Assembly (NCBI GenBank): GCA_016748015.1
Contig: JAAOMT010000129.1
Location: 1,159,206-1,223,205 of the forward strand
Origin: Geosiphon pyriformis uo1
Taxonomy: Eukaryota; Fungi; Glomeromycota
DNA length: 64,000 nucleotides
Direction: 5' to 3'
The notes under the pieces are model-generated. The model did not search any database and was not told the DNA's origin. It worked only from the letters and a program-made list of their open reading frames with translations. Of this stretch, positions 1-64,000 are shown piece after piece. Each line of letters begins with the position of its first letter. Positions within the stretch are counted from its first letter, which is position 1. The translations under genes and the position numbers were made by a program.

Positions 1-96
1 TCAAACTCCAATTCAAACTATAAACAATATATCACGCTTTTTGACCTCACCAAAGAACAGAAACTGAAATGGTTCAGTGATAACAATGAAGGTATC

Positions 97-490
97 ATGC
101 CAGAACACACGCACGATACTGATGCAGGATTTGATCTGAGATATTTAGGAACAGAAGCCATCAAATTGGAACCACATATGCACACTTGTATTGATTTGAA
201 AATAGCACTAGAAATTCTGGCAACAACAATGATTCAATTAGCATCTAGGAGTAATTTAGCAAAAAGAGAGATTAATATAAGAGAAGGAATAATTGACATG
301 GGATATGTAAGAAATATTATTGCTATACTACAAAATGACTCAGAAAAGGTCTATATACTAGAGCCCAATGAAAAGATAGCACAGGCAATATTTCTGCCTC
401 TGGTTAGAGTAGCTTAGTTAGTATCAGTAGGAAAAAGAGAGGAATTAAGAATAACAGTGAGAGAAATACAGGAATTCAGATCGACAGATA
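97..490 (+). pseudogene. retrotransposon-encoded dUTPase domain
   Basis: All five trimeric dUTPase motifs: AGFDL, ASRS, GIIDxGY, EKIAQ and a decayed RGxxGFGSTG (REIQEFRSTD); one internal stop. Confidence 0.9.
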
Positions 491-3400
491 GAGTAGATGT
501 ACCAGTCAATATGGCAGAAGAAGAAATTGTTGACCAAAAGAAAATTATCTCAATGGGTCAAACAATTTCCATTCCACCATATGACCAGTACATGATAGGG
601 ATAAAGTGGGAGGTAAAAGAACAGAATCAGATTTTTAAAGCAGAACCAACTCTTTGTGAATCATGAGAGATTGGATTCATCAATCTCTATATACCAGCCA
701 AAGAGTACAGCCACATCAAAATTCCCATTTACAACAACACAGAAAATATTATAGTAATATTAGCTGGAACTACTATCAGATACTTAAGCACTGAAATAGA
801 GGATCAACCACCAAGCACCATTCTGGACTTTCCACAGCTTTGTGGATATGTTGATATCATATCACAAACAATATACGAATGAAGTGAATGTTATTTGCTC
901 CAACCAGAACAATTGGAACAAATGAACATGAGAAACTTAGATCCACTCCAATGTATGCAGCTTAAGAGGTTGCTCAACAATTTCAACAACATCTTTGCCA
1001 GTGAAAACAAGTTTGGCCAAACTGATATCATCCAGCATCAGATCAAGACTGGAGATGCAATGCCAATTAAACAAAGAGCATACAGAGTACCACCTGCTAG
1101 CCACGAGATCATTCATCAAGAGATAAACTGAATGTTTGACAATGGGCTAATTCAGTTATTAATAAGCTCATGGTCATCATCAATGGTATTCATCCAGAAA
1201 AAGAATGAGAAAATTCACTTTTGTGTGGATTATAGAAAACTTAATGGAGTAACTCGTGGAGATAGCTATCCCACTTCACAGATCCAAGAACTATTCAATG
1301 CTTTCAGTGGAAACAAATGGTTTTCAACATTAGACCTGAACAGTGGTTATTGGCAAGTAGCCATGGATTCAGCTGACAAAGAGAAAACAGCATTTACCAC
1401 AAGGAAAGAAAATTTCAAATTTGAAGTAATGCCATTCAGCTTAACCAATGCTCCAGCCACTTTCCAACAGCTAATAGAAATTGTTTATACTGGCTTATTG
1501 TGGAAATCAGTAGTTGTATATTTGGAAGACACCAATGTATTCTCAAAAACATTTGATGATAATCTTTATCATCTTTAACAAGTGTTTGAAAGACTAAGAA
1601 AAGCAAGACTAAAGTTAAATGCAACAAAGTGCTTCTTTGGCAAGACAGAACTAAAATTCTTAGGACACATAGTCAACAAAGATGGCATCAAAACAGATTC
1701 AAAGAAAATAGAGATAGTAAAGAACTTTCCAGTGCTAACCAATATGACAGAACTGAAATCATTCTTGAGATTTGCCAGCTACTATCGATGTTTTATCAAG
1801 AACTTTTCCAAGATAGCACAGCCACTCAACCAACTGCAAACCAAGAATACAAAATATGAATAGACAGAAAATCAACAAGAAGTTTTTAATATTCTGAAAA
1901 GAAAGCTTATTCAAGCTCCAGTACTGATTTATTTAGATCACAGCAAACTATTCATTATCACCACCGATGCATCCAGCCAAGCATTGGGAGCAGTACTATC
2001 TCAGAGAAAACTGGATGGCAGAGAACATCCAATAGCATATGCCAGCCAAGGTCTAACACCAGCCGAAAAGAACTATGGAACACCAGAACAAGAACACTTA
2101 GCAATTTATTGGGCAGTTATAAAGTGAAACAAATACTTGAGCCAAAAATTTGATATATACACAGATTATAAAAGATTAACATCCCTTCAAAAGCAAGAAT
2201 GTGATAATGACCACCAATTCAGATGGAAAATAGCACTCTCATGATATACTTATACTATACACTATAAAAAAGGAAAAAACAATAGAAATGCTGATGGTTT
2301 GTCGCAAATAAGACAAATCTAAAAACATTTCAAACCCAAAAATATAACAAAACCAGAACAATACCAATAAAAAATATAACAAAAGATGAATATACAAAAA
2401 TATCAACAACTTCAACATTATATAAACACTCAACAGTTCAAGAAGAATTTATCTCAAATGGAATGAAAGAGTATTAAACAACAATCAAAATATTTTATCA
2501 CTCACCAAAATATACTTTATCGGAAAAATAGAAAAGATTCAGATTAACCAACCAGAATAATTACAGAGCCAGAAAAAAAGACAATATTATTCAACATGTA
2601 CTCAAATCCAACAGCAGGACATTATCACAAAGAAGCAACCATAAAAAGAACCAGAAAAAGATACTATTGGTTATCAATATATCTAGACATCATCTAATAT
2701 GTTCAAAATTGTGATGCTTGTCAGTGAAGAGAAGGAACAAGACCCAGTGAACCATTAAAACCAATCAAAGTGAAACAACCATTTGACTGTATTGGAATTG
2801 ATTTAGTTGGATCATTAACAATTACCAGCAGAGAAAACAGATACATAGCAGTAGCCATAGACTATCTCATTAAATGGCCAAAGGCAAAAGCAATTCAAAG
2901 AACAGATGCAAAATCTGTTGCTGAATTCGTTTATCAAGATTTAATTTGTCGATACAAATGTCCAAAAGAATTATTATCAGACCAAAAAACTCATTTTGTG
3001 AACAGAACATTAACAGAATTGAGCCAAAGATTCGGAATTAAAAGACCACTATCATCACCATACCATCCACAAACCAACGGATTAGTCGAAAGATTCAACA
3101 GAACATTGTGTGAGACAATAGCTAAGCTCAGCCAAGAAAACCAGAATGATTGGGATTTGTTGATACCATCAGTACTATTTGCTTATCGGACAATGAAGCA
3201 AGATACTACACAAGCAACACCATTTAAATTAGTATATGGTAGAACAGTAACACTACCAGTAGAAATAGAAGTCATCACTTATCCAACAGAACCAATAACT
3301 GAAGACAATTTTCAGAAAATGTTGCTAAGAAAAACATATGACTTAATAGAAACACTAGAAAACAAACAGCAAAGAACAGTTAATAACATCTAAAAGTCAC

Positions 3401-3821
3401 AAGAAAAACAAAAAGAAAGACATAATAACCAACTACCAGATAAATCAGTTGAATTCAGGATTGGAGACAAAGTACTACTACATTGTACCAAAGCAAAAAA
3501 ACAATGGAGTAGAAAATTTGACCCCAAATAGGATGGACCATTTCACATAGAAGAAATTCTAGGAAATGGAGCTTACAAATTAAGATTGAATAACAAAATC
3601 TTGACCAAAGCAGCACATGGAGATCGACTGAAACCATACCACCAGATAGCATTATCATCTACCAGTAATATTCCACAATTAGAAGTACAGAGAATACTAG
3701 TCCAACCAGATAAGATTCCACGAGATCTGGAACCAATCATTATCATTGACAACAACATGTCCAATTGATCAACAAAAGAATATATAAGAACATGGTTGAC
3801 ACAACAGAAGAGATCAGAAAA

Positions 3822-4409
3822 ATGGAAATTACAGACAATATCCATTCATTAGCCCAACAAATTTTTCAATTAATCTAACACCAGAAGATAGAAATTACAA
3901 TCAATTAAAAAACCATTTATTACAAAAATACAGCAAAGCTACCACAGAACAAAGCACAGAAAAGACTTGAAAATGTTGTTGACAAGATCATGACCAAGAT
4001 AAAATTGGCTATAAAAGAACAACAAATAGTCGGATTATACTAAGAACTTATCAGAAAAACTTGGACTTGGTGGATGCAACAATTTCCAAAAAACTATTGT
4101 CATTTCCACTTGAAACAACACGTAAATATCCAGAATTTATACACCAATAAAACAAAATAGTTATTCAACACAACAATACTGAGACAACTGAAACAATTTG
4201 TGGGAAAGAACAATCTGATCACATAAGCTTGAGCCATTTACCAGCTATATATGAGATTTCAAAACTGACCAGAAATCTTACTCCATACAGCAATGGATAC
4301 AGTTATGAGTAATCAATTGGGAAAAATGACCAACACTCAATTTGAAAAACTACAAACTAAAATAACACAAGTAATACTCGAAAAAGAAGTTCAAGGAATT
4401 AAATTTTGA
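3822..4409 (+). pseudogene. ORF3 of unknown function between integrase and PPT (family 1)
   Basis: ATG 3822 to TGA 4407-4409 in one frame (195 codons). Internal stops are all of CAA/CAG/CGA>TAA/TAG/TGA type, with no frameshift. Homolog in element B. Confidence 0.75.
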
Positions 4410-4438
4410 CAGAGCTCAATATTAAAAGGAGAGAATAA

Positions 4439-5292
4439 TGTTACTCATAGAATATAGGAAATATAGTATTATTAGCCAGTAGATATTAGCCAATCAGAGG
4501 TAGATGTAGTAAATATGGAATTCCAAAATTCCTCTCAAAAGAATTGCAAGATTCCAGGAATTTCAGAATTCTCCGACAAGGAATCGCAGAATTCCAGAAT
4601 TCCAGAATTTTTCTCATCAAGAATTGCAGAATTCCAGGAATTCCAGGATTCCTGTCACAAGGAATTGAAGAATTGAGGAATCTCAAATATGTATATATAA
4701 CAGTAGCATTAGAAGCAGAAAAGAAAGGATCGAAAAGAAAAATTCTTAGCTTAGTTACCACAATCCTAAAGAATAAATAATTATTCATTATATCAAATTC
4801 ATTCTTCACTATTAACGCTTCATGTTGATAGTAACTGATATCTAATCATACTGGAACAATAGCTCTTGATTATGGCTATTGACAGGATACTAACTTGCAA
4901 ATTGCCTTGGCTTATTTTCTTATTTTCTCTTTTATCTTTCTTTGATTTTGTTGTGCATACTAATTTATTGAGGATTAAAAGCACTGAGTTATTGACATCA
5001 CGGATAGTTTGGTAAAAGACCCAGAAATAAGGGTAGATTTATATATATTATTGGTTAGCTTATCAGAAGAGCACGACTGCCAGAATAAATCCAGCCACCA
5101 AGCTGAGAAAGAAATTGGGAAACAACTAAACACGCAAATATCATCACTATTGAATCTCTGTTCATTATACAAAAAACTTTATCAAAATCTTCAAATACAA
5201 CACTTTCAAAACATTATTAATGGAAATAGCTTTTAAGCACCAAGTTATGAGTGTGTTAATTGACTTGAGACCTCAAATAGTCATCTGTAATA
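4439..5292 (+). repeat. 3' LTR of element D
   Basis: TGTTAC...GTAATA ends; GAATTCC-type U3 repeats; TATA 4692-4699; homologous to 6418-7309 and 24108-24998. Confidence 0.9.
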
Positions 5293-6417
5293 CTGGTTAT
5301 TATTAATAATCTATATAAGTCAATTCTGATTTGATTAAATAGTTGTCTCATTTTAATTGGTCTTAATAGTTTACTGGGTTTTGTTTTTTCTCTTCTCTGA
5401 CAAGCATTACAATATTAAACATATTAAATAATATCTAGATATATAAATGGCCAATAATATCTTTTTCTGGTTCTTTTTATAATTGTTTCTTTATGAAAAT
5501 GTCCTGTTGTTGAATCTGAATACATATTATATAGTATTGTTTCTTTTTCTGGTTCTGTGATTACTCTGAATGATTAATCTGAATTTTTTTTGTTTTTCTA
5601 ATATAGTATATTTTGGTAAGTAATAAAATATTTTAATTGTTGTTTTATGTTGTTTTGTTTTTTTTGAGATAATTTTTCCTTAAACTGTTGGGTATTAATA
5701 TAATATTGAAGTTGTAAATATTTTTCTGTATTTATTTTTTGTTATATTTTTGAGTTAAAATGTTCTTAGATTTGTTTTATTTGCAATAAATTGTTAGTAT
5801 TTTCTTTTTTTTTTCTTTTTTATAATAAACTGTATATTTAAATAGTGAAAGTTCTATTTTTTATTTGACATAATAGTTATTTCCAAATTTTTGCTTCTAA
5901 ATTAATGTTAATTCCTTGTAATCAATGTATACATCAAATTTTTGGCTTAAATACTCTTTTCATTTGATGACTGTTCAATAGATAGTTAAGTATTTTAATG
6001 CTGGTGTTCTATAGTTTTTTTCAACTGAACTCAAACTTTGGCTGATGTATATTACTGGATATTCTTATTTATCTGGTTTTCTCTAAGATAGTATGGCTCT
6101 CAATACTTAACCAAATGCATTGATGGTAATAATAAATGACTTGCTGTAAACTAGATAGATTAATACTGGTGCTTGAATAAGCTTTTTTCTTAATATATCA
6201 AAAGCTTTTAGTTAAGTTTCTGTTCATTTATATTTTATATTCTTGGTTTAAAGCTGGTAGAGTAATTGAATCAGTTTGAAAAAATTCTGGATAAAGTGGC
6301 AGTAATATTCAACAAATCTCAAGAATGCTTGTAGTTCTGTCAAATTTGTTGGTATTGAAAAGTTTTTTACTATCTTGATCTTATCTGAATCTGTTTTAAT
6401 GCTGTTTTTGCTTACAA
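5293..6417 (-). mobile_element. Gypsy element A (family 1): RT end, RNase H and integrase start
   Basis: Continues the RT frame broken at 24999 (FLGHI|VSKNSIKTD); strongly decayed. Confidence 0.85.
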
Positions 6418-7309
6418 TATTACAGATAATTATTTGGGATCTAACAACAAATAACAAACTTATAACTTAGTGCTCAATTGGTATAATGGTGTTGGTATCT
6501 GAAAGTTTGCATAATCTGAAGGTTTTGGTTTAAGTTTTTTGTATAATATACAAAAATTTAAGTGTTGTTTTCCCTGTAGCTTCCTGAAATTGCAATTCCA
6601 TTAAATTTCTTTTTCAGCATAGTGGCCAGTAATTTTTCTGGTAAGTTATTCTCAATAATAAATGTTTTACCCTTATTTTTGAATCTTTTACCAGTTCTTT
6701 TAACATCAATAACTTCACATATTAATTTTTAATCACTTAGTAAATAATAAATAAAATAAAAGAGTAAAAAAAAAATAAAGAAAATAAGCCAAGACAAGAA
6801 AAAGTTAATATTTTGTTAATAGCTGTAATCAAGAGGTATTGGTCTAGTATAGTTAAATATTAGCAACTATTAATATGAATTTTTAATAGTGGAAAAACGT
6901 ATTATGATGTTTTAATAAGTATTTTATTAATATTTGATGTTTTTATTTTACATTATAGAATACTATTATATAAAAAAATAAATAGGGAATTGGAATTGGA
7001 GATTCTAAAACTAAAAATTTTGTTTTTTCTGCTTCTAATACTATTGCTATATATACATAAATTTTATTATATGAAATGTCTTGAATTCTTTGATTTTTTA
7101 ACCAGAAATCTTAAAATTTTTGGAATCTTGTAATTTTTTAAAAGAAATCCTGGAATTCTGGAATCCTACAATTCTTCATACTAAAATTCTGTAATTCTGG
7201 AATCCTGCAATTTCTCTAAGAAGAATTCTGGAATTCCACTTTTACTATGTTTTATTTTGATTGGCTAATTTGTATACTAATATATAGTTTCTATATTCTA
7301 TGAATAACA
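6418..7309 (-). repeat. 3' LTR of element B
   Basis: Colinear with 24108-24998. Confidence 0.9.
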
Positions 7310-7329
7310 TTATTTTCTTTTTTTTAATA

Positions 7330-7953
7330 TTAAGCTCTATTAAAATCTTTTATATATTCTAACTCTCCTTTTTTGATTAATTTTCGGACTTTTTTTTGAG
7401 AATTACTTGAATTATTTTGATCTGTAATTTTTCAAATTGGTTGTTAGTCATTTTTCTCAATTGGTTGATGATAACTGTATCTATTGCTAGATTAAGTAGT
7501 ATTGTTGATTGATCTTGAAATCCTGTATATAACCAATATATGGCTTTGGCTTGTGTAAACAGATTGCTTTTCCCCACAAATTGTTTAAGTTGCTGTAATA
7601 TTGTTATGTTAAATAACTATTTTGTTTTGTCAGTATACAAGTTCTGAATATTCAGAGTTTGTCCCAAGTGATAATAACAAAAGTTTCTTGAAAATTGTTG
7701 TATTCACTAATTCCAAGTTTTTTTTGTTAATTCTTGGTATAATATAGCTGTTTCTGGTATTTCCATTAATAACTTTACTTTTGCTATTATCTTATCTATG
7801 ATGTTTTCCAGTTTTTTGTGCATTTTGTCTTGAGTTTTTTTTTTTCTCTTTGTACTAAATAGTTTGTTGATTAATTGTAATCTTCATGTTTTATTGTTGA
7901 ATCAATTGAAATAGTTGTTATACAAATGAGTAGATATTGTCAGTAATTTCTAT
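7330..7953 (-). pseudogene. ORF3 of element B
   Basis: GKSNLFTQAKAIYWLY...QLRKMTNNQFEKLQ aligns with ORF3 of element D. Confidence 0.75.
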
Positions 7954-7976
7954 TTTTATTGTTGTTTTTATTGTAT

Positions 7977-8993
7977 TGTTATAAGTAAACTTGGTAGAGT
8001 AGGGAGATGGTAATATTTAGTGTTCTCAATTGTTGATAAGACATGTTTCATGTAATTCTGGTGGCTTTATTTTGATTATTAGTCTCTGAAAGTCTTATTT
8101 TACTGGTTGTGAATTTACTCATTGAGTTTTTTGGTTATAAGGCACAGAGTTTTGGTTCTTATTGATTACAACTTCTTATAAAAATAAGCTTTCTTCTCTG
8201 AGCTAACAAGCACAGTCATTAGAGTCTGGTATTGTCTTTTCATCTTTCTGGTAAGCTATAAAGATAACATTAATATCCAAAAATCTAGAAAAAGCTTCTT
8301 TTTTTTATCAAACTATCACAAAGTCTATTTCCAAACAGTTGATTTTACTATGTTGCTGCTCCACAAAAGAAAAATAAAAAAAATAAAAGAAAATAAAAGA
8401 AAAAAAAGAAAATAAAAGAAAAGATAAATTAGTATTGTCAATTACTATAATCAAGAACAATTGGTCTAAATCATTAATAGTTTGAGGTGGTTATGCTAAG
8501 AGCATCTGTTCTGGAACAAAAATATGAAACAATAATTAATTCATGTAAATTCCACAAAGTTTGAGAACATGAATTCATAATTCTGATTTCTTAATAATTA
8601 ATTTATTTCAGAAGATGAATATGGAATATAATAAATGATAAAGGGGTATAAATATTTGATTTTTGTCTAATAATTCATATCTATCTGTCTTTTTACTTTT
8701 TTTAACTACTTGTTTTTATACATTCTTTTGGTTTTATAGGATTGCTTTCTGATTGTTTCATTATTGCTAACTATTGCTTTGTTATTTCTGTAATTGTTTC
8801 ATTCTTCTATATTAGTACTAGTTATTCTATGTTATAACACGTTATCTAGTATTATTACATGTTATTTTGTGTTATTCCATATTATAATGCATTATTCTAT
8901 GTTATTCTACATTATTGTGTACTATTCTGTATTATGTTATGTTTTGGTTATGTTTCTTTATAACTTTGGATTGGTTTTTTTACTTGGATAACA
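7977..8993 (-). repeat. solo LTR (family-1-related subfamily)
   Basis: TGTTA...TAACA ends; flanks GTAT/GCAT; shares the hairpin/polypyrimidine module; ~10-bp TTATTCTATG-like U3 repeats at 8790-8950. Confidence 0.8.
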
Positions 8994-10275
8994 GCATATA
9001 CTATGTCTTTATATTATTTTGTTTAATCATCTTGATGTGTTTATATAGATGATTATAATTGGTTCTAGATTTTGTGAAATCTTATTTAATTGGACTAGTA
9101 TTTATTGTACTCTCAGTTGTGGAATATTATTGGTAAATAATAATGTTGTATTGTGATATGGTTTCAGTTGATTTTTATGTACTGTTTTAGCTAAGATTTT
9201 GTTATTTTATCTTAATTTATAAGTTTCATTTTCTAAAATTTTTTCTATGTGAAATGGTTTGTTATATTTGGAATCAAACTTTTCATTTTATTGTTTTTTT
9301 ATTTTAGTACAATATAAGAGTACTTTGTCTCTAATTCTTAATTCAATTGGTTTATCTAATAATTAATTATTATGTCATTTTTTCTGTTTTTTTTGTAATC
9401 TTTAAATGTTATCAACTGCTCTTCATCTCTTGTTTTTCAATGTTTCTATTAATTTGTATGTTCTTCTTAACAATGTTTTTTGGAAATTGGTTTCTTTTAT
9501 TGGTTTAGTTGGATATGTATTGACTTTTATCTCAACTAATAGTGTTGTTGTTCTACTGTTATGGGTTGGAGTAACAAACTAACAGATAGCAAGAGAGAAC
9601 AAGATTGTAGAGTGATGGAAATAATCAAAGGGAATTTGACTTCAAAGAGCAAATTGAATAAATATGGATTCAATATACGAGATCAGTCTCATAAAATATC
9701 TCAGTCACTATTTTTTTCAAAGATAACTGGGGAATCTGAAGATAGAGAGATAGTTCATACTGTCAACAAATGATCACACTTGGTATAATTCTATGTTTCA
9801 TGTTAATACTCTTAGAATTCAATATCAAGTATCAGATGTGCTCTTCAATCATGTTTTATACAATAATCTTCAAATGCTACAATTATATATGTTAGGGAAA
9901 GGCCAACAAATAATCTTTTATCTTTAAGATGTTCAGATATTTGAAGGTAGAAAAAGGGAAATTAGTAATAAGAAAATGTTTTGAAATGGAAGTTGTTATT
10001 TTATTTCTTTGATTGTCTTGATTCCTTACATGATACTTTTCTACAGCTAAGAGACTTATCACTTATATAGCTATTGAAAATGGTCAATGATTAGATCAAT
10101 GATCAGGTCAATAATTAGGTCAATGATCACTATCTAAAAATAGGGTGGCTAATTATATGACATCAGTGGCTAATACATGTGATAACTAATAAAAACTATG
10201 AGTTTCAACCATAAAATTATCCTCTCCAAAGAGATTGAGCTCTGGCAAAATCAAATTATTTATGGAATATTCTAA

Positions 10276-10842
10276 TTAAAGAGTTTTATTTAACTCAAAA
10301 CTAACTAGTTTATTGAAGTCTTTTGTGGATAAGGTATATAAAACTTGAGGCGAAATGAGCTTTGTGTTCAAGAGACCAAATCTTTGTATAAGAGTTTTGG
10401 CTCTTCTTGTAATAGTCAAAACTCTTGGAACATCTAATCGTACAATGTCCAATATTTCCACTTGTATCTCAGAAGTTGTTTTCTTCATGAGCTTCATGTC
10501 TTCTATAATTTCACCAAGGTGACCATAGAGTTTTAGTTGTCTTCTATATGACAAGTTTTTGTCTATGGGCAAGATTTCTTTTATTGTTTTCCTAATTGTG
10601 ATGGAAGGTGCAAGTATTGCTGCTATTATACTTTTCAGCAAATACTTATCTATTTTGCTACCAATTCTTTCTCTTCTGGTAGTTGTTTTCTTTGATCTGA
10701 TAACAGTATATGTTCTACTATTGTCAGTTATGGTGGTCTGTTTTCCAATGATCAGGATAGCATTTGGATAATTTTTAATCCAATACTTATAGAAAGTATA
10801 GAAAGCATTTTGAATGTTTTGATCCAGAAAATAATTGTTCAT
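10276..10842 (-). CDS. intact ORF3 (188 aa from ATG, MNNYFLDQ...) of element C, unknown function
   Basis: Stop-free ORF between the integrase stop (~10884) and the PPT. Confidence 0.75.
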   Translation of the reverse strand: MNNYFLDQNIQNAFYTFYKYWIKNYPNAILIIGKQTTITDNSRTYTVIRSKKTTTRRERIGSKIDKYLLKSIIAAILAPSITIRKTIKEILPIDKNLSYRRQLKLYGHLGEIIEDMKLMKKTTSEIQVEILDIVRLDVPRVLTITRRAKTLIQRFGLLNTKLISPQVLYTLSTKDFNKLVSFELNKTL

Positions 10843-13800
10843 GTTGATTGAAGATACCTCTGTTTTGGGATTGGTGCATTTATTTATATCTGATTTTTGC
10901 TGATCATTTGGGTTGGTATTACCACAACAGGTAACCAATCAGGTCGTTTGTGATATTTCTTAAGTTGTGTACTATGAACAGAATGATTATTAAAGATTGT
11001 TTTGGATTGATTTTGAAGAATATAGAAACCATTGTTCAAAACTTTGTTGACTATAAAAGATCCTTTTTACTGGCTAGAGAATTTATCATCATAGACATTG
11101 TTTCTGTCTGAACGGTATTCTAATATTAGGTCACTAATACTTAAAGAAAGTGTTTTATAGGTTTTTTTTTTCTTAAGCTTTTCTTGGAACTGTTTTATCT
11201 TTTCAAAGACAATTATCCATGTTTCTACCAGTGAGTCAAGAATGGTACCAAGTCTTCTTTGCAAAATGTCTTTATAATTCTTTATTGTGATTTCTTCAAA
11301 GGGTATTGTCTCAATGTCAATTTCTATTGGTAATGTTGCCATTCATCCATAGAGCAGATAAAAAAGTTTATAACTTGTTATGTCATGATTCACAGTTCTA
11401 TAAGCAAACAAAGCTGAAGACAGTACTTTGTCTCATAAGTTTGTTTCTTCACTTGTTTTGGCTAAGGTTTCACATAGTGTTCTATTGAAATGTTCTACTA
11501 GGCCATTTGTTTAGGGATGATAAAGGGAGAAAAGTTTGTGATGTATTCCCATTTTTCTACAAAGTTCTTCAACCAGTGTACTGAGAAAAGCTCTTCCTTT
11601 ATCAGATAAAAGTTCTTTGGGGCAGCCATGGCAACAAATGATATCTTCATAAATAAAATTGGCAATGAAGACTGCTGTTTGATCTGGAGTGGTTTTTGCT
11701 TCTACCCATTTTGTAAGATAGTCAGTAGCTGTGATAATGTATCTATTACCATCAAGAGTTATTGTTAAAGGTCTAACAACATCTATACCAATTTTGTCAA
11801 ATAGTTAACCAACAGAGATTGGATAGATATTTTCTTTGCAGTTGGGTTTTCCTCTTTTTTGGCAGATATCACAGGTTTTGATATACTCAACAATGTCTTT
11901 TCCCAAGGTAGACTAATAATAGTGAGCTAAAGTTTTCTAAATTGTTTTTGTTTTTCCAAAGTGTCCAGCTAATGGATCAGTGTGCATGTTATAGATCACA
12001 ATTTCTCTTTCTTCAAATCTTATGACTCTTTGGGGGTGGTTAGGATCTTTTCTGTTTCTTTTGTATAGTTGGTTCTGGCAGATCAAATAAAAATTTGATT
12101 GTTTGCACAAATGTTTTCTTTGCTGTCAATTGTATTCCAGTGGGTATTGTCTTTTACCCAAAAATTCCATTAATGCAGAGTAGTTATCCAAATCCATAAT
12201 TGTGTTTGGTTGTAAGAGAGTTACTAATAATTAGATTGGTTTGGTTTGAAAGATTGTACTATCACTTGGTGGTAAGTCTAAAAAGAGCATTGGCATTTTA
12301 ATAATTTGCTCCTTTACGATATTGAATGTCATAGTCAAATTCATCCAAGTGGAGTATTCAGCGAATTATTCTTTTGTGTTCCAGTTTCTTTTTGTTGTGC
12401 AGCCAAATCAGAGCTTGGTGATTTGTTACCACCAAGAACTTCACACCAAGAAAATACTTATCCCAATAATTGGTGGCCCAAACTACTGCCAGGAATTCCT
12501 GTTTAGTAACTGAATAATTTTGTTCTGCCAGTATAAGAGTTCTACTAGCATATGCTATTGTATGTTCTCTGCCATCTTCATCTTTTTGTGAGAGGACAGC
12601 ACCAAGTTCATAGCCAGATGCATTAGTATAAAGAATAAAAAGTTGGTCCAGATCAGGTTGCTTGAAAATGGGTTCTGTAACCAATTTTTCTTTGAGAGTT
12701 TCGAATGCTTTCTGCTGATGTGTACTCCAATGGTAATTGACATTTTTCCTGAGTAGCTGATTAAGTGAAGAGATGATTTTGGAGAAATCTTTGACAAATT
12801 TGTGATAATAAAAAGCCAAACCAAGGAAAGAGCATAATTCATGAACATTCATTGGTTGTCTTATGTTCTGGACTTTTTCAACTTTGGCTGGATCAGAGAA
12901 GATTCCATCTTTTGTAATAAGATGTCTAAAAAACTAGGTGGATTGTCATCCAAAAAAAGATTTGATTGGGTTGATTTTGAAACCAGCATTTCTGAGGAGA
13001 TCAAAAACCTTTTGCAAATGTTCAAGATATTCATCCCAGGTTTTTGAGTACATCATTATATTATCTAGATAGACCAGAACAAAGTTTTTTTTTACTGATT
13101 CAAACACTTTGTCCATTAAGCATTAAAAAATAGGAGGAGCATTGGTAAGACCAAAAAGCATGACTGTGAATTTGTAGGTGCCATACTTGGTAATGAAGAC
13201 TGTTTTCTTTCTGCTTTCTGGATCCATCTCTACTTGTCAGAATTCAGCAGTCAAATCAATAGTTGAGAAGAAAGCAGTGTCTTGGAATTTGTCTAGCATG
13301 GCATCAATCTTGGGAAGTGAGTACATGTCTCTTTCAGTGATAGCATTTAATTGGCAGTAGTTAACACAAAAGCCTAGGGTTCCACCTTTCTTGGATACCA
13401 CTACAATAGAAAAAGCCCATTCACTCTTGGTTTTTTGTATGAATCTAAGATCTTTCATTCGTTTTATTTTTTTTTTGATGAATTCATCATTGCAGTGATT
13501 GGACTAATAAGGCTTCAAGTGTATGGGGTGAGTTTCTCTGATGGTAATAGTATGTTGTATTACATAGGTTCATCCAAGGACATTATTTTCTTTTGAAATA
13601 ACTGGACTGTTTCTAGCCAACTGATTTTCAATGTTCACTTTTCTCTTTTCTGGGGAGGATTTTTTTTGTTCTATCACAAGTGATTGGATCTCAGGTGGTT
13701 CATTCTCAAAGGACTTCTGTACTTCTTTTAATTCTTCTCTAGGTATCAAACTAATTGGTTCTCAATCTTTGTAATAGATCAGACAGGATTTGTATTCATC

Positions 13801-14904
13801 ACTGGAAGAATACAAGGGTTTGTTGCACCAGCACCAGGCACAAAGGCCATGTCACTAATAACTGTATTTGGCTTTCTGTCAAAGATATTTCTGAGGATAT
13901 TATAGTAAGACCAACAGATCATCTTGCCATTTACCATAATTTCTTTTTTATTAGCTTTAACATTGTCCAATGGCTTGCCATTGCTGGTGAAGGTGGTATA
14001 GGCAAGTTCAATGATTTCTTCTTGTTCTTCTTGTTCTTCTTCTTCATCACTTTCTTCATCATCTGATTTATCTGATTGTTTTTTTTCTTGATTCTGTTTG
14101 ATTATTGGAGGGATTGTTCAATGGCAACACTTAACCACAATGGGCTTTTGACCACATCTTATGGTTAATTTACACAGCTCATAGTTAAGCAGTGTCTTTG
14201 TTTTCTTGAGCCATTTATTGCCAACAATTATGGTGTATTTCTTGACTTCAGACACTTCCATGTTAATTTCAATGCTAATGCCATTGATTCAGACAGAAAC
14301 AGCTTTGACAATGCCCAATCCTTTCTTCTTGTCACCATGTACATTGGTCATTGGTCAAGTGAAGGGCTCATCAATCTTTCTGCCAATTGCTTCAAGAAAG
14401 TGTTTGGCAATAACACTAACAGATGATCCACTATCTAGGATCAAATCAATAAAGTAACCAGCCACTTGGGCTTTGCAAATTAGTGAAGTGACATTGCTGT
14501 TGTCAGCAAGTCTAGCTTGTCGAGAGCATTTGTTGGTTTTTGGTGTTTTCTTCTTTGGGATTAAAGATTTGCAAAGATCTTTTCTGAACTATGGATGGGT
14601 CATTAACTGGCCAAAGATAATATGTGCTGGTGTTTTCATAAGATCTTTAACAACAGAATAGGGTCCAGATTTTTGTACAATTTTTGGAAGTTCCAACTTT
14701 GAAGGATTCTTAAAAACTTTAGCCTTTGGTGGTTCATTGTTATTGGCAGTGGAAGTTGAGGCTTTGTTGGGATCTAAAACGAAATCAACTTTGGTTTTTT
14801 TCTTCTTTCTGGTTGATTCAGAAGTGTTAATTGCTAGTTCATTTATGTCATAGTCATTATTAGTTAAGTTAAAAGCATAAAAAAGGTTTTCTTCTAATTG
14901 GCTT

Positions 14905-14942
14905 GCACTCTCACCTTTTTGAGGTGCGCCTACTAGTTTAAA
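14905..14942 (-). promoter_or_regulatory. -1 programmed ribosomal frameshift signal (gag/pol)
   Basis: In-frame T TTA AAC heptamer just before the gag TAG TAG, a 6-nt spacer, then GC-rich stem GCGCACCTCAAAAAGGTGAGAGTGC; the -1 frame runs into the protease. Confidence 0.8.
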
Positions 14943-16512
14943 AGCTGATAAATTGTGGCTTCAACTAGAGGATCCTCTCCAAAGAAATTAATGTTTGCAT
15001 AATTGGGTCTTTGATTGGAGGCATTGTTATTGTTAGTTCTGTTGTTCTGGTTGTCATTGTTTCTAGGGGCTGGAGAAGGCAAAAAAGAATTGTTACAATC
15101 TCTTGAGAAATGTTCAGTTAATCCACAGTGATAACATACAGATGAACCACGATTTTGCTGTCTTTGATATGGTGGTTGTTGGGGCTGATTGAAGCGTGGC
15201 TCATATCTGGATCTTTGGGGCTGTTGGTTTTCTCTGACTGTTTGAGCCAAAGGTTTCAGTAACCAGACAAGATTAGCTGTGAGTCTATCTATTAATTGTT
15301 CATTGGAATCTTGTGTTTAAACAGCAAAAGAAGCAGCAGCTATTTGGGAAGCAGAAGTCATAACAGATGCAGGAGCAAAAACTGGAAGTGTGGATCCCAA
15401 ATGCATTCTTTGGTTGTCTTCAATTTGTTGAACAAGTTCAATGGTCATGTCTATTATAAGATTGTCTTTCAGGGCTAAGAGAGGCCAAAGAGCATAAAAT
15501 AAGTTAGTTCTTAATCTTTTTGTAAAAGAATGAATCTTTTGCTCTTCTGTCCAAGTTTTTTTAGAGCCTACACATTTGATTAACTTTCTGATTGCTTTGG
15601 CATATTCAGTTACTACTTCTCTTGGGTCTTGGATTCTTCTTTCTAATTCTATGCACTATTTTAATATTAAGATGGGAGTTCTGAATTTGGTTTCAAATCG
15701 GGTGGTAAAAGATATGTTTTTTTTTCCAGCATTTGTTGGTGTCTATCTAATGATTCTTTGGTGAGCACCAGGATCAGTTTCTTGTGAAAACTATGTTGCA
15801 AAAGAGCCTTAAAGATAGCCACCAATGATTTGGAATTTGTATCCATTGTTATATTGGTTGGCAGTAGTTGCTGTTTCAAAATCATCCAACCATTCAATTG
15901 GATCTTGTGTATTACTTCTGAATAGTGGTAATGAGGTGTTGTTTTTTTGCTCCAAAGCAGTTTGTATGCCTTGAAGAGCAGCCAGAATGTTTGCTTGCAT
16001 TGGGTCATTAGCCATTGGTTCAGGAGTAACTGTTTGTGTGGAGTGTTTTAATTCACTTGTAAAAGAATCAAAAACAGGAGCAGTTTGATAACTTTTTTCT
16101 TCTGTTTTAAGAGGATTTTCAGCTAGCTGGTGGGCAGCAATCCAAAGGTGAATTTGATGATTCAGATATTCGAAATTAAGAGGCTGTTGTTTAAAGATTG
16201 TGCAGTATAACAGTTGATTGATGCTGTTATTTTTTTTTTCAAAGTTGTCTTCAAAATAAGCTTGATCAAAGTAATAAGTTGTATAAGCTGTATAGGTTTC
16301 AGCTGAATGTTCGTTTAGGAACCAGTTCCAAAAGTCTTGGAATTGTCTGCTAGATTGTTCTTCAATGGGGAAGCAAATCAAGCAGGAAGGCAAAGAATTG
16401 AGTTCAATAAAGTCTAGATTGTTTTTGTTGTGTGCTTCAAAGTGTTCTTCTGATTGTTGTGGCAGATATAAATAATTACTTATACAATAAGAAACAAAGT
16501 GGATTTTGACAA

Positions 16513-16529
16513 CCTCACAGGAAGCACCA
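16513..16529 (-). promoter_or_regulatory. primer-binding site, probably elongator tRNA-Met
   Basis: TGGTGCTTCCTGTGAGG 6 nt after the 5' LTR; its complement CCTCACAGGAAGCA-CCA resembles the elongator Met 3' end. Confidence 0.7.
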
Positions 16530-19500
16530 CTTTTATGTTACAGGTTGGAGTAATAAGCTAATGGATAGCAAAAGAGAACAGGATTATAGGGTGATAGAAA
16601 TAATCAAAGGGAATTCGACTTCAAAGAGCAAATTGAATAAATATGGATTCAATGTGTGAAATCAGTCTCATAAAATATTTCAGTCACTATTTTTTTCAAA
16701 GATAACTGGGGAATCTGAAGATAGAGGGATAGTTCATATTGTTAACAAATAATCACACTTGGTATAATTCTATGCTTCACATTGGTGCTCTTAGAATTCA
16801 ATATCAAGTATCAGATGTGCTCTTCAGTCATGTTTTATACAATAATCTTTAAATGCTACAATTATATATGTTAGAAAAAGGCCAACAAGTAATTTTTTAT
16901 CTTTAAGATGTTCAGATACTTGAAGGTAGAGAAAGGGAAATTAGTGATAAAAGAATGTTTTGAGATGGAAGTTGTTATTTTATTTTTTTGATTGTCTTAA
17001 TTCCTTACATGATACTTTTCTACAGCTAAGAGACTCATCACTTATATAACTATTGAAAGTGGTCAATAATCACTATCTAAAAATAGGGTGGCTAATTATA
17101 TAACATCAGTGGCTAATACATGTGATAACTAATAAAAACTATGAGTTTCAACTATAACACTACCATAAACAAGTTTAAATAGTATTGCTTGTGTGATATT
17201 TTGTTTTATTGTTCAATAAGCAAATAATACTAATGATATAAACAAATCCCATTCATCTTAGTTTTTTTGACTGATTTTGGCAATTGCTTCATACAGTGTT
17301 TTGTTGAACTTTTTAACTAAACTATTTGTTTATGAATAATATAGTAATAATAATAGTCTTTTGATTCCAAATCTTTGACTTAATTCTGTCAATGTTCTGT
17401 TTACAAAGTGGGTTCCTTAATTTGATAACAATTTTTTTAGATATTTATGTTGACAAATCAAATTTTGATAAACAAATTCAGCTACAAATTCTATATCTGC
17501 TTTTTGAATTGCTTTTGCCTTTGGCCATTTTGTAAGATAATCTATAACAACTGCTATATAATAATTGTCTCTGTTGGTTATTATTAATAGTTATATTAAG
17601 TCAATTTCAATTTTATCAAATGGTTGTTTTATTCTAATTAGTTATAATAGTTTACTGGATCTTATTCCTCTTTTTTTTTGATAAGCATCACAATTTTGAA
17701 TATATTGAATAATGTTTGAATACATTAATGACCAATAATATCTTTTTCTGATTTTTTCTATAGTTGTTTCTTTATGAAAATGTTCTGCTGTTAAATCTAA
17801 GTACATGTTGTATAATATTGTTTTTTTCTAGTTCTGTGATTACTTTGAGTAGTTAATTTGGATTTTCTCTGTTTTTTTTATATAATATATTTTAGTGGAT
17901 AATAAAATACTTTGATTGTTGTTTTATGTTGTTTCATTCTTTTTGAGATAATTTTTTTTTGAACTGCCAAGTATTAATATAGTGCTAGAATTGTTAATAT
18001 TTTTGTGAATTTATTTTTTGTTATATTTTTTGAGTTAAAATGTTCTTAGATTTGTTTTATTTATAACAAGCTATTGGCATTTCTATTTTTTTTTCTTTTT
18101 TTATAATGTATTATATATTTAAATGATAAAAGTTCTATTTTTCATTTGACATGACAGTTATCTCCAAATTTTTGTTTCTAGATTAATGTCAATTTTTTGT
18201 GGTCTGTGTATATTTCAAACTTCTGGCTTAAATATTTTTTCTATTTAATGACTGCCTAATAGATAGCTAAGTGTTCTAGTACTAGTGTTCCATAGTTTTT
18301 TTCTATTGAATTCAAGCTTTGGCTGGCATATACTACTAGATATTCTCATTTATCTAGTCTTTTCTGAGATAATACGGCTTCTAATGCTTGACCAAATGCA
18401 TTGGTAATAATGATGAATGATTTGTTGTAATCTGAATAGATCAATACTAGTGCTTAAATAAGCTTTCTTCTTAAAATGTCAAAAGCTTCTTGCTAAGTTT
18501 TAGTTTATTCATATTTCATGTTTTTAGTTTAAAGTTGATGGAATAGTTAAGCCAGTTTAGAGAAGTTTTGGATAAAATGACAATAGTATCCAGCAAATCC
18601 CAAGAATGCTTTTAATTCTGTAAGATTTGTTAATACTGGAAAGTTATTGACAATTTCAATCTTGTTTGGATCTGTTTTGATCCTATTTTTGCTTATAACA
18701 TGCCCCAAGAATTTCAGTTCTGTTTTGCCAAAGTAATATTTGTTTGTATTTAGTTTCAATTCAGCTTTTTTAAGTCTTTTGAACACTTGCTGTAGATAAT
18801 AAAGATGATCATCAAATGTTTTTAAGAATATATTGGTGTTATTTAAATAAACAACTACTGATTTCCATAACAATTCAGTATAAATAATTTTTATAAGTCA
18901 TTGAAAAGTAGTTGGAGTATTGGTTAAGCCAAATGGCATTACTTCAAATTCAAAATTCCTTTTTTTTGTAGTAAACGTGGTTTTTTTTGTCTTCCAGTTT
19001 TATAGTTACTTGCCAATACCTACTGTTTAGGTCTAATATTAAAAACTATTTCTTTCCTCTAAAAGCATCAAATAATTCTTGAATCTGTGAAGTTGGATAG
19101 CTGTCTTTACAAATAATACTGTTGAGCTTTTTGTAATCCACACAAAAGCAGATTTTCCCATTCTTCTTGTGAACTAGTACTACTGGTAATAATTATGGAC
19201 TTATTGATGGTTAAATTAACTTATTGTCTAACATCTGATTGATTTTCTGTTAGATGATTTTATGACTTGTTGGTAGTACTCTGTATGCTCTTTGTTTAAT
19301 TGGCATTGTATTTCCAGTCTTAATCTAATGCTAAATGATGTTAGCTCTCCCAAATTCATTTTCGCTAACAAAGATATTAGTGAAATTTTTAAGCAACATT
19401 TTGAGTTACATACATTGAAGTAAGTCTAAGTTTCTCAAGTTTATTTGTTTTAATTGTTTTAATTAAAACAAATAGCATTTTTTTTATCTATATATTGTTT

Positions 19501-22500
19501 GTAATATAATATTCACATATTTACATAGTTGTGGAAAATCTGGAATAGTGCTTAGTAATTGGTTTTCAACTTTAGTACTTAAGTATCCAATGATAATTTT
19601 TTTTGGTATTTCAATAAGATCTTCAGTTGTATTGTGGATAAAAATTTTGATGTGTTTGTAACTTTTAGCTAGTATATAAAGATTAGTAATAGCAATTTTT
19701 TTTGATTCACAAATAGTGGTTTTTGCTTCAAAAATTTGAGATTGATCTTTTACTTTCCTTTCTATAACTATTAAATACTGGTCATATAATGAAATAGAAA
19801 TTGATTGATAAGTAGAAATAATTTTTCTTTTGTTAATAACTTCTTCCTCTGCCATATTAACTGGTATATCTATCCTACCTGTAGATCTAAATCCATTTTT
19901 CTCTCTGACTGTAATCCCTAATTCTTCCCTTGTTCCTACTGACACAAACTGAGCTATTTTTACCAAAGATAGGAATATTGCTTGTGTTATTTTTTTATTT
20001 GGTTCAATAACATATTTTTTTTCCAAGTCATTTTGTAATATTGTAATAATATTTTCTACATATTCTGCATCAATTATTCCTCCTCTTATATTAATTCTTT
20101 TTTTTGCTAAACTATTCTTAAATATTAGCTAAACCATAGTTGTTGTTAGAATTTTTAGTGCTATTTTCAGATTAATGCAGATATGCAAATAGGGTTCCAA
20201 TTTGATGGCATCTTTTTCTAAATATCTTAGATCAAACTTTGTATCAGTATTATGCACACATTCTGACATAATACTTTTATTATTATTGCTAAACTATTTA
20301 AGTTCTTGCTCTTTTAAAAGATCTAAGAATGTGATATATTGTTTTGAGTTTGAATTGAAGTTTGTATTAATGTTGTTGTTATTGCTATTTTGAATGGAGC
20401 TGGAACTGTTGTTGTTATTATTGTTGTCAGAATTTGAATTAGGATTAAATAGTAATTCTGATTCTGTTTCACAGCTGTTGATTAATTCTTCTTTTTCAGA
20501 GATCATGTAGATTATGCATGATGATGAATTGTAAATGTAGGCACACTCATTACAATATTTAAAGTTACAGAAAATTAAACAGTGTTAACATAGTCAAATG
20601 TTCAGCTGCTTTAACCACTATTTTTGTTCTTTTTTGGTTGATACCAGATTTTGATAGTGTTTATGGAATTTTTCTGAACTAGCTTTAATATTAAGAAAAG
20701 TATCAGGGTTGAAAATCAAGAAAGTTTCTACTGGTTCTGGTAAGTTATTCTTAACTTCTAATATTTTACTGGATAAAGCACCTTTGATTTTAACATTTGC
20801 AATTCTTCAGATTTTGTTTTCATCATGTAAATAGCCATCTAAATATAACAAAGCATAGTTCTATGCAGTATCAAAAGGCATTCTTCTGCTAATTCAATTA
20901 CTTATGAGGATTGTATATTGGCATGAGACATTGCACATTCCTTCTTAACCAAGAATGTTATTCTACATTCTTTTATTAAATAACTGTTCTCCACAAATAA
21001 GACATGGTTCATTGTTCCACTTATTTTGTTGTTTGAGATACTCATAGCATTTTCTGTAGCATAATTTACAGTAGTAATATATGCATATTCAGTAGTCTTT
21101 ATTAGATGTGATCTATGTTCTCATGGAGGACAACTTTTTCTTACAGTCCTTACATTTTAATGGAATGTATAGTGGTTCTTTCTTTATATCTTCTGAGTAT
21201 AATTTTTTCCAGCCACTAGTAATTTTACTGGTAATAGTATTTTCTTGTGGCTTGTCTTCTTTTTTCCTTTTTCTTTTGTCATTCCAAGATAGTATTGGTG
21301 GCAATTTGTTGTAGTTGGTGTTAGCCCACAAAACTTAATAGGCTTTTCAGATAGATTTCTCCTCTTTTTCTTCAAATTTTATTAAAAGTGCTGGTATAAT
21401 AGTGGCTTTAAAGTAACTGCAGATTGCTGGTACTTGAATGTACTGCCCATTCTGACTCAGCTGGAGTTTTTGTGTGGTCCAATTAAGTACAGTATTTGTT
21501 TTGGCTAGCCAATTATTGCCAACTAGTGCTTGGTACTGAATGGCTTCTATTACAAACATCTTGATAGATATAATAATGCCATTGACTTTAAAAGAAAAGT
21601 TATCAATTTTGCCAATAGGAGTTTTAGTTACTTTATTAGCTGTAATAATCTTGGCACTAGCAGTATAATCAACTTGGCAATCTAATTGGTTCATAAGTTG
21701 TTATGTGATAATGCTGCTGGCTGATCCACTATCTAGGATCAGTTTAATGGGCTGATCATTAACTTTGGCATCTGTATACATTGCAGTAATGAGTTTTGAG
21801 TCCAAGATAGCTCTACTAAATAGTAGTGTTTTGACTGGTTTCTCTAGTTCAAAAAAAAAGATGGCAATAAGTAATTCATTTTTAGTAATAGTTATTGGAA
21901 GTATGTTGTTAGTGCATAATTGGGTTTAATTGGATTCCTGTTTGCTAAGTTTGGTATCTTTTGGGATAACCAAAAGACTTAAATAGTTCTAAGAAGTTGA
22001 GTTTTGGTTGTACCCAGTTTTCAAACTTCATTAACTAGATTCTGATAGCTGACTTGATAAACTGGAAATCAGTTGGTACATTACTATTGCTAATCTCCAG
22101 TTTTAATGTGTATATATGATTCTTAGCCTTTGATTTCTGGATAACATCTGAGCTAGATTTTGTGGCAGTATTGAAATAGATTGGAATTAATAAATTACTG
22201 GTGGCTGTGGTTAATAAATGATTAAGACTGGAGTTTGATAGATTGAAGGTATATATATTGGTTGTTGTGTTATTTATAGATAATAGAGTTGATATTAATT
22301 TGGTGAATAATTTAGAGTTTAAACTAGTGATCAGAGTTTTAATATTGATTTCCCAATTATTGGTAAGTTAATCTTAATCAGCAGTCTATTTTTATATGTT
22401 CATATTTACCATAATAGTAGTAAACATATGTTTCTTGTTATTACTGTTGATTTAATAAAAATAGATGTGACTAATTTTGGGATTGATTAAAGCTTTCTTG

Positions 22501-24107
22501 ATTATTGTACTATTATAGAGATTAATAAATGGCCTGATTATTAATTAAGTATCTTTCCAATTTTTGATTAATTGAATTATTGAATTGTTTCAATTTCAAG
22601 TCTAAGTCAGATGATCCATTTATTACTAGATTTATGGCTTGGACATAATTAGCTTTAAGTTTAGCTGATTCAAAATCTCTGGTATGAGTAACAGCATTCT
22701 GGAGTGTTTATGAATGCATTGGACATATACATTGTAGAAGACTACTGCACAGGCCATAAATAAATTGATTCAAGATTTGTGGTACAGTAAAGTAGTTTGT
22801 ATCAATTGTTTGTATTTGGTATAAACTTCTATGAAAACATCCTAAGTAAGTAATGACTATTTCAGTTTCTTCTTGTTTAATAGTTGTAAAAGTATTGGCT
22901 AAATGATTAATGCTATTATTATTATTATTAAAATATCTCAAAAATTCAATTTTAAATGTATTAAAATCTTGGAGTTTTTGAATCAGGCTTTAATACCATA
23001 AATTGGTAGTATCCTAAAGAAAATATGGGATTGCCTATAATGTTTTAGTGTTATCCTATTCATTAATTTTGATGGCTTTTTCTATGTCATTAAGTTATAC
23101 TTGCACATTATCCTTTTTGCCAGTAAATTTCTTGAGTTTTACAATTGGTGTATATATTATTAGTGCTAAAGATAGTTGTTGTTGTAGTTGTGATTGCTGT
23201 TGAAGTTGTTTAGCAATTGGTGCAATTGGTAGTGGATTTATTATGATTACTGGAGATAAGTTTTAGTAAACAATAGGGGCAGTGTTTGAATTGTTCAGAT
23301 TTTGCTGAGTTGAAACAATCAGAGTTTGAATTTTCAGGTTTTTTGGAATTGGGTTTTTGGTAATTAAATTTCTGATTTTTGTCTTTTTTTTTTCTGATTC
23401 CATTATTTTCCAAGAACTAGTGATTCCGAAATTTGGTTGGAATGGCAGTAATTGAAATTCTGATAGTATTGGTAATCATGATTTAAATTCCTTAAAATAA
23501 TTGTTATAGGTTCTTAATAACTCTGTTTTTTTCTGTTTACTTTGGAACAGGAATTAGTTTAATAGAATTGTTGTGTTTGCTGTGGACATGTCTGTTAATG
23601 TTATATTAATAGTACTCTCAGGTATGTGATGATAGAATGGATTAACTGGTGAATTAATTCTTTGTTTCTTTAACATAAATAATTGTATTTGCTTTGGAAT
23701 TCCTGTTGGTGTTTGTAGTTTTCTTTTACCCTTTTCTGCATAAGTAATAGGAAATATTTGTTGGATGTAATTTTCAATTTCTCTGTTGATTTTAGTAATG
23801 ATTGGTGTGAAGTTATAATCCAATGGTAAGCTAATATATTAAATTAATTTACTATAGAAATTTCCTTTTGCTGATTTTGTGTTTACTGGTTCTCCTAAAA
23901 AATATTTAATTCTTTTATTAACATAAAAGTTGAAGATGAATTCTGCTAATAGTTGGTTGTTGGTTAATTTCAAGTATTTACAGTAGTATTGAAATAAAAA
24001 TTTAGTGAATCCTAGATAGTTTGCTCCTCTTGTTTCTGATTTTGCCACTTTTAAATAGTTGTTAGTACTGGTTTTCTGTAGAATTATACCTTATAGAAAG
24101 CACTAAA

Positions 24108-24998
24108 TATTACAAATAATTATTTGAGATCTGACAACAAATAACAAACCTGTAACTTAGTGTTCAATTAGTACAATGGTGTTGGTATCTGAAAGTTTGC
24201 ATGATCTGAAGATTTTGATTTAAGTTCTTTGTATAATGAACAGAGATTCAAGTGTTGTTTTCTCCATAGCTTTTTGGAATTGCAATTCTATTGAATTTCA
24301 TTCTCAGTGTAGTGGTTGGTAATTCTTTTGGTAAGCTATCCTCAATGATAAGTGTTCTACTCTTATTCCTGGGTTTTTTACCAAACTCTTTGACATTAAT
24401 AACTTTATACATTAATCTTTAATTACTTAGTAAGTAATAAACAAAACAAAAGAGAGAAAAAAAATAAAGAAAATAAGTCAAGGCAAGAAAAAGTTAATAT
24501 TCTATTAATAGCCATAATTAAGAGCTATTGGTCCAATGTAGTTAAGTATTAGCAACTATTAACATGAGTTGTTGATAGTAGGAAGATATATTGTAATGTT
24601 TTAATAAGTATTTTATTAATATTTGATGTTTCCACTTCATATTATAGAATACTATTATATAAAAAGATAGATAAGAAATTGGAACTAAAAGTTCTAAAAC
24701 TAAGAATTCTGTTTTTTTTGCTTTTAATACTACTGCTATATATACATAAATTTTGTTATATAAGATTCTTTAAATTTCTCAATTTTTTAGCCAGCAATCT
24801 TGGAATTTTTGGAATTCTGTAATTTCTCAAGAAGAATTTTGAAATTCTGAAATTTTGCAATTTTTTATACTGGAATTCTGTAATTCTAGAATCCTGTAAT
24901 TTTTCTGAAAGGAATCCTAAAATTCCACTTTTACTACATCTTATTTTGATTGGCTAATTTGTGTACTAATATATAGTTCCTATATTCTATAAGTAATA
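24108..24998 (-). repeat. 5' LTR of element B
   Basis: Followed by a decayed PBS (TTTAGTGCTTTCTATAAGG) and gag. Confidence 0.9.
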
Positions 24999-26262
24999 AT
25001 GATATGTCCTAAAAATTTCGGTTTTGTTTTGTTAAAAAAACATTTGGTGGCATTTAACTTTAGCCCTACTTATCTCAGTCTTTTGAACACTTGCTGTAGA
25101 TGATAAAGATGATTATCAAATGTTTTTGAGAACACATTGGTGTTATCCAAATACACGACTACTAATTTCTATAGTAGTCTGATATAAATGATTTTTATTA
25201 ACTATTGAAAAGTAGCCAAAGAGTTGGTTAAGCCAAATAACATTATTTTAAACTTTAAATTTCTTTTTTTGGTGGTAAATTTGGTTTTCTTCTTGTTAGC
25301 TGAATTCATAACTATTTGCCAGTAATCACTATCTAAATTCAGTATTGAGAACTATTTTTTTTCTTCAAAAGTGTTAAATAATTCTTAAATTTATAGAATT
25401 AGATAGTTATTTTCATAAATAACACTGTTAAGTTTTCTGTAATCTATACAAAAACGGATTTTTCCATTTTTCTTGCAGACTAGTACCACTGGTAATGACT
25501 ATAGACTTATTAATAATTGAATTAATCTATTGTTTAACATCTGGTTGATTTTTTATTAAATAATTTTATGGCTTGCTGGTGGTACTCTGTATGCTTTTTA
25601 TTTAATTGGCATTGTATCTCCAGTCTTAATCTGATATTGGATAATGTCAGTTCTACCAAATTTATTTTTACTTACAAAGATATTAGTAAAATTGTTAAAT
25701 AGTATCTTGAGTTGTATCTGTTAAAGTGAGTTTAAGTTTTCCAAGTTTATTTGTTCTAATTTTTTTTGTTAGAGCAAATAACATTTGTTTTGTTTATATA
25801 TAGTTTGTAATATGATATTTATATATCCACATAGTTGTGGAAAATCTGGAATGGAGTTCAGTAATTGATCTTTAACTTCAGTGCTTAAGTATTTAATGAT
25901 TGTTTTTTTTGGTATTTTGATGAGGTCTTCAGTTGTATTGTGGATAAGAATTTTAATGTATTTGTAATTTTTAGCTAGTATGTAGAGATTAGTAATTCCA
26001 ATCTTTTCTGGTTCACAAATTATAGCTTTTACCTCAAAAATCTGAGCCTGATCCTTTACTTTTCTCTTTATATTTAGCATATACTAGTCATATGGTGGAA
26101 TAGAAATTGATTGATGGGTAAAAATAATTTCTCCCTTGTTAATTGCTTTTTTCTTTGCCATATTAACTGATATGTCTATTTTATCTATAAGTCCAAATTT
26201 ATTTATTCTTCTTGTTGTCTTAATTTTTTTTTTTTCTTACTGGCACTAATTGAGTCATTTTA

Positions 26263-26441
26263 ACTATTTAATCCAGCACCAATTCCAAAAATCTGAATAC
26301 ACTAAATCCAATTCAGACTTGTATATATCCAAAGCCACTTAACTATCCATAAATAATTAAACTAAGCTGTAAGAGAGAATACACTTAAAAGTCAAAACAA
26401 TAGCCTACAATTCCACCAATATAAAAGACATCAAACCAGAA
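26263..26441 (-). mobile_element. ~180-bp internal LINE RNase H fragment inside the dUTPase of element A
   Basis: Translates SGLMSFILVEL*AIVLTFKCI...DS*VALD, matching the LINE RNase H at 60075-60165. Confidence 0.75.
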
Positions 26442-28872
26442 ATTCAGAAATATTGTCTGTGCTATTTTTTTATTTGGCTTAATAGTATAAGCTTTTTTGG
26501 AATTATTTTGTAGCATTGTAATAATATTTTTTATATATCTTGTATCAATTATTTCTTCTCTTATATTAATTCTTTTTTTTGCTGAACTATTCTTAGATGC
26601 TAGCTAAACCATAGTTGTTTTTGAAATTTTCAGTGCTATTTTCAGATCAATGCAGGTGTATGAATGTGGTTTCAATTTGATAGTATCTTTTTCTGGATAT
26701 CTCAAATTAAACCCTACATTAATATTATGTATTTGTTTTGACATAATACTTTTATTGTTATTGCTAAACCATTTAAGTTTCTGCTCCTTGAAAAGATTAA
26801 AGAGTGCAATATATTGTTCTGAGTTTAAATTAGAGTTTAAATTATCACTGTTGTCATTGCTATTTTGAACAGAACTGAAATCATTGTTATTATTATTATT
26901 GTTAAAGTTTGAATCATAATTGAGTGGTAATTCCGATTTTATTTTGCAGCTGCTAATTGGTTCTTTCTCTTCTGGGATTGTGTAAATCATGTGTGATTGT
27001 AGATTGTAAATAAAATTACAATTATTACAATATTAAAAGTCATAAAAAATTAAGCAATATTAACAAAGTTAGGTATTCAGCTACTCTAAATGCTGTTTTT
27101 GTTTTTGTCTGGTGGGTGCTAAGTTTTGGTAATGTTTATAAAAATTTTTTGGGCCTGTTTAAATATCAAAAAATGCATTAGAATTGAAGATAAGAATAAT
27201 GTTAACTGGTTCTGATAGGTTATTTTTTATTTCAAAAATCTTACTGAACAAAGCACTTTTTACTTTGGTATTTGCTATTCATTAAATTTTGTTCTTATTA
27301 TGTGGATAACTATCTAAGTAAGAGATTGCTTAATGCCAGACTGTATTGATGAGTGTTCTATAATTTATCTAGTCATTTATAAGAATCATGTACTGACATG
27401 AAGCATTATATATTTCTCTTCATTCTAAAATGTTGTTCTATATTTCTTCATCAAGTAACTGTTTTTCACAAACAAGACATAGTTTATTGTTCCATTTGTT
27501 TTGTTTTTTTGGATAGCCATACCATTTTTTATAACATGACTTACAGTAATAATGAGTTCTGATTCAGTAATCTTTATTAAGTAAAATTTAAACTCTTATA
27601 GAGAACAGTTTCTTTTTGTAGTTCTTACACTTAAGCAAAATATATGGTGGTTTGGGTCTGGTGTTGGTTGAATAAGACTTTTTTTAGTTATTGGTAGTTT
27701 TGGTAGAGGTATTGTTTTCTTGTGGCTTGTCTTTTTCATTTTTTTTGTTATTCCATAAAAATACTGGTAATAGTTTGTTGTAATTAATATTAGCCCATAA
27801 GACTTGATAGGCTTCTCAAGTAGATTTCTTTTTTTCTTCCTTAAATTCAATAAGTGGTGCCAATATGGTGGTTTTGAAGTGGCCACAAGTAGTTAGTACT
27901 TAAGTGTATTGGCCATTTTGGCTAAGTTGCAATTCTTGGATGGTCCAATCAAATACTGTATTGGTTTTGGTCAGCCAGTTATTACCAACTAAGGCTTAGT
28001 ACTAGGTGGCTTCCATAACTAATACTTTAATAAGAGTGGTAATGCCATTGACTTTAAACAGAAAGGCATTAATTTTGTCAATTGAAGTTTTTGTGACTTT
28101 ATCAGCAGTGATAATTCTGATGCTAGCAGTACAATCAATTTAGTAATTTAATTGGTTCATAAATTGTTGTGTGATAATGCTGTCTACTAAACTGCTATTA
28201 AAGATTAGTTTAATAGAATAGCCATCAACTTTGGCATTAGTATACATTACCATAATGAATTTGGTGTTAAGAGTGACTTCACTAAAAAGAAATATTGTTG
28301 TGAGTTCTTTGATTTTGAATGAAAAGATAACATCTAATAATTTGTTATTGGTAATGGTTGCTAGAGGTATATTGTGATTGGTTATTTATTTTGGGTTGGA
28401 TTTCAGGTTGTTGAATAAAGCATCTTCTGAAATAATCAGAAGACTTAAATAGTTCTGGGAACTTGGATTTTGAGAATACTCTATTCTCAAACTCTACTAG
28501 TGTGATCCTAATGGCTGTTGTAATAAGCTGAGAATTAATTGATGCATTATTATTTCCGATCACCAGTTTTGTTGAGTATAAATGATTCTCAGTTTTGAAT
28601 TTTTGGATATTTGAGCTAAGTTTTGTAATAGTGTTTGAATTGTGATTGGCTAATAAATTATTGGTGGTTATTATGATTAATAGATAACTGGCATTAAAAT
28701 TTAATACATTGGTGGTGCATATATCTATTGCTGCATTATTAATAGATAATTCAATTAATAAGGTTCTTAATTTGGATGATAATTTGGAGTTTGAAACCAG
28801 CAATTAGGGTTTTGATATTGATTTCTTGATCATTAGTTATTTAATCTTAATTGGTAATCTATTTTTAAGTGT

Positions 28873-29853
28873 TGTTACCAGAGATTTTTGGTCTCTTTTT
28901 TTGAATGTTACTAATGTTAATTTATTGTGAATTTATGTTTCTAGGAAGTAGTTGGACCTCCAGTAACTGAATTTATCTTCAAATTATCTCTTATAATTTG
29001 AATTGCTGGGCTTACAAGTGGAATGGCTAATTCCTTGCCAGTTACTTTATGTAATTACATTGTAGTAAATGTCAACTCTTTCCCAGAAATTGCTCATTTA
29101 GAAGCTTACTAAAAATGTGTAGTTATTTTACTGTGAAAGTCAACTCTTCTATAGGAATCTTGTTTGTAAGCTACCCTAATGATTATAATAAGAAAAAAAA
29201 GAAAAATAAAAGAAATGTAAAAGAAATAGGATTTTATCAAGTGAAACGTTTTTTATTTAGGCCTGGAGTCACTAACAGATACTGAAATTGGTAGCTAATC
29301 AATTTCAAAATGTTAGTTGTGTTGAAAGAATTTCAAGTGCAATAATTTAAGAATTTGGTTTTTTTTTTGAATATTTAATTTTTATTTAAGATATGTAAAA
29401 GGTGATTTGTTTCAATTAAACTATCTAAAGTAGGATGTTATGGTAAGATACTATAAGAAGATAAGAAAATACATTTTCTTAAAGAAAGAAGCTTTTTTTT
29501 ATACAACTTGTTATAGTACTAGTCTTTAAACTTGCACTTTTCTCTTTGCTACAATTTGGGTGAATTAAAGATACATTTCAGTAAACTACAAGTTATTTCA
29601 CTGAACTATTGATTATTTCGGCCAATTTTCATTAATTTCGGCAAATTTTGACTATGTTAAATGGTTCAAGGTATTATGTAATTTGATCATCTTAATTTCT
29701 AGAATACAAATTGGATTATTGATTGAGTAATAATATTTGATAATTTGATTAAATAATAAGTAATAATCGAAATAATAATAATATATGCTAATTGATAATA
29801 AGAATTATGAGAGTAATTTCATGCTAATTAATAGCTAAAATCTACTGGTAACA
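28873..29853 (-). repeat. solo LTR, family 3
   Basis: TGTTAC...GTAACA; perfect TSD GTGT; homologous to 60171-61151. Confidence 0.92.
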
Positions 29854-32800
29854 GTGTTTTTGTTTATTATAGTAATGGCAAACACATGTCTCTTACTTAC
29901 TGTTGATTTAATAAGGATAGATATAACTAATTTTAAAATTAATTAGAGCTTTTTTGATTATTGCACCATTGTAAAGATTAATAAATAGCCTAATTGTTAA
30001 CTAAATATTCTTCCAATTTTTGATTAATTGAGTTGCTAAATTGTTTCAACTTTAAGTTCAAGTCAAATGATCTGTTCATAACTAAATTTATAGCTTGAGC
30101 ATGATTGGCTTCTAGTTTAGCTAATTCAAAATCTCTAACATAAATAACTGCAGCTTGAAAATTGGTTAGATGTAATGAACATATGTATTGTATAATGCTA
30201 CTGCATAATTTGCAAATAAACTGATTTAAGATTTGTATTACTGTAAAATAATTGACATTAATGGCTTGGATTTGATATAAATTTCTATAGAAATATCTTA
30301 GGTATGTGATAATGGTTTCAGATTTTCTTTGTTTGATGGTGGTAAAAACAGTTATAAAATAATTAATACTGTTATTATTACTAAAGTATCTCAAAAATTC
30401 TGTTTTAAACACATTAAAAATAATGGGTTTATTAATTAAGTTCTGATATTATGAATTGATAGTATCTTGCAAGAAGTATGGAATGGCTTGTAGAACTCTA
30501 GTGTTATTCCAATTATTAGCAGTGATTGCTTTGACAACATCATTAAGCCAGACTTGGGCATTGTTTTCTTTACCAGTAAACTTTTTTAACTTAGTAATAG
30601 AAGCATATGTTATTGGTACTATTATTGGTTGTTGTTGTAGTTGTGGTTGAAATAGTTGTTATAACTGTTATTGTTGTTTGGTAATCAGAACAGCTGATAG
30701 TAAATCAATTATGATTATTGAAGGTAAGTTTTAAGAAATAATAGAAGCAGAGTTTATATTGTTCTGATTTTACTAAGTTGAAATAATCAGAGTTTAATTT
30801 TCTAAGTTTTCTAAGATTAGGTTTTGATAAGTAAATTTCTGATTTTCATTTTTTTTTCTTTTAAATCAGTTATTTCCCAAGGACTAGTGGCTCCAAAATT
30901 GGGTTGGGATGACAGTGATCGAAATTCTAATGATATAGATGATTACAATTTAAATTTCTCAAAATAATTGTTATAAGTTTTCAATAAGTTGGCTTTTTTT
31001 GTTGGCTTTGAAACATGATTCTTACTGATAGTGTTTTCACAGTTGATGTAGATACATCTGTTGATGTTATGTAATAGTACTTCTTAATATGTGATAATAT
31101 AATGAGTAAATAGGTGAAACTACTTTTGGTTTCTTCTAAGTAGATGGTTGTATGTTTCTTGGTATTTTTGTTGATGTTTGTAATTTTCCTTTGTTTTTTA
31201 TCTGCAAAATAGCTGAATAGTGTTAGTTTCTAAAAGTTTTTATGATCTGAAAGTTTTGGTTTGAGTTTTTTGTATAATAGACAGAGATTCAAGTGTTGTT
31301 TTATCTATAGCTTACCAGAATCACAATTTTGTTGAATTTTTTTTTTGTATGGTGGTTAGTAATTTTCTTGGTAAACTATTCTCAATTATAAGTGTTTTAC
31401 TCTTGTTTTATGAGTTTTTTACCAATTTTTTTGACATCAATAACTTCATATATTAATTTTTAATTAATTAATAAATAATAAACAAAACAAAAGAGAAGAA
31501 AAAAAAATAAAGAAATAAACCAAGACAAAAAAGAATTAGTATCTCATCAATAGCTGTGATTAAGAGCTATTGGTTTAGTGTAGTTAAGTATTAGCAATTA
31601 TCAACATAAATTATTAATAGTAAAAAGATGGATTGCAATAGTAATAAATATTTTTATTAATATTTGATTTTTTTACTTCAAGTTATAGAATGTTATTGTA
31701 TAAAAAAATGGATATGGAATTGAAATTAGAGATTTTAAATTAAGAATTCTGTTTCTTTTTCTGTTTCAAATACTTTCACTATATATACATATTTAATGTT
31801 CTATGAAATCTTATATATTTTTAAGCAATGCTTCATAATTTCTTGAGCAATGCTCATATTGCTAAGCAATGTGCTGTGATTTTTAACAATGCTCTATATT
31901 GCTAAACAATATACCATAATTTTTTAACAATGTCTCATATTGCTAAATAATATACTTATATATTAAATACTATTTTTTTATTGGTTTATTTTTTATCTAT
32001 TTTTTTTACTACTTTTTTTGTATTTTTTTTTTATGAATAACATTGGTATTTAGTAATATATTGTTGTTTATTTCAAAAAACTAAATGTTGTTGTATTTGC
32101 TTTAAATTATTGATTAATATTAATAAGTAAAAATAAAATTAAAATCTTCTCTTTGGTAAATTAAAATAAAATTATTTTGTTTTATATTAGATTTAAGACC
32201 AAATTAATCAACTTTTTTTCTAGTTGTATTGTTTTAAAGATTAATAATATAATCTTTTAAATTAGTAATCAAACATGTTTTATTCTTTATTTTTTTAATT
32301 TTGGTTATTGTTTTTAGTTTGTTTTAATTATGTTTGAATTTTAAATTAATTTGAAGACTATAGTAGTCAAGACTAATACACTAAAAAAATGCTATATCTG
32401 ATAAAAAACTTCTAGTTGTTAGTACTGTTTTAAGTATTAAAAAATAAGCCATCTAACTGTAAACTATAAGATGTCTTCACTTTTTTTTTCTAAGATTTTT
32501 AAAATATTCACATTATATTTTAAGAATACTAAATTTTGTTAAGATTTCTGCTTTTTTAAGCTTTTTTGAATTTTGATTTCTAATAACTCTTGTTTTTTTT
32601 TTGTAATTATTGGTAATTTTTTAATTTTTTGCAGTTAATTTTTTTGGAAGCTAAATTGGTTAAATTAACTATATTAATTAGATTTATTATTAGACTTGTT
32701 AGTTTTTTGGTTATTGTATTTAAACAATTTATTAAAGAAAACTTTTTTTCAAGCAGTGCTTTTAGTCTTAAAATCAACAAAGTTCTAATATATATAAGTG

Positions 32801-33940
32801 TTTTTAGTAAAACTGTTAATAAATTTGAATGTAAAATAATTGTATTAAAAGCTGAATATAACTTTAAAAATAATAATATAGTTGGTTTTTATGTAAATTT
32901 GTTTGCTATTAATAATAATACATTTTCTAATTTGTTGTTACTTTAAAAACATAAGTCTGTTAATATTAAGGTTAATGTTTTAAAAATTATTAAATAACTG
33001 GTTAAATTGGTTAATAATAATATTATATTATTTGAAATTATTTAAAAGATGTTTTTTTTAAATAAGTTTTTTTTTAAAGTATCAACATAGTATAATCTGA
33101 ACTAACTTAAGTAATAAATTACATATAAAAAATATATAAGTCATATTTAATATTAAAATACTTAATTTGTTCTTAATTTTTAAATAATAATAGAACTATA
33201 TTTGTTAAATATATAATAAAAATAATTAAATAAAATTTTTTTTATTTTAGAATTTTTAGAATAAATAAATTAATTTACACAATATTATTATTATATATTA
33301 GACTTGAATTATATACAAATTACATATGATTAATTATTTAAATTAATTAAAACTACTTTATATTATTATAACAAATTTTTTATTTAAAATTTATTTTAAA
33401 TATTTATTATAAAATTTTTTATTTTTATTGGTTATTATTTGTTATTAAATATTACAACTTTTTAATATATTTTTTAGAATGTTTTTTACAATTCTTATTT
33501 TTGTTATTTTTTTTATATTATTTTTTAAAATTATATTGTCTTTTTTTTTTATATATATTATAATACTACTTTAAGTTTTTAAGTTTTTTTATAATATATA
33601 TATACAAAATTTTTAATTAATTTTAATATTTTATTTTTGTCAATTTATTATTTATAAACTTTTTTATTATGTTTACATATTAATTTCTATATATAAAACT
33701 CATAATACATGCTTTTCTAATACCCACAGTTAATAAGAGTATTTAGTAAAGATAATAAATTTGTTTGTATTAAGGAACTAATTAGAAAGTCATGGAACTT
33801 CTACACAATTATTTCTAGTATCCTTTAAAACATCCATCACTTTGCTTTTATGTTATTACTTCTTGCCTTTTTACATTAACATATCTGGATTATATAACAC
33901 TATTTGTGAGTTTCTTCACACCACATCCACAGAATATATT

Positions 33941-35592
33941 ATGGCATTTTTGGTGGTTTTTCAAGTAATGAATGAAGAAGCATGGATCACAAAAGAAAAT
34001 TTAAGACAATTATTGCATCAGTCAATTTCAGCAGTTTGCCTTATACACACCAGATTCAGACAAATATCAAAAGCTTCTAGGATTTCCATTGAAGGTATAG
34101 TTAAAGCTCACTTTTAGAATGAAATTTCGATAACTGAATCAAAGTCATATCCAAAGCCATGTAAGCCCAGGGTTGTTCGTTATACGTATTGATCCTCAGA
34201 CACATGGGGGTATTTCTTTAAGTCACAGTTTAAGAAAACATATGTATCATGCAATTTATTAGCATGATAGAAATCTGACGTGTGCCGGTTTTGACACAAT
34301 AATACATAAAAACTAGATCTAACATAAGTTTTTCTGCACTAGCTTGATGATGCCTTTGAAGGAGTATGTAGTGTTCGTGATTTTGAAGTTGCGGTTATTG
34401 AAAGGGAACCTTACAAAAAGTAAAGCTCCATATGCCAAATATTTACGAAAGTGCATAGGTAAGGTTAAATCTTCGAAACTTTCATGGCGTGATCCACTCG
34501 CAAATCAATTTCTCAGTAATGAAATGGAGATGGTTAAGCAATTACCGAAAGAAGAATATGGGTCTTTCATGGTAAGTACAAAATAATTCATCTTTGTGTG
34601 GTAAAAATTCTACTTAAAATGGACATATTATAAGGGACCAGTAAAATATATGCAAACACCTCCCCCTTTTTCAATCGAAACAATATGCAAAGAATTTATA
34701 ATAAATTATGACGATGGTATTATGGAGATTCCTTCTCAAAAACTTTCGCATGAAAATTGGCAGGAGAGGGGAATATTACGATTAAAATTCTAGGTACTTA
34801 GTAAGTATAATACTATATTTATATCCATTAATCTATTTGTAATATTAATGTTTTTATATTATAGAGGGGAGATTTGGAAAAATCCAGCTTTTAGTCGTAG
34901 ATTTGCTAAAACGCAGAGTGAGGGGACATAAATGACAGATATCATTCGACACTAAAAGATTTACCAATTGGAAAATCTGCATATATTAGCAAGTGAGTAA
35001 ACTTTCTTATTATTTTTTTTTAAGGATAATCTATTTACAATTTTTATATTAAAGAGCAGAACGCCAAAGTGTGGCTAGCAAAGACAGAAGGGGGGAAAGA
35101 GGAAAACGTCTAGACATGATGTTCATAGTTAAACATGAGGATAAAATTTATGAATTAATGTTTGCTGAATGTTCACGTATTTTTTGTAATGGGACAAAAG
35201 AAGAAGATGATAAAGTGAAACTATGGCGGGAACTTAATGATGGACTATATTGGGCGAATAGAGGGTGTGGATTAGATGAAAATGAGTTTGGTATTCTAGG
35301 GTTCCAGGTTATTAGAGAAAAATTTTATCTATGTTGTTATTCGAGATCATGAAAACATAAGTCGTCTCTTTCTTTTACGATCTGTAGACTGTATTTGAGT
35401 TTGTGGAAACTTTGTTGTTATTACGAGTATGTATTCGTTTATATTCTATTATGCATTTCACACCATTTATTTACTGATTTTTTTAATTTGTAGAAAATCT
35501 TGATCGTCAATCTGTCTTTGTTATTTAACTCTAAAGCGCATGGAAGCAACAAAAGTAGTTCGACTATATCATCTCCACCATATGATAATTAG
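33941..35592 (+). pseudogene. intron-containing pseudogene of the Glomeromycotina-expanded PD-(D/E)xK / Crinkler-REase-like family
   Basis: SEGT, ERQSVASKDR, GKRLD, ELMFAECSR, DDKVKLWRELNDG motifs; premature stop and frameshifts. Confidence 0.6.
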
Positions 35593-36078
35593 AGTTCCTG
35601 TGTATTTTCTTCATCTATTTTCATATCAATAAAATATCTGCTTGTACACGTAAATCTGAATATAGCAATCTAATCAGTTTATCTCTCGCCTCATTTCTGA
35701 TGATGTCTCTTATTATCCTCGGCTTTTAGATATTGGCATGGGTATATGTGAAAGTGGATCGGTTGCACAATGCGTGTGCCACATCACTTTTCGGCAACAA
35801 TTTTTGCGAAATAGATCCTTGTAGGTTTCAAAACGATAAACCTTTGAGTTTTTAGAGCATTTTATTGAAATAAAGCTGCAAATAAAATTTAGGTATATTG
35901 ATCATTTAAAGTTGGTAGTTTAGCAAAAATTTCAGAGATCCAATATCTTTGAATGGGTGTGGTTTGGTCTAAATATCAAAAACGATTTGCCTCATAAATA
36001 TTCATCTTAAAGGTTCAAAGAAGAAATTTTGTTTCACGTACTGTGTCACAATTAAAATCGTTAAATTGGTAAAAGTTT

Positions 36079-37562
36079 CTATCCCTCATCCGTTTCCATT
36101 GAATTCCGTCGGGAATTATCATCCTCCTCCCCCTCTTCCTCGTCGTCGTCATCACCAGCTGTGATCTCTTCATCAGAATCATCCTCTGGTATCTTAGGAG
36201 CACACTACATTGGCAGAGATCGCACATAGGAAAGGTTATTTAAGGTAAAATGTTTAAGAATCCACATCGAAATGAAACTCACCAGATACTCAACCAAATG
36301 AGACCCGTAAAATGGAACCTCAATATCAAACTACGTGAATTGACACGTCAAAAAATTTAGTGGTTAAAAAACTCACAGAAATGACGTAAAACAAAAAATG
36401 CTTTCCTCAAATTTGAGGATGTTTTGATCATCCATCTTGATGGTCGTGTTTTTGGACATGGATAACGCAATGAAGGCTGATCCAAGACATATTTTCTGGT
36501 ATGTCCATTCGCGTCGAGTTGGGCACTGATGAGATTTAAGACTCGTGTTGAAATCAATCTTATAATTAGTGTTGTACAAATTTAGGAAGAGTCTTTTAAA
36601 AACATAAGTGGATTGACAGAAACACAAATTTAGTAATATACTGACCTCAGATCCTACAGACGAATGATTTACCTCAATCTGAGTGGAAATGCGAAATTTG
36701 GGAGGATCTGGTGAGAATAGAAATGTGACTTGGAATTGTTTTTTCGTTACAATCTCTGATAACGCGGTGATCAATTTCCGAGAATCTATGGAAACAGCGC
36801 ACAAATTCGGGGAGGATTCGTTAAAATTCATTCCAAAATCAAATTGTCTTTCGTCATGGATGGTATGAATGGTAGAGGTAACGGAACATTGATATTCATC
36901 AGAGCCAATTTTCTCTGCGTCTGCCCTTTGTGTATAATGAACGATTACAAAGTGAACCTCCTCATTAATAAACTAAATATTCAGTTGCATGGATCCAAGA
37001 TTTGCAAAATTTGAAATCATACGTGATATCGATATCAGCTTCATCATAATACTGTATTTTACATGCTTTTCTAATACCCGCAGTTGATTCATTGACACTT
37101 TTTGTCAATAAGAGAGTATTCAGTAAAGTTTTTAAATAGGCTACACATTTTATCGGAGCATCCTCAGAGGCACTGCAATCATAATCATCAAAATAGTCTT
37201 TTGATATTACGCAATGGACTGGATCATTAATGAAATTTCGTTAGTTATTTTTTAAGGATAAAATATTATTTAAAGAGAACTTACTTTCCCAAATTTGGGG
37301 AACCATCATAGTGAAATTCCAGCCGTGCCGATGAAATTGCAATATGAGGGGCTTTTGAGATTTGTTAGTATGATTCGTACTGTATAATCCTAAAATTTGA
37401 AATTCTGTCTAAACACACCCAGCCTTCCTGGTCATCTTTAACATCTTTTCTAGTATCTTTGACATTAAATGCTTGCAGAAGAATCACAAGTGGCTCAAGA
37501 TCTTGCACTTTCGCAACGAAGCGTTTGGGAGCGTTATGATTAAGCAACAATTCAGCCATCAT
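36079..37562 (-). CDS. RAD1: 9-1-1 checkpoint clamp subunit Rad1, multi-exon
   Basis: LITALSE..FSPDPPKFRIST; HQC..Y..ALSMSKNTTIKMD; VEYL|CAP plus acidic tail, as in Rad1 SPDKPYFRLST / VEYYCCPDEE. One exon junction near 36930-37022 not resolved. Confidence 0.82.
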
Positions 37563-38099
37563 ATGAATTATCCGATTTTCGGCATCGCGTTGAATGGTTG
37601 ACCGCGTAATTTTTCAAAGAATTGATTGGACAATTATTGTGATTGTAGCACTTGAGTTTTATTATTAGAAGTTAGAACTTATTTGCAGGACTGTTTATTA
37701 TTTTGAAGGGCTTATTAGTTATTAAGCCCCAATACCTAAAGTTTGATATGGGGAATTTCTATAAGGTTCTTCCATGATAGGCTTGCAATGTGCGTTATCG
37801 AAGGAAGTAGGGAATTCCAGAGATTTAAGAATATATGATGTTTCTATAAATCTTAACCGGGTTTCCCATTTATATTTTACTATTCTACCAAGGAAAAATT
37901 TTCATAGAATGTATAATTGTAAAAACAAAATGTTTAATGCTACAGAAAGCTAAGGTTTAGAACAAGAAGTTAAATTAAAAAAGCTAAGAATCGTAGAAAT
38001 TAAGGCAAAGGATGATCACAAAAATACTAAGGATTAGATTACTGAGCGGGATATCAACCAAAACCTTGATTGAAAATGTTGAGGAATCCAATTGTCACT

Positions 38100-40069
38100 T
38101 TAATGGTGCGCCTCCACGCTTGGAGTAGGCAGATTTCTGTGTAATGGGTTACAGATCGCAAGTGATGCATCCAAATTTTTATCAGCATCAGGAAAATAGA
38201 AGAAAGCAACAGCTATAATGAGATAAGAGGCCTAAAAATAGAAAATATGCCTGGTTAATGAATTTTTCAAATTTCACAAATTAAGAAAGGGACATAAACA
38301 CTTACGAGTAACATGATCCCTTCAAGCCAATTCGCTTTGCTATCAGCAACCAAATAGTTAACAATCAACACCGAACAGGCTAACACGGCAACTTCCAACG
38401 AAGTAAAGTCCAATGTCAAAGGTCGATCAATGAACCAACCAATAACAACAAGCAGAGGGCCAATCAGAAGCGCAATTTGCTGTTTTAAAAAATAAAAATA
38501 CCTTGCATTAATATTCAGGAAAAATATGGGAATCTAAAAAATTAGTAAACAACTTACCACTGAAGTATTAAGCACCAAACTGATAGCGGTGTCAATTTTA
38601 TCCTTTGCTGCATCTTTGATCGCATGATAGTGTTCAAGAGCGTTTGATATAACTATGAATGGGATAAGATTCCGTTTTGTATATTTTAAAATGGTTGATT
38701 ATAAATTGCTGAAAACTTATTTGACGAAAGTATTTACCACAAGTAGGAAGTAATACCATTCCAACGAATGAATGTCCAAGTTTATATTTATGAGATACCT
38801 TTTCAATATTTGTCACGAGATATCTAGCACAAAAAGTAATGCCAGCCATCGCAATAGCAGCTCTTTAAAATGAAAATGCACTTATTAGAATGGATGTTTG
38901 GCAGAAGGTCAATCAACTTAATTAGAAACCTACATCAGAAGGTTGAAGACAAGGAAGAATTTTGGTTCCTTTTTTTCCACTTCGGTCATATCCACCAACT
39001 TTAATTGGGTTTTTGTTAGTTCAAAATTTGTTGTATATAAAGATATATCAATTAAAATTTATTTAAAAATTATACCTCTTGTGCATGTGTTTTAAGTTGG
39101 AAAACGAGTAATCCAGCATAAAGCATCAAAAGTATAATAGCAGTTGCACGACTAATGTTTTGCATGTCACAATTAATTTTCTCCGCCTCAAGGGGCGCAG
39201 CGGCCTTGAATGTTGCCGGTACAACCAAGGCGAGAACAGCCAAAGCAAGAACTGAAGCACTGGTTGTCACAAACAGGCCTGCATCAATATCGGTGTTTAC
39301 ATTCAAAGGTTGACCTTTCTTTGGAAAGGAACTAACCAGAAAAACTAAGCCCAAGATCTTGATATAAAAAATTCTTTTAAGTTCACGAATTCCAATGAAC
39401 TCCCATAATTAAAGTACTCACCAAAAGAATATTGGACAAAATGGCTCCAAGAATGGAAGAACGAACAATTGCGTATTCTTCGTCATGTAGCGCGAAACCT
39501 AGAATAACAAGCTCCACCGCGTTTCCAGAGAATGCGTGAAGAACAGCAGCATAAGCCTAAGAATTTAGGGCAAAAACAAGGTGATAAGGATTCATATACG
39601 AGAAGCAACTCTAAGTTGAACGTGTATTTACCTGTCCTAATCTTGCAGTTGAATCATCAATAGCTATCGTTAAGATCTTTGCCAATGGTATTATAGCCAA
39701 CATGTTGAAGATAAAAATCAAAATGGCGCTGACATGTTGTTGGAGGTGAGGTAAGACAACCGCTGGTATGAAGAAAATCAACAACCAATTCGCTTTGATG
39801 CTAGTCACGACAGATTTTGTGTGGTCAAACCACACGAGAGGGTTATGGTGAATGATGTCGCTAGTTTTTATTTTACCCATGTTAGACACAGAAGGTTTTT
39901 CTTGGTCATGTCCCAAGCCAGCACCACCATGGGCCCCCTGTCCATGAGCGTAGCCTGTTCTATGTCTAGTTTCAGCGTGATTATTCTCAGAAGATTCTGA
40001 ACCGTATGGTTGTGGCATAGACATAAATACAGATGAGTTTTCTTCACCGGGTTTTTGTGGTGATGCCAT
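38100..40069 (-). CDS. VCX1: CAX-family Ca2+/H+ exchanger, multi-exon
   Basis: AIIPLA, GNAVE, LGAILSNILL, FQLKTH, SNALEH, KANWLEG motifs; GT-AG introns. Confidence 0.88.
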
Positions 40070-40900
40070 TTTTTTTAAAAGATTCTTTTAATAAAAATGT
40101 TCGAGATGAATAGCTCTTCAAGAGCTCTAATTTTATACCAATTGTTTGGCAAGAAAAGCTTAAAGGGTTCTTCTACTCGCTCGGTAAATTTGTATAATGT
40201 TTTTTAGATAAAAAAAAGGGAAAATAAATAAACGAAAGAAAAAGAATGCGAGATATGGGAATTCATATTTCGCAACATAAATGTATAATATATATGTGCA
40301 ATTAATTGTTGTGATACAGTTGAATTCCAGACTCTGCTGATCTTCAAAGCCATTTTCAAAAATGGCCATCTAAATATTTAATTTGGTTTTTTAAAACTTT
40401 TAAAATATTGAATTATAAATATAAAAATTGTTTTTCAAACAATTTTTACTTTTAATAAATTTTAAATTTAATATGTCAAAGTTTTCGGTGACATTGTTCG
40501 CTAATAGAAGATGTCCTAATATAGTTTGAAGTAGTTTTGATCGGCTCGGGTGGCTGGTCACGTGCAGTATGCGCGACCACATTTAATGTATGACATTCAT
40601 GTCATGCGGTGGTTGGACTACAACTTATTCTATTTTTTTGTTATAACAAAGTATAATCCAATTATATGGGGCAGACTGCAACAAAACCAGACAAAGTGAA
40701 CATGTGCTAAAATTAATTGATGTGGCTAGAGGATTTGACCAATGTGAATGATGAAGACTTTAGTGGCTCATGCATTAAATCATGGATTAATTTTTACATC
40801 TTTCAAGCCATATTATAGCAGATGTGATAATATTCAAAATTACTAAGTTGAAACGGACACATATTTCATATAGGCCTATCTCTATATAAAAAATATAAAT

Positions 40901-41101
40901 ATGAAACTAATTTGCATTAAATCCACCATGGAACCCAAGAATTACAGCAGCATTAGAAGCATTTTAAAGAAAGCTCAAGGAGAAAAAATTACTCCATACA
41001 TTTTTAAAATAAATGACACCAAAATTCTCCAGGAATATCTAGATAAAGAAAAAATCACTTATGAAATTTATCTAGAAGAAAAAGTCCTAATCACGAATTA
41101 A
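40901..41101 (+). CDS. small intronless 66-aa ORF, possibly of bacterial origin
   Basis: Clean ATG-TAA ORF directly upstream of the TGA=Trp fragment. Confidence 0.4.
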   Translation: MKLICIKSTMEPKNYSSIRSILKKAQGEKITPYIFKINDTKILQEYLDKEKITYEIYLEEKVLITN

Positions 41102-41166
41102 GCAAAAAAAGAAAACTAGAAATTAAATAGTATAAATTTAATTAAATGTTATAAAAATAATTATTA

Positions 41167-41735
41167 TGAATAACATAAATGATAAACAATTATTTTTTAA
41201 AAAACAGCCAACAAAAAAGCCAAGAAATTATTAATGAATTAAATGAAAATTTTAAGAAAACTAAAACCGTCGGAGATGTTAGCTCGCTTTCAGTGGTATC
41301 GACAAAATGGACTACCTAACGAAATCAATTTTTTAATCGAAAAGTTTGCTCTTGAAGAGACGGGGAAAAATCGAGGCAGAATTCAACAAATTTATTCTTG
41401 AAAATGATTTTCCTAAATTAAGAGAATAAATAGATAATGCTATTAAAACTCGTGAAGAATTAGAAAGGTTAGAAAAATTAATACCGAGGCATGGTAGCAC
41501 TAATTACACAGATTTTGATGATTATTACGAGAGCGGAAAAAGATTATGAGAAAGTCAAATTGAATCGGAAAAGGAAACACAATGAGAACGAATTCATAAA
41601 GTTAATCAGAAACTGTGAAAAGAATTTCAACCCGTTTGAGTTAAAGAATATTTAGCCCGCAAGCAATTTTATTGAAAAAATAACTTGCCTGTCGAATTAA
41701 TTATATATTATAAAATATATAAGTCAAATTTATAG
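41167..41735 (+). pseudogene. gene fragment in genetic code 4 (TGA=Trp), putatively from a Mollicutes-related endobacterium
   Basis: Five in-frame TGA (41547, 41583, 41616, 41637, 41673) in 101 codons with no TAA, TAG or TGG; frameshifts upstream. Confidence 0.7.
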
Positions 41736-42186
41736 TTTAATTTTTAAGAGTAAAAAAATTATAGGTTTTTGTAAAATCACACTTTGTCAAAACATAAAAA
41801 AAGCTTATTTTATTTTATTTTTAAATATATTAAATTAAAATTTTAATATTTAAAATCATTAATTAATTTGAATTTTAAAAAAAGTTTAACAAAATTAAAT
41901 TTATTTTAAGCTTTTAAAAATGCATTTTAATTATTTTTTATTTATATATAACTAAAATTTTATAATAAATACAGTTTATATAGTTTTAATATACAATTAA
42001 TTATTTTAATATAAGTCAATAAATTTTGTAATCTATAATTTATTACAATTAAAGACTGTTTGCAAGGTCATAAATATTTAAAAAATAGATTTTTTATTTG
42101 TTTTAAATCATATAGATCTCTTAAACAATAATAAATTTAAATATTTTTTAAATCAAAGTACGTTTTAACATTTATAACAGAATTTC

Positions 42187-42188
<2 letters not shown>

Positions 42189-42230
<42 letters not shown>
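42189..42230 (+). repeat. (TTA)14 microsatellite
   Basis: Read directly. Confidence 0.95.
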
Positions 42231-42231
<1 letters not shown>

Positions 42232-42540
42232 GCTTTAACAAAGTAAGATTCTTCCACTGCACGTAATCAGCCACAGGATTTATGTTAAAACATCACTAAG
42301 CATTATACAACAACTCAGCAGAAACATACAAACCACGCGCCACACGGTTCCACACATGCGAAACATTAGAAGATTTTGGAACCAAAAATAATCCGAAATA
42401 GCTCAAATACCTAACACCAAACAAACCAATACCAGGCAAGCTATTCAAAGCCACGGAAAACAAAGCCCTCTGGCATCCGCATCGGCAGCACATTCAAACA
42501 CATGATCCGAGTATTCTACAATCCCACACCTAAACACGTT
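42232..42540 (-). mobile_element. LINE ORF2 3' fragment
   Basis: FRCGIVEYSDHVFEC zinc-finger remnant, like CLLCSGVEFSDHAFTC at ~52070-52110. Confidence 0.6.
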
Positions 42541-43901
42541 TGTTTTAATTACAAAAAAAAACAATTAAGTTTAATTTTTTAATTATAGAATTTACAATCT
42601 TAATTTCAACAATTTTTATCTAAAATTATATTTTTTATTAGTAATAATACCAAAAAGATTAAAATTATGTGTTAATAAAAAGTAATAATTTTAATATAAA
42701 ATATTAAGTTTGCAAATTAAATAATAAAAACTTTAAATACAACAAAAAATTTAAAAAAGTCTTTTAACAATTAAATAATCCAAGTTTTAACATTTATAAT
42801 AATATTAATATTCAGAAATCTTTTATTAAATATAATGTTTTTTTACAAAGTATTAGTTTTAATAATAGCATTATTAAAAGCTTTTTTAAAATTAAAAATA
42901 ATAATAACATATTTTTGCTAATAATTAAAATCAAAAAATATAACAAATTTAATTATATATTAAAACAATTATATTACTTAATTTTAAAAGTAGTATAACC
43001 AAAAAAAATCGAATATTTCTGATCATAAAAGCATTACAAAAAGCAATATATTTTTTTTAATAAAAAAAATTTTAATATTGTTTTTTTTATTAACAAAAAT
43101 AGCTTTAAAATCTTAAAATACACAATAATATATTATTACAAATTAATAAATTTCAATTTAATATTAAAAATAATATTTAAAGAAACATTATAAAATATTA
43201 TAATAATAAAAATAAATTGAAAACAAAAATTATAAAAAACTTAGCAATTTTAAAATTAATTTATATTAATTTTAACAAATATGTTATTGCTATTATTGTC
43301 TAAAAATTGTTTTTAATTTTTAATATTATTTAAATAATAATAAAAACAAAAAAACAAAAGCTTAATTACTGGTTTTTGGTTAAAAATTTTTGGGCTTTTA
43401 ACAATTATAACAGCAACATTAAAATTATTTAGAATAAATTATTTTAAAAAACTTTGAAAAAAAAAGTACTTTCAATTAAAGACAAAAAGTGAGTAATTAA
43501 AAACTGTTTTTATTTTATATTACTTAAAAAAAATGTTTTAACAAAGTATTATTTAATTGTTTTTACTGTTAAATGAACTTTTTAGATAAAAAAAATAAGA
43601 ATTACTTTTTTACTTTTTGTTCCAGTTGTAATTGTAAAAATACAAAAAAAAATTTTTTTCAAAATAATAATACATATATTTTAAAAAACAAAGACATTTA
43701 TAAATAAATAATTTTAATATTTAATTTATATATAAAACACACATAATTAATTATAATAAATAACATTAAGAATTAATCATATTAATTTGATAATCTTTGC
43801 CAAGGTTGCATGCATAATCTGATCAGTATTTTTAAAAACTTTTAACTAGCGGGTTATTCGTTTCAGTTTGGACCACCATACCATTGACTACAACTTCAAA
43901 T

Positions 43902-45089
43902 ATGGATATCATTCTCGAACTTGCTGATGGATACCTTTTTGATGATTTTTACGCGTCACTTTCACCGTTTTTACCTGCTCCCATCAGAAAAAACGACACC
44001 CATTTTTTCGATACCCCTTTAAATAACTTCTCCATCCTTGCCCGAGACAACATATACCGTCAATTTACATCGCTCTTTTTCATAACCCTTATTTTCGCTG
44101 TCTTTTTCTATTTTTTCTTCGCCGGGTTGTCCTATTATTTTGTATTTGATCATGACCTAATGAACCACCCTAAATACCTTCCAAATCAAATCCATAAAGA
44201 GATAACTCTTAGCGTGAAAGGATTTCCCTTGTTAACCCTTGTTACCTTGCCATGGTTTCTTGGAGAGGTTCGGGGTCATTCAAGACTCTATGATAATATC
44301 AACAGTTATGGCTGGTTTTACGCGATTTTTTCTGTTGGATTTTTCTTGTTCTTTACCGATGCTTGTATATATTGGATTCATCGTTTCCTACATTATCCGT
44401 TAATCTATAAAAGATTACATAAGGTGATATTTAATTGAATTTACATCAAACAATACCTTTTTATTTAGATTTGATCACTCTATTTTAATAAAACTTTTTG
44501 GCCACTTCTTCAAATTCAGGCTCATCATCGTTGGATAAGTAAGGATAAAATTTCTTTTTTTGATATTTGCTCGTTATTTCTTATTGCAGATTTCTCAATC
44601 CATTAATAATAATCCTATTTTGAACAGTTCCAACACCGTTTTCTTCGCATGCATTCAACCCCCTCGATGGCTATTTACAATCGATCCCTTACCATTTCTT
44701 TGTATTTTTATTTCCATTGCATAAATACCTCTATTTGGGCTTATTTGTGTTTGTGAATGTGTGGACAATATTAATACATGATGGTAAACGTTGTTAATTG
44801 CGTATTTTTCATTCATTCAACAATTATATTAAGATTATTCTGTATTACAGGGGAATTTCTTGCTTCTGGTCCTTTCATCAATGGCGCTGCTCATCACACA
44901 CTTCATCATTTATATTTTAATTACAACTATGGCCAATATTTCACAGTGTGGGATAAGATGTGTGGCAGCTACCGATTGCCGAATGAGGAACAACTGGATG
45001 AGAAATTAAGGAAAAATGATCAGATATGGGTAAAACAAGCTAAAGAGGTGGATGAATTTGATGAATTCGGGAAATTGAAAACAAATTGA
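43902..45089 (+). CDS. ERG3: C-5 sterol desaturase, 4 exons
   Basis: His boxes HRFLH, HK|AHH, HHTLHH; SHAFNPLDG; NYGQY..WD; 19-bp mini-exon 44520-44538. Confidence 0.93.
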
Positions 45090-45699
45090 AAGGAGGGAAT
45101 TTTACTCTCTTTAAATTGCATTATTGGATACATTTAATCAAACTATCAATATCTTCACGGAATATTCAATTTTACCGCGAACCATGGATTTTTTGAACTT
45201 GAACTATTTATTGATTGATTATATGCATTTGTATTTATTTATAACTCAAAATTCCTATCGGAATCTTAATTTTTGAAAACTCTATTCTATATGAAATGCA
45301 AAAACTAAATTTACAATCCGATTGCTTCCAAAACCAAGCGAAAATCTATTTCACGAGCTGAATCAGTATTCAAGTCTAATATTCTTATAAGTATGATTGA
45401 TTATTGATCAAGCAATTTTTCGACTTGAAACTATTTTCATCAACTCAAGCCGAAGCAATTTATGAAATCAATTTATGCTTACAAGTCTGTTTCTATACAT
45501 TTGGAGCATCCACATGTCTTTATTTGACTTCCGTGTTAACTTTTTAATCATAAACTTAAGTCGGTCCAAAAGAATCGTAGATATCTTGTATCTTTCATTC
45601 TGTCCTGATGCTCAAGACATAACTTGGTCAGCAAACCCTCCTTCAATTGTTCTGAGAACAGGTACGCACTAAGAACCAGGAAGCAGATGGGACTGAGTT

Positions 45700-45850
45700 T
45701 AATTCATACTCTAGATTCGTGATTCACACGTCAAGAGCCACCCTTCTGCTAAAAAAAACAATGCTTACGGCGTAGAGGTTTCCCGGGGCTCGGCACACGG
45801 CTCGAACGATTTGATGGAGAAGGGGTCTGGATAAATTGGAGAGAATCAAG
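45700..45850 (-). ncRNA. candidate Fanzor omegaRNA scaffold
   Basis: GC-rich segment at the Fanzor 3' end; 7-bp stem GAGCCGU/GUGGCUC closes only on the minus strand (G-U pairs). Confidence 0.4.
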
Positions 45851-47140
45851 GCTCCATCAAGCAATGCCCATTTTCATCTCTGCTCATTACACGCAATTCT
45901 GGCAGTATCTGATGCTTTTATATTACCATACGAGGTACAATTCTTGGATGTATAAACCTCATTTAGATGACAACACGTCGTAACTTCCCGGCCTTGACGA
46001 TCAGCGGTTGACGTAAACGGTAATGTGCCCAGCAGAGCATTTTCCAAACAATCTTTCGTGTATTTTTCTCGCCTTACAATTCACCTTGTCAGAAATTTCA
46101 AATAGCGGGATAACGATTGCGTCAAACTCGCGAGTTAAGAAACGATTGCCTTTCGGTGGATTTCTAGGCCCTACATTCTTACGTTTTGAAGTAAGGGGCA
46201 ATACCACGTATAGGATGTGTTAACGCCAGGATCCATAAAGAATGCATAAATGGATTTGTCCGCATGGCTGTCTTTGCATTTCATAAACCCAGGAAAATGT
46301 ACATTCGTTGGTTTGTTGAGAATATACGAGTTTACCATCACATGTAATCTTGTGAGGATAATCCCACTTAATTTCGAAGGGTAAAGGCCATAGCACGCGT
46401 TTATCCTTATTATGATAAAAACTAAAATTTAGTTTAAGAATATTTTTAAGAAACTAAAATCCTTATCTTGCTTCGATATGCATTGAAGCAGTGTCATTAT
46501 ACGAGACATAAAAACGATTCCACGATGATGGACAAAAATCGTGGGCCTTAATTGTAACAGTCGGACAATGTATATGACTGAAAAGAAAATGATGTACGGC
46601 CCACCTTGTTGTCGCTGTATATTACTTTTAACAATTTCGTCTCGAGCTTTGAACGCCTGATCAATGGCTTCATCCGTGATATTAGCAGGAATTCAAGGAA
46701 CCTTGTAAGAGCATATCGAGACGGACAACGGCTCTAGAAAACTTTCTTTCGCCCAGATACGAAATACCGCTTCTGAGGTGGTCGGGATGCAACTTAATCA
46801 GCAACGTGCGGTTGAGAGTTTCTCCCTGGTTTCATCTTGCGGTTTTTGCTTGTTCTGGTGCTTTTCTGTATTTAATTTCCTTGAGAGAATTTTCTTTTAC
46901 TGGTTTGACCGCTGGTGTATCTTGGGAAAGTTCTTGTTCATCAAAGAGAACCACCAGTTTTGCAGAATGGAGGGAGGAGTATTGTATGAGATCGAAGGAA
47001 AAGCGGTAGAGACGCGATGGGTAACCACTTCAAAGACCCAAGTCCCCGGTCGTTTGAAGTTGACATTTGAACTGATATCGCTAAGGGAGGAGGGCTGCCG
47101 AGATCCTCGTTTTGCTTAACCCTGGAGATATGGACGGAGA
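45840..47140 (-). pseudogene. Fanzor2 (IS607-TnpB-like RNA-guided nuclease), frameshifted
   Basis: Ordered motifs: NRTLLIKLHP, PANITDEA..AFKA, CDGKLVY..FSWVYE, RuvC-I MDPGV (46225-46233), IHRK..FLTREFDAIVIPLF, KMLCWAHYRLRQ, EVYTSKNC (45943-45960), CQNC, RDENG (45867-45881), ALLDGA. Confidence 0.88.
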
Positions 47141-47281
47141 AAAGTTCCAATCAGCTCCGGTACGTGTAACAAAGCATATGATCTTAATTTTGTGATACAA
47201 GCCATCACAAAAATACACGAATGTGGCGTGACTTTTTTCCCCTAACTACATAATTCTAAAATTTTACCCTCTTTGCAAGCT

Positions 47282-49489
47282 ATGGCATCTGCCACTTCTC
47301 GTAACCCTGGTGGACACACTAACATTTCAGTAGCTGGTAGCTCGTCAACTGCTGGGAAAAAGCGTCATGCAGGAGAATCAGTGCCGATTATCCAATCGGT
47401 TAGGTAAGAAATGTCATTGCGAATTCGGTGAAACCGGTCAAATTAATGAATTTTTATCAATTTTTATCATAGGAAAAAGCGACCTGGAATCATTGATCGC
47501 AACATTCCTAGCGGGGTATTGTTGTTTTTAACATATCTGTGGGTGAGTGGAATCTAATAGCAACATTCAGTTAAATTTCTGTCAATTTACTTGCAGATCG
47601 AGGGGATAGTACCGGAATCAAGACTTTATGCGGACCTTCAACATTTTGAAAGATTGCTTGACGCCACCATCATAAGAAAAAGACTAGAGAATCATGAAGC
47701 TATGAGCACTAAGCCAATGAAGGTATTCGATCGCATCTGTTTACATTCAAGTAAATGCGATAGTCTGATATTTACATCATACGAGTTTCCCTCGCCTTGC
47801 CAAAATATTGAATAGACAAAGCGTATTCTCCGAGTTTTTATCTCGAATTCCGCGGCAAACCAACATGTTCCTGATACGAATGAACCCGATCTTGATTATC
47901 AGACTGGAAATATTCCATCTTGGACTTTAAGAATTGAAGGTCGATTGTTGGATGTAAGAATTCATCACGTTTTCCTTTTTGATTATTTTCAAAGATTAAT
48001 ATTTGTGTATTTTTTTCATAATATCAATAGCCTCCGTATGCAGCCCCTAAAGGAAGATCAAGCTCTCGAAAGTTTTCTTTTTTTTTAAAATCAGTTTTGG
48101 TTGAGCTGGATCGTGATCCAGAATTATTCCCAGAAGGGAATACAATGGAGGTTAGATTTAAAAAGAACTTCCAAAAAATTCATATCTACCACACCTAAAG
48201 GTAAATTTTGCTTTAGTGGACCCGAACTTCAAACACGCAAGAATGCGATGGATTTGAGATCAAAAGAAAAGGAGACCAAAACGTCAAAGCAAGAATATTT
48301 CTTACCTTGGACAATCGGCCGGAAAAGTACAAATTGAGTCCCGCTTTTGCAAATTTGTTGGATATACAAGAGGAAACTAGGTCTGGAATTATTCGGGCTT
48401 TGTGGCAGTATGTCAAGGTTTGAAACTCATTTTTTACCAAAAGGACGTTGTACCAATATGATTGAAGTTTCTTTTTGAATAGTATCACAAATTGCAAGAT
48501 AGTGAGAATCAACGAATAATCAATTGTGATGCACCCCTTCAAGCGGCAAGTAAATTATCATTGCTATTATTAGTATTATCATTATTTCCTTACAAGCATT
48601 TTAATAACCCATGAATAGTATATTCCTATAGCTGTTTCATAAAGATAAGATATCTTTTCCTGAACTTCCAGAATTACTGAACCCATTAGTTGACCCTGTT
48701 GATCCTATCCAAATCGATTACACAATTCGGTAAATATCCCTGCTTATAGTGGTTTCTTTTGAAACGAGCATCAGTCGTGTTTAAAACATTCATTTGTTTT
48801 TATGTCTATCCGATTTGCTTAAAATCCAAATATTAAAATTTTTCTCGCATATTTGCAGCGTTGACAAAACCTTTCATGCCTCTAAATACGCGTACGATAT
48901 TGAAGTTGAAGTCGATGATGTTATGAGACAAAGAATGGCAATCGCCAATGCCAATACTGCACAAAACAAAGAGGTTCAGGCCTTAGATGAAAAGGTTAGT
49001 TACATCTTTGAACTTAAATCTGAAATCAATTCTACGGCTCATTCTCTCTGTTCCAGATCGTCCAGTGTATACAAAGTATCAATAATTCGAAGATCAAGCG
49101 TGATTTCTTGCTTCAGTTTACTCAATCGCCGGTTGACTTTATACAAAAATGGGTTGCTAGCCAAAGCCGTGATCTAGAGGTTGCTATTAGATTTTTTTCA
49201 AAATAAAAAACGCTATGCTAATAATAGTCTATTCTATTTAGGTAATTCTAGGCGAATCACGTTTCAACCTAGAGGAACAACGCCAAGCTGATTTCTATAA
49301 GCAACCATGGGCGAGTGGCGCTACTTTTCAATACATCGCTGCTAAGGCACGTTTTCGTCTTGATATTGTACTTTTCCTCGCTTTTTGCATTATCTTGTAC
49401 ATTTTTAATCAATTTCTCAAAATTGGTAGACTCAGCGACGAATGCAAGAGCTTCTAAGAAGTGGCGCTGCCAACAACCCTATAGTTTAG
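47282..49489 (+). CDS. SNF12: SWI/SNF-RSC subunit SNF12/RSC6/BAF60 (SWIB domain), multi-exon
   Basis: VPESRLYADLQHFERLLDATI, LRVFISN, WTLRIEGRLL, LWQYVKYHKLQD, FYKQPW. Confidence 0.92.
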
Positions 49490-50439
49490 GCTACAAAACC
49501 ATAGCATGTCAGTGAGGCGATATGTGGACAAATGCACTTTTGAAAATACCGTCATTGAAAAATCTTCTATCGGTTGCTTTCGGACAAGATTTTTATGGAA
49601 ATGGGTTGGTTAGAGATCTGAGAGAGCTGAAAAAACATTACTATTTGATTACGTGCACACTTAATGTGGATAAATTTAAGATGAGGTTTCCTTTTAGATT
49701 ATAAAACAAAACATTTGTGAAATATTAAACTTTATTGTTGGGTTTAAAATAATTATTATTTTACCATTGATATTTGAACAAGGATGAAATTTTCAGCTAC
49801 ACCTGATTTTTTACAACATTTATTGTTTTGCATTGTTGAAATTCTTGTTATAGATAAGAAAATTGCAGTTTAATATTATAAGCTTATTAAATTTAACATT
49901 AATTTTTTAAAATTTTAGAATTTTGCATAAAAATAATTTTTATGTTTAATATTAAAACATAATTGTAGTTTCTTATTTTTTAGTTCAAACTTATTCAATT
50001 TACATAAAACAATATAATTATTTTTTACATTGATATTTGTTTAAATAATAAAAATTTACTTATATATATTTTAAAATTTTATTATTATTATTATTATTTA
50101 TTATAATATATATGTTTTAAAGCAGATACACATAAAAGTTATTCGGGTTAAAATTACTTTAAGTTAAATTAAAATTCAAAAATAATATTTTGTATTTAAT
50201 TATTAAATAATATTAACATAAATAAATTATTTAATTCAACTCTGATTTTTTTATTAAATTTTAGCATGATAAATTGTATTATAATTTAAAAAAAAATTTA
50301 TTATATATTTTATTATTATTAAAAAAACTTATATTATATTTTGTTTAAAATTTAACCAAATTTTTTATTAAATTAATAATTAATTATTCTAAACATTAAT
50401 CTAAACTTTTATAAAAAACTTTATTTTAATAAAATTTTT

Positions 50440-52490
50440 TTTTTCCACTTTTATTGAGTGAAGTCCAACTGCTATCTAGTACATAGAGCCAAACTAAGTG
50501 ACCCAAATTAAATGCAATTTACACATTTACTACATATGGCTAGCCACTCAAGCCAGTCAAGGCAACACTACACACCTATATTGACACTAATAACACCACT
50601 TAGACCAGAAAAAAAACAGCATGGCAAATGATGACCAAAGCTAACAGCAAATGATTTAACCACACCAAGCATTCTAACCACTCCACTTGACAATATAAAA
50701 GAAGCATCACAAAACAGACCAGAAACAACCCCATCATCAGCAACCAAACCAGCCTTCTCTATTTACACTCTGTATTCAGATCTTACCAATCATGCCTTCA
50801 CACAATGTAAATTAGCTACAAACTTAACAAAACTAACAACCTCATCAATGGTCTGCTTCTTATTCTCAAATACACCCTGAGCTTCCTCATATCATTCATC
50901 TAGCACAAAGTCCTTATACACAATAGAATACAAACCTACATCCAGAAAACAGGCAGACAATGTCCGCAAAACAGCTGAAAATGACAAATCACAAAGACCC
51001 ACCACCAACACCCAATAAACAGAAGTCTCAACCAGAACCTTATCATGAATAACAACATCCTGAAGGCACGTTGTTACTGGAGGTTTTTGGTCTCTTTTCT
51101 TAAATGTTGTTGATGTTGATTTGTTGTGAATTCACATTTTCAGGAAGAAGTTGAACCTCCAGTAACTGAATTTATCTTCAAATTATCTCCTATAATTTAA
51201 ACTGCTGGGCTTATAAGTGGAATAGCCAATTTTGTGCCAGTTACTTTGTATAATTACATTGTAATAAAACATCAACTCTTTCCCAGAAATTGCTCATCTG
51301 GAAGCTCACTAAAAATGTGTAATTACTTTGCTGTGAAAGTCAACTCTTCTACAGGAATTCTTGTCTGTAGACTACCAAAATGATTTATAATAAGAAAAAA
51401 AAGAGAATAAAAGAAATGTAAAAAAAAAAGTAAAACTGATGATTTATGAAAGTCATTTCGGATCCAGGCCTAGAAATGCTTTAACAGTCTACTGAAATTG
51501 ATAGCTAATCAATTTCAAACTGTTAGTAGGAATTGGTTAATTCCAAGGGAAATAATTAAGAATTTGGTTTTTTGAATTTATTTGATATTTATTTTGTTTT
51601 TGTGTGTAAAGGCTGATTCTAATTATTAAATCTGAAGTAAGATACATTTTCTCGAAGAGAAAAGCTTTTCTTTTATACAACTTGTCGTAACATTATTCTA
51701 TGAACTTAAACTTTGCTATTTTCTATAATTTCGCTAAACTAAAGATACATTTCGGTGAACTACAAGTTATTTCTGCAAACTATTAGATATTTTGGCAAAC
51801 TATCAATTATTTCGGTGAATTTCTTACAAATTTCAGCAAACTTTTTGAATGTTACATAGTTCGGGGTATTGCATGATTGATCATTACAATTAGGTTATAT
51901 TTGTGTTATGTACAAATTGGATTATTAATTAAATGATAATTTCAGATATTTTGCTAATGTAATAAGTGATAATTTGAAACGATAATATATGCTAATTAAT
52001 GATAAGATTTATAAGAGTAATTTCATGCTAAACAATATCTCTAATTTTGTCTGGTAACAACGTAAAGGCATGGTCAGAAAATTCCACTCCACTACACAGC
52101 AGGCACAATATGCCAGGATAACCTCTATCATACAGTTTTTTCTGAACAGCTACCAGAAGGCGCTTGTGCACAGCTTTCATCAAATATGAGCACAAATTCA
52201 AAGTTTTCCAACCAGTGAATTCAGTAAGCATATGAGAGTCTGGATGCCAAACCTTTGTGGTAGAAATCCAGTCTACACACCCAACAAGGTCAACAGGTAT
52301 CACACTCATACCAGGCCCAGCCTCCTAGTAAGCATGATTAATAGATCAAAAAATGTCCCTTACAAAGTGGCAGGCATTATCAGAGATTGCCGTTTTTTCA
52401 GCCACCAAATAATGTTCATGAACCCCAGTCAACAAAGAAAAGAGAGATTGAGCAGCATCTCCAGCCACCAAATCAGCCTTGACATTACCC
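50440..52490 (-). mobile_element. 5'-truncated LINE 3' end, split by a solo LTR
   Basis: KVWHPDSHML..YLMKAVHKRL..CLLCSGVEFSDHAFT|CLQD reassembles across the LTR; T-run at ~50440. Confidence 0.85.
51072..52059 (-). repeat. solo LTR, family 3
   Basis: TGTTAC...GTAACA; perfect TSD ACGT. Confidence 0.95.
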
Positions 52491-53391
52491 AAAATACTTT
52501 AATAATAATATTAAAAATATTTTTAGCATTTAATAAAAAACAATTATAATTATTAAAAATTTAATAAATTTAATAATAAACTTTATAAAAAAATAAATAA
52601 TTTATCAACTTAAATTTCAAAAAATTTAGTTTAAAATTTAATAATATAAAAAACAACAGTTTTATTATAAATATTAAACAAATAATACAATTTAAAAAAA
52701 TCTTAAATATAATAAAAAACTTGAAAAAAGCTTTTATAAACCAAAAAAACAGATTATAATTAACAACTAAATAATTTAAACTTTAATTTTTATAATAATA
52801 TTAATATTTAAAAGTTTTATTATTAAACACAATTTTTTTTTAAACATATATTTATAGAATTTATAAGTGTTTTTTAATTTATGTACTTATATTATAAAAA
52901 TAGTTTATTAAAAATAGTTTATTGTTATTAAAAAACATGATTAAATTAACAAGTTAATAAATAACAAAAAAAAACAATATTATATAACAATAAAATAATT
53001 AAAAAAACAATTTAACTTTAATAAATAAATTGAGTTAGTAATAATTTAATATATAAAATCTATCTTATAAATATTTTAGTTGTTATTCTTTTTAAAAAGT
53101 AACAAAAAAATCTGAAAATCTGAAAATAATTTATATTATTAACAAAAAACAATATATTAATATAATTTTATACTTTATATTAATACTTTTAGAATTTAAT
53201 ATTAAGTATTAGTTATATTTTTAATAAATATTTATTCAATATACTTTATAAAAACTAACAATTATACAAATAAAAAAATTAATATTATTGTATTAATCTA
53301 AATATAATTTAAATATAAATATTTTTTTTATGGTTTTGAAATATTTTGTTTATATGATTATATTAATAATTATATTAATAATTTAGTTGAT

Positions 53392-54300
53392 TTTTTTTAA
53401 TAAGTACAGTTTAACTACTATTTAGTATACAAAAACAAACTAAATAACTTTAATCAAATATGGTTCACACTCTTATTATATGTAACCAACCACTTGAATT
53501 AACTAAAACTATATTATGCATCTATATATATTTTTGTATTATTACAAATATCTAAAAAAAATAAACAAGCTCTTTACAAACCAAAACTCACAGCAAATAA
53601 CTCTATAATACCAAGAAAACAAATAATATTTGCTAACAAACAACTAGACACATGATTAGAAAGAACAGAGACCACTCTTATATCACTAATTAGACTATTT
53701 TTTTTTATATCTATCCTGAATTTTACTTTAAACAACTATAGTTTACTCCAATGTTTTTCAGTTAGACATTAAGCAAAATTAACTATCACTAAAACAGCTC
53801 TTTTTTTATCACCAAAAATTATAACTATCCTATTTATTTAATCTTTATAAACAAAATTTTTACATAAAACTACATAAATATTAATATTAAACATTTCAGA
53901 AAGGAGAATACACAGTACTGAAAATAATAATGGAGAGCATCCAGCTACCAAAAACTTCCACAAATTAATATAATCTAACAAAATTTCAGAACGTGTTTTT
54001 GTCTTCTTTGAGCAAGTAAAAACATAATTAAATAATTCTATATTACTACACATCAAGCATAATATTTCAGAGTAGTTTTTGTAATAAAGTTTTTTTCTAA
54101 TAGTAATAGACAGTTTTTTGTAAACACTTTTATCAAATATGTATAAAGAGTAATTAAAACCTTATTTGTGAACTCTAAAAGCATATACAAGTCTGAATGC
54201 TAAACTGCTATCATACTAGTCTAATTTATATTATTAATTATAGCTTCTTTTATTATCTCAACACTTAAGCCAGTTTTTTATTAAGCATGATAAACAGTTC
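53392..54300 (-). mobile_element. highly decayed LINE 3' end
   Basis: MMCSNIELFNYVFTC finger relic; 3' terminus similar to 50450-50490. Confidence 0.65.
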
Positions 54301-54599
54301 TATAAATATTCTAAACATTTAGTTAATAATTATATTAATGACTAATTTTAAAAATAAGATAGTTAATTAAGAATTTTAATAATTAATATATATAACTAAT
54401 TATGACTAAATAAATAAATAAAAGCTAAAAAGTAAAAAAATTTAACTACAACAATATAATAAAATTTATCTTAATATTATGTATTTGTTTTATAAAAAAA
54501 TAAAGTTTTTTAATTATATATTATATATATTTTTAAGAATTAGAAAAACAAAAAATAAAACAAAAAAAAACTTCTTTTTTTTCTTTGTCTAAATTTCCC

Positions 54600-57500
54600 A
54601 AAGAGCAAATTTTGAAAAAAAATTTTTGTTTTTTATCTCACTTGTTATATTACTTTCAATATTTTTCAAGCTAATAATCTCTTTGTAGTGAACCTGGAGA
54701 CTGCTTCAAATAGCAGTATGTTTAAGAAAAAAGCCCCAAAAGGTGCCCTTTATGGTCCTGTTAGTGGTACTTTCTCTCAGAAAAAGAAGGTTTTTGTTGA
54801 CAATATAAAGCACTCTGAAGATGAAAGAGAAATTTTGTTGGTTAGACTTGGTATCAGTGAGAGCATGTATTCAGATATGGACAGTGAGTTCAATAACAAT
54901 GAGGCTGGTGGCTTTGTGGTGGGCTCAAATGGTGGTTTTCTTCTTGGCTCAGCAGCTTCTACTTCCAAAGCTAGGAAAAGGAATAATGGTTTGATTAGTG
55001 GTTCTCCTGTTGGTATTATAGACTTTGAAATAAATGAAAAAGTGGGCTCTCTCCTTCCTTCCCTTAATTTTTCTCTTGACAAAAAGTGGATTGATTCTAA
55101 GATTGTGAAAACTCAGATTGAAGTGTTAGTTAAAAAATCTTTTGCTTTGGACATTAATCTATCAGCTATGGAAGAGAAATCAGCAACAGCCAAAACTTAA
55201 TTTATTAGGAAATTATTTTCATTAGTCAATGATTTTGGGAGGGCCACTACCTCCTCAAAATTTGAAGGAATCATTCAATCTACCTTCACTTCTGAAAATA
55301 GCATGAAAATAGCTGTTTCATTAACCAGGGAAAAGAAGATCACTGTAAACAGTGATCTTAGGAGACAAGAAATAAGATCAGATTAGACTGTGGTGATTAA
55401 GAAAATTCTCATGGATACACCTAAAGATATGATTGTTGCTGCAGTATTTGAATTTGGAAAAATTAAGTCAATCAAAATCCAACTGATTAGAATATGGCAA
55501 AAAGCTGTAGTAGAGTTTGCTGAATTAGACCAAACTGATTTGTTGGCTTTTAAGTGGTCATTCCTGATTGGTAAAGATTCTGTGCACATAGTCAAAGCAG
55601 TAGAAGATCATAAGACTTGGGCATCAAAAGATTGGTTCAGAGCACTTTTGTTTACTTTGCCAATGGAAATGATAGTATATGATCTTGGGACTCTTCTGGA
55701 AAGAGCTGGTAAGAAAACTTGTGTCATAAACAGATCTCTGGAGACTGGTAATAGGATTTGCTATGCTGTGATTGGTTTTAAATCTAATGACAATCTGGAA
55801 TCTGCCTTTTGCACGAAACCTATCTATGATGAAATAAAACTATCTTGGGCTAGAATAGATTTGGTTCATTATGAGAAATGTGGGTGTTTTGGGTATTCAA
55901 CTCTTGAATGTGGTGTTTCAGAAGTATTTGTGCTGCTGTTACCTAAGAGATTATATAAAAAGATTGCTTCAGAGAAATTTCACTTTTGGCTCACTAAATT
56001 GTATGAGAAAAAAGATGTTCCAATCTCTTGTCCAGCTGCTTTTGGTGGCAAATTTGGGTCCAAGTGGTCTTGCTAGCTAATTCTTCTGGTGGTGCTTGCT
56101 TCAAGTCTGGTTTTAGTTCCTCTCCTCTTGGCATTTCACGTTTGGGTGACACTCTTTCTCCTACTTTAGCTAATAGCTCTGGCTTGAATGATTATTTGGT
56201 GGTCTTAGAATGCTCTTTGGAGCTTTTGTCAGATCAGGTTTTTGTGTTGTTGAAAAAGTTGAGCTTTGTGGAGTTGGTGTCTTTAACTGCATCCTCTTCT
56301 GCCCCCCCTCTGGTTGCTCCTGTTTTGTTAGTTTCTGTTCTGAATTCAGATATGGTTTTAGACAGTGCATTGGTATTATTTATTTCCTCTCTCTCTGTTG
56401 GTTTGGACTTAATAGCTAATTTCAGCTTTAGTAGTTCTAAGGTCCTAACCACCAAAGTGAGTAAATTAGAATTCAAAATGATGGCTTTGGAGGCTTCAAT
56501 TCATTCAGTTTTGAGAAGATTGGATCATTGGTGTTCTGGTTTGGATTTGTTAACTCTCTTTTTGTCTCAATGATTGATTTAGTTTGGAAAATTGCTACAT
56601 GTAATGCTCGGGACATAAACAATCCTGCAAAACAAGAAGATATTGTCCATTGACATAAGAATATAAGTAATTTGATTTTTATCATTACAGAAACTAAGTT
56701 GAAAAGTAGAGTCTATCCATGGATTACTAATAAGTTCAATGGTGTCCATGTTTTTACTTCTGGTTTAAATTCTGGATACTTGGATTCTGGTGTTGCCATT
56801 GTTATAAACTCTTCTTTGGCAAAACATATGTGTAAGGTTTCTGAGGTGCCTGGTCAGCTTTTATCCATTAGATTTCTTTTCAAAAATAAACTTTCTGTGT
56901 TAGTTTTGGGGCTTTATGCTGGTACTTTATCTGAAGTTCAGTTTTCACAGGCTGGTGAAATCAACTCTCTTATTACAAAGACTATTAACGAATCTTCTTT
57001 TATCATCTTTGGTGATAACTTCAATAAAGATGGTTCACAAAAATGTGCTAGTTTTAAAAAGTGTATTGATTTGGGACTGGTCAATTCTTTGATAAGTAGT
57101 TCAGTTATGAATTGTCTTACATGGAAGAATTCAAAAGGTGTGGAAAAAACAATTGATTATGTATTGGTTTTATCAAATTTAGTTAATATGATAATGGATT
57201 GCAATATTATGAATGTTGAGAATCACTTTGACACTAATTATCAAGCTGTTTCTGTGTTAGTATGTCTGGGTGGTTTGCTGAACACTTAGTTGAATTCTCT
57301 TTGTAGACAGGTGAATAAGGATCACTAGAAGTTTGATTTTAAGGGGGCTGATAATGCAAAGTGGGGCAAGTTTAAAAATTCTATGGCAGCCAATGCTGCT
57401 ATGTTCTCTGATAATTTTACTATTTCCAAGCAATCCTTAGACTTGGATGTAATATAAGATATGGTTTGCAAGATTATAATACTTTCGGCTAATGAGATAT

Positions 57501-60170
57501 TCAAGAAGAAATGATTTAAGAGCTTTGATAGTATTTTTACTAGAGAATCTTCTAGGTTTCATAAGCTAGAGCTTTTGGTCTCAAAAATTGCTAAGGCCTT
57601 TCATGAGAAGGATATTGATAGATTCACTTTTCTTATGGACCACTGGAATTTTTTGGACAGTGTTATAGCTTCAATTGTGCAAGAAATTGTGAACTCTGGT
57701 ACAGGTTTTGATCATGTACACTCAGCTCTTTTTAGTGTGCAAAAGACATATCATGTCTCTAAGCTTGCTGAGTTTTTGCAAGCTGAAGAATCAAGAATAA
57801 GATCAACTATTGATAAGTAGATGGAGAATTTTGCAGTTAACAAAGGTAACACAATCAGGAGTGTACTGGAGCGTCTTTTTCGAAAGGTGGTTTTGGACCA
57901 CCTGGTGGTTGAAGATAAACTAATTCTGGAATCTGACTTAGTTAAAACCAAGGTTGATGTTATCATGAAAGGTTAAACTAGGAAGCATAATGTGGTGAAA
58001 GATTTTTCTGGTGATTAGTCTTATCAATATCGGCCTTTGGAGTATGTTTTTGATAATGCTTTTTCAAATATTATGTGTTCAGTTGGTTTTGATGAGCTAT
58101 TTGGAGTGGTTTTTAATCTGTTTAATGACAAAGCTGCTGGTCTTTCTGGAGTGTCAAACAAGCTTTGAAAGCATTATGACAAATTGGTCTTGGATATGCT
58201 TTTGGTGCTTTTGAACTCCTGTTTGTTTTGCGAGTCTGTGCCTAATGCTTAAAAGGAAGCTTGAGTATTGATGATTCCAAAACTGTATGAGTAGAAAGAA
58301 GTTCTTACAAACACTTGACCTATTGTTTTAATTGAAACTGCCCACAAAATCTTTTCCAAGATTTTCTTGGACAGAATTTCTTTGGCATGCAGCTCTTTTG
58401 ATGTTTTGCATGGAAACAATTTCTTAGTCCTAAAAAGTATGACAACACAATCTTCCATTTTTGCTGTAGATTCAATTATTGAGGATGCATTGGAAAAAAA
58501 CCATGAATTCTGGTTGGTCTTGCAAGACATGTGAAAAACTTATAACTCTGTCAGGTAAGAGCATCTTAGGAACAGTTTAGTTAGAATAAAGATGTGTGAC
58601 AAGTTCATTAGATTTTTTGGTGATATTCATAATAGTTGTGTTAATAGGATAATGACAGATTTTGGTCTAACAGATAGATATCAAATGCATAATGGTTTGA
58701 ATCAGGGGGAAGTGTTCTTACCACTTTTCTGACACATATTTTATGATTCTCTTTTGTGTAAAGTTAAAAAACAGAAAAGCATATGTAGTTATAGACTAAA
58801 CTTTTATTTTATTGCCAGATCTGGTCATATAGAATCTTAGACTGAATTAACATCTTTTTTTGCTGCTGGTGCTTTTGTTGATGACACAATCTGGATTGGT
58901 AACAGCCAAGCTGCAACCCAACACATTTTTGATGTTGCTAGTGAGTTTTTTCATATCAATGACATTTCTATTAACAATGACAAGACAGTGGTAATTCTTA
59001 TTAATTGCAGAGTTACATATTCTAAGTTGTTTATTAGTGGTTCACCTATATCCATTGCCAAAAAAAGAGAGTTTTGTCACTACCTGAGAATTTTTTTGTC
59101 AACTGAGAGTTTATCAAAGCCTAACCTGGCTAAGGCAAATTCTAATGTTAGGTTTTTCACCAATCTGGTTTTAAAAAAGGCCATTTCTAATAAACAATTT
59201 TCATATCTGGTGTCAGCAGTTCTCTACCCTATTGTCAGCTACAGAACACAGTTCAGTTTTGTTTCTATTGGTATGTGTAATAAGTAAGATTTTTTGATTC
59301 ACAGGAGCTTAAAGCTAAAGTCCAGTTTACCTTTTGATTTTCTCAATAATGCACTTTATCATCCTTCATTGTATGATTTGAAAACTTTTGAGCAAGTCCA
59401 AGCTAAAAGCAAGATTGCTTTTATTATGTGTTTTACAAACTCTGTTGAGATTTTGGGTCAGTTGTTTTTTTATAGGTCACATAATTTGCAGGTTTTGTCT
59501 TGGAATACACTCCATCTATTGGTGTCCTTAGCCTGTATTAAAATCAGTGCTTCTAATAATTTTTTGGCAGATTTGGTTTGCATTTTTTTTGGGTATGGTT
59601 TGTCTCTAGGTGGTCATGTGAACAATTTTTTTTATTTTCATGATGGAACTCTTATGTTGTCTGTTTTTAGTGAAACTAGTTACTTTAAGTTTTTTTCATT
59701 ACTTCAAAGATATGGTATTGCTTTTGTTGAACAGCTCTGTGGTAAAAATGAGGCTGTTTTTGATTGGAGAACATTCAAGTATTGAAAAAGACTGGACCCA
59801 CATGACCCTATTCCTGAATGGTTTAAACTTTCTGTTGACTTTTTTAATGGTGTTGCTCTTTTTTCTGTCTGTTTTTCTCCTGTGGGTGTTGTTGAGTCTT
59901 TTGATATTTTAGAATCTAGTGAGTTTGAATTGGTTTCCAGTTAGTTATTAGGTCTTGGAAATAACAGCCTTTCTGTCTATATGAATGGATCTCTAAGGGA
60001 CTTGGGAAGTGTTGACATAAAAGCTGGTACTGTGGTCTTTTTTGAGAATATAAGCCTGGATTTAGAGGTCAGGGTTTTTGGTTTAATGTCTTCTACTTTG
60101 GCTAAATTGCAGGCTATCATACTGGCTTTTGAGTGTGTTCCTCCTAATAGCTCAGTTAGTGTCTTTACAA
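54600..60170 (+). mobile_element. LINE: ORF1 (~54718-56573) and ORF2 (56570+: APE, RT, RNase H), cut by element E
   Basis: IATCNAR, ITETKL, GDNFN, IDYV (APE); PIVLIE, QDM.K.Y.SV, QGEV, AFVDD (RT); VYMNGSL..STLAKLQAI (RNase H); many stops. Confidence 0.93.
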
Positions 60171-63100
60171 TGTTACCAAACAAAATTAGAGATATTATTT
60201 AGCATGAAATTATCTTATAAATCCTATCATTAATTAGCATATATTATCGTTTCAAATTATCACTTATTACATTAGCAAAATGTCCGAAATTATCATTTAA
60301 TTAATAACCCAATTTATACACAACACAAATGTAACCTAATTGCAATAATCAAATCATGCAATACCCCGAACTATGTAACATTCAAAAGTTCGCCAAAATT
60401 TGTAGAAATTTGTCAAAATAATTGATAGTTCACTGAAATATCTAATAGTTTGCAGAAATAACTTGTAGTTCGCCAAAATGTATCTTTAGTTCAGTGAAAT
60501 TGTAGAAAATAGCAAAGTTCAAGTTCATAGAATAGTGTTATAACAAGTTGTATAAAAGAAGAGCATCTCTCTTCGAAAAAATGTATCTTACTTTAGATTT
60601 ATCACTTAAAACCATTCCTATATACACAAAAAGAAATAAATATCAAATAATTCGAAAAACCAAATTTTTTAATTATTGCACTTGAAAAATTCCCAAAACC
60701 CAACTAACATTTTGAAATTGATTAGCTACCAATTTCAGTAAACTGTTAATGACTCTAGGCCTGGATAAAAAAACGTTTCCCTTGATAAAATCCTATTTCT
60801 TTTACATTTCTTTTATTTTTTTTTTCTTTTTTTATTACAATCATTAAGGTAGCCTACAGACAAGATTCCTGTAGAAAAGTTGACTTTCACAGCAAAGTAA
60901 CTACACATTTTTTGTGAGCTTCCAGATGAGCAATTCCTGAGAAAGAGTTGACGTTTACTACAACATAACTACATAAAGCAACTGGCATAGAATTGGCCAT
61001 TCCACTTATAAGCCCAGCAAGTTCAAATTATAAGAGATAATTTAAAGATAAATTCAGTTACTGGAGGTCCAACTACTTCCTGGAAACGTGAATTCACAAC
61101 AAATCAACATTAACAACATTTAAGAAAAGAGACCAAAAATCTCCAGTAACATTTGGTGCTCTCTTACAGAAATAACACAGCAACAACAAAATTCAAAGTG
61201 GTGACCACACCAGACGCAACAACTCTAGAGTATTACCAATTAATTTACATTCACTGCAAGCAAAGATTCAACATTCCAGATGGAATTGAAGTTGTCAAGA
61301 AATTAGTATACCAATACATTGAAAACTGCATCAACAATTATCTTTTTGGAAATTACAATATCTCAGAAGTTAGAAGCAATCTTTACAATAATTTAGCACA
61401 CTATTCACAGTTGGAAACTGAAGACCTTAACAGTGAAACACTTGCCACTTATTTTCACAAACTTAATTTTAACATTATCAAATACTGTAAAGAAACATAT
61501 CCAGTGCAGTCTCAATACTCTATTGATTTTGAATCGGAAACAGAAACAAGCAACAAAGGCAAAAACAAATTAAAACAATACTCAAAAACCACCCCAAATA
61601 CTCCAACACTACCAAAAACAACTGCCAAACATTTACAAACACCTGAACAAAGAACCAGTTTAAAACTTCCACTTACTATCACACTTTTTCCAGCTTCACT
61701 TGCACAAGCACAAATGCCTAATTCACCCTTGAATCGATTTGCAAGACCAAAAGATTTTACATCACTCAAAAGTCCCATCAGACAACAAGAACCCCTTTAA
61801 ACTAATTCCAATCTTCTTGACTTTCTAGCTGAAAATCAAAGTGAACACTCTAAGACAGCAGCAAACGAAAAAAATGAACCTGAAATATCTGAAGAAAAAT
61901 CAATAGACAGTGAAAACAAAGAAGACGAAATGACAACATACATTGCAAAAATCCCTGAATTTAATGGAGAAGACATTGAGACCAGTCCCCAAGAATGGCT
62001 CGACCAAGTTACTAAAGCTGGAGATGCAAATGGATGGAATGCTGCCAGAATGTTAAGAACAATTCCCTACTTTCTCAAAGAAACAGCATGAGAATGGTTT
62101 GAAAACTTGGCCGTCCCATTTAATAATTGGAACGCTTTCAAAGCAGTCTTCCTTGAACAGTTCACCAACAATAATACCTCCATTACCCTTCACAATCATT
62201 TTCGAAATATCAAACAAGAACCCTCTGAATCTGTTATGACTTATATTGGGAAATTCAACAAACTTCTCAAACGAATTCGCCAACTCGAAACAAACAATTA
62301 TTATTCTAATGCTCAAATCTTGGATTAATTTATCACTGGTCTAAAAGATAAACTAATTAAAAAGGTTCGTCCATATGCACCAGAAGATTTAAACTCTGCC
62401 ATACAGTATGTGAAAAGATACAAAATGGCCATGGAAGAGGCCAATTGCACAAAACTTGTAAATTTGGCAATTGGAGAAACCAGCTCAGCAGCTAAGGAAA
62501 AAATTGACCAACTCACAAAGAAGGTTGAAAACTATTTCACCCATCAACAACAACAGCAACCCCAAAGATATCAACCACTCCAAAGATGAAATCAAAATAA
62601 CTTTGCACTACTTTCCAATAACCAGCCTCAGAATTGCCATTACTGTGGAATCTCTGGCCACTGGAAAAAAGATTGCAGAAAGCTACAACAAGACCAACAA
62701 AATAGGAGTAATCAACGTTACTCTCCACTACAGCAATCTTATTATCAACCACTACCACCAGCTTATTATCCACCAAGACCCCAATACCAAAATAACTATT
62801 ATTAGCCTGCCCCACAGCCAATCCAATAGCAATACCAACAACCACCCACACAACATTATCAAGTACCTGCTCGAAAACTGATTACACAAAATCAATTCAT
62901 ACCACAAAACCGATACCAAGTAAACAACAATAGAATCAGTTCGAACAACCAATTGGTTTCCCGAAATTCCATTCAACCAAGACCCAACCACTACCATACT
63001 CAATCCAGTTATTTAACAATGCCAGAAGAACAGGATTTTCACCATACTGCACCCTCAAAAGATAGCACTGCACAACAAAACCCTTCCTATACTCCCACCA

Positions 63101-64000
63101 GCCAGAATTGCTGAAAATGCTAACCTTTCAGATATATTCCCTTTTGAGTTCGAAGCAAATGAGTTACCATTTCTGCTTAGCAATGCAGCCGCCAATAAAC
63201 AAAAAGCAATCATGGCTATGTACACTGAAACAGAAGTCGAAGGAAAGACAATTCGCTTGATTCTAAACAGTGGATCTGCCGGAAGCATTATTACCTACTA
63301 GTTAATGCAACAGTTGAAGAGAAATGTCGACCGACCAGCTTAAACAGTAATTGTCACTGCTGATGGCATGAAAAAGACCCCAGTAGGAGAAATTGACAAT
63401 TTTCCATTCACTCTTAATGGAATCATCATTTCAGTCAAAGTTTTTGTAATAGATGCACCCCAGTACCAAGCTCTTGTCAAAAATGATTGGCTTCAAAAAG
63501 CCAATACTAATTTGAATTGGGAAACACAAGAGTTAACAATCTCCTACCAAGAACAACATGCCTGAGTACCTGCCACTTATGGTACATTCAATAAATGCTC
63601 TGAAAAAGCCCCGGCTTTTGAATTCAAACCGGAAGAGGAAAAACCCCTCATTGAAACATTCATGGCTCTTAAATCAATGTCCAACTGGACTGATGAAACA
63701 GAACAAGAACATTTTACCCCACACTGTGAACCCGAAACCTCTGGATGAAATATACCTTACTCAAAACCTGAACCAAGAAAACAATGCCCCTATATTCCCC
63801 TTAAATGTAAGGACTGCTACAAGAAACTATCATCAATGGGGGCCTGCATTTTACCTGAACAAGAATATGAAAATCATACTTGTTATTACTGCAAGGCTTG
63901 CCACAGAGAACGATAGGGCCATCTAATAAAAAGAAGCGGAAAATGGGACAACACCCCTTGTTTGACTTGTGGAAATATGCTACTGGAAGAATGCAATTGA
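60171..64000 (+). mobile_element. Gypsy element E (family 3): 5' LTR 60171-61151, PBS, gag, PR, Cys module; continues beyond the window
   Basis: PBS TGGTGCTCTC at 61154; gag knuckle CHYCGISGHWKKDC; PR LILNSGSAGS; KCKDC/YYCKAC/PCLTCG. Confidence 0.93.

Follow-up and report, generated by a model that had tools for sequence, protein, structure and literature searches.

The window, i.e., the whole stretch of 64,000 nucleotides of Geosiphon pyriformis DNA that was analyzed, contains a Na/Ca exchanger gene (CAX) and a fatty-acid-hydroxylase/ERG3-like gene, and between them about 1,030 bp (40668-41698) that constitute the left end of a transposon with terminal inverted repeats (TIRs). The TIR core, about 36-40 bp long, lies at 40668..40706 on the plus strand and is the only element end in the window (one match, none expected); with two or fewer mismatches allowed, it was found at 85 or more ends in the G. 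pyriformis genome and at none in the control. It is directly preceded by the target-site tetranucleotide ATAT (40664..40667, plus strand), and a tetranucleotide of the same form, AWWT, precedes 41 of 45 distinct element ends; the right-hand ATAT copy is gone together with the remainder of the element. From the TIR inward, 40668..41083 (plus strand) is the arm of a multi-copy element and corresponds to a long inverted repeat of about 430 bp in the copy of Funneliformis caledonium. The DNA upstream of the cargo gene is a repeat with 40 or more copies in the genome. It also holds a small ORF (40901..41119, plus strand) derived from the Mollicutes-related endobacteria (MRE), which has lost 21 bp near 41085 and terminates prematurely at 41099. 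Next comes a cargo gene in genetic code 4 (41166..41698, plus strand), and the element is cut off at an AT-rich host repeat (41695..41800), which lies outside it. The original prediction had the inserted DNA begin at 41167 and considered it a solitary stray insertion; in fact the insertion starts at 40668, and the gene is a passenger in the terminal part of a multi-copy TIR transposon, the transposase of which likewise uses code 4.

The cargo gene starts with the ATG at 41166 and is a pseudogene that retains the 5' part, about 55%, of a 357-amino acid frame, with 78-85% DNA identity to four homologues. Its frame is shifted three times (near 41197, 41253 and 41388), interrupted by a stop at 41427 and truncated at the 3' end; together with the lack of any contig over the gene in an RNA-like run, these lesions agree with the earlier view that the gene is dead. 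Its single TGG (41294) is TGA in all four aligned homologues. A stop-free piece of 39 residues, used as query, retrieved relatives from soil metagenomes and F. caledonium; the intact ones are 357-amino acid frames with TGA at every Trp, encoding a helical protein with two copies of a LARxQxYxxNxLPxE-type motif and a hydrophobic C-terminus. Comparison with the homologues gave a dN/dS of 0.07-0.28 across the TGA-containing part. Pfam and Atlas searches placed the protein in no family, and its AlphaFold model was unusable (pLDDT 46); an F-box-like look of the repeated motif, noticed by eye, gained no support from any test run. The gene is single-copy in the G. pyriformis genome, and blastn of 41160-41700 against phage and plasmid collections returned chance matches only. 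The window copy is a dead, truncated fragment, one witness of its family.

The reading frame that had drawn attention to the locus, 41430-41732 on the plus strand, spans 101 codons with TAA and TAG at its two bounds. As originally described, it has five in-frame TGA (41547, 41583, 41616, 41637 and 41673) and no TAA, TAG or TGG, and the peptide agrees with the one given then; however, only 89 of its codons belong to the cargo gene, since homology stops at 41698 and the last 11 or so codons are the adjoining AT-rich host repeat. CpG dinucleotides are also intact as stated, with an observed/expected ratio of 1.48 at the frame versus 0.10-0.17 in the blocks of transposable elements in the window. 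CpG loss of the transposable-element type was rejected as the origin of the TGAs, since the long frames have TGA solely at Trp columns, and no TAA or TAG. It had further been argued that random stops should be mostly TAA. The pattern is there, but its statistical weight is modest: in Markov simulations of the same stretch, 31% contained a frame of 89 or more codons free of TAA and TAG, and 1.6% contained such a frame with five or more TGA, while comparable TGA-rich frames are numerous elsewhere in the window. The TGA count by itself is therefore modest evidence, and the frame is accepted as real because of homology. Around the locus, 1-30500 and 54688-63926 are occupied by degenerate LTR retrotransposons and LINEs in which CpG is strongly depleted (0.10-0.17), several of the LTR remnants showing by eye a dUTPase-like frame (e.g., 97-417); 42179-42240 is a (TAT)n microsatellite, and 42241-42560 is C/A-rich and resembles, by eye, the degenerate 3' end of a minus-strand LINE.

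The location of the fragment in nuclear DNA between the two genes, another part of the original prediction, is supported by a unitig of the probable source DNA run, which covers 41041-42178 with zero differences at a depth of 104, equal to the single-copy nuclear depth of the flanking genes in the same run (92 for CAX, 90 for the ERG3-like gene). On the left, no single contig bridges 40691-41041, and the join to the unique CAX DNA therefore rests on the assembly. In the RNA-like run from the same sample, both flanking genes are under contigs, with spliced joints in CAX, and no contig lies over 41137-42639, although absence of a contig cannot prove silence.

The transposon family and its passengers

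A complete element of 8.1 kb in F. caledonium carries the same arm, ORF and cargo gene as the window, and the two match over 1,137 bp (74%), beginning at the same point. In that element a second, inverted arm lies 8.1 kb further on, and ATAT adjoins the element on either side; it sits between ATG11/calcipressin and other fungal DNA and contains the code-4 gene, a DUF7869 transposase and a fungal-type NTPase gene. The transposase domain was identified as Pfam DUF7869 (E 3.9e-18 in the complete relative L024), which is also the top match in the Atlas, where the nearest clusters are eukaryotic. The window copy has lost its transposase, and the G. pyriformis genome has 125 matches to it. The TIR core is found at both ends of eight elements, reaching 280-490 bp in some, and five of the eight have a perfect 4-bp duplication. 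On the strength of the DUF7869 DDE transposase, the TIRs and the 4-bp AWWT duplication, the family would be classed as Sola1-like. The GGG ends of the element are reminiscent of Sola2. Duplication of an AWWT target is a Sola1 hallmark (PMC3845634).

The passengers come in two kinds. Downstream of the transposase is code-4 cargo that varies by subfamily (HAD-like, LRR, coiled-coil or zinc-ribbon-like), and upstream is standard-code fungal cargo, namely kinase or Crinkler-type genes, two of which have clear GT-AG introns and branch sites. The complete relatives hold a DUF7869 DDE transposase together with bacterial genes in code 4 and fungal genes in the standard code, and lie in nuclear DNA between AWWT duplications. 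A near-identical fungal cargo gene (dS 0.002) is found in two elements (L051:6765-8918 and L093:1108-3384) whose transposases have diverged to dS 0.30, from which it follows that modules were swapped or recombined between elements. The G. pyriformis copies are spread over several subfamilies and interleaved with soil sequences. The small ORF of the arm (40901-41098) matches 487 database proteins, nearly all from soil metagenomes, which indicates that the arm is very abundant in soil fungi; its depth was 300-650 in two soil runs.

Two observations were made on the side. In two divergent elements, a Fanzor/TnpB-like gene lies on the minus strand upstream of the code-4 transposase (L046:3-2647 and L051:2-2645); it has a GTDPG motif, a weak Cas12f1-like TNB match (E 0.0075), the standard code and a dN/dS of about 0.2, and may belong to some of the elements. 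In two soil samples, a pair of element ends point toward one another, separated by the same 334-bp sequence (L069:5503-5838 and L076:6744-7079). This might be the junction of a circular form, but no terminal overlaps were found and adjacent elements are more likely.

Genetic code and endobacterial relatives

The code was examined on 99 transposase frames from the G. pyriformis genome, F. caledonium and 80 soil contigs. At five invariant Trp columns, TGA and TGG were counted 35/14, 22/32, 25/35, 73/9 and 50/41 times, respectively; stray TGAs outside the Trp columns were rare, and no copy among the 47 full-length ones was all-TGG. Pairs separated by dS >0.1 have a dN/dS of 0.08-0.14. Exchange of TGA and TGG at Trp, combined with a dN/dS near 0.1, means that the transposase was selected in a compartment where UGA is Trp, and by sequence analysis the transposase and cargo are both under purifying selection with that reading, which bears out the original prediction of genetic code 4. 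In 80 downstream ORFs, chosen in part because they contain TGA, the TGA:TGG ratio is 364:82; in MRE genomes it is 1805:732 and 866:64, with rplQ and other MRE genes likewise using TGA as Trp. MRE use translation table 4 (PMC10507103). No suppressor tRNA, or any tRNA gene, was found in 35 element loci.

The link to MRE rests on the arm ORF, the other cargo genes and the transposase, because the cargo gene of the window lacks a close homologue in the five MRE genomes, where its best match is a 36-residue motif in one of them (E 3.6e-5). The arm ORF is 54% identical (E 6e-18) to a gene on the DhMRE chromosome (C1:6641-6943), and DhMRE was its only match among 121 genomes of that order. The DhMRE gene lies directly upstream of, and overlaps, a PemK/MazF toxin gene (PF02452, E 3e-11); the arm ORF has no antitoxin match in Pfam, and no toxin gene is beside it in the element copies. 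The ORF family has a dN/dS of about 0.085. A gene near the DhMRE homologue (L173:648-1820) looks by eye F-box-like and fungal. Other cargo also has MRE homologues, namely the HAD-like (E 2e-38) and LRR (E 2e-27) proteins of DhMRE.

As for the transposase, a sister clade, whose left end is related and which has a frameshift at an A-run, resides in the chromosomal DNA of MRE. On an 11-kb code-4 contig (L212/L213), it follows rplV-rpsC-rplP, and the genes of this contig, housekeeping ones included, are 51-74% identical to those of DhMRE; this is the one locus with firm MRE chromosomal context, found identically in two runs. Two further code-4 contigs (L216, L217) carry sister-clade transposases as well. 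The sister clade is 53-57% identical to the nuclear transposase, and the six divergent transposases make up one side of a 100/100 branch (in a tree with long branches and a midpoint root only) and share one end point. The three MRE-context loci that were read (L212:2994-4822; L216:959; L217:1693) are split at a run of A8-A10, the shift being -1 in two and +1 in one; the conserved run is likely a programmed frameshift or slippage site. Transposases of the nuclear subfamily are unsplit. The left ends of the MRE-context copies resemble the nuclear TIR after ATAT, with a TATAAAA box between this end and the start codon, and a predicted promoter-like TATAAAAT is located just inside the left end; the right end of the element in the MRE chromosome was not found. 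The proposal of an MRE-type source thus holds through the arm ORF, the HAD-like and LRR cargo and the sister transposase.

The composite subfamily of the nucleus, with its unsplit transposase, was not found in any MRE genome searched, and this is the main gap of the model. The five MRE genomes in GTDB, located with an MRE 16S primer (10.1101/2023.07.25.550273) and none of them known from a host that carries the family, lacked the transposase and the TIR, as did 401 genomes of the order; the transposase was likewise absent from GTDB scans and viral contigs, and every long contig with the nuclear subfamily is fungal.

Proposed routes into the fungal nucleus

Together, these results make it probable that a composite cut-and-paste transposon of the Sola1 type is expressed and selected in MRE (Ca. 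Moeniiplasma) and inserts repeatedly into fungal chromosomes, the window copy being a dead one. A eukaryote-type Sola transposase would have entered MRE long ago and become an insertion sequence (IS), one lineage of which would then have captured MRE genes. MRE are cytoplasmic, and both the transposase made in the bacterium and the excised DNA could reach the nucleus after lysis of the cell or by export; basic residues clustered near the N-terminus of the transposase could serve as nuclear localization signal, and the transpososome would integrate at AWWT. Copies in the nucleus, unable to make transposase or cargo protein, would decay, as the window copy did. A one-way model is nonetheless incomplete, because cargo with introns needs a nuclear phase; its presence under shared ends suggests a return leg from nucleus to MRE. 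The full two-way shuttle, in which the transposase is made only in the endobacterium and the element integrates in the host by cut-and-paste, picks up intron-containing genes, returns, and spreads between fungal orders through host switches of MRE, is a tentative extension to which we give somewhat less than even chances.

The most serious alternative, although unlikely, is that a few entries from MRE were followed by multiplication within the nucleus, driven in trans by a host-readable transposase, either an all-TGG copy that escaped detection or a Sola1 of fungi that is related to the element. It would fit the fungal nature of all long contigs, the closeness of some copies within one genome (dS 0.04-0.13) and signs of recent nuclear events, such as inverted repeats 99.6% identical (L121) and a short, internally deleted copy (L130). 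However, purifying selection is still evident between closely related subfamilies (dN/dS 0.14 at dS 0.1-0.3), the exchange of TGA and TGG is ongoing, and none of the full-length copies is all-TGG, so that nuclear multiplication could add to the MRE-transposon explanation but cannot replace it. Far less probable is a fungal transposon confined to the nucleus whose UGA codons are read through during cytosolic translation. Leaky reading of UGA as Trp exists in eukaryotes, and the copies are almost solely in nuclear DNA; against this, two to nine such events would be needed per gene, the leaky UGA-C context is not enriched (C follows 28 of 219 TGAs), the 35 loci offer no suppressor tRNA and the window copy no RNA contig, and the cargo has MRE homologues and operon-like spacing.

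Equally improbable is that MRE DNA was inserted once and passively, or that the assembly is chimeric here, despite the single copy of the cargo gene in the genome and the interval on the left that no one short-read contig bridges, since the insert starts exactly at a TIR after ATAT, matches a complete element from another fungal order, has nuclear depth and bears neutral lesions. Code 4 is also that of fungal mitochondria, and terminal inverted repeats are found on linear plasmids, so the compartment might be a mitochondrion or a mitochondrial or linear plasmid, with NUMT-like copies in the nucleus. We consider this the least probable reading, because cargo and transposase homologues occur in MRE chromosomes beside bacterial ribosomal-protein and toxin genes, the plasmid, phage and viral collections gave no match, and the target duplications point to transposition; all identified homologues are element-borne or MRE, in collections searched without mitogenomes.

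Known systems and biological meaning

The MRE transposon resembles Sola1, as described where PMC3845634 cites Bao et al. 2009, in its DUF7869 DDE-type transposase, TIRs and 4-bp AWWT duplication, but differs in having a transposase in code 4, IS-like sisters in an endobacterial chromosome, and both bacterial and fungal cargo. Sola1 is known from Rhizophagus (PMC5751038), and transposases account for 1-8% of the non-orphan genes of MRE (PMC4916391). With MRE insertion sequences, the element shares code 4, compact chromosomal copies, the A-run frameshift and the promoter-like sequence inside the left end; unlike them, its transposase is of eukaryotic type and dozens of derivatives are in the host nucleus. 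Frameshifting at A-runs is common to many bacterial IS. Like Wolbachia inserts and NUMTs, the window copy is symbiont DNA preserved as a nuclear pseudogene, but the present element has precise ends and target duplications, which imply that transfer was enzyme-driven and repeated rather than passive. Pack-MULEs and Starships similarly have variable passengers inside element ends, effector-like Crinkler kinases included, and spread across species; they differ in transposase, and the passengers here are in two genetic codes. Kinase and LRR genes are also known traffic between fungi and MRE, gene transfer from fungus to MRE being reported in PMC10507103 and in Naito 2015 and Torres-Cortes 2015 as cited in PMC5982333. 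No description of a code-4 Sola element, or of derivatives of an MRE insertion sequence in the host nucleus, was found in a literature search that covered few subscription papers; the endobacterial-code Sola1-like transposon is real and apparently undescribed.

MRE genomes contain many kinase and LRR genes derived from fungi, for which the route of traffic is unknown (PMC10507103). A transposon that is selected in a bacterial code and has clean target duplications in the host nucleus is a concrete, testable vehicle for such traffic. It would also stand out as an active mobile element able to move between a bacterium and the nucleus of a eukaryote, which is unusual. Together, the element ends and the TGA signature explain mis-annotated, TGA-split 'fungal' genes in assemblies of Glomeromycotina and record, with dates, earlier infections of the fungi by MRE. 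The transposon may thus be the vehicle that moves symbiont DNA into the nucleus of the host.
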